NCBI GenBank assembly: GCA_017559445.1
Contig: JAFYSJ010000026.1
Location: 1,908 to 65,907 of the forward strand
Source of the DNA: Clostridia bacterium
GTDB taxonomy: Bacteria; Bacillota; Clostridia; RGIG7378
Reading direction: 5' to 3'
DNA: 64,000 nucleotides
In this document: one piece after another, positions 1 to 64,000 of the stretch
How the letters are laid out: each line of letters starts with the position of its first letter
How positions within the stretch are numbered: position 1 is the first letter of the stretch
Notes under the pieces: generated by a model
What the model saw: only the letters and a program-made list of their open reading frames with translations
Database searches by the model: none
Told to the model about the DNA's origin: nothing
Position numbers and translations under genes: made by a program

Positions 1-169
1 GTCAGAAGGGAGATGATGAGACAGAAACTCAGGGCGAAAATTAAATAGAATAAACTCCAAGAGCCTGTGGCTATTTTATGTAGCTGCAGGCCCTTGCTTT
101 TGGTTGCTTTTGTGCCCCAAAAACCTTATAATATCGACAACTTTTACTTAAAAAACAGGAGAGTTTTCA

Positions 170-1585
170 ATGAAGTTGGATCGCTTTTTTAAGCTGTCGG
201 AGCGCGGAACTACAGTTAAGATTGAGTTCATCGCAGGCATGACCACATTCTTCTCAATGGTTTACATCCTAATGATCAACGCAAACATGTTTGCAGATCC
301 ATTTAGCGATGGTTCTAACCCCTTGGGTGTTTCCTACGGAGCTATTTACATTGCCACTGCTATTTCCGCTGTATTGGGAACGACATTGGCAGGCCTTTTG
401 TCCAACATGCCTTTGGCCATGGCTAGCGGTATGGGACTTAACGCCTTCTTTGTTTACACAGTATGCTTGGGCTTTGGCCTTTCATACGCTAATGCTCTGG
501 TTCTCATTTTCTTTGAGGGATTGTTCTTCATCCTTTTGACAGCAACAGGCCTTCGCAAAAAGATTTTTGAAGCTTTGCCAGAGGCTGTTTTGTCAGCTAT
601 GCCTTCTGGAATCGGTTTGTTCATCGCATTCTTGGGCCTCCAAAATGCAGGTATCGTTATTAACAACCCTTCCACATGCGTAGACCTTGCTTCCTTTAAC
701 TTGTTGGTTAAGGACTGGAGCGACATCATGCCAATGGTTGTTACTATTTGTACTCTCCTTGCTATTGCAATCATGTCCCACAAGAAGGTTCGTGGTTCCG
801 TTCTCATCGGTATTATCGGCGGTATGGCTATGTACTACCTCTTGGGACTTACAGTGGATGGTTTCTATGCAAACATGAGCTTGAACCTTATTAGCCCTGT
901 GGAGGCTTTCCAGGAGTTCGGCCAGGAGTCATTCCTTGCAGTTTTCCTTAAGGGTTTTGATTTCTCAGAGTTCATCGCAAAGCACGGCATTGGAAACTTG
1001 GCTCTCACAATTGCTACAACAGCCTTGGCTTTCTGCATGGTAGACATGTTCGACACACTTGGCACTTTGTATGCAGCATGTGAAAGAGCAGACCTTTTGG
1101 ACGAAAAGGGCGAGCCAATTAACATGAACAAGGGTATGTTGTCTGACGCTATTGCAACTACAATTGGTGCAGTTTGTGGTACATCTACAGTTACAACATT
1201 CAGTGAAGTTAACGCAGGTGTTGCAGCAGGTGGTCGCTCTGGTTTGACATCTGTTTTCTGCGGAGCATTCTTCTTTGTGGCTATGTTCTTGAGCCCCATC
1301 GCTCAGTTGGTTCCAAGCTGTACAACAGCAGCTGCTCTTATCTATGTAGGTATCCTCATGATGGGTTCTATCCGCAAGGTAAACTGGGACAACCTTAAGG
1401 TGGCAGTTCCTGCATTCCTCACTTTGGCAGCTATGCCATTTACATACAACATTTCATACGGTATTGCATTTGGTATGATCTCCTATGTTGTAATTAGCTG
1501 CTTCTGTGGCGACTTTAAGAAGATCAAGGGCGGTACATGGATTATCACAATTCTGTTCATCGCAATGCTTCTTTTGACACACTAA
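170..1585 (+). CDS. NCS2/AzgA-family purine (guanine/hypoxanthine) permease
   Basis: 471 aa polytopic membrane protein with AzgA/PbuG-type motifs (E-x-x-AG-x-TTF, GMGLNAFF, DMFDTLGT, GTSTVTTFSE, GGRSGLT); AGGAG RBS. Confidence 0.9.
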   Translation: MKLDRFFKLSERGTTVKIEFIAGMTTFFSMVYILMINANMFADPFSDGSNPLGVSYGAIYIATAISAVLGTTLAGLLSNMPLAMASGMGLNAFFVYTVCLGFGLSYANALVLIFFEGLFFILLTATGLRKKIFEALPEAVLSAMPSGIGLFIAFLGLQNAGIVINNPSTCVDLASFNLLVKDWSDIMPMVVTICTLLAIAIMSHKKVRGSVLIGIIGGMAMYYLLGLTVDGFYANMSLNLISPVEAFQEFGQESFLAVFLKGFDFSEFIAKHGIGNLALTIATTALAFCMVDMFDTLGTLYAACERADLLDEKGEPINMNKGMLSDAIATTIGAVCGTSTVTTFSEVNAGVAAGGRSGLTSVFCGAFFFVAMFLSPIAQLVPSCTTAAALIYVGILMMGSIRKVNWDNLKVAVPAFLTLAAMPFTYNISYGIAFGMISYVVISCFCGDFKKIKGGTWIITILFIAMLLLTH

Positions 1586-1605
1586 AATAGAAAAAGGCAA
1601 AAGAT

Positions 1606-1638
1606 AAAGGGCTATCCTGGTTGGGGTAGTCCTTTTTT
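1606..1638 (+). terminator. Intrinsic terminator
   Basis: AAAGGGCTATCC...GGGTAGTCCTTTTTT hairpin plus T-run after the permease. Confidence 0.7.
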
Positions 1639-1862
1639 AGTGGTGTGGTGTCTTAATTCTCGTAAATTTTAGGCGAGCTAAAAAATCTGTTAGATGAGGT
1701 TCATTATTTCCACTGATGTAATCAAAGATAACCGGTGGGATAAATATTTTAGAAGTTCTCGATTCAAACACTTTTCTGCACTATTCTGCAATAACACTCG
1801 ATTATTGTCGATTTTTGTTCTATAATAAAAATGTATTGTTATATCTATCAGGAGTCATAAAA

Positions 1863-2057
1863 ATGCAAGAAATAAATCAGATCCCCGAACGTTGGTATTC
1901 CACTAAAGAAATGTGCGCCTACCTCGGTGTAACGCGTGATACTCTGCTTACATGGATAAACGAAAAAGGTATGCCTGCCCATAAGGTTGGCCGTGGATGG
2001 AAGTATAAGCCCAGCGAGGTCGATGAATGGATTAAAAGTGGAAAGGCTGCCGAATAA
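1863..2057 (+). CDS. Excisionase-like helix-turn-helix DNA-binding protein (probable RM regulator)
   Basis: MQEINQIPERWYSTKEMCAYLGV...GMPAHKVGRGWKYKPSEVDEW, HTH_17 pattern; ATG at 1863 follows AGGAG; such genes commonly precede type I RM operons. Confidence 0.8.
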   Translation: MQEINQIPERWYSTKEMCAYLGVTRDTLLTWINEKGMPAHKVGRGWKYKPSEVDEWIKSGKAAE

Positions 2058-2060
2058 TAT

Positions 2061-2639
2061 ATGGGAAAACAAATTATAGATTTAATCGGTGAATTCGTTT
2101 CCATATCTGGTAATTCGACTGTTGATAGCATTATTTTTGCAATCATAGGAACAATATCGTTTTTGGTTGCTTTCGGAATTGTGGGGTGGTTGTTTGATGC
2201 CATTGGAAGATACGATTCCGACTTGATGAGCGACGCTCATTGGATTATCCGAGTTTTGGTCTTTGCTGGATTGACTTGGCTTGGCGTAAAAATTGCTCAC
2301 CTTATAAAATGGCTGTTCAGTTTTCAATGGTGGATATATGTGATAACCGGCGTTGTTTTTGTTGGAATAATCATTTTGATTTATTACATTAAATCACGCG
2401 TGTCGAAAAATAATACCTATTCTGCCCCAACTATTGAAGCTTCCAAGATTGGAACCACAGCACAATCCGAAGAAAAAGAAGAACCGCAGGTAGTGATGAC
2501 AATTAATAAAGCAGACGATAGATATTACTGTCCACGTTGTCACTCAAAATTAGTCAAACGACACGGTCCATACGGCGACTTCTACGGATGTGAATCGTAT
2601 GGCAAAACCGGATGCAGATATACCCGCAAGTTTTTATGA
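2061..2639 (+). CDS. Membrane protein with C-terminal topoisomerase-type C4 zinc ribbon
   Basis: About 3 hydrophobic helices, a linker, then CPRC...LVKRHGPYGDFYGC...C, matching the zf-C4_Topoisom pattern. Confidence 0.7.
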   Translation: MGKQIIDLIGEFVSISGNSTVDSIIFAIIGTISFLVAFGIVGWLFDAIGRYDSDLMSDAHWIIRVLVFAGLTWLGVKIAHLIKWLFSFQWWIYVITGVVFVGIIILIYYIKSRVSKNNTYSAPTIEASKIGTTAQSEEKEEPQVVMTINKADDRYYCPRCHSKLVKRHGPYGDFYGCESYGKTGCRYTRKFL

Positions 2640-2660
2640 GAGAAAAAGGAACTAACCACC

Positions 2661-4268
2661 ATGGCAAAAGCAAAAAAAACAGAAGAAAAAATAAATCTTG
2701 ATTCGATATTGTTCAAGTGTCGTGATATACTGCGCGCGGCTCGTAATTCGGGCTCATTCTTTGAGAAACGCGATATGATGCTTACGCTTGTCTTTTTGCG
2801 CTTTATTGGCGAGAAGTTCGAGGACGGCGTTAAAAAACTCCGTCAGAATCTTATTGCACAGGGACTTGACCCCGACGATGAAGAAATCTTCGCAGCGTTC
2901 TTTGATGACGCTACTTTTACCGACGGTACATATAACCTTCCCGTTGAAGCTCGTTGGTCTACTATCATCAATACGCCTGCGCCCGGGCTCAACGTTGCCC
3001 TTGATACCGCCCTTCACAGCATTGCTACTAGCAGTAAGCAGCTCAAGGGATGCTTTGTAGAGGGCACTTTCACCACGCGCAATCTTGCCGCAAACGATAT
3101 CAAAAAGATCGTTGATGAGGTTAACAAGATTAGCCACAAAGCATTTGGAGAAGAAAAGGATCTCATTGGACGTGTATATGAGTATTTTCTCAAGGAATTT
3201 GCTGTCAATGCAACCAAGGAGGAAGGAGAGTTCTATACACCTCACGATGTGGTACAGTTGATTGCGGCTATGATTGAGCCTTTCGATGGCACACTCTATG
3301 ACCCTTGCTGCGGTTCAGGCGGTATGTTCGTTCAGAGTGCCGACCTTATTAAAGAAAAGAAAGGCGACATCAGCCGTATCAACATTTACGGTCAGGAAAA
3401 AGAGCCTGCAACCTACCGTCTTGCAAAAATGAACCTCGCCCTGCGCGGTATTAGCCACAACCTTGGTGAAGAAGCTGACTCGACCTTTACACACGACTTA
3501 CACAAGGGCATTTACTTCGATTACATTATGGCAAATCCTCCCTTCAACCTTAAAGGTTGGTATGACGAGAACCTCAAAAATGACTCTCGTTGGCAGGACT
3601 ATACAACACCTCCCGAAAGCAACGCAAACTATGCGTGGATTCTTCATATGCTATCACACTTGAGAGCGAACAAGGGCGTAGCAGGATTTCTTCTTGCCAA
3701 CGGTGCTCTCGGTGATAGTGATACTGTTGAAATTCGCAAAAAGCTTATCGAGAAAGATAAGGTTGAAGCCATCATTATTCTTCCTCGTGAGTTATTCATT
3801 ACCACAGATATTAGCGTTACCCTTTGGATTCTAAATGAGAACAAAGAGGGCGGCGAGTACCACGGCAGAAAACTTCGCAATCGCGAGGATGAAATTCTCT
3901 TTATGGATCTTCGTACATGGACAGAAAATCCTGTAAAGAATGCAAATAAAAAGAAAGTAGAGTTAATCGATACACAGATTAAAAAAGCAGCAGATATCTA
4001 TCATGCTTGGCAAAGTGAAGGAACTGATGGGGCTAATTATGCTGTTCCAGAACTATATCGCAGTGTAAATAAAGATACTATTAAAGGCCAGAACTGGAGC
4101 CTTGTTCCCAGTAAATATATTGAATTCATAGATCACGACTTGGATATAGATTTCAATGTGGAAATGAGCCGTATTCAGGCAGAAATGCGCAACGTTCTTG
4201 CACAGGAGAAGCAGTCTCAAAAGATGCTTGAAGATGCTTTCAGGGGGATTGGATATGGCATTGAATAA
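2661..4268 (+). CDS. hsdM: Type I restriction-modification methyltransferase subunit M
   Basis: GEFYTP, YDPCCGSGGMF (motif I), NPPF (motif IV, N6-adenine MTase). Confidence 0.95.
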   Translation: MAKAKKTEEKINLDSILFKCRDILRAARNSGSFFEKRDMMLTLVFLRFIGEKFEDGVKKLRQNLIAQGLDPDDEEIFAAFFDDATFTDGTYNLPVEARWSTIINTPAPGLNVALDTALHSIATSSKQLKGCFVEGTFTTRNLAANDIKKIVDEVNKISHKAFGEEKDLIGRVYEYFLKEFAVNATKEEGEFYTPHDVVQLIAAMIEPFDGTLYDPCCGSGGMFVQSADLIKEKKGDISRINIYGQEKEPATYRLAKMNLALRGISHNLGEEADSTFTHDLHKGIYFDYIMANPPFNLKGWYDENLKNDSRWQDYTTPPESNANYAWILHMLSHLRANKGVAGFLLANGALGDSDTVEIRKKLIEKDKVEAIIILPRELFITTDISVTLWILNENKEGGEYHGRKLRNREDEILFMDLRTWTENPVKNANKKKVELIDTQIKKAADIYHAWQSEGTDGANYAVPELYRSVNKDTIKGQNWSLVPSKYIEFIDHDLDIDFNVEMSRIQAEMRNVLAQEKQSQKMLEDAFRGIGYGIE

Positions 4269-5382
4269 GTGTACACTGGGTGAGCATATTGAACTGCGAG
4301 AGATTGTAAATTCAGATTTATCATTCGGTATCAATTCGGTTCGCGGTGTTAATAATTTGAAATTTCTGATGTCCACCAAAGCAGATTTGAACGGCAGAGA
4401 TTTGTCAAAGTTTCAAATTGTATATCCGGGGGAATTTGTATTTAATCATAGAACATCGAGAAATGGAAGTAAATTCAGTATTGCCCGTAATAATGAAGAT
4501 TCGCCCATAATATGCACCGAGGATTATGTTGTTTTTCGAGTCAAGGAATGTTCTCGTACAATTCTTATGGCAGAATGGTTGTATATGTTTCTCAACCGTT
4601 CTGAATTTGATCGCTATGTAATAACCAATTCTTGGGGAAGCTCAACGGAGTTCTATAACTGGGAAGATCTCTGTGCTGTTGAACTGGAATTGCCTTCGTT
4701 ATCAATACAGCAGAAGTATGTTGATATCTATAACGCAATGGTTGCAAATCAGCAAAGCTACGAGCGCGGATTAGAAGATTTAAAGCTCGTCTGTGATGGA
4801 TATATAGAGGATTTGCGCAGAAAGATGCCTTGCGAAAAAATAGGACAGTATATTCAGCAAAAAAATGAGAGAAACAGTGATAAATGTATTGATTTTGTTA
4901 TGGGTTTAAGTACAAAGAAAGAGTTTAGGGAAGCCCAAAGTCGTGTTAACCGTGATGAGTTGGGTAATTACAAAATTGTAAATCCGTATGATATAGCTTT
5001 TGTGCCAACAACAGACACTTGGAAAGTGCTTGCTTTTGCTGTTAATAGATTTGATAGATCATTGGTTGTATCTCCGATATATGAAGTTTTTTCTGTTGAT
5101 CAAACGAAATTATTGTCCCAATATCTTGCTATTTGGCTTTCGAGAAAAGAGTTTGATAGATATGCAAGATTCAATTCTTGGGGTTCTGCAAGAGAAAACT
5201 TTTCTTTTGAAGATATGCGAGATGTTAAAATTCCCATTCCTGATATAGAGGTACAAAAATCTATTGTAGATATATACAATGCATACATTATGAGGAAAGA
5301 AATCAACGAGCAACTAAAAATTCAAATCAAAGACATCTGCCCGATACTGATTCAGGGTTCATTGGAGGAAGATAAAGCATAA
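4255..5382 (+). CDS. hsdS: Type I RM specificity subunit S
   Basis: Two TRD plus conserved-region repeats (LPSLSIQQKYV; IPIPDIEVQKSIV); ATG at 4255 overlaps the hsdM end. Confidence 0.9.
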   Translation: MALNKCTLGEHIELREIVNSDLSFGINSVRGVNNLKFLMSTKADLNGRDLSKFQIVYPGEFVFNHRTSRNGSKFSIARNNEDSPIICTEDYVVFRVKECSRTILMAEWLYMFLNRSEFDRYVITNSWGSSTEFYNWEDLCAVELELPSLSIQQKYVDIYNAMVANQQSYERGLEDLKLVCDGYIEDLRRKMPCEKIGQYIQQKNERNSDKCIDFVMGLSTKKEFREAQSRVNRDELGNYKIVNPYDIAFVPTTDTWKVLAFAVNRFDRSLVVSPIYEVFSVDQTKLLSQYLAIWLSRKEFDRYARFNSWGSARENFSFEDMRDVKIPIPDIEVQKSIVDIYNAYIMRKEINEQLKIQIKDICPILIQGSLEEDKA

Positions 5383-6152
5383 TGACAGATTGCGAAAAAT
5401 TAAAAGACATAATTGGCGAAATAGATGTTTTGATATCTAAGGAAGTAACATCTTCCGATTCCAATTTTCAAGCATGGAAAACAAAGGCAGAGCGTTTTTT
5501 AATAAAGAAGTATGGAAAAAACGGATTAGAATACGAAAAATTTGTAAAAACACACTTTTCATTGATGATTTTTGTTGGTGGAACACCACATTCAGAGTTT
5601 GTAGAAGCCTGCAGAAAGGGATTGAGAACTACTAAGGCGGTTTTTCTCACATATTTATCGGAATTGGAAGAAGATACCGTTACACAACAGCCTCAGATTG
5701 CTTCTAATGTTAATTTAACTTATAGCAAGGTGTTTGTTGTTCACGGACATGACGGTGAATTAAAACAATCCGTTGCAAGAATTATTGAAAAACAAGGAAT
5801 TGAAGCAATTATCTTGTCCGAGCAAGCCAACAAAGGACGTACAATCATTGAAAAGTTTGAAGACTATAGTGATGTAAGCGGAGCAATCTGTCTGTTTACT
5901 GCTGATGATTATGGCAGAGCCAAAAAGGACGAGACATATAATACCCGTGCAAGACAGAACGTGGTTTTGGAAACAGGTTACTTTATGGGCAAACTCGGCA
6001 GAGATCACGTTGTTCTTTTGGCAGACAAAGATATCGAAATGCCTTCTGATTTGTCGGGTTTTGTATATACTGACACAAATAATTGGGAAATTGATTTGTT
6101 AAAGGAACTCAAGGCAATGGGATATGATGTTGATTTTAACAAGTTCTTTTAA
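5382..6152 (+). CDS. TIR-like nucleotide-binding domain protein (Cap12/Pycsar-type TIR)
   Basis: KVFVVHGHD...TIIEKFE...AICLFTADD...RARQNVVLETGYF...PSDLSG motifs; translationally coupled to hsdS (TAATG). Confidence 0.85.
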   Translation: MTDCEKLKDIIGEIDVLISKEVTSSDSNFQAWKTKAERFLIKKYGKNGLEYEKFVKTHFSLMIFVGGTPHSEFVEACRKGLRTTKAVFLTYLSELEEDTVTQQPQIASNVNLTYSKVFVVHGHDGELKQSVARIIEKQGIEAIILSEQANKGRTIIEKFEDYSDVSGAICLFTADDYGRAKKDETYNTRARQNVVLETGYFMGKLGRDHVVLLADKDIEMPSDLSGFVYTDTNNWEIDLLKELKAMGYDVDFNKFF

Positions 6153-6214
6153 GTATATAGCATAAAAAATGCTGCATAAAAGACCCGTAATTTACAATAA
6201 TTGGAGGCAAATAA

Positions 6215-7753
6215 ATGATTTTAGATGTTATGCAATCAATAAGTCAACGTTGCAAATATCCTATTAGTTCTAAGATGGATGGATATATCGATCATGTTTT
6301 GGAAGCGTTTCCCGACAGATGTTGTTTTGTAACTACAGATGCAATTTTTGCACAATGTTTTCGAAAAAGTGAATATGCGAGTAGTTATTATATTACGGCT
6401 GTTTTTGATTTATCACAGGTTTTTTTGCTATATACAACCGTAAGAATGTCTCTTTACGTTCTCTCTAAGAAAGAATCAAAAATTGTAAAAACTGGAGTGT
6501 ATACTGGAAAGTTAGTCTCGAATAAGAAAAAAGCAGATGTAACGGGTAAAGAAATTTGTATTGAGGTACTCGATAATATTCCTGGAGAATATAAAGAATA
6601 TTGTAATTTAATTAATCAATGGGTTAATAAGGGTGGGTTCACTCCTTGTGACTCAGATTATTATGAATTTAATGCGATAGAACGTGGTGATTTTGATGTT
6701 GAAAAGGCTACGGCCCAAAGATATACAAAACAAGTATTTGAAGTTTTTGATTTGTTAAAAACAGAGAAAACAGTGACGTTATCCGATATTGCCGAGATTA
6801 TTGTTCCTCAAAGAAAGCAAATAGATAAAGGATATTCCTTAAATATAAAGTGTCTAAAATACCCTTTTAGTCGTAATGATTTGCAAAAAGGTGCAAAAAC
6901 GGATTTGTTAGTTAAAAAGGGAGACATTATTTATTGTTCAAATGATTTGTTGTATCTTGTTAACTCGAATCTTGAGAATGTGTATGTTTCTCCTTCGATG
7001 AAAATAATAAGACCTTTTGATGGTGCCTTGGCAGAATATCTATATGTTTATTTGAATAGTGATACAGCAAAAATCATTAGAGATGCATTAAGTGTTGGAA
7101 CAGTATTACATTATTTGCCTTTAAGAGATTTGTCAACTTTTCCAGTTATTGAACCACCTAAAGACGTGAGTGAATATAAACAAATTTTTGAGACGATATA
7201 TTCGGAATCTGAAGAAAAAAATGTAAACGAGTTGGTTAGATTGGTTTCTAACATTACAGGTGGGCGTACAACATTAGAAGGAACTTTACTAAAAGAACAA
7301 GCAAAAAAAATAAGACTTATCAAGGATCCCCAAGTAAGGCAAATTATTACGGATGATATTGATGAATTAAAGATTTGTTATGAAAATGGCGCGTATAAGG
7401 CAACTTTAGTACTTGCAGGTTCAATATTAGAAGCGTTTCTAATTGATTGGCTCGGTAATGTTCATAATAGGGATTACTACAATCAAGATTACTATGTATT
7501 AGATCGTAGAGACCCTTCAAAAACCAAAAAAGCTGATCTGTTAGATTTTATTGATGCAATTGCAGAGATAAAAAAACCGGATTGGATGGAAGAACAAAGT
7601 AAAGCCCACCATATTCGCGACAAACGCAATTTAGTCCATGCAAAATTATGCATGAAAAGAAATCAGCAAATAAATGAAACAACCTGTAAAATGGTTATTG
7701 ATTATCTAATTGAGATTATTTCAACAAGATATAAAAATTTCGCACAAAGATAA
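6215..7753 (+). CDS. Degenerate MTase C-terminal/TRD-like region fused to a HEPN-like domain
   Basis: ITAVFDL...LYTTVRMSLYVLSK resembles the HsdM C-terminus; KGDII...AEYLYVYLNS...GTV...LSTFPVIEPP resembles a TRD; the C-terminus has YKATLVLAGSILE...RNLVH (HEPN Rx4-6H pattern). Visibly AT-rich. Confidence 0.6.
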   Translation: MILDVMQSISQRCKYPISSKMDGYIDHVLEAFPDRCCFVTTDAIFAQCFRKSEYASSYYITAVFDLSQVFLLYTTVRMSLYVLSKKESKIVKTGVYTGKLVSNKKKADVTGKEICIEVLDNIPGEYKEYCNLINQWVNKGGFTPCDSDYYEFNAIERGDFDVEKATAQRYTKQVFEVFDLLKTEKTVTLSDIAEIIVPQRKQIDKGYSLNIKCLKYPFSRNDLQKGAKTDLLVKKGDIIYCSNDLLYLVNSNLENVYVSPSMKIIRPFDGALAEYLYVYLNSDTAKIIRDALSVGTVLHYLPLRDLSTFPVIEPPKDVSEYKQIFETIYSESEEKNVNELVRLVSNITGGRTTLEGTLLKEQAKKIRLIKDPQVRQIITDDIDELKICYENGAYKATLVLAGSILEAFLIDWLGNVHNRDYYNQDYYVLDRRDPSKTKKADLLDFIDAIAEIKKPDWMEEQSKAHHIRDKRNLVHAKLCMKRNQQINETTCKMVIDYLIEIISTRYKNFAQR

Positions 7754-7792
7754 CTGCACATTTTTTAGAAGAAGTTGCATACGGAGGTAGAA

Positions 7793-10700
7793 ATGGCAAA
7801 CTTACAAAACTACAATGGACGCTATTGCGAATCGCAATTTGAATATGCATTTCTTTCCTTTTTAGAAGCAGAGGGATGGCACTATTTGCATGGTAATAGC
7901 ATTCCACGCGAAAATAAAACTGCAGTTTTGTATGCGGATGATATGGAACAGTTTTTGAGCAAAACCAATGCGGATCTGACAGCTGACGAAATCCATCAGA
8001 TTATGGACAAAGTGCGCCTTGTGGGTGCAGAGAGCGAGTTCTCTACGCTTCATACGGTGTACGGATGGATGGTTGACGGCGTGCAGTTTGTTCCTCAAAG
8101 CGGACTTGCTCGTATGGTTGCGCTCATTGACTTTGAGCACCCCGAAAACAATATCTTCCGTGCCGTGAATCAGTTTACTGTCGAATATATCAACAACGGA
8201 CAGAAGGAGAACCGCCGTCCCGATATTCTTCTGTATGTCAACGGTATGCCTCTGTGTATCATCGAGCTCAAGAACCCTGCTGATGCCAATGCGACGATTT
8301 TTGATGCCTATGAGCAGATCACCATTCGTTATTGGCGCGATATTCCTCATCTTCTGCATTACTGTCCTTTGGCGTGTATTTCCGACGGTGTGAAGACGCG
8401 CCTCGGTACTGTTCGTACTCCTTACGAGCATTTCTATGCTTGGCGTCGTGTCAATGATGGGGACAAGGTATCCACACTTCCTTTCGACGAGCTTGAAACG
8501 ATGATCAAGGGTGTTTACGCACCTGCAAGATTCCTTGAAATCTTCCGTGACTATATTTATTTCCAAGATCGCGAATACGACAGCGATGAAAAAGAAATCG
8601 TATGTCGTTATCCGCAGTTCTTTGCCGCACGTTTGCTCAAGCAAAGTATCGTAAAATCCGTTATGGAAAAGAGCGGCAAGGGTGGTACATATTTTGGCGC
8701 AACAGGATGCGGTAAGACCTACACGATGGCTTTCCTTGCCCGTCAGCTCGCATTGCGTTGTACCGACGTTCCCGAGATAGGTTCTCCCACCATTGTTATG
8801 ATCGTTGACCGAGAGGAACTGCAAAAGCAGGGTGCTAAGCTCTTCACCAAGAGCAAGGAATTCTTGAACCTCGGTGAAGTAAGCATTGTGCCTACTCGTA
8901 AAAAGCTCCGTGAGGAACTTGGCGCACGTGAAAGCGGTGGTTTCTATATTTGTACTATTCAGAAGTTCTGCGACCGCGAGGATGACAAAATCGGTCTGAT
9001 CAATGACCGTGCAAACATTATATGCTTCTCCGATGAGGCGCACAGAACACAGCTTGAACACGCTAAAACGCTCAAGTTCAGCAAGGACACCGATGAAAAT
9101 ATGAAAGCTATGGTGTCAAAACCTTATGCAAAGGTTTTGAAGGAGGCTCTTCCCAATGCTACGTTCGTTGGCTTTACGGGTACGCCTATTTCCGAAACCT
9201 ATCAGACCTTCGGTGATGAGATTGACCGCTATACGATGGATCAGGCGGTTGCCGACGGATTGACTGTATCGATCAAATATCATCCTCGTATTGCCAAGGT
9301 GCTTTTGGATCAGCAGAAGGTTCAGGAGATCGAAGCATACTACAAGAAATGCTTCGACGAGGGCGCCACCGAAGAAGACGTTGAAGCAAGTAAGAAGGCA
9401 ATGAGCTCAATGGAAGTTATCCTCGGCGAGCCTTCTCGATTGGAGCGTCTTGCGACGGACATCCACGATCACTACGTGGCCGCTTGTGATAACGATCCCA
9501 ATAGAGTGCAAAAAGCAATGGTGGTTTGTTCAAGCAGACCGATTGCATACGCACTTTTAAAGAAATTCCAAGAAAAATATCCCGAATGGTTCATTGAAAA
9601 GAAAACTCCCGACGGCGTGAACGTATCCACCGAGGAATTGAATAAGCTGAAGCCGATGCCGTTTATGGCTATGGTTGCGAGTGTTGGCAAAAACGATGAG
9701 CCGGATTTATATAACTATCTTGGCGGTGTCAAGAATGGCTCTCGCTCCGAGGAGCTTGATGCGGCGTTCAAGCAGGAACATTCTAACCTCCGTATCGTAA
9801 TTGTTGTAGATATGTGGATTACAGGATTTGATGTGCCTTCTCTGACTTATATGTATAACGACAAGCCTCTGAAGAAACACTTGTTGATTCAGACGATCAG
9901 CCGTGTTAACCGAAAGTATCCCGGCAAGGATTATGGTATTATCGTTGATTATATCGGAATTCGTGACAATATGCGCGAGGCGATAAAGGTATATGGTGGT
10001 GGTAGTTCCGTGGCACCTACTGTTGACGATATTGAACAGGCAACCGAGGTATTCAGAGAACATATGGAGGTTCTCAAGGATTTGTTTAAGGGATATGACC
10101 TTGCACCGTTCCTTGATCCCGAAGGAGATCCTGCTCTGCGTTACAGACTCTTGGCAAAAGCGGCCGAATACGTGTTTATCTCGACACAGGAGCTGAATAC
10201 GCAAAATAACAGCGGAAAGAATGTTCAAAAGGTATCGTTCAAGACATATTTTCTTAAAACCGTTAAGAGAATGCGTACTGCATATGATATTTGCCAGCCT
10301 TCGGGTGAACTTGGTGAGGAAGAATCTGCGCTTGCGCAGTGCTTTATGGCAATAGCTGGATTTGTCCGCAAGATGAGTGGCACAAGCGAAGTTGACGCAG
10401 ATACTATGAACCGTTATGTTTCCAAAATGGTTGAAGAAGCCTTGAAATATAACGAGGTCGAAAGCGTCCTTGAAGATGGTGAACAAGAGGATATCTTCAG
10501 CCCTGAATATTTTGAGAAGCTTTCTGATGTTAAAATGCCGGCGTCCAAACTCGAAATACTCGTAAAGATGCTTCGCAAGCAGATTAAGGAATATGGCAAG
10601 ACCAATCAAATGGCAGCGAAGAAATTCCAAGAGATGCTAGAAGAAACCATTAAACAGTATCACGAAAGAAGAAAGCACCTTACTGCAGAAGAAGCGGGAG

Positions 10701-11122
10701 TGGCTCAGGAACAGGCTACCGAGGATATTATTAAATATGCTACTGAACAGGCGCTTCGTATTTTGAAGGATATGAATGCCGACCGAGAAAGCTTCCGCAA
10801 AATTGGGCTTACGTTCGAAGAAAAGGCGTTTTATGATATTCTTATGGCGCTCCGCGATGAGTACAACTTTGTTTACGGTGAAAGCAAAAATCTTGGCGGC
10901 GTTGTTATTAACGACAAGTGCAAAAACCTTGCTAAAAAGATTAAGGAGATTATTGATACCAAATCCTCTTTTGCGGATTGGCTTAACAATCAGATTGTAC
11001 GCGATCAACTTAAGTTTGATATTAAGGTTTGCTTGATTAAGAATGGTTACCCTCCTCAGTATAGTCCTGAAGTGTTCCGTAAGGTTATGGAGCAAGTCGA
11101 GAATTTTGAGGAAAATAATTAA
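7793..11122 (+). CDS. hsdR: Type I RM restriction subunit R
   Basis: PD...IELK nuclease motif, GATGCGKT Walker A, DEAHR, FTGTP, TGFDVP, QTISRVNR; ATG at 7793 after GGAGG. Confidence 0.95.
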   Translation: MANLQNYNGRYCESQFEYAFLSFLEAEGWHYLHGNSIPRENKTAVLYADDMEQFLSKTNADLTADEIHQIMDKVRLVGAESEFSTLHTVYGWMVDGVQFVPQSGLARMVALIDFEHPENNIFRAVNQFTVEYINNGQKENRRPDILLYVNGMPLCIIELKNPADANATIFDAYEQITIRYWRDIPHLLHYCPLACISDGVKTRLGTVRTPYEHFYAWRRVNDGDKVSTLPFDELETMIKGVYAPARFLEIFRDYIYFQDREYDSDEKEIVCRYPQFFAARLLKQSIVKSVMEKSGKGGTYFGATGCGKTYTMAFLARQLALRCTDVPEIGSPTIVMIVDREELQKQGAKLFTKSKEFLNLGEVSIVPTRKKLREELGARESGGFYICTIQKFCDREDDKIGLINDRANIICFSDEAHRTQLEHAKTLKFSKDTDENMKAMVSKPYAKVLKEALPNATFVGFTGTPISETYQTFGDEIDRYTMDQAVADGLTVSIKYHPRIAKVLLDQQKVQEIEAYYKKCFDEGATEEDVEASKKAMSSMEVILGEPSRLERLATDIHDHYVAACDNDPNRVQKAMVVCSSRPIAYALLKKFQEKYPEWFIEKKTPDGVNVSTEELNKLKPMPFMAMVASVGKNDEPDLYNYLGGVKNGSRSEELDAAFKQEHSNLRIVIVVDMWITGFDVPSLTYMYNDKPLKKHLLIQTISRVNRKYPGKDYGIIVDYIGIRDNMREAIKVYGGGSSVAPTVDDIEQATEVFREHMEVLKDLFKGYDLAPFLDPEGDPALRYRLLAKAAEYVFISTQELNTQNNSGKNVQKVSFKTYFLKTVKRMRTAYDICQPSGELGEEESALAQCFMAIAGFVRKMSGTSEVDADTMNRYVSKMVEEALKYNEVESVLEDGEQEDIFSPEYFEKLSDVKMPASKLEILVKMLRKQIKEYGKTNQMAAKKFQEMLEETIKQYHERRKHLTAEEAGVAQEQATEDIIKYATEQALRILKDMNADRESFRKIGLTFEEKAFYDILMALRDEYNFVYGESKNLGGVVINDKCKNLAKKIKEIIDTKSSFADWLNNQIVRDQLKFDIKVCLIKNGYPPQYSPEVFRKVMEQVENFEENN

Positions 11123-11138
11123 TCTGATGGGTTAGCAC

Positions 11139-11169
11139 AAAAGGATGGTTCTCGCGAGCCATCTTTTTT
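11139..11169 (+). terminator. Intrinsic terminator of the RM operon
   Basis: AAGGATGGTTC...GAGCCATCTTTTTT hairpin. Confidence 0.7.
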
Positions 11170-11238
11170 CTTCTGCCGATTAGTCCATCTAATTTTTACA
11201 AAAGACACTTTTATGACATAGAAAAGATATGGCGCTTT

Positions 11239-11299
11239 TTCACACCCTGTAAACAATATTTTACACGGATTTTACATCCATTAGATTTCAGATTTTACA
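11239..11299 (+). promoter_or_regulatory. Putative Pho boxes (PhoP direct repeats)
   Basis: TTCACA (11239), TTTACA (11260, 11271, 11294), roughly helically phased, upstream of the Na/Pi transporter-phoPR genes; matches the TT(A/T/C)ACA PhoP consensus. Confidence 0.6.
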
Positions 11300-11348
11300 C
11301 GGCTCATATAAAATGCACATGCATAATTAAAAAGAAAAGGATTTGTAT

Positions 11349-13097
11349 ATGAGCATTTTTAACGTTCTTACATTGATTGGCGGTCTTAGTTTGTTCCTCT
11401 TTGGTATGAACCTCATGGGCGATGCTTTGGAGAGAAGTGCAGGTAGCAGACTTGAATCCATGATTGGCAAGCTGACTACAGGTAAGTTGGCAGGTCTTTT
11501 GACTGGTCTTGGAGTTACAGCTATTATTCAGAGCTCCTCTGCTACAACAGTTATGGTAGTAGGCTTTGTTAACTCTGGCCTTATGAGCTTAAAGCAGGCT
11601 ATCCATGTAATCATGGGTGCTAACGTTGGTACAACAATTACAGCTTGGATCTTGAGCCTTAGTGGTATTTCTGGTAGCAACCTTGTGCTCAAGTTGCTTA
11701 AGCCATCTTCTTTCACTCCTGTTCTCGCTCTTATTGGTGTAATTCTCTTTATGTTCACCAAGAGCACTAAGAAAAAGGATATTGGCGTTGTTCTCCTTGG
11801 ATTTGCAACCTTGATGTTCGGCATGGAGACAATGACAGGTGCTGTAGCAGGACTTAAGAATATCCCTGCATTCCAGGAAATGTTCCTCATGTTCACAAAT
11901 CCTATTTTGGGTGTAATCGTTGGTGCTGTTTTGACAGCTATTATTCAGAGCTCTTCTGCTTCTGTTGGTATTTTGCAGGCATTGGCTGCAACAGGCGCAG
12001 TATCTTATGCAGCTGCTATCCCGATCATCATGGGTCAGAACATTGGTACTTGCGTAACAGCTATGATCTCTTCTGTAGGTGCAACTAGAAATGCTAAGAG
12101 AGCAGCTCTTGTTCACTTGTCCTTTAACGTAATCGGAACCGTTGTTTGCTTGATTGTGTTTGTAGCAGTTAAGGCTCTTTTGGCACCAGTGCTTTTGACA
12201 GAGTCTGCCACATACGCAGGTATTGCAACTGCTCACTCCATCTTCAACATCGCATGTACATTCCTCTTGTTGCCAATGGCTGGCCTTTTGGAGAAGCTTG
12301 CATACAGACTTGTTCCAGAGTCTGCTCAGAAGGATGCTATTTCCGAGTTGGACGACAGATTGCTTGTTACTCCTGCAATCGCTCTTGAGCGTGCGCACCA
12401 CCTCACTTTCGAAATGGCAAAGACAGCTACAGATGCCCTTAAGAACAGTGTTAGTTGCCTTGTAAATTACGACAAGGAAAAGGCCCAGTCTGTTAAGGAT
12501 GCAGAGGATAAGACTGACCACATGGAGGATATTATCGGAAGCTATTTGGTTAAGCTCAGCACCAAGAGACTTAACGAAACAGAAGGTGCTACAGCATCCA
12601 TGCTTCTTAAGGCTATCGGTGATTTGGAACGTATTTCAGACCATGCAGTTAACATCTTGGAGTCTGCAGAGGAAATGAGAGAAAAGGGCATTGTTTTCTC
12701 CGACCAGGCAAAGGTAGAGATGGATTCTCTCTGCTCAGCAACTCTTGAGATCGTAGACCTTTCTTACACAGCATTTGTTAACGGTAGCTCCGAGCAGGCC
12801 ACATTGGTTGAGCCACTTGAGCAGGTTATCGACAGAATGAAGGGTCTCTTGAGATCTAGACATATCGACAGACTCAGAACAGGTAGCTGCGGTATCGAGG
12901 CAGGCTTTGTATGGAACGATCTCATTACTAATATGGAGAGAGTTTCTGACCACTGCTCCAACATCGCAGGTGAGGTTATTGACTCCAACGACCGCAACTT
13001 GAACATTCACGAATCCCTCAAGGTTATGAGAAGCGATAGTGAATTCTATAGAGAAAGATATACTGAGTACACTAAGAAATATCTTTCTTTTGTATAA
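11349..13097 (+). CDS. Na+/phosphate cotransporter with C-terminal PhoU domains
   Basis: Duplicated QSSSA...G(A/Q)N(V/I)GT motifs; two PhoU repeats (DLERISDHAVNI, NMERVSDHCSNIA). Confidence 0.92.
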   Translation: MSIFNVLTLIGGLSLFLFGMNLMGDALERSAGSRLESMIGKLTTGKLAGLLTGLGVTAIIQSSSATTVMVVGFVNSGLMSLKQAIHVIMGANVGTTITAWILSLSGISGSNLVLKLLKPSSFTPVLALIGVILFMFTKSTKKKDIGVVLLGFATLMFGMETMTGAVAGLKNIPAFQEMFLMFTNPILGVIVGAVLTAIIQSSSASVGILQALAATGAVSYAAAIPIIMGQNIGTCVTAMISSVGATRNAKRAALVHLSFNVIGTVVCLIVFVAVKALLAPVLLTESATYAGIATAHSIFNIACTFLLLPMAGLLEKLAYRLVPESAQKDAISELDDRLLVTPAIALERAHHLTFEMAKTATDALKNSVSCLVNYDKEKAQSVKDAEDKTDHMEDIIGSYLVKLSTKRLNETEGATASMLLKAIGDLERISDHAVNILESAEEMREKGIVFSDQAKVEMDSLCSATLEIVDLSYTAFVNGSSEQATLVEPLEQVIDRMKGLLRSRHIDRLRTGSCGIEAGFVWNDLITNMERVSDHCSNIAGEVIDSNDRNLNIHESLKVMRSDSEFYRERYTEYTKKYLSFV

Positions 13098-13181
13098 CAA
13101 AACTTAAAACTAGTAAGTAAAGCTCAGCCGTGATATTCTGTGAATGATGCGACTGAGCTAACTTTTTATAAGGAGAAAATT

Positions 13182-13856
13182 ATGATTTGGTGTGTAGATG
13201 ACGACAACACTATTCGTGACATAGAGGTCTATACTTTGGAGCAGACAGGATTTGAGGCCCGTGGTTTTGCCGACGGCATGTCCATGCTTAATGCTCTCAA
13301 AACAGAGACTCCCGACCTTATTATCCTTGACGTTATGATGCCAGGCATGGACGGCATGGAGGTCCTGCGAAAGATTAGATCAGACGAAAACAACAAGGAC
13401 ATTCCCGTCATTATGGCAACTGCCAAGGGAACAGAAATGGACAAGATAACTGGACTTAACTTGGGAGCTGACGATTATCTCGTTAAGCCCTTTGGCGTTA
13501 TGGAAATGGTGGCCAGAGTTAAGGCTATTTTGCGCAGAACATCTAAGGCAGTTTCCGTAGAGGAGTACAAGGTGGGCAGCATCACCTTGCGTGAAAACGA
13601 GCACAAGGTGTATGTGGATGGAGTTAAGGTAGAACTCACACATAAGGAGTTCGATTTGCTCAAGCTTTTCATGAAGAACCCACATAAGGTTTTCTCAAGA
13701 GATAAGATAATGAGCGCCATTTGGGACACAGAATACGTGGGCGAAACTCGTACAGTGGATATGCATATTAAGACCCTCCGCCAGAAGTTAGGCGTTTCTG
13801 GTTCCCAGATTAAGACTGTAATTGGTGTTGGATATAGGCTGGAGAGCGAAAGATGA
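13182..13856 (+). CDS. OmpR/PhoB-family response regulator (PhoP-like)
   Basis: VDDD, LDVMMPGMDG, GADDYLVKPF, TRTVDMHIKTLRQKL; ATG at 13182 after AGGAG. Confidence 0.9.
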   Translation: MIWCVDDDNTIRDIEVYTLEQTGFEARGFADGMSMLNALKTETPDLIILDVMMPGMDGMEVLRKIRSDENNKDIPVIMATAKGTEMDKITGLNLGADDYLVKPFGVMEMVARVKAILRRTSKAVSVEEYKVGSITLRENEHKVYVDGVKVELTHKEFDLLKLFMKNPHKVFSRDKIMSAIWDTEYVGETRTVDMHIKTLRQKLGVSGSQIKTVIGVGYRLESER

Positions 13857-15502
13857 CCAAAAAGATATTCAAATCCATATTCATAGTAGTGCTGGTAGTG
13901 CTTTTGGCCAGCATTAGCTTGGCAACATCCTTTATTTATGACTCCTTTAACAGGTCTCAGGTTGACCAGCTTAAGGAGGAGCTTGCCCTTGTTGCCAATG
14001 GTGTTAACTTATCTGGCACCAAGTATTTCGACAATTTCCATAGCAATAGCGTTTTCCGTTTTACTGTGGTGGATGCTAATGGAGAAGTTGTTTTTGACAC
14101 TAAGGTAGACCCCTCTTCCTTGGAAAATCACAAGGACAGAGAAGAGATTAAGGAGGCCTTAGAAACAGGTGCAGGAAGCAGTGCCAGAAGGTCCGATACA
14201 TTTACCGAAAAGACATACTACGAGGCAGTCCTCCTTGAGGATGGCAACGTATTGAGAGTATCTGTTAGCCAGCAGACTGTGTGGTCCTTGTTGGTGGACA
14301 TGTCCCCCTATATTATCGTTACACTTTTGGTGGCCGCTGCAGTTACATCTGTGCTTTCCCATGGAATGGCAAGCAAAATTACCGAGCCCCTTATGCAGTT
14401 GAACTTAGACAACCCGACACAAAACGACACATACGAGGAATTGACTCCCATCCTCGTAAAGATCCATAAGCAGCACAAGCAGATTAAGAATCAGATGGAG
14501 ACTCTGCGTCACAAGACTGAGGAGTTCGAGCAGGTTGTTTCAGCCATGACAGAAGGACTTGTTCTGTTGGATGAGCACGGCATGGTTATCAAGATGAACG
14601 CCTCTGCAAGGCAGATTTTCGCAGTTAAAAATTTTGCTGAGGGTAGCGATTTCCTCATGGTGGACAGAACTAGCAAAATGAGCAAGTCCATTTGGGAGGC
14701 ATTGGAAGGTCAGCGCAGCGAGTACGTGGAGCAGCGCAACGGACTGGAGTACCAGTTTACGATTAACCCCATTTGGTCAGGGGACAAGGTTTTGGGCGTG
14801 GTAATTCTTGCCTTTGATATTACCGAGAGGGTATTTGCGGAGCGCAATCGCAAGGAGTTTACAGCCAACGTAACTCACGAGCTCAAGACACCTCTCCAGA
14901 CTATTATCGGAAGCGCAGAACTTCTGGAGACAGGTCTTGTTAAGCTAGAGGACACACCTAGATTCGTAGGTAATATCCGTAAGGAAGCCAAGAGACTGGT
15001 GCACCTTATTAACGACATAATCCGACTTTCACAGCTGGATGAAAACCAAAGCCCTGCCATGGAGAGTGTTGACCTGGTTGAGGTTACCAACGAGGTGCTG
15101 GATGTTCTGACAGATACAGCAGAACAAAAGAAGGTGACCTTGGAAGTTCAGGGCAATGCAGAGCCTATTATGGGCGTTCGCAGATATGTGTATGAGATCA
15201 TGTACAATCTGTGTGAAAATGCCATTAGGTATAACAAGGAAGGCGGCTCTGTGACCGTAGGACTTGCCATGAAAGATGGCCATTCCGTCGTTACTGTAAA
15301 GGATACAGGAATAGGAATCCCAGTGGAGGATCAGCCCAGAATCTTTGAGAGATTTTACCGCGTGGACAAGAGTCATTCTAAGGAAACAGGCGGCACAGGC
15401 TTGGGATTGTCCATTGTAAAGCACGCCTTATTGTTCCATAAGGCAACTGTTTCTCTGGATAGCGAAGTAGGAAAGGGTACAACTTTCACAATAAAATTTT
15501 GA
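13853..15502 (+). CDS. PhoR-like sensor histidine kinase (PAS, HisKA, HATPase)
   Basis: THELKTPL H-box, NLCENAIRYN, DTGIGIP, FERFYRVDKS, GTGLGL. Confidence 0.92.
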   Translation: MTKKIFKSIFIVVLVVLLASISLATSFIYDSFNRSQVDQLKEELALVANGVNLSGTKYFDNFHSNSVFRFTVVDANGEVVFDTKVDPSSLENHKDREEIKEALETGAGSSARRSDTFTEKTYYEAVLLEDGNVLRVSVSQQTVWSLLVDMSPYIIVTLLVAAAVTSVLSHGMASKITEPLMQLNLDNPTQNDTYEELTPILVKIHKQHKQIKNQMETLRHKTEEFEQVVSAMTEGLVLLDEHGMVIKMNASARQIFAVKNFAEGSDFLMVDRTSKMSKSIWEALEGQRSEYVEQRNGLEYQFTINPIWSGDKVLGVVILAFDITERVFAERNRKEFTANVTHELKTPLQTIIGSAELLETGLVKLEDTPRFVGNIRKEAKRLVHLINDIIRLSQLDENQSPAMESVDLVEVTNEVLDVLTDTAEQKKVTLEVQGNAEPIMGVRRYVYEIMYNLCENAIRYNKEGGSVTVGLAMKDGHSVVTVKDTGIGIPVEDQPRIFERFYRVDKSHSKETGGTGLGLSIVKHALLFHKATVSLDSEVGKGTTFTIKF

Positions 15503-15572
15503 AAAACCTCTTTACCGTACCAAAATGGTAGTGTATAATAGAACCATACTCAGGAGAGGGGATTAAAATCGT

Positions 15573-16190
15573 ATGGATCAGAGATTTTATATTTGTGAGC
15601 ATTGTGGCAAGATGGTAGCTCTCGTTAAGGAGAGCGGAGTTCCAGTTATGTGCTGTGGACAGAAGATGAATGAGATTATTCCAGGCACAACAGAGGCAAG
15701 CCTTGAGAAACATTTGCCTGTATATTTTGTAGATGGCAACATGGTACACGTTTCAGTTGGTGAGGTAGAGCACCCCATGACTCCTGAACACTACATTGAG
15801 TGGGTATCCATTCAGACAAATGCTGGCAACCAGCGCAAGATGCTTAAGCCTGGGGATAAGCCACAGGTATCCTTTGCACTCTGCGAGGGCGAGAAGTTGG
15901 AGGCTGTATATGCTTACTGCAATCTCCACAGCCTTTGGAAGACAGATTACCAGGAGGAGCTTGTATGCGACCTTCAGCCAGTAGATACCAAGACATTGGA
16001 GAACTATGTAGTTTGCAAGTGCAACAACGTTAGCTATTTCGATATTTTGGATGCAATTCAGGGCAACAGCAATATCACTGATTTACTTGCAGTATTCGAC
16101 AAGGTTAAGGAGACAACTAAGTGCTCCACAGGCTGTGGCGGCTGCTATGATAAGGTAATTAAGATTATCTCTGAAACAATGAATAGATAA
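15573..16190 (+). CDS. Desulfoferrodoxin/superoxide reductase fused to a C-terminal BFD-like [2Fe-2S] domain
   Basis: CEHC...CC desulforedoxin site; EKH, HPM..EHYI and CNLH SOR ligands; CKC...CSTGCGGC BFD motif. Confidence 0.85.
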   Translation: MDQRFYICEHCGKMVALVKESGVPVMCCGQKMNEIIPGTTEASLEKHLPVYFVDGNMVHVSVGEVEHPMTPEHYIEWVSIQTNAGNQRKMLKPGDKPQVSFALCEGEKLEAVYAYCNLHSLWKTDYQEELVCDLQPVDTKTLENYVVCKCNNVSYFDILDAIQGNSNITDLLAVFDKVKETTKCSTGCGGCYDKVIKIISETMNR

Positions 16191-16208
16191 ATAAGACTTT
16201 TAGTCAAG

Positions 16209-16245
16209 AACAAGAATGGGGTGTAAAAACACCCTTTTCTTGTTT
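16209..16245 (+). terminator. Intrinsic terminator
   Basis: AACAAGAATGGGGTG...CACCCTTTTCTTGTT hairpin. Confidence 0.65.
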
Positions 16246-16298
16246 CTGTTAGTAACTAGGCTGTTTGCTTTTCAACAAAAATGGGAAGAATCCCAAAA

Positions 16299-16324
16299 AG
16301 CCGATAGGAATATTCCTATCGGCT
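16299..16324 (-). terminator. Terminator-like perfect palindrome downstream of the AbiEii-like gene
   Basis: AGCCGATAGGAATATTCCTATCGGCT preceded by an A-run (T-run on the minus strand). Confidence 0.6.
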
Positions 16325-16361
16325 AAATGCAGTTATTTGGTATTATCTTACAAGGCCATGT

Positions 16362-17081
16362 TTATTTCGGAAGAACGTCTTTTATATATGCATTAACGCT
16401 ATGGTATACTTCTTCAAAGTTAGGTTTATTAACACCGCCGGCAAAACGGAATTTTTCGTAGGAATGCTTTAAATCTTCAGACCTGTGGAGAAAACCATTG
16501 AAATCTTCTAAGGCTCTTTCGCTATTTTTCAAAGTTTGAAGAACTTCGGTGACGTTAAATTCAAATACTTTTGAGATATAATATAAATCTATAACATCCT
16601 TAATACGACGAAATACCTTATCAGTGGAGATTGCCGCAACCTTATCTGCAATCATTTGAGAAGGAGATACACCACAAAAGCGAAGACCTTCTACTTCGTA
16701 GATTTTTGTAGGAGCTATCGGTCGGTTTACATCCACATCCATAGTGAAAAGAGTTTCCTCAGTTTCACGGTTAATTAGCTCGAGACCGGCAGAACGTTTT
16801 TCACCATACATTCTGTAAATCTTAACTTCAAGATTAACACCACTTTTGTCGATTGCTTTTTGCAAAGAATCTTCCATCTGTTTCGAAGTAGGGGGAGTAT
16901 CAGAGTTCCAGTTGGCATCAATATCTACGGTGTGGCGGGTATCATCATTATACCCCGCTTCAAGCAAACAAGCCTTTAAAACCATGGAGCCCTTAAAACT
17001 GATAGGGATTCCACTGTCATAGATGGCTTTCATAACCTTATACATTATTTTTTCTTCTACTGTTAAATTCAAAAGAATCAC
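16362..17081 (-). CDS. AbiEii/AbiGii-family nucleotidyltransferase toxin
   Basis: FKGSMVL...RHTVDID (GS/DxD pol-beta NTase motif), ADKV, RIKDVIDLY. Confidence 0.8.
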   Translation of the reverse strand: MILLNLTVEEKIMYKVMKAIYDSGIPISFKGSMVLKACLLEAGYNDDTRHTVDIDANWNSDTPPTSKQMEDSLQKAIDKSGVNLEVKIYRMYGEKRSAGLELINRETEETLFTMDVDVNRPIAPTKIYEVEGLRFCGVSPSQMIADKVAAISTDKVFRRIKDVIDLYYISKVFEFNVTEVLQTLKNSERALEDFNGFLHRSEDLKHSYEKFRFAGGVNKPNFEEVYHSVNAYIKDVLPK

Positions 17082-17082
17082 C

Positions 17083-17733
17083 TCAACTTCCGTAATATTC
17101 TATTGCTTCATTTGCTAACATTTCGAATCTATCTTGATATTCAGGAGAGATAAAAATACCGTCGAAACTATCACCATTTGCATAATAATAGCGGCTTAAG
17201 GCTTCGGTTATTCCTTGCATATCTAAAATAGCCTCGTTAGTAAAAGCGTCAAATACCGTTCGGTTGAAGTCGGTATAGAGCAACCCATTTCGACTCTTAA
17301 TATGGCGAGAACCAATGTGATTTCCCAATACAACCACACCATTAAACTGTGTAACACTGTCTTCGCCATAAACCCAAACAACGTATTCATCGTTACGACC
17401 ACCGAAACTACCTTGACACATAAGTGCTTCGTCTAAAGCGAATACTACCGATTCTCCTAAACAGTCTCTCACAGCCTTGAGCCAAGAGAGCGCGCCTACG
17501 TAATCACTACGCTTAGGAAGATTGCGCTTTTGTGGATCATACTTGGGTAGTGTTGTAGTTTTGTGGTTAATCAAGTCGTTCTTTATGCGTTGCTCCAATA
17601 AGGTAATAATATATTCAGGTGGAGTGCGCTTACCTGTTTCCCAATTTTGAACAGTACGAAAGGGAATGCTATATCGTGCAGCAAATTCACTTTGAGTAAC
17701 TCCTAGCTTTGTTCTCATTTCACGAATGTTCAT
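17083..17733 (-). CDS. XRE-HTH protein, probable cognate antitoxin
   Basis: N-terminal HTH (TQSEFA...TVQNWETG); C-terminal TDFNRTVFD resembles the AbiEi T.xERT.xD motif; ends 1 bp before the toxin start. Confidence 0.7.
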   Translation of the reverse strand: MNIREMRTKLGVTQSEFAARYSIPFRTVQNWETGKRTPPEYIITLLEQRIKNDLINHKTTTLPKYDPQKRNLPKRSDYVGALSWLKAVRDCLGESVVFALDEALMCQGSFGGRNDEYVVWVYGEDSVTQFNGVVVLGNHIGSRHIKSRNGLLYTDFNRTVFDAFTNEAILDMQGITEALSRYYYANGDSFDGIFISPEYQDRFEMLANEAIEYYGS

Positions 17734-17751
17734 ATCCTCACCTCACCATGA

Positions 17752-17774
17752 TTATACACCCAATGGGTGTATAA
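17752..17774. promoter_or_regulatory. Operator palindrome over the TA promoter
   Basis: TTATACACCC-AAT-GGGTGTATAA perfect 10-bp inverted repeat overlapping a minus-strand TATAAT. Confidence 0.7.
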
Positions 17775-17931
17775 GTCGATAGTTTTTACAAAACAAATAA
17801 AAATATACATTTTTATTGAAACGCTTTGCAGAAATGAAGTTCCATTGCTTATTTGTTTAGAAGTTGGGTTAAAAGAAACTCGTGCTACATTTTTAACACG
17901 AGTTCATGGAAAGGAGTGTTTCCTTTTTTAT

Positions 17932-19302
17932 TTATAGCTGATCTGCTAGAACTTTTCGCTTTTCCCATTTTCCACTTAAGAAGTAGATACAGCTTGGGAT
18001 GGCAGTTCCGTATGTGGCCAATGCGTATCCAAGAACGAATCCGTAGAAGCCCCAACCAAGCGCGATACCAAATAGCCAGCTAAGTCCAATTCTAAGCACT
18101 ACGCCGTCCAACATCGCAAGGACTAATCCTAAGTAGGCGTTACCAATACCCTGTATAAAGGCGAATGTGCCTCTCATAATGGTAAGGGCCGGCATCATCC
18201 ACAGGATAGCCTGAATAAATGTGTGTGACATCTCGTGAACCAGTGGGTCGTCAGAGAACATCATAAAGAGTTGCTTGCCCATTGTGAGGTAGATTGTCAT
18301 GCAGATAACTGTCAATGCGCCTGCGAAAATCCAGGAGCAGTAAACAGTTTTCTTAGCTCTGTCATTCTTGCCAGCGGCAATATTCTGGGCAACGATTGGC
18401 ATAGCAGCAAATTGGATGCCCTGAGAAATTTTGCTAAAAATATCGTCGATACGCACGCCAACTCCAAATGTGGCAGATGCAACAACGCTAATGCTGTTAA
18501 CAAGGGAGTTAACGAACATCATGGAAATGTTAATGCATCCAGCCTGAATAGCCATGGGCAATCCCTGATTAAAAATAAGGCGAACGTAGTTGAACTTAGG
18601 AATAAAGCTGGACAACTTAAAGTCAAAGCCAAATGCTTCTCTGTGCTTGAACAAGTAGTACAAGGAGAACAGGAAGGAAACACCCTGACCGATGATTGTA
18701 GCCCATGCAGCGCCTGCAACCTTCATATCCAAGAATCCTGTGAAGATAATGTCCAATACAAGGTTAACAACAGTTGCAATACCAATAAAGAGAAGAGGTC
18801 TCTTGGAATCTCCCATTCCACGAAGAACAGCAGAAACCATGTTGTATCCAGCAGTGAAGAAAAGTCCGCATCCGCAGATGATCAAATAATCCATGGACAT
18901 GGCATAGGACTCTGTAGGCATGTTCATTACATCCAAAATCCATGTTCTAGCGAAAAGGATTACGACGGAAAGTACAATTCCCATTGCAGAGATTAGGGAG
19001 AAAAGTGTTCCGATGATCTGGTTAAGCTCCTTGCGTTTTTGGGAACCAATAGCATGGGCAACGAGAATCTGTCCTGCGTTGGAAAAGCCAAGGCACATCA
19101 TGGTGGCAAAGTTTAGAATAAGACTGCTCTGGTAAACGGCAGAAAGTCCTGCTGTACCAACGAATTTGCCAACGATAACCATATCGATGGTGCTGTATAG
19201 AACCTGAAGTGCGTTTGCTGCCATGAATGGAATAGACATGGTTATGAGGAAACGCCATATGCTACCTTGTGTAAAATCTTTGGATAAGTGTTTTTTGGAC
19301 AT
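17932..19302 (-). CDS. MATE family efflux transporter
   Basis: DMVIVGKFVG, LRGMGDSKRPL, NLVLD, GAAWAT; about 12 TM segments. Confidence 0.92.
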   Translation of the reverse strand: MSKKHLSKDFTQGSIWRFLITMSIPFMAANALQVLYSTIDMVIVGKFVGTAGLSAVYQSSLILNFATMMCLGFSNAGQILVAHAIGSQKRKELNQIIGTLFSLISAMGIVLSVVILFARTWILDVMNMPTESYAMSMDYLIICGCGLFFTAGYNMVSAVLRGMGDSKRPLLFIGIATVVNLVLDIIFTGFLDMKVAGAAWATIIGQGVSFLFSLYYLFKHREAFGFDFKLSSFIPKFNYVRLIFNQGLPMAIQAGCINISMMFVNSLVNSISVVASATFGVGVRIDDIFSKISQGIQFAAMPIVAQNIAAGKNDRAKKTVYCSWIFAGALTVICMTIYLTMGKQLFMMFSDDPLVHEMSHTFIQAILWMMPALTIMRGTFAFIQGIGNAYLGLVLAMLDGVVLRIGLSWLFGIALGWGFYGFVLGYALATYGTAIPSCIYFLSGKWEKRKVLADQL

Positions 19303-19319
19303 TTATTATACCTCTGGGT

Positions 19320-19550
19320 TAGTGAGCCGCTGCGCTAGTAGCCGCCTTCGGCTAGTGAGCCGCTACGCTAGTAGTCGCACCGTTGGTGCTAGTGAGCCGC
19401 TACGCTAGTAGTCGCTGCGCTAGTGAACCGCAACTGCGTTGCTAGTAGGCCGCCTTCGGCTAGTGAGCCACGAGCAAAGCTCGTTAGTGAGCCGCTGCGC
19501 TAGTAGTCGCTGCGCTAGTGAGCCGCTACGCTAGTAGTCGCTGCGCTAGT
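19320..19550 (+). repeat. Modular linker/mini-hairpin array 1 (13 modules)
   Basis: TAGTGA(G/A)CC or TAGTAG(G)(T/C)C linkers alternate with hairpins GCTGCGC, GCTACGC, GCCTTCGGC, GCACCGTTGGTGC, GCAACTGCGTTGC, ACGAGCAAAGCTCGT. Confidence 0.95.
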
Positions 19551-19646
19551 TAATGCGCGTGCGCGCAGTATTATATTGCAGATTTTACGAAAAATCCAAC
19601 ATTTTGACATGTTTTTATGGCATTTCGTCGCGATATTTAATAAAAC

Positions 19647-20732
19647 CTATTTAGACGACAAAACTTCGATGTGTGACAAGGGAGCCTGCATAATATTCCA
19701 AGAAAGAGCCGCTCCAGTGCAACCATTTTTGCCAATTACATCGAGACATTCCCTCACATACTGGGGAGAAGTCTTAACTAGCTCTGGATGGTGGTTGATC
19801 TCTATGCCAGCGTATACGTGGCAGGGAAGATTGCTAAGTGCCTTAAGCTGGTCATCTAAGAAATTTGCATCCATTTGGATGGCTTCGTAGCCCTGTGCCT
19901 TTGGAGCGGAACTTTTAAGCAAGTAGTACTCATAACCTAATCCGGCGGGGGCAAGGGTTCTTCGGTACAGCATGGGCTTAACAAAATCTGCATGCTGGGC
20001 AAGGAGGTTATAGTCCTGTCCCACGAATCTGGACATAAGGGGCGCAAATGTGTCTAAACCAACTTCTAGACCAAGATCCTTAAAATGCTTGCAAAGTTCG
20101 CCTACACCCTGGTCAATAATCTTGCATTTTGAATTAAAGAAATTTTCGGTGATTTCGTGGGCAAAGGAGCCGTTTGGCAACTTATCAAAGAAGTTATCTT
20201 CTAATGTTTCGTATGCCTTTCTCACATCATCTAAGGAAACGCCATTTTCAAAATGCTTTTCTGCGCATCTTGGGCAACCACAGCTTAACACGCCAGAAAC
20301 ACCTCCACCAAAGGAGTGGGTTCTGATTCTGTCCATAAAGACTCCATCAAAACCAGAGGTGGAGAAGTATTTGTGGTACATCTCTTTAACTAAATCAATG
20401 TTGTCTGGAGAGGAAGGGCAGCAGAAATCGAATGTTTCGCCGCTTTGCACTAGGGAAGGAGCGATATCTTTTCCCCAAAGGGCAACAGCCTTGTGGATTG
20501 AACCAAATTCTGCAGTATCTGAGAAAACAGGGAGCCAAAGGACCATTTTGGTGCCGTACTTTGACAAGAACTCCTTGAGTCTAAGGTACATATCCTCATT
20601 GGGGTACCAGCCCAGCATGAGCTTGTCCACGGAAATGAGCTCAAAAACTTGGCTTAGTCTGGCGATTATATCTTGTGCCTCGTACTCCTGGTGGAAACGA
20701 CTGCCTGTAGATAATTGCACTGTGTACTGCAT
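19647..20732 (-). CDS. Hypothetical protein, possible glycoside hydrolase-like TIM barrel with Cys cluster
   Basis: FCCPSSP, FDGVFMDRIR, SCGCPRC, GQDY...DFVKPMLY motifs recall GHL-type barrels; GGAGG RBS. Confidence 0.5.
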   Translation of the reverse strand: MQYTVQLSTGSRFHQEYEAQDIIARLSQVFELISVDKLMLGWYPNEDMYLRLKEFLSKYGTKMVLWLPVFSDTAEFGSIHKAVALWGKDIAPSLVQSGETFDFCCPSSPDNIDLVKEMYHKYFSTSGFDGVFMDRIRTHSFGGGVSGVLSCGCPRCAEKHFENGVSLDDVRKAYETLEDNFFDKLPNGSFAHEITENFFNSKCKIIDQGVGELCKHFKDLGLEVGLDTFAPLMSRFVGQDYNLLAQHADFVKPMLYRRTLAPAGLGYEYYLLKSSAPKAQGYEAIQMDANFLDDQLKALSNLPCHVYAGIEINHHPELVKTSPQYVRECLDVIGKNGCTGAALSWNIMQAPLSHIEVLSSK

Positions 20733-20881
20733 ATATCCTCCCGAAGAATAGGTGATACGAACATGGTAAAACTATAGCGATGGGATGTCAAATGTTAAGT
20801 GGAACGCCTAAGGCGGGTGAGTTGATTAAAAGTTTATATGTAATATAATGAAAAAAAGACCGGCGTTCGGGGGAACAAGCT

Positions 20882-22057
20882 ATGTATAGAAATTTCATTT
20901 GCTACAGAGGCGGATCTTCTGCAGGAATACATTATGCTAACGATATATATGTACACTTAAATCAAATCAAGGATAAAGTTGGGGTTACATATTATTCTCC
21001 AGAAAAGGAGTTTGCAGGAGAAGTTCGAAATTTTTTGTTAGATCCAGCAAAATATCTTGGAAATGTAGAAAACTTCATTATGTTATTAACAAGAGATTTC
21101 TTTGATGGATTCATTGTGGATGGCAGGCCCAATCCAGAGTCGGTTACGAGAATAGAGATAGATGAAATTCTAAAAAATGATAACGTAAAAATTATACCTG
21201 TTGTATTTCCAGATTTCTCATGGGCAGACACCACCAAGGGTAAATCAAATCAAGACATATTGACAGAGCTTTGGGGTGAGGAAGCCATGAATAGAATTGT
21301 TGGTTCGCCTCCAATTCCCTATGTTTTTCAATATAGAAATCAAGTAACGCAGCTGGTAGCAGATGAATTGACAGCTAAGAGTAGTAGCAAAAGGGTTGTA
21401 GTATTCGATTTTGATGGCACATTAACTAAACCAAGAGTAGATGCGAATACATGGGAGTTGTTATGGGAGAGCCTTGGATATGATGTATCGGAGTGTGAAA
21501 AGTATCACAGGCAGTTTAGTAGAGGCGAAATTTCTCATGAGGAATGGTGTGAAATAACAGAAAAGAAATTTAAGGAAGCAGGCTGTAGCAAGAAGAATCT
21601 TAAGGAAACAGCATTTAAAGCAGAACTTGTGGATGACGTGTTTGAAGTCATTAGGGAGCTTAGGTCAAAGGGAATATTATTGTATATATTGTCCGGTTCC
21701 ATTAAGCAGTACATAGAACTTGTATTGGGCAAGGAGATGAGCTCGTGTTTTGTGGAGATAAAGGCCAACAGGATGACCTTTGATGATCAGGGAATGTTAG
21801 ATGGAATTATTGGTACGCCCTATGATTTTGAGGGGAAGGCCAAATTTGTAAATAAAATAATTGGCGAAAAACAGGTGTCTCCCAAGGATATCATCTACGT
21901 TGGCAATTCCTTTAATGATGAGTTCGTATATACTACTGGAGTTGAAACCTTGTGCATCAATCCAAGGGGCACAGATTACTATAACAACAAGGTTTGGCAT
22001 AATTATATACGAAGATTAACAAGCTTGAAGGAAATTCTGCCTTATATTTATTCATAA
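20882..22057 (+). CDS. TIR-like domain fused to HAD-family phosphatase
   Basis: N-terminal FICYR (betaA), ESVTRIEI (alphaC Glu), IIPV; C-terminal FDFDGTLT, LSGS, GKAK, VGNSFND HAD motifs; own promoter (TTGATT 20822, TATAAT 20844). Confidence 0.7.
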   Translation: MYRNFICYRGGSSAGIHYANDIYVHLNQIKDKVGVTYYSPEKEFAGEVRNFLLDPAKYLGNVENFIMLLTRDFFDGFIVDGRPNPESVTRIEIDEILKNDNVKIIPVVFPDFSWADTTKGKSNQDILTELWGEEAMNRIVGSPPIPYVFQYRNQVTQLVADELTAKSSSKRVVVFDFDGTLTKPRVDANTWELLWESLGYDVSECEKYHRQFSRGEISHEEWCEITEKKFKEAGCSKKNLKETAFKAELVDDVFEVIRELRSKGILLYILSGSIKQYIELVLGKEMSSCFVEIKANRMTFDDQGMLDGIIGTPYDFEGKAKFVNKIIGEKQVSPKDIIYVGNSFNDEFVYTTGVETLCINPRGTDYYNNKVWHNYIRRLTSLKEILPYIYS

Positions 22058-22059
22058 AG

Positions 22060-22086
22060 AAGGGTACCCTATGATGGGTGCCTTTT
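22060..22086 (+). terminator. Intrinsic terminator
   Basis: AAGGGTACCC-TATGAT-GGGTGCCTTTT. Confidence 0.65.
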
Positions 22087-22136
22087 ATGTTTTGTACAGA
22101 ATGATAAAAGAATAACTTAAACTGGCGCAACAGCGT

Positions 22137-22443
22137 GGTTCACTAGCGCAGCGGCCACTAGCACCAACGGTGCGGCTCACTAACGAGCTTTGCTCGTGGT
22201 TCACTAGCGTAGCGGCCACTAGCAACGCAGTTGCGGCTCACTAACGAGCTTTGCTCGTGGTTCACTAGCCGAAGGCGGCCTACTAGCGCGATAGCGCGGC
22301 CACTAGCACCAACGGTGCGGTTCACTAGGCGCAGCCGGTTCACTAGCGTAGCGACCACTAGCAACGCAGTTGCGGCTCACTAACGAGCTTTGCTCGTGGT
22401 TCACTAGCGCAGCGGCCACTAGCACCAACGGTGCGGCTCACTA
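22137..22443 (-). repeat. Modular linker/mini-hairpin array 2 (15 modules, reverse orientation)
   Basis: GG(C/T)TCACTA and GGCCACTA linkers (reverse complement of TAGTG..) with the same hairpin set as array 1 plus GGCGCAGCC and GCGCGATAGCGC. Confidence 0.95.
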
Positions 22444-22516
22444 AATTAACTCCTTAACTAAGTCGAACTAATTTGATATAATCCCTTACATATAAACAGA
22501 AAGGAACAAAATACAC

Positions 22517-24586
22517 ATGAGTGACATGAACAAAAAGTATGAGGCTCTGTTTACACCCTGGAAGGTTGGCAATGTGGAGATTAAGAACCGCATTGTTATG
22601 TGCCCCATGGGAGGAACATCCCTTTTTGGTTGGTTTGAGCTTGGTGGCTGTCATTTTGACAAGGAGGCTGCTAAGCTGTTTTTGGAGAGAGCTAACAACA
22701 ACGTTGGCCTTATTATTCCTGGTATCGCTCCACTTAGAGACACATTCTGGGGCAAGTGGCTTTGGCAGAACCCTAAGATGTTCGATGAGCTCAAGGAGTT
22801 CATGGACGAGATTCACAAGACAGGAGCTAAGCTCTTTGTTCAGCTGACAGCTGGTATGGGTCGTTCTTGGGCTATTACAGAGCTTGTTGCACCACTTCAC
22901 AAGAACAAGGTTACACGTGCACTTCTCAAGCCTATTTTGGATACAAACCATGAGCTTGCTTGTCCAAGTCCACAGCCTTCTCGTTGGGCACATGACATTA
23001 TCTGTCCAGAGATGACAGTAGAGCAGATTCACGAGATTATCGAGGCATTTGCTAAGACAGCTAAGCTTTGTATGGATGCTGGTGTAGATGGCGTTGAGGT
23101 TCACGCTGTTCACGAGGGCTATTTGCTTGACCAGTTTGCCATCGAATTCTTTAACAAGAGACAGGACGAGTATGGCGGATCCTTCGAAAACCGCTACCGC
23201 TTTGCAGCAGAGGTTGTAAAGGCTATTAAGGCAGAGTGTGGTCAGGATTATCCCGTTTCCCTTAGATATTCCGTAGAGTCCAAGATGAAGGGCTTCTGCG
23301 AGGGCGCAATGCCAGGTGAGGACTACGTAGAAGTAGGCCGTAACATGGAGGAGTCCGAAAAGGCAGCTAAGTACTTGCAGGATGCAGGTTACGATATGCT
23401 CAACGCAGATAACGGAACATATGACTCCTGGTACTGGGCACATCCACCGATGTATATGCCAGAGAACTGCAACTTGGACGATGTTGCACACATTAAGAAG
23501 TTCGTAGATATTCCTGTAGTTTGTGCAGGTAGAATGGACGCAGAGGTAGGCGCTCAGGCAGTTGCTGAGGGCAGAATCGACGGCGTTGGTGTTGCTCGTC
23601 AGTTCTTGGTAGATCCAGAGTGGATTACTAAGCTTATCGAGGACAGAATCGAAGATATTAAGCCATGTATTTGCTGCCACAGCGGATGCTTTAACTTCTC
23701 TTCCTCCAGAGGACATGCTAATACTCAGGATTTGACAGATACAATGGGTCTTGCACGTTGTGCTCTTAACCCCAAGACAATGCAGTCCAAGAAGTACAAC
23801 CTTAAGCCTGCTAAGAAGGTTAAGAAGGTTGCTATCGTTGGCGGTGGTATTGGTGGTATGGAGGCAGCACTTGTTTGTGCACAGAGAGGCCATACAGTTA
23901 CACTTTACGAAAAGTCTGGTGAGCTTGGTGGCGTTTTCGTAGCAGCTGCAGCACCTTCCTTCAAGGAAAAGGATAGAGCCCTTATTGCATGGTATATCCG
24001 TCAGCTTTCCTTGTACCCAATCGAGGTAAAACTTAATACAGAAGTTACAGATATTAACGCTTTGGATGCAGATGAAATCATCATCGCAACAGGCGCAAAG
24101 GCAAGGAGAATTCCAGTTAAGGGCGCAGAGACAGCTATTGAGGCTGTAGATTACTTGCTTGGAAAGGCTCCAGTAGGAGATAAGGTTACAATTATCGGCG
24201 GTGGTCTTACAGGTTGTGAGATTGCTTATGACTTGTTCTTGCAGGGCAAGCATCCTTCCATCGTAGAAATGCAGGATGACCTTATTACAACTCCCGGTAT
24301 TTGTTTGGCTAACACAAGCTACTTGAGAGATTGCTTTAAGACAAACAATGTTCCAGTTCACCTTGAGACAGCTTTGGTTGAAATTTGCGACGGTTACGTA
24401 ACAGTTAGAAACAAGGATGGAGAGACATTCCAGATTCCTTCCGACAACGTAATCCTTTCCGTTGGTTACAACCCAGCACCTTTGGCACCTAAGGCTAAGA
24501 ACGTTCACGTAATCGGCGACGCTAACAAGGTTGGCAACCTCAGAACAGTTATTTGGGGCGCTTGGGACGTTTGCATGAAGATCTAG
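22517..24586 (+). CDS. NADH:flavin oxidoreductase (OYE barrel, 4Fe-4S, FAD/NAD domain), 2-enoate reductase-like
   Basis: KNRIVMCPM, GVEVHAVHEGYLLDQF, DEYGGSFENR, CICCHSGC, GGGIGGMEAA, GGGLTGCE. Confidence 0.9.
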   Translation: MSDMNKKYEALFTPWKVGNVEIKNRIVMCPMGGTSLFGWFELGGCHFDKEAAKLFLERANNNVGLIIPGIAPLRDTFWGKWLWQNPKMFDELKEFMDEIHKTGAKLFVQLTAGMGRSWAITELVAPLHKNKVTRALLKPILDTNHELACPSPQPSRWAHDIICPEMTVEQIHEIIEAFAKTAKLCMDAGVDGVEVHAVHEGYLLDQFAIEFFNKRQDEYGGSFENRYRFAAEVVKAIKAECGQDYPVSLRYSVESKMKGFCEGAMPGEDYVEVGRNMEESEKAAKYLQDAGYDMLNADNGTYDSWYWAHPPMYMPENCNLDDVAHIKKFVDIPVVCAGRMDAEVGAQAVAEGRIDGVGVARQFLVDPEWITKLIEDRIEDIKPCICCHSGCFNFSSSRGHANTQDLTDTMGLARCALNPKTMQSKKYNLKPAKKVKKVAIVGGGIGGMEAALVCAQRGHTVTLYEKSGELGGVFVAAAAPSFKEKDRALIAWYIRQLSLYPIEVKLNTEVTDINALDADEIIIATGAKARRIPVKGAETAIEAVDYLLGKAPVGDKVTIIGGGLTGCEIAYDLFLQGKHPSIVEMQDDLITTPGICLANTSYLRDCFKTNNVPVHLETALVEICDGYVTVRNKDGETFQIPSDNVILSVGYNPAPLAPKAKNVHVIGDANKVGNLRTVIWGAWDVCMKI

Positions 24587-24597
24587 GAGGAAAGCGT

Positions 24598-25872
24598 ATG
24601 ATTCTTACTAAGGAACAGGAAGCCATCTTAAATGGTCAGCAGGGAGAAACAATGGCCAAGGTTATGAAGACTTTGGTTATGTACGGCGATGCCTTTGAGG
24701 CAGAAAAGCTGGTTCCCATTACATCTAAGTACAATCACTTGGTTACATCCTTTGGACTTAAGGTTATGTCTCCAGTTTATGACCTTATGCAGCAGCTCCT
24801 TGAGGCAGGCGTTGCATCTGGCCAGAAGTTCTCTGTAGACCCAAGACCTGTGGACAAGAATGTGCCAGCAAACTTCTTGCAGAGATTCGTATTTAACAAT
24901 TTCATGTACACAAAGCAGGATTTCTATGAGGAGCAGCTCAAAAAGTTGGGCCTTATGAACGACCAGGCTTTCACATGTACATGTTACATGGATCAGGTAG
25001 GTAACAAGCCTCAGAAGGGCGAGTACCTCTCCTGGGCAGAGTCCAGTGCTGTTGTATATGCTAACTCAGTTTTGGGTGCAAGATGTAACAGAAACTCTGG
25101 AATCATCGACATTATGGGCTCCATTGTGGGCTACGTTCCATACTTTGGACTTTTGACAGACGAGGGTCGTAAGGCTACTTGGATTGTTAAGGTTGAGACA
25201 ACCAAAAAGCCTGAGGCTCAGCTCCTTGGTTCTGCCATCGGAATGAAGGTTATGGAGGATGTTCCATACGTTGTTGGTTTGGACAAGTGGATTGGCACAG
25301 AGCTTAACGACAGCGCATGTTCTTACCTTAAGGACTTTGGTGCAGCCACAGCATCTAACGGTGCAGTTGGTCTTTACCACATTGCAAACTTGACTCCAGA
25401 GGCAGTTGAGCAGGGTGAGTCCATTATTGCAGAGGGTGCTAAGGTTTACGTTATCGACGACGCAGAGCTTGAGAGAGTTCAGAATGAGTACCCAGTAATG
25501 TGGAAGAATCCCGATGCTCAGCCTAAGCTTTGCTTTGTTGGATGCCCACACCTTTCTTTGGAGCAGCTTAAGGATTGGACAGTTAAGCTTGAGGAAAGCC
25601 TTAAGGCTAACGGCGTTTCCAAGGTAACTATCCCCACAGTATTTACTGCAGCTCCTAAGGTTTTGGAGGCATTTAATGCCACAGAATATGCAGAGAGACT
25701 TAAGGCAACAGGTGTTATTACATCCTATATTTGCCCACTTATGTACATGAACAACCCACTTTGCAAGGGCATGCCTGTAATCACATCCTCTAACAAGCTC
25801 CGCACATATACCACAGCTAGGTATTATACAGACGGAGAATTGTTGGCCATGATCACAAAGGGAGGTAAGTAA
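24598..25872 (+). CDS. Aconitase X catalytic subunit (DUF521)
   Basis: TCTCY, WAESSAVVYANSVLGARCNR, GCPHLS motifs; ATG at 24598 after AGGAGG. Confidence 0.85.
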   Translation: MILTKEQEAILNGQQGETMAKVMKTLVMYGDAFEAEKLVPITSKYNHLVTSFGLKVMSPVYDLMQQLLEAGVASGQKFSVDPRPVDKNVPANFLQRFVFNNFMYTKQDFYEEQLKKLGLMNDQAFTCTCYMDQVGNKPQKGEYLSWAESSAVVYANSVLGARCNRNSGIIDIMGSIVGYVPYFGLLTDEGRKATWIVKVETTKKPEAQLLGSAIGMKVMEDVPYVVGLDKWIGTELNDSACSYLKDFGAATASNGAVGLYHIANLTPEAVEQGESIIAEGAKVYVIDDAELERVQNEYPVMWKNPDAQPKLCFVGCPHLSLEQLKDWTVKLEESLKANGVSKVTIPTVFTAAPKVLEAFNATEYAERLKATGVITSYICPLMYMNNPLCKGMPVITSSNKLRTYTTARYYTDGELLAMITKGGK

Positions 25873-25873
25873 G

Positions 25874-26320
25874 ATGAAACAGTTTCAGGGTAGAGTTGTT
25901 ACTCCAGGTACAGTGACTGCAGAGGCAGTAGTTTCCACTGAGGGTTTCAATACATTGGCTTCCTTCCAGATGGCACTTCAGTTTGGTGACAAGGAAGTTA
26001 AGTGTGGTGACCAGAACAACAAGGATCTCCACGGTAAGCCCATGATCGGCAAGGCACTTTGTTTGCCACAGACCATCGGTTCCACCACAGGAGGTTTGGT
26101 TCTTTATTGCGCATGTGCAATGGAGAAAAATCCAGCATGTATGCTCTTTGCAAACCATATCGACTCCTTGGCTGCAGCAGGTGCAATCCTGGCAGACGTT
26201 TGGGTAGATGGCGTGTCCATGCCAGTAGTTGATTCTCTTGGCGATGAGTTCTTGGCATATGTTAAGGATGGCATGAAGATCACAGTTGGAGAAAATGGAT
26301 TAGTCACAGTTGAGGACTAA
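25874..26320 (+). CDS. Aconitase X swivel subunit (DUF126)
   Basis: DLHGKPMIGKALCLPQTIGSTTGG, AAGAILA, GMKITV; directly after the DUF521 gene. Confidence 0.85.
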   Translation: MKQFQGRVVTPGTVTAEAVVSTEGFNTLASFQMALQFGDKEVKCGDQNNKDLHGKPMIGKALCLPQTIGSTTGGLVLYCACAMEKNPACMLFANHIDSLAAAGAILADVWVDGVSMPVVDSLGDEFLAYVKDGMKITVGENGLVTVED

Positions 26321-26337
26321 AAGTTAAGGTTAAATTT

Positions 26338-26370
26338 AGAGGCTTGTCGTGAATGACGGGCCTCTTTTTT
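26338..26370 (+). terminator. Intrinsic terminator
   Basis: AGAGGCTTGTC...GACGGGCCTCTTTTTT. Confidence 0.7.
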
Positions 26371-26563
26371 GATGTAGAAAATGGTGATTTTTCCTTGATA
26401 AGTATATTTATTAAGATTAACCAAAAAGTTTTTTTATAAAAATACAATTTTGGAAGAAATTTTTTGTAAAAAACACTTGAAAAAATCCCGTAAAAAGTAG
26501 ACAATGTAGCGTGAAGAAATTTGTTTATTAGACAAAAATTCTAAGGAAAGAAGCGCTATAAAT

Positions 26564-27763
26564 ATGGCAAACAATGAAAGAAGAGTCGGTACAGTATCTA
26601 GAGGTATTCGTTGCCCCATTATTAGAGAGGGAGACGATCTCGCAACAATAGTTTCTAACAGCGTGTTAGAGGCTGCATCCTATGAGGGTTTTGAGCTTAG
26701 AGACAGAGATGTTATTTCTGTAACAGAGTCTATCGTAGCTAGAGCCCAGGGCAACTACGCATCTGTTGATGATATTGCAAATGATGTTAGAGCCAAGCTT
26801 GGTGGTGGCACAGTTGGTGTTATCTTCCCAATCCTTTCTCGTAACCGTTTCGCAATTTGTCTTCGCGGTATTGCTAAGGGAGTGGACAAGGTTGTCCTCA
26901 TGTTGAATTATCCTTCTGACGAAGTAGGTAATGAGCTTGTTAGCTTGGATAAGTTGGACGCAGCTGGTGTTAACCCATATTCTGACGTTCTTTCAGAGGC
27001 AAAGTACAGAGAGCTCTTTGGTGTAAATAAGCACGAGTTCACAGGCGTAGATTACGTTGAGTACTATGGTAACCTCATTCGTGAGGCAGGCGCAGACGTA
27101 GAGATCGTTTTCGCTAACCAGCCTAAGGCTATTTTGCAGTATACAGATAAGGTAATTAACTGCTCTATCCACACAAGAGTACGTACTAAGCGTATCCTTA
27201 TGGATAACGGAGCTAAGATTGTACTTAACTTGGACGAGATTCTTAACCAGCCAGTTAACGGCAGCGGTTGCAACGAGAAGTATGGTCTCCTTGGTTCCAA
27301 CAAGGCTACAGAGGACACAGTTAAGTTGTTCCCTAGAGAGTGCAAGCCATTGGTATTGGACATTCAGGCACAGATTCTTGCTGCTACAGGCAAGCACGTT
27401 GAGGTTATGGTATACGGCGACGGTGCTTTCAAGGATCCTCAGGGTAAGATTTGGGAGCTTGCAGACCCAGTTGTTTCTCCAGCATTTACAGACGGTCTTG
27501 TAGGTACACCTAACGAGCTTAAGCTCAAGTATTTGGCAGACAACGATTTCAAGGATCTCTCCGGTGAGGAGCTCAAGGCAGCTATTTCCAAGAGCATCAA
27601 GGAGAAGGAGGGTAACCTCGTAGGTAACATGGCTTCTCAGGGTACAACACCTCGTCAGCTTACAGATCTTATCGGTTCTCTCTGCGATCTTACATCTGGT
27701 TCTGGAGACAAGGGTACTCCTGTTGTTCTCGTTCAGGGTTACTTCGATAACTACACAAACTGA
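26564..27763 (+). CDS. Coenzyme F420-0:gamma-glutamyl ligase (CofE)-like protein
   Basis: PIIREGDDL, TESIVARAQG, DLIGSLCDLTSGSGDKGTPVVLVQGY; codon usage suggests high expression. Confidence 0.8.
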   Translation: MANNERRVGTVSRGIRCPIIREGDDLATIVSNSVLEAASYEGFELRDRDVISVTESIVARAQGNYASVDDIANDVRAKLGGGTVGVIFPILSRNRFAICLRGIAKGVDKVVLMLNYPSDEVGNELVSLDKLDAAGVNPYSDVLSEAKYRELFGVNKHEFTGVDYVEYYGNLIREAGADVEIVFANQPKAILQYTDKVINCSIHTRVRTKRILMDNGAKIVLNLDEILNQPVNGSGCNEKYGLLGSNKATEDTVKLFPRECKPLVLDIQAQILAATGKHVEVMVYGDGAFKDPQGKIWELADPVVSPAFTDGLVGTPNELKLKYLADNDFKDLSGEELKAAISKSIKEKEGNLVGNMASQGTTPRQLTDLIGSLCDLTSGSGDKGTPVVLVQGYFDNYTN

Positions 27764-27786
27764 TTTTGATTTAACTAAGACCTGGA

Positions 27787-27823
27787 TAAATGTCAGGTCT
27801 TTTTATTTTGCTTAGAAACCTAT
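27787..27823 (+). repeat. 37-bp direct repeat, left copy (includes terminator 3' arm)
   Basis: TAAATGTCAGGTCTTTTTATTTTGCTTAGAAACCTAT, 35/37 identical to 29481-29517. Confidence 0.9.
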
Positions 27824-27872
27824 GGCTGTATAAAAAAGGAGAGACATCATATGATATCTCTCTTTAGATAAG

Positions 27873-29306
27873 TTATTTTATTGCCTTGTTTTTTTGACTT
27901 TTGCCAAGCAAGTATAAAAAGGCAAAAGCTGGTATGCGGTATAAAGTAGAACCATTGCGCTCAGTAAGCCCAAAATCCGTTGCGTTTTTTGAAATTACAT
28001 ATCCAGGCGTGTTAGATAGACCGTATATAACGATACCATCGTCGTCCTTAATGCTAGAGTTGTTGCGCATTTTGGCTTCAATATACTGGATAGGTTGGCC
28101 CGCATATTGTACTGCAACGTCTACCTCAGCACCATTTGCGTCTCGTATATATCCTACTTGATATAGCTTGTTTATGGCTAGGAAATAGTCCTTCACATGT
28201 TTGAATACGGTTGTTTCGATGGCGTATCCCAACTCTGTTGATTTTGTGTAGATGTCAGCGCCTAGCACAACGGCTCCTCTGATGCAATTGTCAGAAATAT
28301 AAATTTTATTTCGTTTCTTTAATATGTTCTTTCCTTGGATATTAAGCTGTTCACTAATGTTAATTAGATTGGCGTCGGCAAGGTACTGAATATATTTTTG
28401 AATAGTGGGTTTAGAAACTCCATTGGATTCCTTACACATTGCGTCAATATTTATTATGCTGGAACTGTTATAACAGAGGTAAACAAAGACTTTTTCTAAT
28501 TCATCAATATTACGTATCTCATGAATATTAGGCAAATCCTGTTTAATTGCTCGATCCATTACATCTTCTCGAATTAGAGATTGGGCATAGACAGTGTCTT
28601 CTGCTTTAACCAATTCAGGAAAACCACCAATTTGTAAATAATGCATTAGATGTACTTGTAAATCAGCTAAACCCATGATAAGGCGAGTTTGCTCCTGAAT
28701 AGGTAAGGTGTGGATTTTGAACACATCTTCACAATCAAAAAACTTGGAGACTCCTTTAATCTCGCAATATTCATAGAAGGAGAGTGTGGGGATGTGTATA
28801 ATAGTCCATCTTCCAGCGCCACTTTCTCTAACGCCATCTTCTACAGCTGCGCTAGCAGAACCAGTAGCAACGGCTCTCATTTCTGGATTCATATCGTAAG
28901 CCATCTTTAAGTAATGGGTCCAATTTTTATCAAACTGTATTTCATCCACAAAAAGATAAAATTCATCGTCATTGCAAATGTTGTTTTTATAAACGGATAA
29001 AACCTGATCTATACCTGCAGCTCTAATTACAGGGTGGTCAAAAGTAAAGAACAGAATATTTTGAGGTTTTATTCCTTGGGTTAATAAGTCAGAGATTATT
29101 TGGTAAATAATAGTTGTTTTACCAGTTCGTCTAGCTCCGCTCATTACAACAATGCGACGAAGGTCGCTGTTGAGTGCTTTATGACAAGTGTAATATCCGC
29201 AGCGTTTGAAATCCTTATGAAAGGATTTGGGTACAAGTCCATTTTGCCACCATGGATTATAATTTGTAAGAATTGAAAGTATATTTTCAGTATTAACAAG
29301 TGCCAT
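27873..29306 (-). CDS. AAA_14 ATPase with C-terminal DUF4143-like domain
   Basis: NPWW, GARRTGKT, FVDEIQ, TGSAS, GGFPE, KIYISD, EVD...IEAK; AT-rich. Confidence 0.85.
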   Translation of the reverse strand: MALVNTENILSILTNYNPWWQNGLVPKSFHKDFKRCGYYTCHKALNSDLRRIVVMSGARRTGKTTIIYQIISDLLTQGIKPQNILFFTFDHPVIRAAGIDQVLSVYKNNICNDDEFYLFVDEIQFDKNWTHYLKMAYDMNPEMRAVATGSASAAVEDGVRESGAGRWTIIHIPTLSFYEYCEIKGVSKFFDCEDVFKIHTLPIQEQTRLIMGLADLQVHLMHYLQIGGFPELVKAEDTVYAQSLIREDVMDRAIKQDLPNIHEIRNIDELEKVFVYLCYNSSSIINIDAMCKESNGVSKPTIQKYIQYLADANLINISEQLNIQGKNILKKRNKIYISDNCIRGAVVLGADIYTKSTELGYAIETTVFKHVKDYFLAINKLYQVGYIRDANGAEVDVAVQYAGQPIQYIEAKMRNNSSIKDDDGIVIYGLSNTPGYVISKNATDFGLTERNGSTLYRIPAFAFLYLLGKSQKNKAIK

Positions 29307-29365
29307 AAGTTTTCCTCCTTGTTCAGTGTATTTATATTGTAATAGAAAAATAGACGAAAATCTAG

Positions 29366-29427
29366 AATAATTTAAAGTATACTTTCAATTATTCCCAAGA
29401 AAAATATAAACTATACTTTAAATTATT
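29366..29427. promoter_or_regulatory. Palindromic operator-like sites upstream of the AAA gene
   Basis: 28-bp near-perfect palindrome AATAATTTAAAGTATACTTTCAATTATT (29366-29393) plus a third half-site TATACTTTAAATTATT (29412-29427). Confidence 0.6.
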
Positions 29428-29480
29428 GTCGGATTTTGTCGAAAAAGGTTAGAACAGAGATGTATTTTCTAGGATACAGC

Positions 29481-29517
29481 TAAATGTCAGGTCTTTTTAT
29501 TTTGCTCAAAAACCTAT
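29481..29517 (+). repeat. 37-bp direct repeat, right copy
   Basis: TAAATGTCAGGTCTTTTTATTTTGCTCAAAAACCTAT. Confidence 0.9.
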
Positions 29518-29578
29518 ACAATGTAGTAAGGTTTCTGGACCTGCATATTAGTTGAGGGATTGGCAATATTTTTAAGGT

Positions 29579-30901
29579 ATGAGCACATCTAAGGATAAGA
29601 CACAAAAGAATACTCAGGGCAGAAAGCTTCATTGGATGCAGTTGGATAATGCAGCCAAGATTTACCCTGCCGCTAGAACTCGCAATTGGAGTAACGTATT
29701 CCGTTTGTCCGCCACTTTGACAGAGAAGGTGGATGTGGAAGTGCTTCAGTCCGCCCTTAATGTTACAGTTCGCAGATTCCCATCTATTGCAGCCAGACTT
29801 CGCAAGGGCTTGTTCTGGTATTACATCCAGGAGGTTGAGGAAGCTCCTAAGATTATGGAGGAGAGTAGCTACCCCCTTGTTAAGATGCATAAGCCGGAGG
29901 TCCGCAGATGCGCCTTTAGAGTCATCGTATATGACAAGCGAATCGCAGTTGAAATATTCCATTCTTTGACAGATGGAAATGGTGGCCTTGTGTTCCTTAA
30001 GACTTTAATCGCAGAATATTTGGAGCAAAAGTATGGTGTAGAAATCCCTGCGGAACAAGGAGTTTTGGACAGGAGAGAGCCTCCGCGCAAAGAGGAAATG
30101 GAGGACTATTTCCACAAGGTTGCAGGACGAGTTCCAGCCAGCCGTAAGGAGACAGATGCCTACAAAATAACAGGCACAGTAGAGGATAGGGAGAGGATGC
30201 ATCTTGTATGTCTCAAGCTGCCAGCAGACAAGGTTAAGGCAATGGCCAAGCAGTACGATGTTACAGTTTCAGGCTTGTTTGCAGCTATTTTGACCAAGGC
30301 CATGATGGACATGCAAAGACATGAGGTAATTAACTTCATGAAGCAAAAGCCCATTAAGATTTTGATCCCTGTGGACCTTCGCAGAATGTATGGCATGGAC
30401 AGCTTGCGCAACTTTGTTCTCTATATGATCACAGAGATTGACCCAAGACTTGGCGAATACGATTTCAAAGAAATTTGTTACATCATAAAGCATCAGATGG
30501 CCCTTGGTGTAACAGCTAAGAATATGAGTTCCATGATCGCAACTAACGTGGCTCCTGACCAAAAGTTCATTTTGAGATTGGCACCACTGCCCCTTAAGAA
30601 CTTGGTTATGAAGGCTATTTTCAACGCAGTTGGAGAGAGAAAGTCATGCCTTAGCTTGTCAAACTTAGGCAAGGTTACAGTGCCAAAGTCCATGGAACAG
30701 TATGTGGAGAGAATGGACTTTTTCTTAAGCCCACCAGCCACTTTGCCATATAACTGTGGCATTTTGTCCTACGGAGATACTGTGTATGTAAACTTTCTCA
30801 GGGACATTAAGGAGCCTAGACTTGAGTTGGCTATGCATGAGGTTATGAGGGACATGGGAATAGTAGCCACGGTTGAGAGCAATCGCGGCAATAAGGAGTA
30901 A
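29579..30901 (+). CDS. Alcohol acetyltransferase/condensation-domain acyltransferase
   Basis: LDNAAKIYP, FHSLTDG (HxxxDG), PVDLR, LSNLG. Confidence 0.8.
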   Translation: MSTSKDKTQKNTQGRKLHWMQLDNAAKIYPAARTRNWSNVFRLSATLTEKVDVEVLQSALNVTVRRFPSIAARLRKGLFWYYIQEVEEAPKIMEESSYPLVKMHKPEVRRCAFRVIVYDKRIAVEIFHSLTDGNGGLVFLKTLIAEYLEQKYGVEIPAEQGVLDRREPPRKEEMEDYFHKVAGRVPASRKETDAYKITGTVEDRERMHLVCLKLPADKVKAMAKQYDVTVSGLFAAILTKAMMDMQRHEVINFMKQKPIKILIPVDLRRMYGMDSLRNFVLYMITEIDPRLGEYDFKEICYIIKHQMALGVTAKNMSSMIATNVAPDQKFILRLAPLPLKNLVMKAIFNAVGERKSCLSLSNLGKVTVPKSMEQYVERMDFFLSPPATLPYNCGILSYGDTVYVNFLRDIKEPRLELAMHEVMRDMGIVATVESNRGNKE

Positions 30902-30903
30902 GT

Positions 30904-31593
30904 ATGTATTGCGTAAAATGTGGAGTTAAATTAGAAGATACAGAGAAGCTGTGCCCCCTTTGCGGTACTAGAGTTTACCACCCAGATGTGGAAAGAGGTG
31001 AGGCTAGCCCTTTGTATCCTGCTAGAAAATATCCAGTAATGTTGCACCCCAAGACTGTGCAGATAGTTGTGACAACAATTTTCTTGATCGGTTGCCTTGT
31101 AACACTCTTGTGTAACTTAGAGACATCCGGCACAGTCACATGGTCAGGATACGTTATTGGCGCCGCCTTAATGACATATGTAATGGCTGTGTTGCCCACA
31201 TGGTTTAGACGACCTAATCCAGTTATATTCGTGCCAAGCGGAGGCGCTGCGATTTGTCTGTACTTGCTATATATAAGCATAGCAACAGAAGGCAGATGGT
31301 TTATGAGCTTTGCGTTCCCTGTGGTTGGAATTTTGACACTTATTGTGACCACAGTAGTGACTCTTTGCAGATATTTGGAAAATGGCAGATTGTACATCTT
31401 TGGCGGAGCTTTTATGGCAGCTGGGCTGTCCACAATTTTGGTAGAATTTCTGTTGAACATTACATTTAATAGACCATACGCAGGATGGTTCATTTATCCC
31501 ATGGTTCCATCTGTTTTGATTGGCGGTATGCTGATTTATTTGGCAATTTGCAGACCTGCAAGAGAGACCATGGAGAGAAAGTTCTTTGTATAG
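30904..31593 (+). CDS. Zinc-ribbon membrane protein (DUF6320-like)
   Basis: CVKC...CPLC followed by about 6 TM helices; adjacent to the acyltransferase. Confidence 0.65.
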   Translation: MYCVKCGVKLEDTEKLCPLCGTRVYHPDVERGEASPLYPARKYPVMLHPKTVQIVVTTIFLIGCLVTLLCNLETSGTVTWSGYVIGAALMTYVMAVLPTWFRRPNPVIFVPSGGAAICLYLLYISIATEGRWFMSFAFPVVGILTLIVTTVVTLCRYLENGRLYIFGGAFMAAGLSTILVEFLLNITFNRPYAGWFIYPMVPSVLIGGMLIYLAICRPARETMERKFFV

Positions 31594-31602
31594 GGGTGGA
31601 GC

Positions 31603-32169
31603 ATGAAAAAGAAGGTTTTGTTAGTTTGCCCTGGTATTAGCATAGTGGCATTTGGTGTGATAGTTGTAACTTTGGTTGTTTCGATCATCACACACGCTCT
31701 AATGATTGCAGCATTTGCAACTTTAATGCTTATTTTGCTCCCGACAATTTTCGGCATCGCATATGGCAGAGAATTTGTAAATGCAAAGGGAGAAAAAGCA
31801 AAGGAGAGCATAGGCACTAGGGTTTTTGACATAGTGATTTTGGATGAAGAAGGAATCCGAAATAGCAAAAGGAAAATCCCATGGGATAAGGTGTTTTTGG
31901 CAAAGGCTAAAACATACGAGTTTTATGGCTTGCGCAAGATTGATAGAGCATGGCAACAGGCAGTCCATACATATAAGGATATAGAACTTGCATGTTTCTA
32001 CGCAGGTAGAGAAGTAAATGGCAAGGTATATGCAGATGCAGATACTGAGATTGTACTACATATGAACAAGAAAACTCGTAAGTTATTGCTCCAGTATGCA
32101 GAGGGTAAGTCTCAGGTTGTGGACAAGTTCTTAAACTCTGCTGTAGACTGGTACAAGTACATGGAGTAA
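31603..32169 (+). CDS. Hypothetical membrane protein
   Basis: Two N-terminal TM helices, GGAG RBS, operon context. Confidence 0.6.
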   Translation: MKKKVLLVCPGISIVAFGVIVVTLVVSIITHALMIAAFATLMLILLPTIFGIAYGREFVNAKGEKAKESIGTRVFDIVILDEEGIRNSKRKIPWDKVFLAKAKTYEFYGLRKIDRAWQQAVHTYKDIELACFYAGREVNGKVYADADTEIVLHMNKKTRKLLLQYAEGKSQVVDKFLNSAVDWYKYME

Positions 32170-32179
32170 GGAGGTACAT

Positions 32180-32593
32180 ATGAATTTCACCATGATAATA
32201 AGGAGATTTTTGGCATTCTGGATTGATTGGATTGTGCTATGGGGTGGAGCATATGGAGTTTTGGCCCTGGGACTTGGCAAGAATACAGATTTGTTAATGT
32301 ATCCAAGTTTTGAGCTATTTGCATCACCAGCCCTATATTTATTCCTTATTTGGATATTAGTTTTTATCTTGTTTAAGGATTGTTTGTTTAAGGGAAGAAG
32401 TCTCGGAAAAATGATCTGCAAACTAGTTATTGTAAATGCTCAAAATCCAGAACAAAAGGCCTCCTTTAAGGCTCTTGTGATTAGAAACCTCACATTTATA
32501 ATCCTACAGATTGAGCTGATTATTGTTTTGGTAAACAAGGGCGTTAGAGTGGGAGATATGCTTGCAAATACAAGAGTTGTAAGTGCCAAATAA
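32180..32593 (+). CDS. RDD family membrane protein
   Basis: RRFLAFWID, GRSLGK, GDMLANTRVV. Confidence 0.85.
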   Translation: MNFTMIIRRFLAFWIDWIVLWGGAYGVLALGLGKNTDLLMYPSFELFASPALYLFLIWILVFILFKDCLFKGRSLGKMICKLVIVNAQNPEQKASFKALVIRNLTFIILQIELIIVLVNKGVRVGDMLANTRVVSAK

Positions 32594-32628
32594 CTTACTT
32601 ATTTTCCCCAAAATATTATAAATTATTC

Positions 32629-32656
32629 AACACTTGGTTTTGTGCCAAGTGTTTTT
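32629..32656 (+). terminator. Intrinsic terminator
   Basis: AACACTTGG...CCAAGTGTTTTT. Confidence 0.65.
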
Positions 32657-32802
32657 GCTTTTCTTGCAAAAATACTTGAAAAACTTGTCTAAATCACTTG
32701 ATTTTTTCGTCGAAAAAAGTGATACTTCAATAGGGTGGGTAACTGCGCTCTAAAGAGCCTTCCACCTATATATAAACATACTTCTATGAGGAGACAAACA
32801 AT

Positions 32803-33042
32803 ATGAAGATTACAGTTTGCATCGGCAGCTCATGCCATATTAAGGGTTCCCGTCAGGTTGTGGAGCAGCTTCAGAAGCTCATTGCACAGCACAACGTAGG
32901 TGACAAGGTTGAGATGGCAGGCACATTCTGCTTGGGCAAGTGCCAGCAGGGCGTATGCGTTAACGTGGACGATGAGTTCCACTCTGTATCCCCAGACACA
33001 GTAGATGCCTTCTTCCAGGAGCAGGTATTGGCTAAGATCTAA
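32803..33042 (+). CDS. hfsA: Thioredoxin-like [2Fe-2S] ferredoxin (HfsA-like)
   Basis: CIGSSCHIKG...CLGKC; first gene of the hfs-type operon. Confidence 0.8.
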   Translation: MKITVCIGSSCHIKGSRQVVEQLQKLIAQHNVGDKVEMAGTFCLGKCQQGVCVNVDDEFHSVSPDTVDAFFQEQVLAKI

Positions 33043-33080
33043 ATCTAAATCCGTTTATTTTCGAAAGGAGGTAGGTTTAA

Positions 33081-34757
33081 GTGGCCAATGTTTTAACACT
33101 TAAGAAGTCTAATTGTAAGAACTGTTACAAGTGCATTCGCCATTGTCCAGTTAAGGCCATTCGCTTTTCTGGTAACCAGGCACACATTATCGGCAACGAG
33201 TGTATTCTCTGTGGCCAGTGTTTTGTTGTGTGTCCACAGAATGCTAAGGAGATTGTTGGCGAGATCGAAAAGGTTAAGGTTCTCTTGCAGAGTGGAGAAC
33301 CTGTTATTGTCAGCTTAGCACCTTCCTTTATTGCTAATTATGAGGGTTCTGGCATCAACGCCATGCGTAAGGCCCTCAAGCAGCTTGGCTTCCACGATGT
33401 GGAGGAGACTGCTATTGGTGCCACTATTGTTAAGAACGAGTACCAGCGCATGCTGGACGAGGAGTTCAGAGATATTATTATCACTTCTTGCTGTCACTCC
33501 ATTAACCTGCTTATTCAGAAGTATTTCCCTAGGCAGTTGGAGTATTTGGCAGACGTGGTTTCTCCCATGCAGGCACATTGCCAGGATATTAAGAGGAGAT
33601 ACCCCAATGCTAAGACAGTATTTGTAGGACCATGTGTTGCTAAGAAGGATGAGGCAGCTCACTACGAGGGTATTGTAGATGCTGTACTTACATTCGAGGA
33701 GCTTACTAAGTGGCTTGTAAGTGAGAATATTGTTCTGGACAAGGAGATGGATCAGGACGACAACAGCCGTGCTAGATTCTTCCCAACCACAGGTGGTGTC
33801 CTTAAGACCATGCTTAATGCCAGACCAGATTATACATATTTGGCCATTGACGGCGTTGAGAACTGCATTGCAGCCATGGAGGATATCGAGAGCGGCAAGA
33901 TTCATAAGTGCTTTATCGAGATGTCTGCTTGCGTAGGTTCCTGCGTTGGTGGTCCTACTATGGAGAAGTATCACAAGTCCACAGTTAAGGATTACATGGC
34001 AGTTTCTAAGTACGCAGGTACTAAGGACTTTGAGGTAGACCAGCCCAAGTCTGTAGAGCTTCGTAAGACATTTGAGTTTATCGAGCACAAGATTCCACTT
34101 CCCACAGAGGAAGAGATTGCCGCAGTAATGCGCCAGATGGGCAAGACTAGGAGCGGTAGCGAGCTTAATTGTGGTTCCTGTGGATACAACACATGTAGAG
34201 AAAAGGCTATTGCCGTATGCCAGGGCAAGGCAGAGCTTTCTATGTGCTTGCCTTTCCTTAAGGACAAGGCTGAGAGTTTCTCAGATACCATCGTTAAGAA
34301 TACACACAATGGACTTATTGTTCTCAATGAGAACTTAGAGGTTCAGCAGATTAACGGTGCCGCACGCAGGATCATGAACATTAGAGCCGCTTCCGACGTT
34401 ATGGGAGATCAGGTTATCCGTATTTTGGATCCTACACCTTTCTACAATGTACTTAAGTCCGGTAGAGATATCCGCGACAACAGAACATATTTGGCAGAGT
34501 ACAACAGGTATGTGGACATGACAGTTATCCACGACAGAGAGTCCCACGTTTTGATTTGCATGATGAGGGATGTAACTGACGAAGAGGCTCAGAGAGAGCG
34601 CAAGGAGAACATCAGCCGTCATACAATTGAGGTTGCTGACAAGGTTGTAGAAAAGCAGATGCGTATCGTTCAGGAGATTGCTTCTCTGTTGGGCGAAACT
34701 GCTGCTGAGACCAAGATCGCACTTACAAAGTTAAAGGAGTCTATTACAGATGAATGA
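33081..34757 (+). CDS. hfsB: Sensory [FeFe]-hydrogenase with PAS domain (HydS/HfsB)
   Basis: 2x[4Fe-4S], TSCCHS / GPCVAKKDEA / EMSACVGSCVGG H-cluster variants, NCGSCGYNTC FeS motif, C-terminal PAS domain. Confidence 0.85.
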   Translation: MANVLTLKKSNCKNCYKCIRHCPVKAIRFSGNQAHIIGNECILCGQCFVVCPQNAKEIVGEIEKVKVLLQSGEPVIVSLAPSFIANYEGSGINAMRKALKQLGFHDVEETAIGATIVKNEYQRMLDEEFRDIIITSCCHSINLLIQKYFPRQLEYLADVVSPMQAHCQDIKRRYPNAKTVFVGPCVAKKDEAAHYEGIVDAVLTFEELTKWLVSENIVLDKEMDQDDNSRARFFPTTGGVLKTMLNARPDYTYLAIDGVENCIAAMEDIESGKIHKCFIEMSACVGSCVGGPTMEKYHKSTVKDYMAVSKYAGTKDFEVDQPKSVELRKTFEFIEHKIPLPTEEEIAAVMRQMGKTRSGSELNCGSCGYNTCREKAIAVCQGKAELSMCLPFLKDKAESFSDTIVKNTHNGLIVLNENLEVQQINGAARRIMNIRAASDVMGDQVIRILDPTPFYNVLKSGRDIRDNRTYLAEYNRYVDMTVIHDRESHVLICMMRDVTDEEAQRERKENISRHTIEVADKVVEKQMRIVQEIASLLGETAAETKIALTKLKESITDE

Positions 34758-35922
34758 TTTGTGTGCCGATATTGGTTACAAAAGCATAAATCACTACGGC
34801 GAGGAGCTGTGCGGTGACCATGTGGATATTATAGAACAGAGCAATGATTCCACAGTTATCGTTTTGGCCGATGGACTTGGTAGTGGCGTAAAGGCCAGTA
34901 TTTTGTCCACATTGACCTCTAAGATTATCTCCACCATGATGGCAGAGGGATTGCCTTTGGAGGAATGTGTAGCAACTATTGCGGCTACACTGCCCGTTTG
35001 CTCCCTTAGGGGCGTGGCATATTCCACATTTACCATTATCCATTTGATTAATAATCAGATGGCAGAGATTATTCAGTACGATAACCCTAAGGTTGTTCTC
35101 ATTAGAGACGATGTTAACTACGACTATCCAACTACTGAGATGACAATCGAGGGCAAAAAGATTCTCAAGTCCGTTATTCCTCTTAAGGAGAATGATATTT
35201 TCCTTGCCATGAGCGACGGATGCCCCCACGCAGGTATAGGTACTGCCTATAACTTCGGTTGGAGGAGAGATGACATCATAAGCTTTATTGAAACTATCGC
35301 ACCAGCAGGATATACTGCTAAGACTTTGTCCACCATGCTGGTAGATGAGTGCAACAGGCTTTATGATAATAAGCCAGGAGACGATGCCACAGCTTGTATC
35401 GTTAAGATCCGTAAGAGAGTTCCTATGAACATGCTCTTCGGACCTCCATATAACAGAGATGATAGCGACCGTATGATGTCCTTGTTCTTTTCCAAAGAGG
35501 GCAAGCACATTATCTGCGGAGGTACAACTTCCTCCATTGCAGCTAAGTATCTTGGTAAGCCTCTTAAGGCCACATTGAGCTTCGAACAGTCAGATGTGCC
35601 ACCTATTGCAGAGATTGAGGGTGTTGACCTAGTTACAGAGGGTGTTATTACAGTTAACAAGGTGCTTGAATATGCTAAGGATTATTTGGCAGACAACCAG
35701 ATGTACGAGCATTGGAGCATTAAGCGAGATGGAGCTTCATTGATTTGCAGATTGCTTTTCGAAGAGGCCACAGATATTAATTTCTACGTGGGACGAGCCA
35801 TTAACCCTGCCCACCAGAACCCAGATTTGCCAATCAACTTTAACATTAAGATGAATCTGGTATCGGAATTGTCCAATTGCCTTAAGCAAATGGGTAAAAG
35901 GATCAAAGTAAGTTATTTTTAG
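34750..35922 (+). CDS. hfsC: SpoIIE/PP2C-family Ser/Thr phosphatase (HfsC)
   Basis: CGD, LADGLGSG, SDG, GDDAT motifs. Confidence 0.85.
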   Translation: MNDLCADIGYKSINHYGEELCGDHVDIIEQSNDSTVIVLADGLGSGVKASILSTLTSKIISTMMAEGLPLEECVATIAATLPVCSLRGVAYSTFTIIHLINNQMAEIIQYDNPKVVLIRDDVNYDYPTTEMTIEGKKILKSVIPLKENDIFLAMSDGCPHAGIGTAYNFGWRRDDIISFIETIAPAGYTAKTLSTMLVDECNRLYDNKPGDDATACIVKIRKRVPMNMLFGPPYNRDDSDRMMSLFFSKEGKHIICGGTTSSIAAKYLGKPLKATLSFEQSDVPPIAEIEGVDLVTEGVITVNKVLEYAKDYLADNQMYEHWSIKRDGASLICRLLFEEATDINFYVGRAINPAHQNPDLPINFNIKMNLVSELSNCLKQMGKRIKVSYF

Positions 35923-35936
35923 GAGATATAAAGTAA

Positions 35937-37358
35937 ATGAGAAAGTTTGACACAAAAGTTCAGCACTTGAAGTACAAGGTTTTGAGAGAAGTTGCAAAGC
36001 ATGCTTGGAACGATACTCTTCTTGAGAATATTTTAGAGATTCCTAAGACAATTTCTCCTGGACCAAAGGCAACAATGCGTTGCTGCGTATACAAGGAAAG
36101 AGCTATTTTGGCAGAGCGTATTAAGCTCGCTATGGGTGGCGATACTACTAACCCAAATGTTATCGAGGTTATCGAGATTGCTTGTGACGAGTGTCCAGCA
36201 GCTGGTTACGAGGTAACAGATTCCTGCAGAGGTTGTTTGGCTCACAGATGTGAGGACGTATGTAAGAGAGGCGCTATTTCCTTCGACAGCAACCACGTTG
36301 CACACATTGACAAGACAAAGTGCGTAGAGTGCGGACAGTGCGCTAAGGTATGTCCTTATGCAGCTATCGTAAACCGTAAGCGTCCTTGCCAGAACGCATG
36401 TAAGGTTAAGGCTATTAACATTAAGGAGAACAACGCAGCTGAGATTGACAATTCTAAGTGTATCTCTTGCGGCGCATGTGTTTACCAGTGCCCATTCGGT
36501 GCTATTTCCGATAAGTCCTATATTGTTCACACAATCGACCTTATTAAGAAGAGCGAGAACAACACAAAGTACAAGGTATACGCATTGGTTGCACCTTCTA
36601 TTTCCAGCCAGTTCAAGTATGCTAAGCTTGGTCAGGTAATTACAGGTCTTAAGGCTCTCGGCATGTACACAGTAGTTGAGGCTGCTCTCGGTGCAGATAT
36701 GGTTGCTCTTGAGGAGTCCAAGGAGTTGGTAGAAAAGGGATTCCTTACAAGCTCTTGCTGCCCTGCATTCGTTGCATATATCAACAAGTCCTTCCCTCAG
36801 CTTCTTCCTCTCGTATCCCACAATCCTTCTCCAATGGTAGCATTGGCAAAGTATGTTAAGGAGACAGACCCAACAGCTAAGGTTGTATTCATTGGACCTT
36901 GCACAGCTAAGAAGGGCGAGGCACAGCTTGAGCATGCTAAGGACTATGTAGACGCAGTTCTTACATTCGAGGAGCTTCAGGCACTCTTTGACAGCAAGTA
37001 CTTGGATATTACAGAGATGGAAGAGGATGTATTGGACAATGCTTCCTACTTCGGTAGAATCTTTGCTAGATCTGGTGGTCTTACAGATGCAGTTGTACAG
37101 GCTCTTAAGGAGCAGAACATCCAGTTCGAGGTTAAGGCAACAACATGTAACGGTATTGAGGAGTGCAGAATGGCATTACTCAAGAAGTCCAAGAACGTAT
37201 TGGATGCTAACTTCATCGAAGGTATGGCATGTATCGGCGGATGTATCGGTGGTGCTGGCTGCTTGACTCACGGTGAGAAGAACAAGGCTGAGGTTGATGC
37301 ATACGGCAGAGAAGCCATGGAAAAGAACATCAAGGATGCAGTTTCTGTATTGAAGTAA
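35937..37358 (+). CDS. hfsD: Monomeric [FeFe]-hydrogenase (HfsD-like)
   Basis: Multiple CxxCxxCxxxC clusters; SSCCPAF, GPCTAKKGEA, EGMACIGGCIGGAG. Confidence 0.85.
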   Translation: MRKFDTKVQHLKYKVLREVAKHAWNDTLLENILEIPKTISPGPKATMRCCVYKERAILAERIKLAMGGDTTNPNVIEVIEIACDECPAAGYEVTDSCRGCLAHRCEDVCKRGAISFDSNHVAHIDKTKCVECGQCAKVCPYAAIVNRKRPCQNACKVKAINIKENNAAEIDNSKCISCGACVYQCPFGAISDKSYIVHTIDLIKKSENNTKYKVYALVAPSISSQFKYAKLGQVITGLKALGMYTVVEAALGADMVALEESKELVEKGFLTSSCCPAFVAYINKSFPQLLPLVSHNPSPMVALAKYVKETDPTAKVVFIGPCTAKKGEAQLEHAKDYVDAVLTFEELQALFDSKYLDITEMEEDVLDNASYFGRIFARSGGLTDAVVQALKEQNIQFEVKATTCNGIEECRMALLKKSKNVLDANFIEGMACIGGCIGGAGCLTHGEKNKAEVDAYGREAMEKNIKDAVSVLK

Positions 37359-37427
37359 TTAAATTAAATTTGCCACTGACGGGGCGCTCTTATGCGTCCC
37401 GTTTCGTGTGTTTAGAGGAGATATTAG

Positions 37428-38684
37428 ATGTATTACGATTTCGACATAAGCGATAGAGTAAAGGAACTGGCAGCTCAGGCTGAGATTGACTGTGCCCCTT
37501 ATTTTAGAGAGGCAGAGGCAAATGCCATGGAGATTAGCGCCAGAGTACTCAAGGCATTTAGAGACCAGAGAGTGTCTACAACAGACTTTTTGGAAGTTAC
37601 AGGTTACGGATTTTCCGACCCAGGCAGAGAAAAGTTGGAGAGATTGTACGCACAGGTCTTTGGCGGAGAGGATGCATTGGTTAGAGCACAGCTTATGTCT
37701 GGTACACATGCATTAGCCGTCGCTTTCGGTGGACTTTTGAAATATGGCGACGTTATGCTTAGCATTTCAGGCCGTCCATACGACACAATGTGCAGTATTA
37801 TTGGTCTTAACGGCAAGAGTCGCAACTCTCTCATGGCCCATGGCATCAAGTACGAGGAGATTGACTTGATCGACAGTCAGTTCGATTTGGAGGCTATTAG
37901 GGAGAGAGTATCAAAGAAGGACGTTAGAGTAGTTGCTATTCAGCGTAGCCGTGGATATGCTCACAGATATAGTTTGACAATTGACCAGATTGGTGAGGCT
38001 ATTGCTGTAGTTAAGGAAGCAGACCCAGAAGCTATCGTATTGGTAGATAACTGCTACGGTGATTTCTGTGAGACTCGTGAGCCCACTCATGTTGGCGCAG
38101 ACGTAATTGTAGGTTCCATGATGAAGAATCTGGGTGCAGGTGTTGCAGTTACAGGTGCTTACTGTGTAGGTAGAACAGACTGCATTAACGACATTGCAGA
38201 GAGATTTACAGCACCTTGCGTAGGTAAGGATTTGGGAGCTAACATGAATCAGCTCACCAGCTTCTATAAGGGTATTTTCTTGGCACCAGCTACAGTATGT
38301 GCATCCTTAAAGACTCAGATTTTTGCAGCACGTATGCTTGAGCTTGCAGGCTTCAAGGGAATTAGTCCAAGATATGACGAAAAGAGAACAGACATTGTAC
38401 AGACAATGGACTTGGAGACACCAGAGAATTTGGTTAAGTTCTGCTGTGGTATTCAGCACAGCTCTCCAATTGACTCATACGTAACACCTGAGGCAGGTCC
38501 AATGCCAGGTTACCCCCATGACGAGGTAATGGCCAGCGGTACATTTGTTACAGGCGCTACAAGTGAGCTTTCTTGTGATGGACCAATTTGCCCACCATAC
38601 ACAGCATATATGCAGGGCGGATTGACATACGAGTATGGTAAGCTTGGAATCATGCTTGCCATCGACGAAATGCTGAGAGGATAA
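37428..38684 (+). CDS. Methionine gamma-lyase family protein (YnbB/aluminium-resistance type)
   Basis: TGYG...GRE, SGTHA, IQRSRGY, VDNCYG, GSMMKN, YMQGGLT. Confidence 0.85.
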   Translation: MYYDFDISDRVKELAAQAEIDCAPYFREAEANAMEISARVLKAFRDQRVSTTDFLEVTGYGFSDPGREKLERLYAQVFGGEDALVRAQLMSGTHALAVAFGGLLKYGDVMLSISGRPYDTMCSIIGLNGKSRNSLMAHGIKYEEIDLIDSQFDLEAIRERVSKKDVRVVAIQRSRGYAHRYSLTIDQIGEAIAVVKEADPEAIVLVDNCYGDFCETREPTHVGADVIVGSMMKNLGAGVAVTGAYCVGRTDCINDIAERFTAPCVGKDLGANMNQLTSFYKGIFLAPATVCASLKTQIFAARMLELAGFKGISPRYDEKRTDIVQTMDLETPENLVKFCCGIQHSSPIDSYVTPEAGPMPGYPHDEVMASGTFVTGATSELSCDGPICPPYTAYMQGGLTYEYGKLGIMLAIDEMLRG

Positions 38685-38689
38685 AAATT

Positions 38690-39424
38690 ATGACCAAGGC
38701 TGTTCTAATTACAGGTGCATCTAGGGGAATAGGCGCTGCCATAGCAGAGACTTTTGCTAAGGCTGGATATGCTGTAGGTATCAACTACAATAGCAGTCAG
38801 GAGAGAGCAGAGCAGTTGGCAAGCAGGCTGACTGAGCAGTATGGTGTAAAGGCAACTATTCACAAGTGCAACGTGGCAAATCCTAAGGAAGTAGAGGAAA
38901 TGGTTCAGGACTTTGTTAAGAGTCATGGAAATATTTCCACATTGGTCTGCAATGCAGGTGTTGCACACATGGGACTTTTGTCAGATATGACAGATGGTGA
39001 ATGGGATAAGGTCTTGGGTACAAATCTTAGCGGAACTTTCTATGCTTGCAGACAGGTTATTCCGTACATGGTACGCCAGCAGGAAGGTAGCATAGTAACA
39101 GTGTCCTCCATGTGGGGACAGGAGGGAGCATCCTGTGAGGCAGCATATTCTGCAACAAAGGCAGGTATTATTGGTCTCACTAAGGCTTTGGCCAAGGAGT
39201 TGGGTCCCTCGAACATTAGAGTTAATTGCGTAGCTCCAGGCATGATCGCCACAGAGATGAATAGCTGTCTCTCTGAAGAAGATGTGCAGGCCATTGCAGA
39301 TGAGACACCACTTTGTCGCGTTGGCCAGCCTGAGGAGGTTGCAAAGGTAGTGTTGTTCTTGGCATCCCAGGAGGCTAGCTTTGTGACAGGCCAGGTTGTG
39401 GGCGTTAATGGAGGAATGTTTTAG
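38690..39424 (+). CDS. Short-chain dehydrogenase/reductase (FabG/YmfI-like)
   Basis: TGASRGIG, NAG, SSMWG...YSATK; its TAG stop is the first linker of array 3. Confidence 0.85.
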   Translation: MTKAVLITGASRGIGAAIAETFAKAGYAVGINYNSSQERAEQLASRLTEQYGVKATIHKCNVANPKEVEEMVQDFVKSHGNISTLVCNAGVAHMGLLSDMTDGEWDKVLGTNLSGTFYACRQVIPYMVRQQEGSIVTVSSMWGQEGASCEAAYSATKAGIIGLTKALAKELGPSNIRVNCVAPGMIATEMNSCLSEEDVQAIADETPLCRVGQPEEVAKVVLFLASQEASFVTGQVVGVNGGMF

Positions 39425-39522
39425 TGATCCGCACCGTTGGTGCTAGTGAACCACGAGCAAAGCTCGTTAGTGAGCCGCTGCGCTAGTAGGTCGCACCGTT
39501 GGTGCTAGTAGCCGCCTTCGGC
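39422..39522 (+). repeat. Modular linker/mini-hairpin array 3 (5 modules)
   Basis: Same linkers and hairpins as array 1; runs directly into TAGTGTT heptamers. Confidence 0.92.
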
Positions 39523-39730
39523 TAGTGTTTAGTGTTTGGTGTTGAGTGTTTAGTGAATGTCCCTTTGTTCCTATGGTCTTTTATATATGAACTTACTTCA
39601 TTCGTTAAACACTAATCACTAATAACTAAACACTGCAAACAAAGTTTGTGAACCGTGCCTCCCGCGCTTCGGAAGTAGCGGGCGACTTTTGATTACTTTT
39701 GGTCGTTCAAAAGTAATGAATAAACACTAA
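39523..39730 (+). repeat. ~210-bp structured repeat element, copy 1
   Basis: Heptamer (TAGTGTT)-bounded element with nested hairpins; aligns along its length with the reverse complement of 41542-41760. Confidence 0.9.
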
Positions 39731-39744
39731 TACGGAGGATTTAT

Positions 39745-40728
39745 ATGTCTTTACATATCATCAGACACGACATCACAAAAATGAAGATAGATGCCATTGT
39801 AAATGCGGCCAATTCCTCTTTGTTAGGTGGCGGTGGAGTAGATGGCGCCATTCATCACGCAGCAGGTCCTGGACTTCTCAAGGAGTGCATGACCTTAGGT
39901 GGTTGTGACACAGGTGACGCCAAGATTACAGGCGCATATAACTTGCCATGTAAGTACGTTATCCATACAGTTGGACCCGTTTGGCATGGCGGACAGTATG
40001 GCGAAAAGGAGCTTCTTAGATCCTGTTACATCAAATCCTTGGAGCTAGCCAAGGCAAATGGATGCGAATCTGTTGCATTTCCTTTGATTTCTTCTGGTGT
40101 GTACGGATACCCCAAGGACCAGGCACTTAGAGTTGCCATGGACGCAATATCAGACTTTTTGCTTACATGGGACATGACAGTTTACATGGTCATTTTTGAC
40201 AAGGCTGCAGTTACAATTAGTCAAAAGCTTTTCTCAGACATTAAGCAGTACATCGACCAGGCTTATGTTGAGGAGAGTGAGGTTAAGTATAGCCGCAACA
40301 GAATCCTTGCTGAAATGAGTACCAGTGCTCCAGTTCAGTACTGTAAGGCTATTAAACCTGAGAAATCTTTGGAAGACATAATTGGTGAAATAGACGAGAG
40401 CTTTTCTCAGATGCTCCTTCGTAAGATTGACGAGCTTGGCATGACAGATGCGGAGTGCTACAAAAAGGCTAACATTGACCGTAAGTTGTTTTCTAAGATT
40501 CGCGGAGATGTGAACTACAAGCCAAGCAAGCCCACAGCAATTGCCTTTGCAGTGGCATTGCAGCTTAACTTAAAAGAGACAGAGGAGTTGCTCAAAAAGG
40601 CAGGGTTTGCCCTTTCTCGTAGCAACAAGTTTGACCTTATTATTCGATACTTTATTTCCAATGGAAATTACAATATCCATGAGATTAACGAGGCATTGTT
40701 TGCCTTTGACCAGAACTTGCTTGGATAA
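39745..40728 (+). CDS. Macrodomain (O-acetyl-ADP-ribose deacetylase/YmdB-like) fused to an XRE-like HTH region
   Basis: DIT...DAIVNAAN...[29 protein letters not shown]; C-terminal [18 protein letters not shown]. Confidence 0.88.
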
Positions 40729-40731
40729 AAT

Positions 40732-40748
40732 GTCGCATGCCATGCGAC
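40732..40748. promoter_or_regulatory. Operator-like palindrome upstream of the vWA gene
   Basis: GTCGCATG-C-CATGCGAC, with no T-run, just upstream of a possible -10 (TATGAG/TATTAT). Confidence 0.55.
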
Positions 40749-40819
40749 CACATACAATTCGAAATTCTTTATTATGAGATTGTAGCGAAGAACTGCAATC
40801 TTATTTTTTGGAGGAATTT

Positions 40820-41467
40820 ATGAATAATATTACAGAGTTGGTTTTTATTTTGGATAGGAGCGGTTCCATGTGTGGATTGGAGGCTGACACAATCGGTGGA
40901 TTCAATTCCATGGTCGAAAAGCAGAAGGCTTTGGAAGGAAAGTGTTATGTGTCCACAGTGCTTTTTGACGATAAGTCAGACGTGATTCACGATAGACTTG
41001 ATTTGCAACAGGTGCCAGCTTTGACAGACAAGGAGTATTTTGTTCGTGGATGCACAGCTCTTTTGGACGCGGTGGGCGGAGCAATTCACCACATTGGAAA
41101 CGTGCATAAGTATGCAAGGCCAGAGGATGTGCCAAGTAAGACTTTGTTTGTAATTACAACAGATGGAATGGAAAATGCCAGCAGAAAGTATAGCTTGGAG
41201 AAGGTCAAGAATATGATCACAAGACAGAAGGAAAAGTACAACTGGGAGTTCTTGTTCTTGGGCGCAAATATCGATGCAGTCGAGACAGCTCGTAGCTTTG
41301 GAATTTCTGAGGATAGGGCAGTAACATATTTGAGTGACAAGGAAGGCACAAGTCTTAACTTCAAGGTAATGGATAGCGCAATTCAGTGTTACCGCAAGAG
41401 CTCTGTTATTAACAAGGACTGGAAGGACGACATTGAGAAGGACGCTAAGAAGAGAAAGCGAAAGTAA
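40820..41467 (+). CDS. von Willebrand factor A domain protein
   Basis: LDRSGSM (DxSxS MIDAS), TALLDA, TDGMEN; ATG at 40820 after GGAGG. Confidence 0.88.
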   Translation: MNNITELVFILDRSGSMCGLEADTIGGFNSMVEKQKALEGKCYVSTVLFDDKSDVIHDRLDLQQVPALTDKEYFVRGCTALLDAVGGAIHHIGNVHKYARPEDVPSKTLFVITTDGMENASRKYSLEKVKNMITRQKEKYNWEFLFLGANIDAVETARSFGISEDRAVTYLSDKEGTSLNFKVMDSAIQCYRKSSVINKDWKDDIEKDAKKRKRK

Positions 41468-41541
41468 AGTGTTTCGTGCGTGAAATGTGCTGTTGCGCGT
41501 GATATACTTATAATAGAAGGTTGAATTTGTTAACGCAGTGA

Positions 41542-41760
41542 TTAGTGTATATTCATTACTTTGGAGCGACCCAAAGTAATCAAAGGTCGCCCGCTACTTC
41601 CGAATGCGCGGGAGGCACAGTTCGCAAAGCACAGCTTTGCAGTGGTTAGTGTTTAACGGATGAAGTAAGTTCCTATATAAAAGACCATAGGAACATAGGG
41701 ACATTCACTAAACACTGAACACCCAACACCCAACACTCAACACTCAACACCAAACACTAA
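41542..41760 (-). repeat. ~210-bp structured repeat element, copy 2 (inverted)
   Basis: Reverse complement of 39523-39730 with compensatory stem changes and a longer AACAC(T/C)N heptamer run. Confidence 0.9.
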
Positions 41761-41776
41761 TACGGAGGTCTTCGAG

Positions 41777-42283
41777 ATGAAGGTTTTAGTTGTAGTAGAT
41801 ATGCAAAAGGATTTCATAGATGGGGCTCTAGGTAGTCCAGAGGCCCAGGCCATTGTACCCTATGTTAAAGATACAATTGCTTCTTTTGATGGTGTAGTTC
41901 TCTTTACTAGAGACACCCATTTTGATGGATATATGGACACTCAGGAGGGCCGCAACCTTCCAGTACCCCATTGTATCAAGGGGACAGACGGATGGCAGAT
42001 TCACCCAGAATTGGATGCTTTACGCAAGACAGATGCCATAGACAAGGTAACCTTTGGTTCCAAGGATTTGATTAAGGTTTTGGAAGGCATTAAGGATATA
42101 GAGAACATCACATTCCTTGGCCTTTGCACAGATATTTGCGTTATTTCCAACGTAATGGTGACAAAAGCTTTCTTCCCAGAAATTCCATTAATTGTGGATA
42201 GCAAGGGATGCGCAGGTGTTTCAGTAGAGTCACACAATAATGCCTTGGAGGCCATGAAGATGTGCCAGGTAAAGGTTGTTTAA
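41777..42283 (+). CDS. Isochorismatase/nicotinamidase (PncA-like) cysteine hydrolase
   Basis: VDMQKDF, DTH, PHC...GW, K, GLCTDICV. Confidence 0.85.
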   Translation: MKVLVVVDMQKDFIDGALGSPEAQAIVPYVKDTIASFDGVVLFTRDTHFDGYMDTQEGRNLPVPHCIKGTDGWQIHPELDALRKTDAIDKVTFGSKDLIKVLEGIKDIENITFLGLCTDICVISNVMVTKAFFPEIPLIVDSKGCAGVSVESHNNALEAMKMCQVKVV

Positions 42284-42347
42284 TAGGTTAAATTAGTAAC
42301 AACCAATTCAAGAGCTCATGAGAGAAAATGTTACGTATATAAAACGC

Positions 42348-42379
42348 AAAAATCCACCCAATTTCTTGGGTGGATTTTT
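42348..42379. terminator. Bidirectional terminator
   Basis: AAAAATCCACCCAA...TTGGGTGGATTTTT between convergent genes. Confidence 0.75.
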
Positions 42380-42400
42380 AATTATCTTGTTTTAGCTATA

Positions 42401-44203
42401 TTACAGGTCAGCAACCAACTCTTCCAACATATCAAGCATTTCTGCGAACTTGTCACAAGTTGCCTGAATTGGAGCAGGTGTTGTCATGTCTACGCCAGCA
42501 TTCTTGAGGATTTCCAATGGATAGTCAGAGCAACCGCTGCTAAGGAAACCAAAGTACTTATCCAATGCAGGCTGACCTTCCTTGAGAATGCCACTTGCCA
42601 ATGCGTTTGCAGCAGAGAAGCCTGTTGCATACTTGTAAACGTAGAAGTTGCGGTAGAAGTGAGGAATTCTGGACCACTCATACTTAATCTTTTCGTCTAC
42701 GATCATGTCATCACCGAAGTAAAGCTTGTTAAGGTCGTAGTACATCTTGTTGAGTGCCACAGCAGTCAAAGGCTGACCAGCTTCTGCCATCTGGTGAGCG
42801 TTGCGCTCGAACTCAGCAAACATTGTCTGACGGAAGAGAGTACCTCTGCACTCCTCGAGGAAGTGGTTAATGAGGAATGCCTTTTCCTTCTTGTCAGTTG
42901 TCTTAGAAATCATATCTGTAAGGAGGAGAACCTCGTTAACAGTAGATGCAACCTCAGCAACAAAGAGTGTGTAGTGAGAATATACATAATGCTGAGCCTT
43001 GTTTGTCTTGTAGGAGTGCATTGCGTGACCAAGCTCGTGAGCAATGGTGCAAACATCGTTAATAGAACCCTGGTAGTTAAGACATACAAATGGGTGTGTA
43101 TCATAAGCACCCCAAGAGTATGCTCCAGAACGCTTACCTACGTTCTCGTATACGTCAATCCAACCCTCGTTGTAAGCCTTCTTAAGGAGCTCCTGATAAT
43201 CGTCACCAAGAACGGAGAGACCCTCGAGAACCATGTCCTGAGCATTTTCGTAAGGAATGTTCTTAATATCACACTCAACCAATGGAGTATAGAGGTCATA
43301 CATGTGAAGATCCTCTACGCCCAAAAGCTTCTTGCGCAAAGCAATGTATCTGTGGAATGTGGGCAAGTTGTTGTGGATTGTCTCAATCAAGTTGTTGTAA
43401 ACATCTGTGGAGATGTTGTCATCAAAGAGAGCAGACTCAAGAGCACTGCCATAGCCACGAACCTTTGCATCGTTGATATGGTTCTTGCACTCGTAACCAA
43501 AGAGAGTTGCAAATGTATTGTTGTACTGGCCGTATGTGTCGTACATCTTATTAAATGCATCCTCACGAACGCTTCTGTTCTCGTTCTCCAAGAAGTTAAT
43601 ATATCTACCCTGAGAAAGCTGAACCTGCTGTCCGTTCTCATCTGTAACAGTTGGGAAAGGCATATTTGTGTTTGTGAAAACTGTGAAAACCTCAGATGGA
43701 GCCTGCTTTGCCTCTGCAACTGCAGCCAAAACTGTCTCCTGATCCTTAGAAAGTACGTGTGCCTTGGATCTTACGATGTACTCCATGTACTTATCGAACA
43801 TAACCAGTGGCTCGTATTTCATGAACTCAGTAAGCTTTTCCTCTGGGATCTCGAGAATCTCTGGTGTGAAGAAAGCAAGCTTAGACATGGCGTCGTTAAC
43901 TGTAGTCATGCACTTAGAACTCATTGCCTGATACTTAGTTACGGAACCATCCTCGTCTCTGTGCATACGAGCATAGCAGTAAACCTTGCCAATTGTCTGG
44001 GACATATCTTCTACAAGAGTGATTGCATTGAAGAGAGTCTCAGCACTATCTGCCAAGTGACCCTTAAACTCAGCAACCTTGTTAGCCATCTCTGTAATCT
44101 TGGCAATCTCTGCCTCAGCCAACTCATCTGTAGCAAAGAGATGGTCTAATCTCCATTTATACTTATCGTCAATTTCAGAACGCTTTAATACCTCGCGTGC
44201 CAT
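42401..44203 (-). CDS. pepF: Oligoendopeptidase F (M3B)
   Basis: GKRSGAYS, AHELGHAMH (HExxH), AEVAS, WSRIPHFY. Confidence 0.95.
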   Translation of the reverse strand: MAREVLKRSEIDDKYKWRLDHLFATDELAEAEIAKITEMANKVAEFKGHLADSAETLFNAITLVEDMSQTIGKVYCYARMHRDEDGSVTKYQAMSSKCMTTVNDAMSKLAFFTPEILEIPEEKLTEFMKYEPLVMFDKYMEYIVRSKAHVLSKDQETVLAAVAEAKQAPSEVFTVFTNTNMPFPTVTDENGQQVQLSQGRYINFLENENRSVREDAFNKMYDTYGQYNNTFATLFGYECKNHINDAKVRGYGSALESALFDDNISTDVYNNLIETIHNNLPTFHRYIALRKKLLGVEDLHMYDLYTPLVECDIKNIPYENAQDMVLEGLSVLGDDYQELLKKAYNEGWIDVYENVGKRSGAYSWGAYDTHPFVCLNYQGSINDVCTIAHELGHAMHSYKTNKAQHYVYSHYTLFVAEVASTVNEVLLLTDMISKTTDKKEKAFLINHFLEECRGTLFRQTMFAEFERNAHQMAEAGQPLTAVALNKMYYDLNKLYFGDDMIVDEKIKYEWSRIPHFYRNFYVYKYATGFSAANALASGILKEGQPALDKYFGFLSSGCSDYPLEILKNAGVDMTTPAPIQATCDKFAEMLDMLEELVADL

Positions 44204-44272
44204 ATTGTTCCTCCTGAATATGTGATTGTTTGATTATATTGCATATCTTATAATGCGTAAACCCTAATAAAA

Positions 44273-44974
44273 TTAATGCGTAACTGTGCCACTGCCATTT
44301 AGGTCAATTGGGTCACCTAAGAAGGTTGGTTCTGGCCAGAAAATACATCCTAAAAAGTCCTTAATACGTGCAGCGAACTCTCTAGCGTCATAGTAGTTTT
44401 GACCAGCGTATTCGCGCGTTTCGGCTGGCACGCCATACACCTCTAAGCCTAACATATCTCCAATATATATTGCTCTATACAGATGGTAAGTCTGAGTGCA
44501 AATAATGACGGATTCCGCTCCGTAAATGTACTTGGCCCTATATAGGGATTCGTATGTGGAAAAGCCTGCATGGTCTAAGAAAATGTTTTCGGCAGGGACT
44601 CCATTTTCAACAGCATAGCTAAGCATAACGCCCACTTCGTTGTAATTGAGATCTCCGTGATCTCCACTCATCAGCATGGTGCATGAAGTGCCTTGCTCGT
44701 AAAGTTTAATGCCGCAATCTAATCTGTCCTGTAGCATGGGACTGGGGGTATCTCCATTCCAAATAGCAGCGCCTAAAACAAGAATAACATCTACTTCTAA
44801 GTCCTGGGCCTCCTCGTAAGTGATGATCCTACGAGACTCCTTTGCACACATAAAAATGTTAACTGCGCAGAGCAAAACAGACGCAATCAAACCACAAACT
44901 ACGATAATCTGAGCAGTGGCAATGAGGACGTGAAGAATGCGACGCCATATGGAATTGTATTTCTTTTTGGCCAT
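44273..44974 (-). CDS. SanA/YdcF (DUF218) family protein
   Basis: VLGA, SPMLQDRL, SGD, DHAGFSTYES, TQTYHLYRA. Confidence 0.85.
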   Translation of the reverse strand: MAKKKYNSIWRRILHVLIATAQIIVVCGLIASVLLCAVNIFMCAKESRRIITYEEAQDLEVDVILVLGAAIWNGDTPSPMLQDRLDCGIKLYEQGTSCTMLMSGDHGDLNYNEVGVMLSYAVENGVPAENIFLDHAGFSTYESLYRAKYIYGAESVIICTQTYHLYRAIYIGDMLGLEVYGVPAETREYAGQNYYDAREFAARIKDFLGCIFWPEPTFLGDPIDLNGSGTVTH

Positions 44975-45270
44975 TTTTACCTCCGTATATGACTACTATA
45001 TCACGGAAAATTGCCCTGTGAAAAGGCCGAATTTTACGATAATTTCCGACAAGAAACGAGTCAAAATCGATGTTCATAACTTTGTCGGAAAAATTTTTTC
45101 ACCCAGTATTTTCAAGGTTTTGCGGCGTTCGACAAAAAATATTCCTATTGCAAATGTTTTACAATCTTTCTCGCATCGATCGATTAGCTTTCGAAAGGAG
45201 AACTACAGTGTTAAATGTTTTGACGGCATTTGGAAATCAGCAGATACAAAACAGCCTAAAGGCGGAGGTC

Positions 45271-46194
45271 ATGAATAAGGAAATTGCATTTCCGGAGCAG
45301 GATTATGGATGGCAGGGCGAGGTTATTACAGCGGCTTACACAGTTCCTGATGTGGATGTGGTGATGGCTTATTCAGGCATTAACGGCAATATGGAAACAG
45401 AAGCCTTTGTGAGAAGTTTGGTTTCTAATACAACAGGCCAAATTATTTTGATTGACGACGAGGCAAGCCCAGAGTTTGTGGAATATTGCAAACAGTTTGG
45501 CATTGAGCGAGTGTTTGAAAATGGCAAAGTAACTATTAGCGCATTGGCCAGCGAACTAAGCAAGATGTGCAAGAACGTGAAATATCCAACGACTAATTCT
45601 GCTAAGTCTGTGTTGAGAGTGGCTGAGTCCGATAGATTCACGAAGTTGACTAAGACAGTGGGTGTCATGGGAGTAAGAACTGGATCTGGAGCGACGGCAG
45701 CAGTTAGAGACATGGTTGTTGTCATTAAGGAGATGGGCTTTGAGAGTATTGCAGTCGTAAGCATGGATAAGACTGGGGATTTGCAGAATGCAGATTTACC
45801 TGAAGATGTGGCTGTCTTTTCGGCAGGGGATATGACAACAGTTATTGCTTCTAGAGATTATGAGTTCGTAATAGTGGACTTTGGAGGGTACGCGGAGTTT
45901 TTGAAGGGTGTGCCAAAGAGAGACGCTGGGGCAGAAGCTCGAGAGATTTTGGGAGAGTATCTGAGGTCAGACCTTTGTTTGCTGGTGTCTGGTGGAGAAC
46001 CTTGGGAAATTGAAAATTTAAGGACTTTACTGAGGATGGATACAGTGGCGGATACATTTAGAAATGTGAAGGTTTTGGTCAAGCAAGTAGATGGAAAGGC
46101 AAGGTCATTAAGGGGGCTTGGAACTAAAACTGCAGCAGAAGTGTATAGCATGGATAGCTTAGGTAGGGTAATTAAGGAATCTTTTGGAGGGTAG
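45271..46194 (+). CDS. Hypothetical protein, possible TadZ/CpaE-like (receiver-like plus degenerate P-loop)
   Basis: GVMGVRTGSGAT, VIVDFG; first gene of the tad cluster; ATG at 45271 after GGAGG. Confidence 0.5.
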   Translation: MNKEIAFPEQDYGWQGEVITAAYTVPDVDVVMAYSGINGNMETEAFVRSLVSNTTGQIILIDDEASPEFVEYCKQFGIERVFENGKVTISALASELSKMCKNVKYPTTNSAKSVLRVAESDRFTKLTKTVGVMGVRTGSGATAAVRDMVVVIKEMGFESIAVVSMDKTGDLQNADLPEDVAVFSAGDMTTVIASRDYEFVIVDFGGYAEFLKGVPKRDAGAEAREILGEYLRSDLCLLVSGGEPWEIENLRTLLRMDTVADTFRNVKVLVKQVDGKARSLRGLGTKTAAEVYSMDSLGRVIKESFGG

Positions 46195-46196
46195 AA

Positions 46197-46907
46197 ATGA
46201 GACTAAAGCGAAGAGCAAAGTTGGCAATCGGAGCGGTTTGTGTTCTGGTTTCCGTGGTATTGGCAGTGGGACTTTTGGTTATTAGACCGGAGAAGCAGGA
46301 AATGTTGTCCGTTGTAGTCCTTTGTAGAGATGTGGATGCAGGAGAATTGTTGTCTTTGGATGATGTGGTTTTGGTGGAGTTGCCTAGGGCATATGTGGAG
46401 TCATTGGAAGGAACCTTTAGTAGTGTAGAGAGTTGTTTGCAAGGTGATTCTAGGGCTGTAAGAGACATGGTGTCTGGGCAGGTGGTTATGGCTTCTCTTT
46501 TAATGGGGAACGATGAACCCATGCACAATTTCGTACATCAGGGGAAGAGACTGGTTTCTGTATGTGCGGATTCTACGGCTACGGCTGTGTCAGGCCAGCT
46601 AAAGGCGGGAGACATTGTTTCGGTGGCTAGTGTTGACCCAGATACGGGAGGGTATTATGTGGACCAACTTATGAGGTATTTGCAGGTGTATAGCCTGTCA
46701 GATTCTGAGGGAAATGTGGTGGACTCCTTGGGAACCTTAAGTGATGTTGAAAAAGTGGAAGAACATGGAGCTGTTAGGGTTTTTACTCTCATTTGTACAG
46801 AGGAACAGGCTGTCTTGTTGGCAGAGATTCAGCAGAGGAATCCACACCTAATTTTTGTAGGTAGGGGTCCTATGGCAGAGTCCTTGCTGGAGGGAGAAAT
46901 ACCATGA
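46197..46907 (+). CDS. cpaB: Flp pilus assembly protein CpaB/RcpC (SAF domain)
   Basis: TM helix, SAF-like VVV..RDVDAGE, VSGQLKAGDIVSV. Confidence 0.75.
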   Translation: MRLKRRAKLAIGAVCVLVSVVLAVGLLVIRPEKQEMLSVVVLCRDVDAGELLSLDDVVLVELPRAYVESLEGTFSSVESCLQGDSRAVRDMVSGQVVMASLLMGNDEPMHNFVHQGKRLVSVCADSTATAVSGQLKAGDIVSVASVDPDTGGYYVDQLMRYLQVYSLSDSEGNVVDSLGTLSDVEKVEEHGAVRVFTLICTEEQAVLLAEIQQRNPHLIFVGRGPMAESLLEGEIP

Positions 46908-48226
46908 TGGACTATGGGGCTATTTTGACTTCGGTTAGAGATAGCATTAACAGAAGTGGATCCGAAAAGCTTAGCGAAAAGGAAGACAAAAGAGAGGTTG
47001 AGGTAATTCTAAAAGCCTTGATTCGAAAGTCCTTGCTGAGATTGGAACTTGACTCATATGACAAGGAATATTTGGAAAAGTTGGAGCAACGATTATATGA
47101 CGATATGGCAGGATTTGGATGTATTACTAAGTACATTTCAGACGATTCTGTGGAGGAGATTAACTGTAACAGCTGGGACAATATTTACATTGTGAGGAAT
47201 GGTTCTGTGGAGAACCTGGATGTTCACTTTTTGACACCTGGCCAGTGCGGAGACATTACGCGACGCATGGTTAGGAGGGGAGGACAGATTATAGATGGAA
47301 CGATGCCCATTTGTGACAGCTACATAGACAAGGGTGTGCGTATTTCAGCCATGGCGCCACCTGTAATCGAAGAGAGCAAGGGAGCGGCATTTTCCATACG
47401 TAGACAGCGCCTCCTCAAACTGACTAAAGAAGACATGGTTCAAAATGGTGTGGCCTTGGGAGAACAGCTTGACCTGATGATAATGTGCATTAATCACGGA
47501 GTGTCTGTGGGAATTGCAGGTAGTACAGGTTCAGGTAAAACATCGGACATTAACTTTTTGCTAAATAGGGTGGATCCAAACAAAAGAATCTATGCCATTG
47601 AGGATACTAGAGAATTGGATTTGGACCCATTGGGAGGCAAGAGGCAGATAGTTTACACCAAGACGAGGGATGGTGGCAGTGATAAGTTCAACATCACGGC
47701 AGACAAGCTTTTGAGGACAGCCCTTAGATTCCATCCGGACATAATAGTTCCGGCTGAGATGAGAGGGGCCGAGGCAATGACTGCACAGGAGGCAGGTAGA
47801 ACTGGACATACCATTGTTACAGGCTTTCATGCTGACAATGCCATAGACGCCTACACCAGAATTATGACCATGTGCAAAATGTCTGGTACAGATCTGACAG
47901 AGGAGACTTTGATGAAGAACATTGTTAGGGCATACCCGATTATGTGCTACAAGGCTCAGTTGCCAGATGGATCTCGTAAGTGTATGCAGTTAATAGAGGC
48001 AGTAGATTTTGTGAATGGTGAGATTAAGTACAACCAAATATACAGGTTTGTAATTAGTAGCATGAAGTACGACGAAAACGGGAAGGCCATTATTTCTGGA
48101 TATCACAAAAGGATGGGGCACATATCTAACAAGTTAGCATTGAGACTTTTGGAAAATGGAGCTCTTCCTGAGGAGATTAGAAGATTTGCTGGGGAGAATT
48201 GGTCATCGGAGGAAGCTTATGGTTAA
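46904..48226 (+). CDS. tadA: Tad pilus assembly ATPase TadA/CpaF
   Basis: GSTGSGKT, IEDTREL, ALRFHPD...EMRG, TGH...HA. Confidence 0.9.
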   Translation: MMDYGAILTSVRDSINRSGSEKLSEKEDKREVEVILKALIRKSLLRLELDSYDKEYLEKLEQRLYDDMAGFGCITKYISDDSVEEINCNSWDNIYIVRNGSVENLDVHFLTPGQCGDITRRMVRRGGQIIDGTMPICDSYIDKGVRISAMAPPVIEESKGAAFSIRRQRLLKLTKEDMVQNGVALGEQLDLMIMCINHGVSVGIAGSTGSGKTSDINFLLNRVDPNKRIYAIEDTRELDLDPLGGKRQIVYTKTRDGGSDKFNITADKLLRTALRFHPDIIVPAEMRGAEAMTAQEAGRTGHTIVTGFHADNAIDAYTRIMTMCKMSGTDLTEETLMKNIVRAYPIMCYKAQLPDGSRKCMQLIEAVDFVNGEIKYNQIYRFVISSMKYDENGKAIISGYHKRMGHISNKLALRLLENGALPEEIRRFAGENWSSEEAYG

Positions 48227-49112
48227 GACATATATTTTGGCTGCATCCTTTGTGGTGGCATGTTCTGTAGGGATGTTTTTGATCTTAACTTCCGAAAGGA
48301 CTGGAGACAAAAGACTTAAGACCTGGGACAGGAGATTTGTTAAGACTCGTGAGATTTTGGCCATGTGGGCCGTTGAATCTGGTAGGACTGTGAAGTCCTG
48401 GGAACTATGGGTTTGGTTGGCTGTGTCCGTTGCCCTTATGGTAGTTGGTTTTTTAGTTCCAGGTCTTGGGTTTGGGAATATCCCAATGGCCATGGTTATT
48501 TCACCAATATTAGGAGCGGTTCCTTGGTTTGTCATAAGTGCAATTGGCAAAAGGACACAAAAGAACTTGCAATCCCATATGGAACACGCCATGGGACTGG
48601 TGACTAATAGCTATTTAAGGGTACAGGACATAATTGGGGCAATATCTGACAACATGAGTGAGTTTAGGGGATACACAGAAGTTCTGTTTAAGGAGTTTCT
48701 GACTCAGGTATCTCTTACAGATTCTAGCATTGCAGCATCTCTAGAAACCATGAGGGATAAGTCTACGAACACATATTTTAAGCAGTGGTGCACAGTGCTT
48801 ATTCAATGCATGGAGGACAGAGAACTTAGATTCATGTTGCCATCTATTGTGGCAGAAATGGCAGATAGCAGGGGAGTCATTATGGAGGCAGATACCATGA
48901 TCAAAAAGGCTCAGAGAGACTACATAGTGATCTTGATAATTGCCTGTATGCAGCTACCTATTATTAGCCAGATCAATCCAGATTGGTACAGAATTCTGAC
49001 TACCACTACAGTAGGTCAGATATTAACTGCAGTTGTGTTTGGCGTCATGGCCATATGCACAGTGCAGGTATTTATGGTGGCAAGTAAGGTTCAAGGAGGT
49101 AGGAGCAAATGA
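48219..49112 (+). CDS. tadB: TadB-like membrane platform protein
   Basis: T2SSF-like layout, NPDWY...TTVGQ motif, follows tadA. Confidence 0.75.
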   Translation: MVKTYILAASFVVACSVGMFLILTSERTGDKRLKTWDRRFVKTREILAMWAVESGRTVKSWELWVWLAVSVALMVVGFLVPGLGFGNIPMAMVISPILGAVPWFVISAIGKRTQKNLQSHMEHAMGLVTNSYLRVQDIIGAISDNMSEFRGYTEVLFKEFLTQVSLTDSSIAASLETMRDKSTNTYFKQWCTVLIQCMEDRELRFMLPSIVAEMADSRGVIMEADTMIKKAQRDYIVILIIACMQLPIISQINPDWYRILTTTTVGQILTAVVFGVMAICTVQVFMVASKVQGGRSK

Positions 49113-49939
49113 TGGGAATTAAGTTGTTAGGGTTTGCGTTGTTATGTTCTGGTGGACTGTATTTGTTGGCCATAGGTATTAGAGAGGTGTACTTAGACAA
49201 GGTTAGATTGAATAACAGGGGCTTGTCTAGGTTCAAAGGAGCCCTACTGGGATTGGTCCTCCCAGATAGAGAGGGCAGAGAACACATGCAGCTCCAGCTT
49301 ATGAGGCTTGGCATGGGTGAGTCCGTGGAGGAGTACTACTCATCTGTTTTAGCCAAGGTGGGGTTGTTGGGATTTGGAGCCTTGGCGGTTAGCTTTCTTT
49401 CGCCCGTACTGGGCTGTGTGATGTTGGTAGCTACCATTTTGCAGTGGTACGCCTCCATGGACAGGCTGCCCCAGTTGGTGAGGAGGAGAAACGAGGAGAT
49501 CATGGCGGAGCTACCTCGTTTCATGAGGACTTTTGCTTATGGAATGCAATACGAAAAGGATATTTTGGCAATGTTGGAAACTTATTGCGATGTGGCAGGA
49601 GATGCCCTAAGGGGTGACTTGAAGCTGCTTATACAGAGCATGGGTAACAGTAATTATGAGGAGGCTTTGAGACAGTTTGACAAGGCCATTTCCATTCCAC
49701 AGCTTAGCAGATTTGTAAGTGCTCTGATCAGCATCCATAGAGGAGAGGATCAAACTTCAGTTTTGCTAGATATTACAGATGAGATTACCGCAATGGAAAG
49801 GGAAAGGTTACGAGGTCAGATGATTAAGGTCCCAGACAAAATTCAGGCATTATCCATACCTGTGGTAATAGGAATCCTGGCACTGTATCTGTTCGTTATT
49901 GGAAGTAGCTTTATTGAAAGCATGAATATTTTATTTTAG
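49109..49939 (+). CDS. tadC: TadC-like membrane platform protein
   Basis: ELPRF, EEAL, LSRFVSALI...GED; follows tadB. Confidence 0.75.
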   Translation: MMGIKLLGFALLCSGGLYLLAIGIREVYLDKVRLNNRGLSRFKGALLGLVLPDREGREHMQLQLMRLGMGESVEEYYSSVLAKVGLLGFGALAVSFLSPVLGCVMLVATILQWYASMDRLPQLVRRRNEEIMAELPRFMRTFAYGMQYEKDILAMLETYCDVAGDALRGDLKLLIQSMGNSNYEEALRQFDKAISIPQLSRFVSALISIHRGEDQTSVLLDITDEITAMERERLRGQMIKVPDKIQALSIPVVIGILALYLFVIGSSFIESMNILF

Positions 49940-49951
49940 GAGGCTTTGTTT

Positions 49952-50122
49952 ATGATGAATTATTTGCTTAAGAACGAGGACGGTAATGAGATTTTGGGCT
50001 TTGTTATTGTGGCCCTTATTACAACAGTTGTTGGTGGCGTTTTGCTTACAACATTTAGTGATGGAGCAAAGGGTATCTTTGATTCCTTGATCGCTAAGAT
50101 TCAGGCAAAGATCGCATTCTAA
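49952..50122 (+). CDS. Flp-type major pilin (56 aa; missing from the ORF track)
   Basis: Hand translation MMNYLLKNEDG|NEILGFVIVALITTVVGGVLLTTFSDGAKGIFDSLIAKIQAKIAF; AGGAGG RBS; class III-like leader. Confidence 0.75.
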   Translation: MMNYLLKNEDGNEILGFVIVALITTVVGGVLLTTFSDGAKGIFDSLIAKIQAKIAF

Positions 50123-50139
50123 GTTAAAGGAGGCAGGGT

Positions 50140-50553
50140 ATGAGAGCAGTATTGGGAGACCAGAACGGAAGCGTGTATTTGGAATTAGCAGTATGCATAG
50201 TGATTTTGTTTTCTGTGTTTGCAATGCTGCTCACTATCCCTCCTATATTTGTTTACAAGCAGAATATGGATAACGCTTGTAGACAAATTGCCACCATGGC
50301 AGCTGAAACAGGAAGTGTGGGGACAACGGTTACTACGTATGCAAAGGATGTTTGTCGAGAATACAACATAGTTGGTGATGTAAGCTTTTCGGGACAAATA
50401 GATGGCGAGAAGATTCAACTCAGAAACAAATTTACTACAGAACTTACATCTACGTACAGAATTAGAATAGGTAACCTTTTGGGTAAGGAAATATCTATAG
50501 AGGTGCCATTAACTTCTAGAGTACACTCCATGGGCAGGAGGTATCTAAAGTGA
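50140..50553 (+). CDS. TadE-like minor pilin
   Basis: DQNG|SVYLE (G-x4-E) plus hydrophobic helix. Confidence 0.75.
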   Translation: MRAVLGDQNGSVYLELAVCIVILFSVFAMLLTIPPIFVYKQNMDNACRQIATMAAETGSVGTTVTTYAKDVCREYNIVGDVSFSGQIDGEKIQLRNKFTTELTSTYRIRIGNLLGKEISIEVPLTSRVHSMGRRYLK

Positions 50554-51008
50554 GACGTAATGAAGATGGATCCATAACAATGTTAGCCTTGGCCATTGCA
50601 TTTGGCGTAGCGCTTGTGATGGTGATTGTAATTGAGTTTTGTTACATTTTGACAGTTAGATCCCATTTGCAGGGAACCATGGATTCTACCTTGGAAACCA
50701 CAGTGGAGTATTGGACCATGGACAATTACAGGCGTGATGAAGAACTGATTATTTCAGAGGAAGCGGCCATGGACAACTTTAGGGATATGCTGCAGGATGC
50801 CTTGGACATGGATAGAGATGGCTACAAGGTGGACGAAAAGGGTAACCTGGTGTGGAAATATGAAGAGGTTCAGTTTAAGTGTAGAGATAACGGTATTTGG
50901 GTAAAGGCTAAGGTAACTATTTGGCCTCTATTATTAAGAAATATATTAGGGGATATGGGTACGGAATTGGAACTTGAGACTAGAGCCTATATTAACTACA
51001 ACAAGTGA
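50550..51008 (+). CDS. TadG/TadE-like pilin-like protein
   Basis: RRNEDG|SITMLAL leader plus hydrophobic helix. Confidence 0.65.
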   Translation: MRRNEDGSITMLALAIAFGVALVMVIVIEFCYILTVRSHLQGTMDSTLETTVEYWTMDNYRRDEELIISEEAAMDNFRDMLQDALDMDRDGYKVDEKGNLVWKYEEVQFKCRDNGIWVKAKVTIWPLLLRNILGDMGTELELETRAYINYNK

Positions 51009-51018
51009 GGATAAAAAG

Positions 51019-52023
51019 GTGAAGGATAGAAGATATATTGTGATAATGACGGTTCTCTTGTTGGTGACAGCTTTTGTAGGAGTTCTGGCAGTTGTGGAAG
51101 GACAAAAGGATTCTTTGACAGAGGATTTGCCGGGAACTTTAGTGCCAACTGCTACTGCAACAATTAGTGCTACGGAAGCGCCAAAAGTAGAACCAACAGC
51201 GACTCCAACAGCTACTCCTTATGTGGAAGTTACGGCAACACCTACTGCTATGCCAATTGTTACGGAGACTCCATCTGTTACTCCTGTTGTTATAGCGACA
51301 CCTACAGCATCTCCCACGGCAACACCTAAGGCTACAACTACACCTAAACCAACGGCAACGCCTACTTCTGGGCCTACTATTACTCCAACTCCAAGACCTA
51401 CAGTAGTTCCAACAGTAGCACCTACAAGTAGTCCTGAGGTGAATATTAGTAGTGTGTATGATTACGTTAAGAATTGCGGTTCCTATGGCACTCCTAGTGT
51501 ATCTTCTCTTGGATATGTTGGATGTTATTTTCTCAAAAGTGCAGTCCCTAATTTGACAGATAATGGAATTTACTACGATAGCACATGGTATGTGTACATA
51601 GATCAGTATGAGGAAATGGAGGAGGGATACGATTGCTCCATTATTATGACCTCTTTTGGCAAGGAAACTAGAGATCAGGTCCTTGAACTTCTTAAGGTTG
51701 TTTACCCTACAGGATACGCAGAGGTAATGGATCTAGTTGTTAAGGCTTTGAGACAGGAAATTTGGGAGTACAGGTGGGGGTATTCAAACGAAACACCTAC
51801 TGCTGGAACCATGGGTGTTAGGTACATAGATGGTAGGGAAGTGTACATAGTCATGAGAAACGATCTGGCTAACTTAACTATCCACATTAAGGATAAGGGA
51901 GTGGTTAATCCTGTAGTGTCCCAGTCTTGGCCACAGGAGACGGTAGATTATTGGACATCCCATGGAACAGGGAATGCTGACGATGCTTTTTCTATATGGT
52001 TTAGAAAGGAGTACGGATTGTGA
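51019..52023 (+). CDS. Membrane-anchored protein with Pro/Thr-rich linker
   Basis: GTG start after GAGG; TM helix, ~100 aa PTATP-type repeats, globular C-terminus. Confidence 0.65.
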   Translation: MKDRRYIVIMTVLLLVTAFVGVLAVVEGQKDSLTEDLPGTLVPTATATISATEAPKVEPTATPTATPYVEVTATPTAMPIVTETPSVTPVVIATPTASPTATPKATTTPKPTATPTSGPTITPTPRPTVVPTVAPTSSPEVNISSVYDYVKNCGSYGTPSVSSLGYVGCYFLKSAVPNLTDNGIYYDSTWYVYIDQYEEMEEGYDCSIIMTSFGKETRDQVLELLKVVYPTGYAEVMDLVVKALRQEIWEYRWGYSNETPTAGTMGVRYIDGREVYIVMRNDLANLTIHIKDKGVVNPVVSQSWPQETVDYWTSHGTGNADDAFSIWFRKEYGL

Positions 52024-53930
52024 AAAGTAAGTTGTGGTTGCTGATTTTCGCAGGGTTAGTGCTAGCGGCACTAGTGATTCCTAGCAAAGCTTCGGCAGAG
52101 TCTCTAACATTGTACGGACTAAGTGTTAAGGTTACAGATTCTGTAGGTGTGGTTTCGGGAGGTGGCACTTTGTCATATGCTTCTTTTCCGCAAACTTTTT
52201 ATATAACAGCATCTTCCACAGAGTTGGGATCTAAAATCACCATTGAGGTAACTAGTCCTCAAGGGAAAACGGTGACAGCTAATAAGTTTACTGTTAGCAA
52301 TAGCAACGAAACAGGAACATATATAATAACTGCCAAGACAGAGGGTGGAGCCATTAAGAAAATGGCGGTCCACATTAAATACGAAGTAAAGGCGGATAGC
52401 AGTTCGGATTACAAGTACAGGACAGTAGCATTACAAATAGCGTCTATTTCTCTTAATGGCAAGACGGTTATGTCTGGACTTAGTACAAGAGTAGGCTTAA
52501 TTGGTGGTGCCGCATTGGATCCCAGTGCGGAAAATACATTATCTAAGCTAATTAACAAGACAGATGGCGAAACGTATACGCTGCATGGAAGCCTGGTGGT
52601 GGAAGTTTATACATCCAAGGGTGTTGTGGGAACATATGTGGTCGATAAGGATTGGAATAGACTAGTTTCGGACTATGAGTGGATACCTAAGACCTTAGAT
52701 GCCTTCAGGACCATGAAGGAAGCAAGTACAGTTTACCAAGCTCCGAGAAAAGTTCAGACCATAATTCAGTGGAGAGATGTGACAAACGATGTTGTTATAC
52801 TGGATTCCATAACCAATAACGACATAATTAAGGCCAACGAATGGGTCAAAATGTCTGCTTATATTAACGATGCAGATATAGACGACGAATATAAGCATGT
52901 TTCCACTGGTTATATCAATAAATATGCAGATGGAACTATTGAAGAGATTATTTCTGGTTCAGCAGTTAAAAAAGTTGTTTATTGCTATAGCCATATGGAT
53001 AGCGTCACAGTTGTTTTTGATTATATTAGACCGAATCAGAGGGACATGTATGTGCAAGGGCCTGGCAAACAGTCTTACCCAGAGGATGAAGATGTGGTTA
53101 CATGGGTGACGATCCATCTGCAGGGAAAAGAGATTTTACCTTCGGACAAAGTTAAGGTTGTTATTGAAATTGCAGAGCTTGGTTACAAGTATGAGACAGG
53201 CATTATTTGCACAGAAAATGGATCTGTGAAGGTTCCTTTTAAGTGGCATACGCCTACGGTTACAGCCACTAGAAATGTGAGCATTAAGGCGACAGTTAAT
53301 GAGGATAGGACTGTGATGGAGGAGAGCTATGTTAATAATACGCTTACCTTTGTGGCTGAAGTCCAAAACATGTCCTACGTAAAGCCCAAGGAGAACAAGG
53401 AGTCTTATCCAGTTGCACCTAGTAGGGATACGAATTCTACTATTACATGGACAGAACTTAGGTACGAAGATGGAAAGCTTGTAACTAAGGAGTTCTATGT
53501 AACATTGGATGTGGAAGTGAATGTGGACTATACCACTAAGACTAAGGGGTATATAAGGAGCGGTTACGGTTTCACAATGGATGTGAAATACAATATACGA
53601 ACAAATTACGATAATCCAAATCTAATTACGGATTGTCAGATAGCTAAGGTGACGCTGCCACAGTATACTTATTGGAAATTCGTATATTTAGAGCGAAAGA
53701 GTAGTTCACAGTGGCAATTTTCACGCCATGCTGATTCCCCAGAAGGGTATAGAAAGGAATACGTTCCAGTTTGGTGGGATGATGACGAGCCTTATGAGAT
53801 TCAGGTTATGTGTGGAGAACTTTATACACCTGGGGGAGTATTAAATGTTTGGCTAACTTCAAATCAGGATAGCCAGCTTAGACTAAATATAGAAGGGAGC
53901 ATGTATGACGATGATCACATCGGTTTTTGA
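52020..53930 (+). CDS. Secreted protein with CARDB/Ig-like domain (possible pilus adhesin)
   Basis: Signal peptide (ASA|E), VPFKWHTP...ATVN...ESYVNNT, IRSGYG. Confidence 0.65.
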   Translation: MKSKLWLLIFAGLVLAALVIPSKASAESLTLYGLSVKVTDSVGVVSGGGTLSYASFPQTFYITASSTELGSKITIEVTSPQGKTVTANKFTVSNSNETGTYIITAKTEGGAIKKMAVHIKYEVKADSSSDYKYRTVALQIASISLNGKTVMSGLSTRVGLIGGAALDPSAENTLSKLINKTDGETYTLHGSLVVEVYTSKGVVGTYVVDKDWNRLVSDYEWIPKTLDAFRTMKEASTVYQAPRKVQTIIQWRDVTNDVVILDSITNNDIIKANEWVKMSAYINDADIDDEYKHVSTGYINKYADGTIEEIISGSAVKKVVYCYSHMDSVTVVFDYIRPNQRDMYVQGPGKQSYPEDEDVVTWVTIHLQGKEILPSDKVKVVIEIAELGYKYETGIICTENGSVKVPFKWHTPTVTATRNVSIKATVNEDRTVMEESYVNNTLTFVAEVQNMSYVKPKENKESYPVAPSRDTNSTITWTELRYEDGKLVTKEFYVTLDVEVNVDYTTKTKGYIRSGYGFTMDVKYNIRTNYDNPNLITDCQIAKVTLPQYTYWKFVYLERKSSSQWQFSRHADSPEGYRKEYVPVWWDDDEPYEIQVMCGELYTPGGVLNVWLTSNQDSQLRLNIEGSMYDDDHIGF

Positions 53931-54423
53931 TTCAGTAGTAGCTACAGCAATTACAGTTGTAATGTCATGGATTACAAGGGAAGATAACAAGACTCGCAAA
54001 ATTAAGAACAACAAGGTATTGTGGATTGCAATTTTTGGAATTGTTTACAGAGTAGTTGCTCAGGTTGAGTGGATAGTGGGTAGAGACCATTCCAGTTTGA
54101 TTAAAATGTTAGAACCTACTATTGAGGGCCTTTTGGGTATGATTGTTGTTGCTTTGCCCATGCTGATATTAGCAACGAAGTTTAATGTGCCTATTGGTGG
54201 GGGAGATATTAAACTAACAGGTGCCTTGGGTATATATGTTGGATGGCAGGGAAGTGTGATTATCCTTCTAGCCTCCTGTGTTTCTGCAATTGTTGTGTAC
54301 GCTGTAAAAGCAGCAAAAAATCCAGGAACAGTAGGTCTTAGGACATCTATTCCCATGGCTTTATATACTCAAATTGGTTATATCTTTGTGTTGGTGCTTA
54401 AACTTGTTGAAATACTGCTTTAA
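53905..54423 (+). CDS. Prepilin peptidase (A24 family, TadV/CpaA-like)
   Basis: ED...KIKN, GGGDIKL, IPMALY; start codon uncertain. Confidence 0.75.
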   Translation: MTMITSVFDSVVATAITVVMSWITREDNKTRKIKNNKVLWIAIFGIVYRVVAQVEWIVGRDHSSLIKMLEPTIEGLLGMIVVALPMLILATKFNVPIGGGDIKLTGALGIYVGWQGSVIILLASCVSAIVVYAVKAAKNPGTVGLRTSIPMALYTQIGYIFVLVLKLVEILL

Positions 54424-55240
54424 GAGAAAGGAAGTTAAGTCCTAATAGTATAAGTATTAAAATAGCTGCAATGGGTCCCATGGTTGTTAAAGGGAATGCC
54501 ATAAAGGTAAGGATTCCAAGGATGAATTGGAACAGCAAGCATCTCAAGGCTAGGCCACAGTAAAATGCATCCATGGCTTCGGTGAGGTGCCTGGCAGAAT
54601 TAATATAGATTTTGCATGCTTCTGCTGCAGAGTTAAACCTTTGGTTATCGTAATAGACGCAGGCGGGTGAACCTTGAGAATCAGTGCCATTTGGCACAAG
54701 CACGCAATCTGCTTCGTCTAAAGCCTTATCTACAGGATATCTGTCAAAGGCAACAGTAACTACCTTGCCCATGGCAAGTCGGCGAAGTATATAGTTGGAG
54801 GATTGTTCCTTAGTAATATTGCAGAAGAATTCTCCAATTAACTTGGCCTCGCATTTTCCTTCTATATGATCCATGGGGAGGTAGGAAAGGTAAATAACCC
54901 TTTGGTTAAAATCTGTGTCATCTGAGATTGTATCTACAAAGATGTTGTTTGTGTTTGCGGCAGATTCTAATGCGTACATAGAGACCTGAGAGAGTCCCTC
55001 TCTAGCAAGATAGTCATTAATTCTCTTATCTATGCCCCAAAATCTGGAATTAAGGAAGTAGAGTAGTGATACTGTAAATACGGCCGAACCTGCAATTAGC
55101 CCCTGCTTTGCGGAGAAATTAATCCAGTAATTAATACCACTATATATAGAAAGGACAAGTGAAATGAAAAAGTACACAGTAGAATATATCTTGTTTGGAG
55201 CCATATGATGTTTTCTAAATAGGTATTGAATTGTGTACAT
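54398..55240 (-). CDS. Hypothetical membrane protein
   Basis: 280 aa ORF, 2 N-terminal and 2 C-terminal TM helices; 3' end overlaps the convergent peptidase gene. Confidence 0.6.
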   Translation of the reverse strand: MYTIQYLFRKHHMAPNKIYSTVYFFISLVLSIYSGINYWINFSAKQGLIAGSAVFTVSLLYFLNSRFWGIDKRINDYLAREGLSQVSMYALESAANTNNIFVDTISDDTDFNQRVIYLSYLPMDHIEGKCEAKLIGEFFCNITKEQSSNYILRRLAMGKVVTVAFDRYPVDKALDEADCVLVPNGTDSQGSPACVYYDNQRFNSAAEACKIYINSARHLTEAMDAFYCGLALRCLLFQFILGILTFMAFPLTTMGPIAAILILILLGLNFLSLKAVFQQV

Positions 55241-55372
55241 AAAAAATTTTCCTTCAAATTATCTACATTCTGCATTTATGGTAGAACTGGCTTTTCTTTA
55301 TGTCAAGTTTGTTGAATTGCAAAAAATGCGGTGATATACTGACGAAAAATTAAAAACGGAGGTATTACCAAA

Positions 55373-56431
55373 ATGGCAAAAGCTAGGGGTAGCAGTAATA
55401 AAGCCGGTATTTTTGGTCGTATATTTGACAGGTATTTCGTTAAAGCAATGAGTTTTATGGCTCAGGGTTTGTTCGCATCCTTGATCATCGGACTTATTAT
55501 TAGCCAGTTAGCTAAGATCCCGTATCTTGGATTCCTTTCTTCTATTGGTGCTCATTTAGGTGCATCTTCTCCTGTAATTGGTGCAGCGATTGGTGCAGCT
55601 ATTGCATATGGTTTCCAGTGCAAGGGACTTGTAGTATTTTCTTCCATTGCAGCAGGTGCCATTGGATATGCAGCAGGTGGTCCTTTGGGCGCATACCTTG
55701 CAGGCGTAGTTGGCGCAGAGATTGGTAACTTGGTAGCAGGTAGAACTAAGTTGGATATCGTAGTTACACCTTTTGTAACTATTGTTTCCGGTGGTTTTGT
55801 TGGTATTCTGGTTGGACCTTATTTCCAGAGTTTCATGAGCTGGCTCGGCACAGTTATTGGTAACGCCACAGAGATGAATCCTTTTATCATGGGCATTACA
55901 GTTGCTGTTTTGGTAGGTCTTGCTCTTACAGCTCCTATTAGTAGCGCAGCCCTTTGTATCTCACTTTGGGGCAGTGTAAATATGACAAGTGGTATGCTTT
56001 TGGCAGCAGGTGCAGCAGCAGTAGGATGTAGCGCACAGATGATTGGTTTCGCAGTTGCTAGCCGCAAGGATAACAGCGTAGGCGGATTCCTTTCTCAGGC
56101 ACTTGGTACATCTATGCTCCAGATTGGTAACATTATGAAGCATCCCCAGATACTTATTGCTCCCACATTGGCAGGCGCAATTTTGGGACCTGTTTCTACA
56201 TGCTTGCTTAAGATGACAAATACAGCTACTGGTGCTGGTATGGGTACATCTGGTCTCGTTGGTCAGTTTGGTGCCTTTGCAGCAATGAGTGCTTCTACAA
56301 ATAACTGGATTGTTTTGGCAGAAATTGTTATTATGCACATTGTTGCTCCTGCAGCATTGACTCTTCTTATTGATGGAGCATTGCGTAAGGCAGGTTGGAT
56401 TAAACCAGGATATATGTGTATTGAGAAGTGA
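55373..56431 (+). CDS. PTS EIIC_2-like/PfoR-family membrane protein
   Basis: MAQGLFASL, PISSAA, GTSMLQ, GMGTSGLVG. Confidence 0.8.
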   Translation: MAKARGSSNKAGIFGRIFDRYFVKAMSFMAQGLFASLIIGLIISQLAKIPYLGFLSSIGAHLGASSPVIGAAIGAAIAYGFQCKGLVVFSSIAAGAIGYAAGGPLGAYLAGVVGAEIGNLVAGRTKLDIVVTPFVTIVSGGFVGILVGPYFQSFMSWLGTVIGNATEMNPFIMGITVAVLVGLALTAPISSAALCISLWGSVNMTSGMLLAAGAAAVGCSAQMIGFAVASRKDNSVGGFLSQALGTSMLQIGNIMKHPQILIAPTLAGAILGPVSTCLLKMTNTATGAGMGTSGLVGQFGAFAAMSASTNNWIVLAEIVIMHIVAPAALTLLIDGALRKAGWIKPGYMCIEK

Positions 56432-57138
56432 GTATGAGTTTTACAGATAGATTGCAGAATATTGCCACAGACATGGGCGCAGACCTTTTCGCTATTTCCT
56501 ATGTTGGAAATGCTGTGGATCCAGATTTAGTTTCATTGCCTAATTGTATAACTGTTGGAGTGCATCTGTCAGACTTCCTTATTTCAGGGATTATGGATGG
56601 TCCTACCTATACATATTTTCAGCATTACAGGACAGTAAACACACTTATCGACCAGATCACTACTAGATTGGTTATCGAACTCCAGAGAAAGGGTTACATG
56701 GCATGTGCTATTCCCGCATCTCAGTCTGTTAAGGATAGGCCTGGAGACTACAGAGGAGTGTTTCCACACAAGACTGGTGCAGTTCATGGAGGACTTGGTT
56801 GGATTGGTAGAAATGGCTTGCTCATAACAGAGCAGTATGGTCCATCTGTTAGATTTGGTTCAGTTCTTACTAATGCGCCTTTTGAAGAAGCAGTAGACAG
56901 AAGTGATGAAATGGCCAAGTTGGCAGTTAAGAATTGTGGAGACTGTTTCTTGTGCAAGGAGAACTGCCCATCTGGTGCTATTCAGGGAGGCCTTTGGCAG
57001 CCTGGTGTGCCTAGAGATGAGCTGGTTAATGCAGACACATGTTCTACACATATGACCAAGGCATATGGTCACATTGGCAGAGGGTCCGTATGTGGTAGAT
57101 GCATTGCAGTATGTCCCTTTGCTAACACAAAAGTATAG
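56428..57138 (+). CDS. QueG/reductive dehalogenase-like 4Fe-4S protein
   Basis: HKTGA...GLGWIGRNGL, CGDCFLCKENCP, CGRCIAVCP. Confidence 0.75.
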   Translation: MSMSFTDRLQNIATDMGADLFAISYVGNAVDPDLVSLPNCITVGVHLSDFLISGIMDGPTYTYFQHYRTVNTLIDQITTRLVIELQRKGYMACAIPASQSVKDRPGDYRGVFPHKTGAVHGGLGWIGRNGLLITEQYGPSVRFGSVLTNAPFEEAVDRSDEMAKLAVKNCGDCFLCKENCPSGAIQGGLWQPGVPRDELVNADTCSTHMTKAYGHIGRGSVCGRCIAVCPFANTKV

Positions 57139-57180
57139 AAAATAAGACAGCAGTTAAGGTTAACCTAGCTGCTGTTTAGT

Positions 57181-57948
57181 TTATAATCCCGGTATTATGT
57201 TTCCACCGCATACAGGCAAGTACACGCCTGTTATGTAGCTTGCCAAGTCAGATGCTAAGAAGCATACTGCGTTGGAGATGTCCTGATCTGTGCCTCTGCG
57301 TCTAAGTGGGACGTTATCGTCGTAGGAGGGGCATTTCTCAGTGCCGTTTTGTCTATCTCTATCTGTAATAGTCCATCCAGGGGCCACCTGGTTAACGGTT
57401 ATGTTGTATTGACCAACTTCTTTAGCCAATACCCTAAGCATGCCATCCATTCCACGTTTGCCTGCCACATATGCGCTCTGTGTAGGGAAGGCCTGTACAG
57501 AACACTCTGTGTTAATGGCAATAAATCTACCCCAATTTAGCTTCTGCATATTTGGAATGAAGGCCTTTGCCATGCAGACGTTCTGCATAACACATGTGCG
57601 GAACTGACTTTCGTAATCCTTTAAGTCCTGTTCCAAAACTGTGGTCCAATCGTACTGGGCAACAGCTGCGTTTACTACAATATCTACAGTGCCCAACTTT
57701 TCTTCGATAATATCCCTCATGGCTTCTGCAGAACCAAGGTCTGAAGTATCGGCCTGGACTGCAATTGCCTGTCCACCCATGGACTTAATGTCCTCAACAA
57801 CTTTGTTAGCCATTTCACTATTGCTGTGGTAGTGGACTGCCACTTTTGCGCCAGCCAGGGCAAGTGTACGTGAAATAACTCTGCCAATGTATCCAGAACC
57901 GCCAGTGACAACTGCCACGTGACCTGACAAATCAATTTTGATGGACAT
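57181..57948 (-). CDS. SDR family oxidoreductase
   Basis: TGGSGYIG, YVAGK, PLRRRG. Confidence 0.88.
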   Translation of the reverse strand: MSIKIDLSGHVAVVTGGSGYIGRVISRTLALAGAKVAVHYHSNSEMANKVVEDIKSMGGQAIAVQADTSDLGSAEAMRDIIEEKLGTVDIVVNAAVAQYDWTTVLEQDLKDYESQFRTCVMQNVCMAKAFIPNMQKLNWGRFIAINTECSVQAFPTQSAYVAGKRGMDGMLRVLAKEVGQYNITVNQVAPGWTITDRDRQNGTEKCPSYDDNVPLRRRGTDQDISNAVCFLASDLASYITGVYLPVCGGNIIPGL

Positions 57949-58051
57949 TTTGTCCTCCTCGCATTTTTGTAATCATTATACCAAAACTACATATTGTAAT
58001 AACAGTCTTAAGTTTCACATATATGAATGCGCAAAACGCAGGGGGGTCCAC

Positions 58052-58264
58052 ATGGATAATCTGGAGAGAGTGGTTGGTGAAGGGTATATTAGGGAGTTTG
58101 CCAAGCACAACACTACGGTGTACGGCGACATAATGCACAAGTATTACATAGACGGCATGTCTCTTAAGGAAATATCTTTGCATTTGTTACTCCCGGAAAA
58201 TCAGGTAGATCAAATGCTCAAGGAAGCCAGAAGTCAAGTTGTGGTTTTTCTTATGGGCAAATAG
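58052..58264 (+). CDS. Small sigma-region-4-like HTH protein
   Basis: YYIDGMSLKEIS...V...L..AR pattern; G-rich RBS. Confidence 0.5.
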   Translation: MDNLERVVGEGYIREFAKHNTTVYGDIMHKYYIDGMSLKEISLHLLLPENQVDQMLKEARSQVVVFLMGK

Positions 58265-58295
58265 AGAATAACTAATATTTAACAGGTAAAAATAA

Positions 58296-60503
58296 ATGGG
58301 AAAGAATACTACCGAGGATTTCATGGCCAAGAGATTGTCTGCACAGGCAGCGGCAGCCATAGACGGCGCAAAGGAATGTGCAGTTTCCTTGGGACACAGA
58401 TATTTAGGCACAGAGCATTTGCTGGCTGGCATGTTGAGAATTAGGGACAGCAGGGCAGCTAAACTTCTCCGTAGGTTTAACGTGGAGGAGGACAAAGTTA
58501 TTGCTGGCATTCGCGACACAATAGGCATTGGCAATTACCAGGGGGAACTGATCGGTTACACTCCCAGAGTTAAGGACGTCTTTGATATGTCAATGGACAT
58601 GGCTCAGGAGGGCACAGGAATCATCGACACAGAGGTGCTGTTGAGTGCTATTTTGCTGGACAAAGATAGTCTTGCCACTGCATTACTCAGGCGAATGGAT
58701 GTAAATGTTGGTGTCCTTTTGGTGGAGTTATCTAAGGGAGGGAAATTGGCAAAGACAGAAGAAAAACAAAGGACAGTGGTGGAGACACCTCTGCTTAACA
58801 AAATAGCTAGGGACCTTACAGCCATGGCTGCAAAAGGTGAGGTGGACCCATGTATTGGCAGGGATATTGAGCTTGCCAGGATGATTAGAGTGCTGTGCCG
58901 CAGATCCAAAAACAACCCTTGTTTAGTAGGCGAGCCTGGAGTCGGCAAGACGGCAATTGTAGAGGGTTTAGCAGATATGATCGTTAAAAATCGTGTACCA
59001 ACATGCCTTATGGGATACAGGATTTATTCTCTAGACATGGCATCTGTTGTGGCTGGCTCCAAATACAGAGGCGAGTTCGAAGAAAAGATTAAGAAGATAC
59101 TTGATGAGGTAAAAGCAGCCCAAAACATTATTTTGTTCATAGATGAGGTCCATACAATTTTGGGAGCAGGCGGCGCTGAGGGTGCCATTGATGCATCTAA
59201 CATCATGAAACCCATAATGGCCAGAGGCGAGATAAGGATAATCGGCGCAACAACCTTTGATGAGTACAAGAAGACCATCGAAAAGGACGGAGCTTTGGAT
59301 AGAAGATTTCAGAAAATCCAGGTTAGAGAACCTAGCATTTTAGAGACAATGGATATCTTGAATGGACTCAGAGACACTTACGAAAGGTATCACGGAATTA
59401 GAATTTCAGATGAGGCCATTAAGGCTGCTGCAGAACTGTCTGCAAGATATATGACAGGACGATATTTGCCAGACAAGGCCATTGATTTGATGGATGAATC
59501 TGCCGCAAAGGTGGCTATAGAGGGAATGGGAGTGGTAACCTGGCAGGATGTGGCAGAGATGTGCAGTAACTCCACAGGCATTCCGGTGGGGTCCTTAGAC
59601 GGAAAAGAACAGCTCCATTTGATGTCCATGGAGGCTAGATTGTCCCAAAAAATATTGGGACAGGAAAAGGCTATTTCCAAGGTGTGCGCATGCATTAGGA
59701 GAAGCAGAGCCGGAATCCGTGCTAAGGGAAGGCCCTCTGCGGTTCTTATGTTCCTAGGAACCACAGGCGTTGGCAAGACGGAACTTGCTAAGGCCTTGGC
59801 AACTGAGCTTGGGTATGGCTCTAGCCTGATCCGAGTGGACATGACAGAATACAAGGAGAAACACAGTGTTTCTAAGCTGATTGGTTCACCTCCAGGATAC
59901 GTGGGCCACGAAGGAGGGGGCATGCTGGTTGAAAAGGTTAGACGTAACCCTTATTCTGTAGTGCTTTTTGACGAGGTGGATAAGGCCTGTGACGATGTAA
60001 GAGATTTGCTACTAACCATAATGGATGAGGGACGACTTACAGATTCCCAAGGCAGGGAGGCCGACTTTACCAATACCGTAATAATAATGACGGCAAACCA
60101 CTCCAAGGATACGTGCGGCTCCATAGGATTTGGCGAAGGTCAGGAGAGTAAGTATAGGCTGGGAGCGGGATTTTCCAAGGAGTTTATTGCCAGAATTGAC
60201 GAGGTCATAACCTTTGAAACACCGACAGAGGCTACCCTTAGAAATATTGCCCGACTTAGGCTTTCGGAACTTAAGGCAAGATTGGCCGAAGAGGGATGCC
60301 AGGTGGAGTTTTCAGAAGAACTATCTAGCACAATTGCGATGGAAAGCTATGCGCGCCACCAAGGGGCAAGACCAGTTGCAGAAATCATGAGGACCATGGT
60401 GGAGAATCCATTGGCTGATTTGATCCTGTCAGGCAGAAATATTGGGGAAACAATTACTTTCCCACTGCAGGAGGAAGAGGTCAAAATAGCAGTTAAAAAC
60501 TAG
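58296..60503 (+). CDS. Clp protease ATP-binding subunit (ClpC/ClpA-like, no M-domain)
   Basis: Clp-N repeats, GEPGVGKT, IDEVH, GTTGVGKT, GSPPGYVG, FDEVDK, IGF loop. Confidence 0.9.
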   Translation: MGKNTTEDFMAKRLSAQAAAAIDGAKECAVSLGHRYLGTEHLLAGMLRIRDSRAAKLLRRFNVEEDKVIAGIRDTIGIGNYQGELIGYTPRVKDVFDMSMDMAQEGTGIIDTEVLLSAILLDKDSLATALLRRMDVNVGVLLVELSKGGKLAKTEEKQRTVVETPLLNKIARDLTAMAAKGEVDPCIGRDIELARMIRVLCRRSKNNPCLVGEPGVGKTAIVEGLADMIVKNRVPTCLMGYRIYSLDMASVVAGSKYRGEFEEKIKKILDEVKAAQNIILFIDEVHTILGAGGAEGAIDASNIMKPIMARGEIRIIGATTFDEYKKTIEKDGALDRRFQKIQVREPSILETMDILNGLRDTYERYHGIRISDEAIKAAAELSARYMTGRYLPDKAIDLMDESAAKVAIEGMGVVTWQDVAEMCSNSTGIPVGSLDGKEQLHLMSMEARLSQKILGQEKAISKVCACIRRSRAGIRAKGRPSAVLMFLGTTGVGKTELAKALATELGYGSSLIRVDMTEYKEKHSVSKLIGSPPGYVGHEGGGMLVEKVRRNPYSVVLFDEVDKACDDVRDLLLTIMDEGRLTDSQGREADFTNTVIIMTANHSKDTCGSIGFGEGQESKYRLGAGFSKEFIARIDEVITFETPTEATLRNIARLRLSELKARLAEEGCQVEFSEELSSTIAMESYARHQGARPVAEIMRTMVENPLADLILSGRNIGETITFPLQEEEVKIAVKN

Positions 60504-60582
60504 GATATTGACAGTGAAAACAAGGTGAGTAATAATGTTCATCGCACAGGAGAAAATTCTCCTAAAAACATCAAAAAAGTAT

Positions 60583-60611
60583 TTGACATCTTTACCTGCA
60601 TGCTATATAAT
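60583..60611 (+). promoter_or_regulatory. Consensus sigma-A promoter of the infC operon
   Basis: TTGACA (60583) - 17 bp - TATAAT (60606). Confidence 0.85.
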
Positions 60612-60619
60612 GCTTGCGC

Positions 60620-60745
60620 ACGAAGTAGAAGGCTCCTTCTCACCTGCATGCATTTGAGCTTTGCGGGTATAGAATTTCAGATCATTCCATTACGGATTAC
60701 ACTGATACGAGCCGACTTTGCGCGGCTCTTATTTTATTTTTCGGA
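60620..60745 (+). ncRNA. Ribosomal protein L20 leader
   Basis: AAGTAGAAGGCTCCTTCTCACC 5' motif, downstream GAGCCG...CGGCTC hairpin with T-run, upstream of infC-rpmI-rplT. Confidence 0.7.
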
Positions 60746-60791
60746 CAGACGTGAGCAGAAGGCCACGATCGCGAATTGGAGGTGTGTTACA

Positions 60792-61307
60792 ATAGCTAAC
60801 AAAGAAGTGATGTTGAACGAGGAGATTAGATTACCCGAGGTACGAGTAATTGATACTGACGGTACTCCATTGGGTTTCATGTCATCTGACGAGGCAAATG
60901 ACTTGGCAGCAGACAGAGATCTGGATCTGGTGTTGATAGCGCCTAATGCTACCCCACCAGTTTGCAAGATCATGGACTACAGCAAATATCTGTTCGAACA
61001 AACAAAGAAAGAGAAAGAAGCTCGTAAGAACCAGAAGGTTGTTGAGATCAAAGAGGTTAAGCTTTCCCCAAAGATTGAGCAGCATGACTTTGACGTAAGA
61101 GTTAAGGCAGCTACTAAGTTCCTCAAGGAGGGCAATAAGGTTAAGGCTTCTATCCGTTTCAAGGGTAGAGCTATCCAGTATACCAACATGGGCATGGAGG
61201 TTATGAACCAGTTCTATGAGGCTTTGGCTGACATAGCAGTTCAGGACAAGAAGCCTTCTCTCGATGGCCGTAACATGTTTATGATGCTTAGCGCAAAGAA
61301 AGATTAA
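60792..61307 (+). CDS. infC: Translation initiation factor IF-3 (ATA start)
   Basis: [27 protein letters not shown]; in-frame ATA 7 nt after GGAGGTG. Confidence 0.93.
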
Positions 61308-61330
61308 TCAATATCAGGAGGTGGCGTAAA

Positions 61331-61531
61331 ATGCCAAAGATGAAGACACACAGCGCTTCCAAGAAGAGATTCAAGGTTACAGGAAGCGGCAAGATTAAGA
61401 TGGGACAGGCTTTCCGTAGCCATCGTTTGTCCAGCAAGCCACGTAAGACAAAGAAGCAGCACAGATCTACTGCATATGCATCCCCTGCAGACGCAGCAAG
61501 AGTAAAGCAGTTGATTCCTTACGCAAAGTAA
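61331..61531 (+). CDS. rpmI: 50S ribosomal protein L35
   Basis: MPKMKTH...[10 protein letters not shown]. Confidence 0.97.
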
Positions 61532-61549
61532 TCTTGGAGGTAATAAGAA

Positions 61550-61903
61550 ATGGCAAGAGTTAAGGGCGGAGTTAGAACTCACGCAAAGCATAAGAAGATT
61601 CTTAAGATGGCTAAGGGTTATTACTTGGCTAAGAGCACACAGTACAGAATTGCAAACCAGGCAGTTATGAAGTCCTTGGTTTATGCTTACAGAGACAGAA
61701 GACAAAAGAAGAGAGATTTCAGAAACCTTTGGATCGCTCGTATCAATGCAGCAGCAAGACTTAACGGTCTTAGCTACTCTAAGTTCATCTGCGGCCTCAA
61801 GAAGGCAGGCGTTGAGCTTAACAGAAAGGTTTTGGCTGACATGGCTGTTAACGATGCAGCAGGCTTCGCAAAGCTTGTTGAGATTGCTAAGGCAGCAAAC
61901 TAA
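61550..61903 (+). CDS. rplT: 50S ribosomal protein L20
   Basis: [29 protein letters not shown]. Confidence 0.97.
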
Positions 61904-61916
61904 TTTAATCGAGTAT

Positions 61917-62723
61917 ATGCGTATATTAGAGATTACTTCTGAGAATAACTCCATATACAAAAAGCTCAAAAGCATTAAGGACAAAAAAGGCCGCGAACAA
62001 CACGGCCTTTTTTTCATTGAAGGACGAAGATTTGTAGCAGAAGCCATTCAGAGAAATGTTGGAATCGACATTTTGTGCATGGGACAGAAGTACTACGACA
62101 GATTCGGACAGGAGCTTGTGGAGCTTTATGGTGATCAGTTATCCAATACAACTTGGGTGCTGTTGTCTGACAAGCTCATGGATGGCTTGACAGATACAGT
62201 TAGCGACCAGGGTTTGTGTGCAGCTGTAGAGATACCTGCTAACAAGCCAGTGCCCACAGAGGGCAGACAGTTCTATGTGCTTTTGGATAAGTTGCAGGAC
62301 CCAGGTAATTTGGGAACCATTATTAGAACATGCCATGCAGCAGGTGCAACAGGCATTGTTTTGGGCAACCAGTGCGTAGATCCATACAATACTAAGACAT
62401 TGCGTTCCACCATGGGATCCATCTTTGCTTTGAACATTCACAGGGTTAAGGATTTGGCCCAGAAGATTGGCGAAATGCGTCAGGATGGTTACGATATTTA
62501 CGCAGCAGCACTTGAAAATGGCAGACCATATACACAGCTTAAGCTTTGGGAGCCGGAGAAGGTTGCTATTGTAATTGGCAATGAAGGAAATGGCGTTTCC
62601 CAGGAGGTTATAGATGCCTGCACAGGTAACGTGTATATCCCTATGCCAGGTGGCTCAGAGTCTCTTAATGCCTCTGCAGCAGCATCTATTTTGATTTACG
62701 AGAGAATAAGACAGGAGATTTAA
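61917..62723 (+). CDS. TrmH/SpoU-family RNA methyltransferase
   Basis: QDPGNLGTIIRT, GNEGNGVS, IPMPG.SESLNA; ATG at 61917. Confidence 0.9.
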   Translation: MRILEITSENNSIYKKLKSIKDKKGREQHGLFFIEGRRFVAEAIQRNVGIDILCMGQKYYDRFGQELVELYGDQLSNTTWVLLSDKLMDGLTDTVSDQGLCAAVEIPANKPVPTEGRQFYVLLDKLQDPGNLGTIIRTCHAAGATGIVLGNQCVDPYNTKTLRSTMGSIFALNIHRVKDLAQKIGEMRQDGYDIYAAALENGRPYTQLKLWEPEKVAIVIGNEGNGVSQEVIDACTGNVYIPMPGGSESLNASAAASILIYERIRQEI

Positions 62724-62724
62724 G

Positions 62725-63342
62725 GTGTCTAGAATTTGCTACATTTTCGCAGCTGGCCAGTGGGATGGCTCAGGCGTTTCGCCAGTTAAGGGTGACTATG
62801 TTATTGCTGCAGATGCTGGATATTTGCATCTCAAGCAGCTTGGAATTAAGCCGGACTTAATCGTTGGAGACATGGATTCTTTGGACGAGGCACCAGCTGG
62901 CGTACAGATTACCAAGTACCCATCTGTTAAGGATGATACAGACACATTGTTGGCTGTTAAGATTGGTTTGGACAAGGGATACAAGGAGTTCCGCATTTTC
63001 GCTGGAACAGGCGGTAGATTGGACCACACCATCGCAAATTTGCAGGTGCTTCAGTACATCTCTAGAAGAGGTGGCCAGGGTTATTTGGTTTCAAATAAGC
63101 AGGTTATTACTGCAATTACCAACGATACAATGCGCTTCCCTAAGAACTGCTATGACACAGTGTCTATTTTTGCCCTTGGCGAAACGGCAGAGGGTGTAAG
63201 CATTAGCGGAATGGAATACTCTCTCCGAAATGCTCAGATGGACCCATACTATCCAATTGGAGTTAGCAACAAGTTGGTGGGAAAGAGTGCCACAGTTTCA
63301 GTGAAAAGGGGAACTTTGGTCATTATTTGGACTAGACAGTAG
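62725..63342 (+). CDS. thiN: Thiamine pyrophosphokinase
   Basis: AADAG, VGDMDS, KDDTD, GGRLDH, GVSN. Confidence 0.92.
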   Translation: MSRICYIFAAGQWDGSGVSPVKGDYVIAADAGYLHLKQLGIKPDLIVGDMDSLDEAPAGVQITKYPSVKDDTDTLLAVKIGLDKGYKEFRIFAGTGGRLDHTIANLQVLQYISRRGGQGYLVSNKQVITAITNDTMRFPKNCYDTVSIFALGETAEGVSISGMEYSLRNAQMDPYYPIGVSNKLVGKSATVSVKRGTLVIIWTRQ

Positions 63343-63419
63343 TCCAAGGTTGTTATGTGATTTGTCGATGATATATAATGGGACAAATTGCATTTAGCAC
63401 CAAATTGTTTGGAGGAATT

Positions 63420-63662
63420 ATGCGTATAGACAAGTACCTTAAGGTATCTAGAATCATAAAGCGTAGAACAGTTGCCCAGGAGGCCTGTGATGGAGGCAGA
63501 GTTTCCATTAACGGCAAGGTGGCTAAGCCTTCTACCGAGGTTAAGGTGGGCGACATCTTAGAGATTAGATTTGGTAACGGTTGTACCAAGGCTAAGGTTG
63601 TGGCAGTGGCAGAGCATATGCCTAAGGACGGAGCCACAGGAATGTACGAGATTATAGATTAA
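63420..63662 (+). CDS. rqcP: S4-domain RNA-binding protein (YabO/RqcP)
   Basis: MRIDKYLKVSRIIKRRTVAQEACD.GRV; ATG at 63420 after GGAGG. Confidence 0.88.
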   Translation: MRIDKYLKVSRIIKRRTVAQEACDGGRVSINGKVAKPSTEVKVGDILEIRFGNGCTKAKVVAVAEHMPKDGATGMYEIID

Positions 63663-64000
63663 TGTCAGTACACGAGGGTCACCGTAGCAGAGTGATTAAC
63701 AAGTTTTTGACTCAAGGCTTAGATACATTTAATGAGCATCAGGCGCTGGAGTTGCTGTTATTCTTCGCCGTCCCTCGAATCGACACAAATCAACTATCTC
63801 ATATCATAATCGACACATTTGGTAGCCTAGGTAATGCCATGGACGCTCCGGTGGAGGAACTAGTTAAAATTCCAGGGGTTGGCAATCACACGGCTACTTT
63901 GATCAAGTTAATACCCCAAATGGCGAGACATTACGAGCTCAGCAAGCTTAAACATGGCGTTGTCCTAGATAGTCGCGAGCGGGCAGGAGAGTATTGTGTT
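63662..64000 (+). CDS. radC: RadC/UPF0758 family protein (5' part, truncated by the window)
   Basis: Hand translation MSVHEGHRSRV...EHQALELLLFFAVPRIDTN...FGSL...IPGVG. Confidence 0.85.
   Translation, partial: MSVHEGHRSRVINKFLTQGLDTFNEHQALELLLFFAVPRIDTNQLSHIIIDTFGSLGNAMDAPVEELVKIPGVGNHTATLIKLIPQMARHYELSKLKHGVVLDSRERAGEYCV

What the first reader, a model, noticed from the sequence alone, without database searches (positions are those of the whole stretch)
19320..19550. Combinatorial arrays of a fixed linker and a shared vocabulary of mini-hairpins
Seen: the array parses exactly into an 8-9 bp linker (TAGTGAGCC, TAGTGAACC, TAGTAG(T/C)C, TAGTAGGCC; long and short forms mostly alternate) followed by one perfect hairpin. 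Modules: A GC-TGC-GC, A' GC-TAC-GC, B GCC-TTC-GGC, C GCACC-GTT-GGTGC, D GCAAC-TGC-GTTGC, E ACGAGC-AAA-GCTCGT. Order here: A B A' C A' A D B E A A A' A. Identical modules recur at 22137-22443 and 39422-39522 in other orders. Slippage of a single tandem unit would not give different, perfectly conserved modules at distant loci. Known: REP/BIME elements are short hairpins plus a short conserved motif (GTAG) acted on by HUH RAYT transposases. Inference: this is a REP-like but distinct family in which linker+hairpin units are inserted or shuffled one at a time by an enzyme encoded elsewhere. It is the best candidate here for an undescribed system.
Basis: partly seen in the sequence, partly recalled or inferred. 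Interest (0 to 1): 0.85.

Follow-up and report, generated by a model that had tools for sequence, protein, structure and literature searches.

The report
Mosaic arrays of linker plus mini-hairpins
A small gut bacterium has filled the gaps between its genes with about a hundred arrays built from a fixed 8-9-letter linker and a small vocabulary of tiny DNA hairpins, a repeat family that resembles known bacterial "junk" repeats but is built differently and has no known enzyme behind it.

Summary
It is one of 105 arrays (898 units, 18.3 kb, about 1.1% of a 1.68-Mb draft genome of an uncultured gut Clostridia). Of the 898 units, 765 are a linker plus exactly one perfect hairpin (shuffles: mean 103).

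Unit order is unique at each locus and differs between strains at this locus. On the strand opposite TAGT the loops are mostly C(GNA)G or C(GNNA)G, the very stable "mini-hairpin DNA" motif (460 units against 22).

The exact dialect was found in no other genome searched. Congeners carry the precursors: xAGTGAx heptamer runs, about 10 linker+hairpin units with another linker, and small cassettes around a PF05635 (23S-rRNA-IVS/Avd-like) gene bracketed by inverted heptamers and hairpins. In 25 of 93 arrays the 3' end abuts a MITE-like relative of these cassettes; the 5' end does so in 2.

No RAYT, IS4/5, IS630, TnpB or reverse transcriptase gene was found.

Best reading: a species-specific burst of a REP/SDR-like miniature repeat that grows unit by unit at its own linker. 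The mechanism is inferred.

The parts
19320..19550 (+). Array 1: 13 units (linker TAGTGAGCC, TAGTGAACC, TAGTAGCC, TAGTAGTC or TAGTAGGCC plus a hairpin) and a closing TAGT. It lies between a promoter-like site and the ribosome-binding site of the MatE gene, so it is probably in the 5' UTR and transcribed as the ACTAG strand.
   Evidence: Empty orthologous site in congener G002.
22128..22443 (-). Array 2: about 16 units from the same vocabulary in another order. Together with array 1 it forms an inward-facing pair around two native genes.
39422..39522 (+). Array 3: 5 units (C E A C B). Its first TAG is the stop codon of the upstream gene. Its 3' end runs into the heptamer run of a MITE-like element.
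39523..39745 (+). MITE-like element, copy 1. It has terminal inverted heptamer runs (TAGTGTT ... AACACTA), an X module and a 64-nt two-hairpin core (39653-39716).
41537..41765 (-). MITE-like element, copy 2 (84% identical to copy 1), with a heptamer run at 41706-41758.
17932..19302 (-). MatE-family transporter gene, whose upstream region holds array 1.
19582..19610 (-). Promoter-like site upstream of array 1 relative to the MatE gene. This is a consensus match only.

Best explanation
The locus is one copy of a species-specific burst of a genus-wide miniature repeat system. The ancestral parts are seen in low copy in congeners. They are tandem xAGTGAx heptamers and short GC hairpins that form the inverted ends of small cassettes around a PF05635 (23S-rRNA-IVS/Avd-like four-helix-bundle) gene and of MITE-like derivatives of those cassettes. 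In this species the heptamer plus CC became a linker (TAGTGA[G/A]CC and shorter forms). The unit 'linker + following hairpin' has multiplied into about 900 copies in about 100 intergenic, head-to-tail mosaic arrays. I propose that units, or words of 2-4 units, are copied and put in at an existing linker, at or next to TAGT|GA(A). Because a new unit recreates that site on both sides, arrays grow, mix and stay in one orientation. The working form is probably single-stranded DNA of the ACTAG strand, where most hairpins are C(GNA)G or C(GNNA)G mini-hairpins. The activity that does this is unknown: a trans-acting protein not recognised here, or template switching at replication forks. Shown: the anatomy, the unit phase, the array ends, the polarity towards the elements, strain variability, loop strand asymmetry, and restriction to this species. 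Inferred: the insertion step, the single-stranded form, and selfish or neutral status.
For: Scale and specificity. A strict one-unit pattern gave 50 hits here and 0 in 40 relatives. The loose pattern gave 599 hits here, against 0, 1 and 0 in three congeners and at most 29 in any of 400 other genomes of the class. An exact unit pattern gave 0 hits in the genome-contig scan (the tool describes this collection as 185,579 species genomes), 0 in viral contigs, and only 3 chance singletons in high-GC metagenome contigs. Structure constraint. In families E, F and G the stems change at 0.004-0.013 per site and the loops at 0.10-0.29. Families differ from one another by compensated base pairs. Strand asymmetry. 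C(GNA)G 408 plus C(GNNA)G 52 on the complement strand, against 22 C(GNA)G on the TAGT strand. The motif and its stability are described in PMC13037366 (passages read). Unit phase. Array ends. The left end is a full linker; the right end is TAGTGAA followed by unrelated sequence (T72 A69 G65 T65 G50 A55 A44 of 76). 14 of 105 arrays start so that a gene's stop codon is the array's first TAG. Mosaic order. Link to the elements. 25 of 93 arrays have a MITE-like module within 60 nt of the 3' end, against 2 of 93 at the 5' end. The only PF05635 gene in this genome lies between inward-facing arrays. In G002 (1 of 1 copies) and G003 (2 of 3 copies) the gene is bracketed by inverted heptamers with the same polarity, and in G003 with hairpins and X-like modules as well. 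G002 has about 10 units with the linker AGTGAAGTT and TNC-loop hairpins. Insertion. Congener G002 has the same two genes with a roughly 125-nt spacer and no array, against 344 nt here, of which 231 nt are array. Turnover. At this locus, strains from other studies start with unit E, and one of them ends with B, A.
Against: No enzyme was found: PF01797, PF13358, PF01609 and PF00078 are absent and PF07282 is sub-threshold. PF05635 is not co-distributed with the burst. Orientation relative to the G-rich (leading) strand is only 57:35, weaker than expected for lagging-strand-specific single-strand transposition. Single isolated units are rare, so insertion of one unit into naive DNA has not been seen directly. 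The ends were found by a heuristic, and some are preceded by degenerate units. The strain evidence rests on 30-nt contig overhangs. The draft is 96% complete and lacks at least one 23-kb syntenic block, so a gene could be missing. Whole-array folding energy is not exceptional.
Confidence: 0.45

Rival explanations
1. Enzyme-free origin. Arrays arise and reshuffle by replication slippage, template switching at very stable nascent or template hairpins, and gene conversion between arrays through the shared linker. Quasi-palindrome templated correction keeps the stems perfect.
For: None of the tested transposase or reverse-transcriptase families was found. Stems are perfect and inter-family differences are compensated, which templated correction would produce without selection. 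Strain differences have their breakpoints in the linker. 8 of 70 arrays with 6 or more units show block periodicity of 30% or more, against a null of 0.55%. That single-strand exonucleases suppress such events in E. coli is recalled, not read here.
Against: About 100 dispersed loci must each have been seeded, which template switching rarely does. There is strict polarity towards the element ends (25 against 2). Congeners with the same parts show no burst. The one lead failed: xseA was not found here but is present in all 3 congeners, yet its whole 23-kb syntenic block is missing from this draft, so this is most likely an assembly gap. MutS is present in all 4 genomes.
Confidence: 0.27
2. True REP/BIME-type elements moved by a Y1 HUH transposase (RAYT or IS200/IS605-like) that lies on unassembled or unbinned DNA.
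For: The units are short extragenic hairpins beside a conserved 5' motif. The TAGTAGG linker contains GTAG. The signature points to single-stranded hairpins. The draft is incomplete. REP/RAYT features are described in PMC3116915 (passages read).
Against: No PF01797 match here, while 6 of 14 control genomes matched. Units are head-to-tail, not inverted doublets. The hairpin sequence is highly diverse (81 perfect hairpin strings), whereas a RAYT goes with one REP type. Replication-strand bias is weak.
Confidence: 0.1
3. The arrays are selected host functions. They could be UTR structures that stabilise or terminate transcripts, translation stops, or binding platforms for a nucleic-acid-binding protein such as the PF05635 product. 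In that case their spread is secondary.
For: Nearly all arrays are intergenic; 16 of 105 overlap a crude ORF call. Array 1 lies between a promoter-like site and the ribosome-binding site. Linkers carry TAG-TGA or TAG-TAG stops, and CTAG gives a stop on both strands. 6 of 85 arrays begin directly after a terminator-like hairpin and T-run.
Against: Arrays occur in both orientations relative to flanking genes (++ 42, -- 20, +- 18, -+ 13). The order is hypervariable between strains. Congeners with the same genes lack them. There is no excess folding energy. No Rfam family matches.
Confidence: 0.1
4. Assembly or sequencing artefact.
For: Many contigs end in arrays. Short-read assemblers can misorder repeats.
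Against: Unique flanks run into arrays in contigs of independent runs from three studies. Arrays sit inside long contigs between ordinary genes. The vocabulary is consistent genome-wide.
Confidence: 0.02

Closest known systems
REP / BIME / REPIN elements with RAYT transposases (Enterobacteria, Pseudomonas)
   Same: High-copy, extragenic short hairpins beside a short conserved motif, clustered in composite arrays, and probably acting as single-stranded hairpins (PMC3116915, passages read).
   Different: Units here are 15-24 nt, all head-to-tail, with one constant linker and many different perfect hairpins. There are no inverted doublets and no RAYT gene.
Small dispersed repeats (SDR) and heptameric STRR repeats of Nostocaceae (Elhai et al. 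2008, Genome Res 18:1484)
   Same: As I recall the abstract: 21-27-nt elements sharing a hairpin, embedded in tandem heptamers or mini-transposons, inserted into copies of themselves, lineage-restricted, with no known enzyme. All of this matches what is seen here.
   Different: A different phylum (Clostridia), different sequences, and a much larger combinatorial hairpin vocabulary in long mosaic arrays. The paper is not held. I saw only one-line mentions of it in PMC5861425 and PMC3116915, so the comparison rests on recall.
23S rRNA intervening-sequence (IVS) elements / PF05635 Avd-like four-helix-bundle genes
   Same: A small PF05635 gene enclosed by inverted repeats. PF05635 is described as Avd-like and of unknown function outside DGRs in PMC10053308 (passages read).
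   Different: Here the gene is not in rRNA and no reverse transcriptase is present. The inverted ends are tandem heptamers plus hairpins. I did not find this described: one search returned only two DGR papers.
IS200/IS605 single-strand 'peel and paste' transposition
   Same: It offers a mechanistic model: a hairpin plus a short adjacent guide, and insertion next to a 4-5-nt target that the element end can recreate. The details are recalled, apart from the outline given in PMC3116915.
   Different: No TnpA here, a weak replication-strand bias, and an element of only about 20 nt.
Mini-hairpin DNA d(GCGNAGC) / d(GCGNNAGC)
   Same: Modules A, A+, B, B+, D and G carry exactly these loops with a C:G closing pair on the ACTAG strand. 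Reported Tm values are about 70-76 C (PMC13037366).
   Different: That literature describes single occurrences at phage and plasmid origins, not genome-wide arrays.
CRISPR arrays
   Same: A regular alternation of constant and variable short segments.
   Different: The constant part is 8-9 nt and not palindromic. The variable part is a palindrome drawn from a small shared vocabulary, not unique spacers. There are about 100 loci.

Membership tests
REP/REPIN-RAYT | A single-copy RAYT (Y1_Tnp, PF01797) gene in the genome, flanked by its REPs | tested here: not met
   0 matches in G000, while 6 of 14 control genomes matched. The draft is 96% complete.
REP/REPIN-RAYT | REPs arranged as inverted doublets (REPINs) or in alternating orientation (BIMEs) | tested here: not met
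   All units within an array share one orientation.
REP/REPIN-RAYT | High-copy, extragenic, palindromic repeat | tested here: met
   898 units. 16 of 105 arrays overlap a crude ORF call. 765 of 898 units hold a perfect hairpin.
SDR/STRR of Nostocaceae (features recalled) | About 20-nt hairpin elements embedded in tandem heptamers or mini-transposons | tested here: met
   Arrays end in TAGTGAA. Heptamer runs flank arrays and MITE-like elements. 25 of 93 arrays abut a MITE-like module.
SDR/STRR of Nostocaceae (features recalled) | Sequence similarity to SDR1-8, and occurrence in Nostocaceae | not testable with these tools
   The paper is not held, so there were no SDR sequences to compare. The host here is a Clostridia MAG.
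CRISPR | Direct repeats of 23-55 nt separated by unique spacers | tested here: not met
   The constant part is 8-9 nt. The variable parts come from about 12 recurrent families.
MITE (DDE transposon derivative) | Terminal inverted repeats and a target-site duplication on each unit, with a cognate DDE transposase | tested here: not met
   The unit is asymmetric, with the linker on one side only. No DDE_3 or DDE_Tnp_1 was found. rve and other DDE families were not searched.
IS200/IS605-type single-strand elements | TnpA (Y1) and/or TnpB, with a strong insertion bias to one replication strand | tested here: not met
   Orientation is 57:35 relative to the G-rich strand.
Locus-specific VNTR / slippage repeat | Tandem copies of one unit, homogeneous within a locus | tested here: not met
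   5 adjacent identical units in 793 junctions. Only 8 of 70 arrays show any block periodicity.
Rfam RNA families | A match to a curated covariance model | tested here: not met
   0 matches at gathering threshold in the window. Nothing relevant at E up to 1 over the three arrays and the MITE-like copies.
DGR (Avd + reverse transcriptase) | A reverse transcriptase beside the PF05635/Avd gene | tested here: not met
   No RVT_1 match in G000.

The most novel reading that the evidence does not exclude
PF05635 (23S-rRNA-IVS / Avd-like) genes are the core of a widespread, undescribed class of tiny mobile cassettes. Their inverted ends are tandem heptamers plus mini-hairpins, and the four-helix-bundle protein takes part in copying those end repeats. 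The arrays here would be a runaway of that end-copying activity. The same logic would then explain the long-unexplained heptamer (STRR) and SDR repeats of cyanobacteria and the origin of rRNA intervening sequences. Evidence so far: 16 of 34 PF05635 loci from Clostridia genomes have a tandem repeat of 6-11-nt period within 300 nt of the gene (29 per 20.0 kb near the gene, against 12 per 72.2 kb further away). 9 of 33 loci have inverted flank matches above the null maximum. Polarity is the same in three species of this genus.
Probability: 0.12. Interest if true: 0.85.

Novelty: new variant of a known kind. Interest (0 to 1): 0.68.

Why it matters
Very small dispersed repeats are the least understood kind of bacterial repetitive DNA. 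For REPs an enzyme (RAYT) is known. For the roughly 20-nt SDR-type elements none is. This genome offers an extreme and clean case: about 900 units, a readable grammar (linker, hairpin, polarity, ends), precursors still visible in sister species, strain-level turnover, and a physical link to the enigmatic PF05635/IVS protein cassettes. That makes testable the question of how such tiny elements multiply: look for unit gains in long reads, and test whether the PF05635 protein binds heptamer and hairpin DNA. There is also a practical side. These arrays break short-read assemblies (many contigs end in them) and hold 24% of all CTAG sites in the genome.

Tried and rejected
Rejected readings.
- CRISPR: the constant part is too short and the variable parts are a shared vocabulary.
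- An RNA family: Rfam gave nothing.
- An exceptionally stable global fold: z +0.14 and +1.49.
- Arrays added at transcript 3' ends: only 6 of 85 start right after a terminator-like hairpin and T-run.
- Arrays moved as large blocks: the best shared run between loci is 5-7 units, and some of those are probably one array split over contig ends.
- Arrays as Chi-like sites: I considered this by eye only (AGCGG lies on the ACTAG strand). I dropped it because the orientation relative to the G-rich strand is the wrong way round.

Gene and enzyme leads that failed.
- Multi-copy genes as a source of a transposase: the repeated segments longer than 700 bp are surface-protein paralogs and other ordinary genes.
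- Genes between close array pairs: ordinary functions apart from the PF05635 gene.
- PF05635 as the cause of the burst: not co-distributed.
- Loss of exonuclease VII as the cause: xseA is not found here but is present in all 3 congeners. However, all 24 ORFs of the 23-kb syntenic contig of G002 lack an ortholog in this draft. This is most likely an assembly gap and is uninformative.
- MutS is present in all 4 genomes and SbcD_C in none.

Literature.
- The six linker strings occur in no relevant held paper (48 hits, all primers and the like among the 15 listed).
- Searches found no description of such arrays.
- One search found nothing that links PF05635 to heptamers.
- Supplementary files were not consulted.

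Runs.
- No RNA holder was listed, so expression is untested.
- Run X11 showed no rise in depth over the arrays, and run X8 only a weak one. I draw no conclusion from either.

Control note. In one search the control is uninformative, because the pattern gave identical control and forward counts (24/25 and 4/5).

Full report
OBSERVATION.

The stretch 19320-19550 reads, without remainder, as 13 units of an 8-9-nt linker beginning TAGT plus one perfect mini-hairpin, closed by a final TAGT. Tandem Repeats Finder sees only imperfect periods of 15, 31 and 37, which fits a mosaic rather than one repeated unit. The same modules recur at 22128-22443 on the other strand and at 39422-39522 in other orders.

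Array 1 is intergenic. It lies between the start of a MatE transporter gene (17932-19302, minus strand) and the stop of the next gene. It is downstream of a promoter-like site at 19610-19582, so it probably sits in the 5' UTR. That placement is inferred.

GENOME-WIDE PICTURE.

The window belongs to a 1.68-Mb, 40-contig draft (96% complete) with about 43% G+C. Relatives of its pyruvate kinase are uncultured Clostridia/Eubacteriales MAGs, at 77% identity or less. The runs that hold the stretch are recorded as gut metagenomes, those of one study as bovine gut.

A parse on TAGT spacing finds 105 arrays of 2-21 units. Together they hold 898 units and 18.3 kb.

- Hairpin content. 765 of 898 units are a linker of 6-10 nt plus exactly one perfect hairpin; shuffles give a mean of 103 and a maximum of 130. 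With stems of 3 bp or more the count is 546 against a shuffle mean of 37.
- Linkers. There are 68 linker strings. The most common are TAGTGAGCC (203), TAGTGAACC (155), TAGTAGGCC (89) and TAGTGGCC (34).
- Hairpins. There are 81 hairpin strings in about a dozen families.
- Non-hairpin modules. Two modules are not hairpins: GCTCGTTTCACTCGC (about 40 units, almost only after TAGTAT linkers) and GCTCATTGCATTCGC (about 20 units).
- Location. The longer hairpins hardly occur outside arrays, and solo units are rare. Arrays are almost all intergenic.
- Stop codons. In 14 of 105 arrays the first TAG of the array serves as the stop codon of the upstream gene.
- CTAG. CTAG is under-represented outside arrays (observed/expected 0.44), and 24% of all CTAG sites lie in arrays.

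GRAMMAR.

- Unit phase. The linker shares more information with the hairpin that follows it (0.98 bits, null 0.37) than with the one before it (0.68, null 0.36). The copied unit is therefore linker plus following hairpin, although neighbouring hairpins are also correlated (0.42, null 0.14).
- Linker alternation. TAGTAG, TAGTAA and TAGTAT linkers are usually followed by TAGTGA (222 of 287). TAGTGA often follows itself (163 of 432).
- Neighbour avoidance. The same long hairpin almost never neighbours itself: C>C 0, D>D 1, E>E 0, F>F 0, G>G 0, B>B 3. About 42 would be expected from the family frequencies. That expectation is my own estimate from the counts, not a tool output.
- Sharing between loci. 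Different loci share at most 5-7 units in order, and usually 4 or fewer.
- Periodicity. Exact block periodicity of 30% or more occurs in 8 of 70 arrays with 6 or more units, against a null of 0.55%.
- Stems and loops. Stems are far more constant than loops (0.004-0.013 against 0.10-0.29 changes per site in families E, F and G). Families differ from each other by compensated pairs: for example D and C differ by one A:T to C:G swap, and F and E by two swaps.

STRAND.

On the TAGT strand the loops are mostly TGC, TTC, TAC, or T-N-N-C. On the complement they are therefore GCA, GAA, GTA, or G-N-N-A, closed by C:G. The counts are 408 C(GNA)G plus 52 C(GNNA)G on the complement, against 22 C(GNA)G on the TAGT strand. 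A further 47 B units were parsed in an alternative register.

These loops are the 'mini-hairpin DNA' motifs d(GCGNAGC) and d(GCGNNAGC). [quoted passage not shown] This may explain why whole-array folding with standard parameters is unremarkable. It also points to single-stranded DNA of the ACTAG strand as the relevant form; this is inference.

Orientation is not strict. The TAGT strand equals the G-rich strand in 57 of 92 arrays, while genes follow the G-rich strand in 1084 of 1388 cases. Relative to flanking genes the contexts are ++ 42, -- 20, +- 18 and -+ 13.

ENDS AND NEIGHBOURS.

Arrays begin with a full linker and end, after the last hairpin, with TAGTGAA followed by unrelated sequence. 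An array can thus be read as a heptamer run with 'CC + hairpin' inserted between the heptamers.

Pure heptamer runs (TAGTGTT, TAGTGAT, TAGTGGT) do flank arrays. They also form the inverted ends of a roughly 200-nt MITE-like element with about 25 full or partial copies. The window holds copies at 39523-39745 and 41537-41765. 25 of 93 arrays have such a module within 60 nt of their 3' end, and only 2 at their 5' end. Arrays therefore read towards the element.

Among neighbouring arrays 4 kb or less apart, inward-facing pairs number 9 and outward-facing pairs 2. Arrays 1 and 2 form one inward-facing pair. The two genes between them are native, because congener G002 has the same gene next to its MatE ortholog without any array.

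DISTRIBUTION.

- A strict one-unit pattern gives 50 hits here and none in 3 same-genus and 37 same-class genomes.
- A loose two-linker pattern gives 599 hits here (control 8). It gives 0, 1 and 0 in the congeners and at most 29 in any of 400 other genomes of the class.
- An exact-unit IUPAC pattern gives 0 hits in viral contigs and 0 in the genome-contig scan, a collection the tool describes as 185,579 species genomes. It gives 3 single chance hits in high-GC metagenome contigs. The tool may leave out records of the window's own genome.

The congeners are not empty, however.

- The 64-nt two-hairpin core of the MITE-like element occurs in G001 (4 copies) and G002 (7 copies) at 86-88% identity, with compensated stem changes.
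- G002 and G003 carry many xAGTGAx heptamer runs.
- G002 has about 10 linker+hairpin units in another dialect. Its linker is AGTGAAGTT. Its hairpins include GTCC-TGC-GGAC, GTCC-TAC-GGAC and TTTGC-TAAC-GCAAA, again with T..C loops. It also has a non-hairpin module like the one here.

The burst is therefore species-specific, but the system is genus-wide.

STRAINS.

Fourteen listed runs from four studies hold part of the stretch. I laid contigs of four runs. In X1 and X4 the word depth over the arrays is 227-533, against 5-10 in the flanks, which fits a multi-copy repeat.

In X4 (about 98% identical) and X8 (about 96% identical), the contig that carries the MatE flank continues from 19319 into sequence that matches 19461 onward, with 9 shared letters (the linker). 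The first unit there is therefore E, not A. In X4 the contig that carries the other flank shows the last two units as B, A joined by a TAGTGGTC linker, not A', A. The skipped lengths (141 and 71 nt) are whole numbers of units.

Unit order at one locus thus differs between close strains. This rests on 30-nt overhangs of k-mer contigs.

ENZYMES.

In this draft I found no match to Y1_Tnp/RAYT, DDE_3, DDE_Tnp_1 or RVT_1. The TnpB zinc-ribbon domain scores only below threshold inside long ordinary ORFs. Repeated segments longer than 700 bp encode surface-protein paralogs and other ordinary genes, not transposases.

Among the genes between close array pairs, one stands out: a 122-aa PF05635 protein (23S rRNA intervening-sequence protein, E 2e-26) at G000:C24:12782-13150. 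It lies between inward-facing arrays, and the downstream array starts at its stop codon. PF05635 is Avd-like and has no known function outside DGRs (PMC10053308, passages read).

The gene is single-copy here, and it is also present in the array-poor congeners (1, 1 and 3 copies). In G002 (1 of 1 copies) and G003 (2 of 3 copies) it is bracketed by inverted heptamer runs with the same polarity as here. In G003 the full layout is hairpin, heptamers, X-like module, gene, inverted X-like module, heptamers, hairpin.

Across a sample of the class, 37 of 120 genomes have the gene. Of 34 loci examined, 16 have a tandem repeat of 6-11-nt period within 300 nt of the gene: 29 arrays in 20.0 kb near the gene, against 12 in 72.2 kb further away. 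9 of 33 loci have inverted flank matches of 31.5 bits or more, where the null maximum is 27.6.

The MITE-like elements therefore look like gene-less relatives of these cassettes. The arrays look like an overgrowth of their terminal repeat zone.

MECHANISM.

What is shown:
- the grammar of the units;
- the ends of the arrays;
- the polarity towards the elements;
- the single-strand loop signature;
- the empty site in a sister species;
- the turnover between strains.

What I infer is the following. A unit, or a short word of units, is copied and put in at or next to TAGT|GA(A). Because the unit starts with GA(G/A)CC and is followed by TAGT, it recreates that site on both sides. This gives same-orientation arrays that mix freely.

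Whether a dedicated protein does this (my preference, because about 100 loci had to be seeded and the polarity is strict) or replication template switching does it cannot be decided here.

The one genetic lead for the enzyme-free route failed. xseA was not found here, but the whole 23-kb syntenic block that carries it is missing from the draft.

COMPARISON AND NOVELTY.

The family works like REP/BIME elements and, more closely, like the SDR and heptamer repeats of Nostocaceae (recalled; the paper is not held). It fails the tests for membership of REP/REPIN-RAYT: no RAYT and no inverted doublets. It also fails those for CRISPR, DDE-type MITEs and simple VNTRs.

I found no description of it. The searches were the linker strings, repeat-family terms and PF05635 terms. 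Supplementary files were not seen.

I file it as a new variant of a known kind, the miniature extragenic hairpin repeats. Its unusual points are a combinatorial grammar, a mini-hairpin-DNA signature, and a link to PF05635 cassettes, which is new as far as my searches show.

Noticed in passing
window 39523-39745 (+) and 41537-41765 (-): A roughly 200-nt MITE-like element with inverted heptamer ends, present in about 25 full or partial copies in the genome. Its 64-nt two-hairpin core (39653-39716) is conserved in congeners G001 and G002 at 86-88% identity with compensated stem changes. It could be a small structured RNA or a protein-binding site. No Rfam family matches it.
   Followed up: partly
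G000:C24:12782-13150 (outside the window; locus L031), and loci L032-L036 and L130-L157: PF05635 (23S rRNA IVS / Avd-like) genes in Clostridia are often bracketed by short-period tandem repeats, mostly heptamers (16 of 34 loci), and by inverted repeats (9 of 33 loci). The heptamer sequence differs between genomes: TAATGAA, AGTAACC, CGTAACC, TAGTGAA and AAGTGAA are examples.
   Followed up: partly
locus L120 (G003:C47:1-420) and L035:900-1250: Congener G003 has tandem 62-64-nt repeats, each made of a heptamer run plus an X-like module, upstream of a PF05635 gene.
   Followed up: no
window 16362-17733 (-): An AbiEii-type nucleotidyltransferase toxin gene next to an HTH_3 gene. This looks like a type IV toxin-antitoxin pair, just downstream of the MatE gene.
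   Followed up: no
window 19554-19567: A GC palindrome (TGCGCGTGCGCGCA) lies directly between the promoter-like region and the 3' end of array 1. The scan counts it as terminator-like on the + strand.
   Followed up: no
locus L031:695-790 and 1216-1310 (G000:C24): Two copies of a roughly 95-nt segment that ends in a terminator-like hairpin and T-run lie between the upstream array and the PF05635 gene. This may be a leader or small RNA. It was not searched.
   Followed up: no
whole draft G000, compared with G002:C69 (23 kb) and G001:C12: A syntenic block present in two congeners has no ortholog in this draft (24 ORFs tested). By the family match it holds xseA. By their position and size I took other ORFs to be xseB, an ispA-like gene and dxs; these were not annotated with a tool. 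The block is probably a missing contig. The draft should not be used to claim gene loss.
   Followed up: yes
contig ends of G000 (for example C34:1-374 and C34:67559-67703): Most contig ends share overlaps of about 141-153 nt with other contig ends, and many contigs stop inside arrays. The repeat family is a main cause of fragmentation in this assembly.
   Followed up: no
G000:C3:426-5854, C12:17871-23448, C25:3875-9488 and C37:6321-12812: Families of large paralogous surface proteins with Pro/Thr-rich linkers, leucine-rich-repeat-like regions and C-terminal membrane anchors make up the other repeated DNA of the genome.
   Followed up: no

Follow-up and report, generated by a model that had tools for sequence, protein, structure and literature searches.

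Dispersed hairpin arrays of Gut-1 design in a Clostridia genome look built for folding as single-stranded DNA

The sequence between positions 22137 and 22443 of the window (the whole 64,000-nucleotide stretch of Clostridia DNA analysed here) belongs to a family of 90 arrays in which short hairpin modules alternate with a constant linker ending in CTA. What appears to be new, as judged from the sequences, is that the design of these arrays is that of the Rfam family Gut-1 (RF01706), present here as a species-restricted variant with its own linker. We lean towards the view that this locus (array 2) is one copy of a dispersed, non-coding DNA repeat, a branch of the Gut-1 design, whose units would fold as single-stranded DNA (ssDNA) and whose arrays would grow unit by unit; the repeat may be selfish or structural in nature. 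The family is an overgrown, species-restricted branch of that design. In every unit a short perfect hairpin precedes the constant tag G-G/A-Y-Y-(Y)-A-C-T-A, which would be single-stranded; the hairpins would be tuned for folding as ssDNA on the strand that reads CACTA (the CACTA strand), and the C-GNA-G and C-GNNA-G loops would stabilise even 2-bp stems in DNA, not in RNA.

Anatomy and surroundings of array 2

The features of the window discussed below are the following.

17932–19302: MatE gene, adjoining array 1
19320–19566, minus strand: array 1, kin of array 2, whose CACTA strand is the minus strand
20882–22057: HAD-family gene, before the terminator-like hairpin and array 2
22059–22086, plus strand: terminator-like hairpin and T run, 3' of the HAD-family gene and 5' of array 2 (consensus scan only)
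22125–22136, plus strand: leading module with no linker 5' of it; a 4-bp stem that includes one G.T pair, AACA in the loop
22137–22443, plus strand: array 2, made up of 16 linkers (pattern G[GA]YY(Y)ACTA) and, between them, 15 perfect hairpin modules
22454–22482, plus strand: promoter-like site TTAACT, 17 bases, TATAAT with TG (consensus scan only)
22517–24586: FMN/FAD oxidoreductase gene, the next gene beyond array 2
39422–39514, minus strand: third array, small, 5 linkers
39520–39700, minus strand: composite repeat, copy 1, running straight into the third array
41640–41760, plus strand: composite repeat, copy 2, core and CACTAAA-type heptamer run

An earlier note on this DNA had counted 15 modules and 16 linkers in 22137–22443, and splitting the sequence gives both numbers; the minus-strand module order that it read (C A E D A' G C F B E D A' E C A) is reproduced exactly, and its additional modules G and F and short linker TAGTGGCC are all found in array 2. 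The CACTA strand of array 2 is the plus strand, on which the linkers are GGTTCACTA and GGCTCACTA, the short forms GGCCACTA and GACCACTA, and a single GGCCTACTA; the forms within 22137–22443 can be written as GGYYCACTA or GGCCACTA. The window has 19 copies of GGYYCACTA where 1.58 would be expected, a count reached in none of 100 shuffles. Read on the CACTA strand, 9 of the 15 loops of array 2 are GCA, GTA, GAA or GATA closed by a C-G pair, and the other six are AAC (three) and TTT (three). The hairpin at 22125–22136 is a 16th, directly 5' of the first linker of array 2.

Because the genome is a short-read metagenome assembly in which several arrays lie at contig ends, the internal order of an array could be partly mis-assembled. 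Public sequencing-run contigs match 21177–22171 and 22271–22346 with zero differences, in runs that may be the source sample; none of the runs listed as carrying this DNA was an RNA run. Logan contigs break within arrays, and depth there is the sum over all arrays of the genome, so most contig joints are not assignable to array 2; only contigs anchored in unique flanks were used for comparison at the level of the locus. No family reached its gathering score in an Rfam scan of the window, and a permissive scan of 19200–22600 gave just chance-level matches (hveRNA, STnc230, MIR531).

Array 2 is flanked by terminator-like and promoter-like sites (consensus scan), the latter directly 3' of the array and ahead of the FMN/FAD oxidoreductase gene. 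Array 1 lies between a promoter-like site (consensus scan) and the start of MatE, and is probably transcribed as part of the MatE 5' leader; in both arrays the CACTA strand is in the sense of the flanking genes. The last linker of the third array ends in a CTA that is complementary to the TAG with which the ORF at 38690–39424 stops. Copy 1 of the composite repeat consists of a TAGTG-type heptamer run, a core of ~50 bases and a CACTAAA-type heptamer run, and copy 2, in which no hairpin modules were found, ends at the ribosome-binding site of the ORF at 41777–42283. Such effects on adjacent genes (5' leaders, stop codons, spacers) would be by-products of the repeat.

The array family in the genome

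Counting as an array any run of at least three linkers, this 1.68 Mb genome has 90 arrays with 788 linkers and 698 modules (16,544 bp, or 1% of all its DNA and 8% of the non-ORF part), the longest with up to 21 units. The modules are 7–15 bases long, 542 of the 698 are perfect hairpins from end to end, and they are heavily reused; for example, one module has 81 copies among the 90 loci. CTA is the invariant 3' end of all linkers, modules pair freely with linker variants on either side, and the tag bounds the arrays at both ends. A leading module opens 74 of 84 arrays, 45 of these 74 being preceded by ACTA without GG. When clusters of at least three linkers were listed with no strand constraint nearly all were single-strand, and four larger clusters (on C37, C25, C17 and C3) switch strand once and are mirrored array pairs.

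A protein-coding role, which the earlier note had doubted, is excluded because all linkers hold stop codons and in 87 of the 90 arrays any overlap with a called ORF is of at most 30 bases (an overlap of >30 bases was seen in 3/90). In the CACTA frame the flanking ORFs are (-,-) in 33 cases, (+,+) in 17, convergent (+,-) in 17 and divergent (-,+) in 11. CRISPR arrays have repeats of at least 23 bases and unique spacers of similar length; this assignment was rejected, the constant part here being just 8–9 bases and the variable parts palindromes from a small recurring vocabulary at 90 loci. Chi-site and restriction-site readings of the linker were dropped as coincidences.

Loops follow a one-strand rule

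On the CACTA strand of the perfect-hairpin modules genome-wide, 325 of 542 loops are GNA (GCA 138, GAA 124, GTA 62, GGA 1) and 4 are TNC (TGC 2, TTC 1, TAC 1), so the strand bias that the earlier note saw relative to the linker in array 2 is extreme and not random. The rule spans at least six unrelated perfect stems, and GNA loops also sit on three imperfect stems with tandem G.A pairs (the module list was read by eye). Part of this asymmetry could have been inherited from a few founder units. Gut-1-type arrays from 13 other genomes have unrelated stems and other linkers, yet keep the rule (17 GNA and no TNC among 28 perfect hairpins at 15 loci, a small count).

These loops bear on the idea that the arrays are duplex binding sites, in which a dimeric nucleoid or regulatory protein reads the palindromes or the linker and hairpins never form. 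Perfect palindromes with a 3–4-base centre are typical of dimer sites, the linker is constant, and the arrays are intergenic and near promoters. However, the stems are of at least ten unrelated kinds, from 2 to 6 bp, and cannot all be one protein's site, and neither the one-strand G-N-A rule across lineages nor the conservation of pairing under changing stem sequence is explained; we give this idea a very slim chance.

Gut-1 arrays in this and related genomes

The Gut-1 consensus has three C-G-closed UNC hairpins and four copies of the linker GUGAAAU, and its opposite strand reads ATTTCAC with GNA loops. RF01706 gave no match over 19200–22600 (arrays 1 and 2) at E up to 10; its best match in the genome, at 42.5 bits against a gathering score of 50 bits, is a separate GTGAAAT-linked array (G000:C40:36623-36693). 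The sister species G002 has Gut-1-scoring arrays with the linkers AACTTCACT and ATATCAT, which read AGTGAAGTT and (A/G)TGATAT on the modelled strand. Adjacent pairs of Gut-1 matches are + then - from left to right in 23 of 23 cases, i.e. mirrored, a layout that is an observation on the matches found here and lies outside the Rfam definition.

Folding as DNA or as RNA

Eight listed 7-base module types account for 148 copies, of which 131 are GCGCAGC, GCGTAGC or GCGAAGC, all with 2-bp stems. As DNA these three sequences form mini-hairpins that melt at 71, 70 and 76°C, respectively, and GCGATAGC, GCGACAGC and GCGTTAGC melt at 71, 72 and 69.5°C, whereas the RNA counterpart r(GCGAAAGC) melts at 39°C (PMC13037366). 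The same work found GNA to be the sole mini-hairpin-forming loop among all 64 triloops, and GATA, GACA and GTTA tetraloops are published DNA mini-hairpin variants (PMC13037366). The tetraloops in the modules (GATA, GTTA, GTCA and GACA) are neither GNRA nor UNCG loops. A nearest-neighbour DNA model gives the 7-base modules 0 kcal/mol on both strands and favours the CACTA strand of the longer ones by just 0.3–0.8 kcal/mol, so our folding claim draws on published melting of the same sequences and not on that of these arrays. In whole-array DNA folds (z = -1.25 for the plus and -3.01 for the minus strand) cross-pairing between repeated modules dominates. Beyond the arrays GCGNAGC is seen 441 times, against about 411 expected.

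The arrays might instead be an RNA-level element that acts, when transcribed, as a Gut-1-type small RNA, mRNA stabiliser, terminator or leader. The design fits Gut-1, which Weinberg et al. (2010, PMC2864571) rate in their table 1 as certainly an RNA; array 1 is probably a 5' leader and arrays 1 and 2 have sense CACTA strands, as described above; and the stems of 5–6 bp would fold as RNA too. On the other hand, one-strand RNA fits poorly because the arrays run both ways relative to genes, as the earlier note's doubts about an RNA role would have it, and array 2 sits between terminator-like and promoter-like sites. Neither the 2-bp stems of the 131 modules, stable in DNA at 70–76°C, nor the tetraloops are what RNA would be expected to favour, the mirrored Gut-1 pairs would need two convergent RNA genes per element, and Gut-1 itself can have as many as 26 scored copies in one genome, many of which lie at contig ends. 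We regard an RNA role as unlikely. The DNA-level reading is favoured because of the DNA-stable 7-base modules, the occurrence of both gene orientations and the position of array 2, and on this analysis the arrays look built for folding as ssDNA, not RNA.

Distribution, turnover and growth

A three-linker pattern is found in one of 401 genomes of the class and was not found in three species of the same genus. The syntenic site of array 1 in the sister species G002 is without an array. In run contigs of a strain with about 2% flank divergence the sequence within each of the two arrays takes another course. In 80 metagenome loci with relatives of the 689-aa oxidoreductase (67–89% identity), which include no conspecific contig, neither CACTA arrays nor comparable tandem arrays were found upstream. 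Of 50 pattern matches in viral contigs, not one had as many as two perfect hairpin modules. A GTDB-wide search with our own genome left out gave multi-linker pattern matches among at least 103 stretches; those inspected were rejected as ordinary tandem repeats containing GGCTCACTA.

Identical modules are rarely neighbours, with 13 such cases against 49.0 +/- 6.0 in within-array shuffles (13 or fewer in 0 of 2000) and 26.6 +/- 4.8 in global shuffles (5 of 2000). Since each array is a mosaic drawn from a small set of modules, hardly ever with identical neighbours and with CACTA at both ends, we infer that they grow and turn over per unit at the CACTA junction, by copy-and-insert or by template switching on transient ssDNA; simple slippage would not be the mode of growth. 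The arrays begin at a (TT)CACTA that was already in place, and CACTA closes them.

Candidate enzymes and priming

The earlier note had also proposed an ssDNA-recognising enzyme, and the search for one leaves this unsupported. There were no matches to the Y1 HUH family (PF01797) at E up to 0.01 in this 96.4%-complete assembly (as a positive control, PF01797 matched in 6 of 14 reference genomes), and the best TnpB (PF07282) domain score was 19.4 bits with a cut-off of 26.3. No multi-copy transposase-like ORFs were found; the multi-copy ORFs are surface or other proteins, and three that were checked are a no-family protein, a GH18 hydrolase and a desulfoferrodoxin. The activity behind growth would thus not be a Y1 HUH transposase found in this assembly, and IS200/IS605-derived miniature elements were rejected with neither TnpA nor TnpB over cut-off in the genome. 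Among 151 genomes of the class Y1_Tnp is less frequent in the Gut-1-positive (14/30) than in the negative ones (71/121), and the Gut-1-rich genomes G082, G109, G119, G136 and G138 are without it.

These results weigh on a REP/BIME-like repeat in which a Y1 HUH enzyme (RAYT or IS200/IS605 TnpA) would read the hairpin foot and cut ssDNA at CACTA. TnpA-REP cleaves ssDNA at GTAG-tagged REPs, and IS200/IS605 elements cleave and insert 3' of a fixed pentanucleotide. The conserved short tag adjoining the hairpin, the intergenic, high-copy and lineage-specific occurrence and the tag at both array ends, which would fit IS200/IS605-style insertion, all suit such a mechanism. But the enzyme search points the other way, the units are co-oriented within an array, unlike BIMEs and REPINs, and the modules are perfect palindromes of 7–15 bases, not imperfect ones of 20–40; we find it very unlikely.

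The unit could also mimic a single-strand initiation site (hairpin plus pyrimidine-rich spacer ending in CTA) and serve as a priming or SSB-excluding signal, the arrays acting on exposed ssDNA in replication, repair or DNA uptake. Mini-hairpins occur at the phage G4 priming site and RSF1010 ssiA, and DNA with two of them binds SSB poorly (PMC13037366). A preference for 5'-d(CTA) is known for the primases of G. stearothermophilus, S. aureus and B. anthracis, and that of C. difficile is stimulated on d(CTA) by its helicase (PMC5204125). CTA, at which Firmicute DnaG primases start, is the invariant 3' end of the linker, and the mirrored Gut-1 arrays, GNA strands outward, are arranged as two ssi sites would be, one on either strand. 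Against this, CTA is very common and, via CTAG, is also on the other strand at most junctions, chromosome replication has no obvious need of 90 arrays with as many as 21 units, and sister species manage without arrays. The replichore bias, moreover, is weak (56 versus 34 arrays) and opposite in direction to the CACTA strand as lagging-strand template, which it is not in 56 of the 90 (p = 0.026, uncorrected). The prospects of this reading seem to us very poor, both for the unit as such a signal and for arrays acting on exposed ssDNA.

A broader version would take Gut-1-type arrays in general as HUH-less, ssDNA-acting elements whose units are miniature single-strand initiation sites and not RNA genes, which we consider decidedly unlikely. 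The two arms, with active strands outward, would resemble ssiA/ssiB of RSF1010; the element would bring the host's primase or replisome to ssDNA, either to have itself copied or to seed restart, and unit-wise growth at CACTA would follow as a side effect of priming and template switching there.

To return to the favoured reading of a DNA repeat folding on one strand, the earlier note had suggested selection on the ssDNA structure of a particular strand. The loop asymmetry and the DNA-type loops agree with this, whereas the missing enzyme, the weak replichore bias and the stem mismatches do not: the 26 module copies with one mismatch (8 G.T/T.G, 9 A.C/C.A, 9 other; nearly all singletons) show no strand asymmetry of G.T versus A.C (8 versus 9 copies).

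Implications

If the favoured reading is true, Gut-1, a 16-year-old orphan Rfam family listed as "human gut only", would gain a genomic identity as a multi-copy mirrored DNA repeat of gut Clostridia, and its conserved loops would be the C-GNA-G cap, specific to DNA, on the complement of the strand that was modelled as RNA. The present genome illustrates the extent to which such a repeat can spread (about 90 loci, with identical neighbours strictly avoided), where sister species have just a few short copies. It would also offer a natural system in which to ask what reads mini-hairpin DNA in cells, a question that has so far been linked with a small number of phage and plasmid origins. On the practical side, short-read assemblies break at the arrays, which could be of use as fast strain markers. 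A limited literature search, which cannot prove that none is in print, found no published description of this hairpin-array design.

Comparison with known systems

REP/BIME elements are high-copy, intergenic, lineage-specific palindromic units with a conserved tag by the hairpin, and are thought to act as ssDNA hairpins; a REP is defined as an imperfect palindrome of about 20–40 bases with a GTAG or CGTC tag. The arrays share with them the high copy number, intergenic position, tag by the hairpin, clustering and lineage specificity. They differ in that this genome is without a RAYT or Y1_Tnp gene, the units are all co-oriented within an array where those of BIMEs and REPINs alternate, the modules are shorter, mostly perfect and built on many stems, and the tag is CACTA.

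Mobile GC-rich palindromic clusters of yeast mitochondrial DNA were reportedly the subject of work by Weiller et al. in 1989. The GC42 clusters among such elements, as described by Wu and Hao (2015, PMC4478555), resemble our arrays as short GC-rich hairpin elements in AT-rich intergenic DNA with a short duplicated target, merging and shuffling into tandem arrays, no known enzyme and variation between strains. They belong to another kingdom and genome type, have units of about 42 bases, the target AG and no constant linker, and an RNA-mediated route is proposed for them there.

Mini-hairpin DNA, d(GCGNAGC) or d(GCGNNAGC), is matched more closely: the 7-base modules are identical to d(GCGCAGC), d(GCGTAGC) and d(GCGAAGC), the longer modules share the C-GNA-G or C-GNNA-G cap, and both are strand-specific. 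The natural sites, namely the phage G4 priming site, RSF1010 ssiA and the phage N4 early promoters (Kimoto and Hirao 2026, PMC13037366), are lone hairpins at phage or plasmid origins or promoters with no constant linker described, whereas here they are chromosomal, joined by a constant linker and set at 90 loci in rows that reach 21 units.

The closest relation is to Gut-1. Both consist of rows of short hairpins (15, with 16 linkers, in array 2) with varying, compensated stems and a constant short linker, both have 3-base C-G-closed loops (UNC on the modelled strand being GNA on the other), both are multi-copy and intergenic in gut Clostridia, and a linker core is common to Gut-1 (ATTTCAC), the sister species G002 (AACTTCACT) and this genome (GGTTCACTA). 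The linker here is longer (8–9 bases) and CTA-terminal; on the same strand GUGAAAU of Gut-1 compares with TAGTGA(A/G)CC or TAGTGGCC, the common part being just GTGA(A). Gut-1 has 3–4 units per arm in a mirrored pair and up to 26 scored copies per genome, whereas the arrays here have up to 21 co-oriented units at about 90 loci; array 2 is single-armed, and the genome has only the four larger mirrored pairs. Finally, Gut-1 has been described as a non-coding RNA, whereas the evidence assembled here points to a DNA repeat.

Hairpin arrays in the window

Array 2 is made up of 16 linkers that alternate strictly with 15 hairpin modules; its module order, extra modules and short linker, as listed in the earlier note, all match when re-read on the sequence. 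We call the strand on which the linker ends in CACTA the CACTA strand. The motif GGYYCACTA is present 19 times in the window (1.58 expected), and array 2 contains larger internal repeats with periods of 61 and 139.

Hairpin arrays and associated features, in window coordinates
19320-19566, CACTA strand minus: array 1
22059-22086: terminator-like hairpin upstream of array 2 (consensus scan only)
22125-22136, plus: leading hairpin with one G.T pair, preceding the first linker of array 2
22137-22443, plus: array 2, with linker variants GGTTCACTA/GGCTCACTA, GGCCACTA/GACCACTA and one GGCCTACTA
22454-22482: promoter-like site after array 2 (consensus scan only)
39422-39514, CACTA strand minus: a further array
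39520-39700, minus: composite repeat copy, heptamer runs plus core
41640-41760, plus: composite repeat copy, core plus CACTAAA-type heptamer run

By these consensus scans only, array 2 is flanked by a terminator-like hairpin and a promoter-like site, and array 1 has a promoter-like site on one side and the MatE start on the other. The 361-amino acid ORF between the two arrays (19647-20732, minus) is 53–58% identical to counterparts in each of the other three species of the genus, and a Pfam search at E up to 0.001 assigned it to no family.

The array family in the host genome

The host assembly (1.68 Mb in 40 contigs, 42% G+C, 96% complete) carries 90 arrays, defined as at least three co-oriented linkers, which together contain 788 linkers and 698 modules, the modules being of 170 different kinds. 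Sequencing runs that contain this stretch carry the labels animal gut metagenome and bovine gut metagenome. In all, the arrays span 16,544 bp, or 1% of the genome and 8% of the DNA left outside crude ORF calls; an overlap of more than 30 bases with a called ORF occurs in 3 of the 90. Because CTAG contains TAG whichever strand is read, no linker is free of stop codons. Of the 698 modules, 542 are perfect hairpins over their whole length, with a stem of 2 bp or more and a loop of up to 5; many of the remainder are two units fused via a degenerate linker.

The composite repeat has many more copies in this genome. Its order is a TAGTG-type heptamer run (TAGTGxx), a core of about 50 bases in which lie a TATAAAA box and a perfect 12-base palindrome, and a CACTAAA-type heptamer run (CACTAxx) that stops either at the ribosome-binding site of a gene or in a hairpin array. 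Its heptamer arms can run directly into hairpin arrays. The repeat may include a promoter and a leader rich in CA, and the CACTA linker looks as though it was seeded by this repeat.

A strand-specific loop rule

Among the 542 perfect hairpins, the loops on the CACTA strand are GCA (138), GAA (124), GTA (62), TTT (56), AAC (45), GATA (12) and GGA (1), and the complementary loops TGC, TTC and TAC occur there 2, 1 and 1 times, respectively. GNA caps are borne by unrelated stems (GC, GCC, GGC, GCAAC, GGACC and AC) and, in our own reading of the module list, by three imperfect modules containing tandem G.A pairs. In a given stem the middle loop base is free (GC-GCA-GC 81 copies, GTA 39, GAA 11); first-base variants of the GC stem have only 2–5 copies, and no third-base variants were seen in the module list of this genome. 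Inheritance from founder units could produce part of this bias inside a single genome, and independent lineages were therefore compared. At 15 loci in 13 other genomes, Gut-1-type arrays with other linkers and stems have 28 perfect hairpins among 40 modules, and on the strand whose linker reads ...TTCAC... or ATATCA... these comprise 17 GNA and no TNC loops. The strand-specific rule thus belongs to the design and not to this genome's history, and the bias relative to the linker that the earlier note saw in array 2 holds genome-wide and beyond.

DNA or RNA

According to the review by Kimoto and Hirao (PMC13037366), GNA alone among all 64 loops of GCNNNGC yields the mini-hairpin. The Tm of d(GCGNAGC) is given there as 76, 73, 71 and 70 C for N = A, G, C and T, those of GCGATAGC, GCGACAGC and GCGTTAGC as 71, 72 and 69.5 C, and that of the RNA counterpart r(GCGAAAGC) as 39 C. 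The eight 7-base module types in the module list total 148 copies, 131 of which are exactly GCGCAGC, GCGTAGC or GCGAAGC. With a pyrimidine in third position, the array tetraloops GATA, GACA, GTTA and GTCA fall outside the GNRA class of RNA loops. A nearest-neighbour model gives the 7-base module 0 kcal/mol on both strands and favours the CACTA strand of longer modules by only 0.3–0.8 kcal/mol; the published mini-hairpin stability is invisible to such a model. In the CACTA-strand frame, flanking ORFs are (-,-) in 33 cases, (+,+) in 17, convergent in 17 and divergent in 11, and this mixed orientation counts against a one-strand RNA.

Two observations count against a simple single-stranded DNA story. 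In only 34 of the 90 arrays does the CACTA strand coincide with the G-rich (leading-sequence) strand, and single stem mismatches are split between G.T/T.G (8 copies) and A.C/C.A (9 copies). Selection on single-stranded DNA recognised by an enzyme, as first proposed, stands in part: one strand, DNA-type loops, and neither a coding nor a one-strand RNA role are upheld, and the enzyme is unproven. The genome has no match to PF01797 (Y1 HUH), nothing over cut-off for the TnpB domain PF07282, and no transposase-like multi-copy ORFs. By our own count over 151 genomes, 14 of the 30 Gut-1-positive genomes and 71 of the 121 negative ones have Y1_Tnp. A RAYT-type partner therefore has no support, although metagenome bins often lack repeats and insertion sequences.

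Growth and turnover of the arrays

A perfect module stands ahead of the first full linker in 74 of 84 arrays (6 at contig ends were dropped), and in 45 of these 74 it is preceded by ACTA, mostly as TTCACTA, and the GG found in internal linkers is absent. The sequence ...ACTA closes every array. Where the 3' neighbour is convergent on the array (53 arrays, by crude ORF calls), its TAG stop is the complement of the array's last CTA in 12, with three shared bases; the window's example is ORF 38690-39424 (bases 39422-39424). Such sharing suggests either insertion at a pre-existing TAG(TG) or selection that keeps it.

Every module type pairs with many linker variants on either side, and module-linker mutual information is 0.62 and 0.70 bits on the two sides (0.34 in shuffles). 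Identical adjacent modules number 13 over all 90 arrays, as compared with 49.0 +/- 6.0 in within-array shuffles (0 of 2000 with 13 or fewer) and 26.6 +/- 4.8 in genome-wide module shuffles (5 of 2000). Since slippage produces identical neighbours, simple slippage is not the main mode of growth; either identical neighbours are lost fast or units are brought in from elsewhere.

A search for the three-linker pattern in 41 relatives and in 401 class genomes gave one genome each time, the host itself, and did not find it in the three other species of the genus. In the sister species G002, an ordinary spacer of about 135 bases occupies the position syntenic to array 1, and the oxidoreductase orthologue (91% identity) has a purely local 23-base minisatellite upstream. 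This minisatellite has five copies (about 170-290 of L117, a stretch of G002 contig C37), its unit was found nowhere else in the four genomes of the genus, and the G002 assembly breaks within the start of the orthologue gene. In public runs, the unique flanks of a strain with about 2% flank divergence run into different content at arrays 1 and 2, with joints 19319>19461 and 22135>22317; the remaining joints are not assignable to this locus.

Relationship to Gut-1

A match below the cut-off of Gut-1 (Rfam RF01706, filed as an RNA motif; 42.5 versus 50 bits) lies at C40:36623-36693 of the host genome (224-294 of the fetched stretch L212). It is a short array with linker GTGAAAT that adjoins a copy of the composite repeat, and the alignment shows that Gut-1 consists of three hairpins, linked by GUGAAAU, whose UUC/UGC loops are closed by C-G. 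Its opposite strand is ATTTCAC plus GNA loops, a design equal to that of the GGTTCAC-TA arrays. At E up to 0.001, Gut-1 matches 30 of 151 sampled class genomes (20 over cut-off), with up to 26 scored matches per genome, often less than 300 bases from a contig end; G002 has 4, of which 3 are over cut-off, with linkers AGTGAAGTT/AACTTCACT and (A/G)TGATAT/ATATCAT. Among the adjacent pairs listed, the plus match lies left of the minus match in 23 of 23, so the elements are mirrored with GNA strands running outward, and what Rfam files as an "RNA", here multi-copy, thus resembles a single arm of a mirrored DNA element. The same layout is seen in four larger array pairs of the host genome and in the composite repeat with its heptamer-run arms. 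We accordingly interpret the CACTA arrays as the Gut-1 design with a variant linker, in which the hairpin-bearing arm is overgrown.

Most likely, the arrays are a DNA repeat of the Gut-1 kind, either selfish or structural. Of the alternatives compatible with the data, the boldest is a priming signal: each unit would consist of a mini-hairpin and a spacer with CTA at its end, and CTA is the trinucleotide at which Firmicute primases prefer to start (PMC5204125). As selfish or structural repeats, the arrays would have a CACTA strand that folds when single-stranded, and would turn over unit by unit at the CACTA junction. The arrays themselves give no score with the Gut-1 model; the known motif, with its C-G-closed hairpin loops and constant linker GUGAAAU, has the same design.
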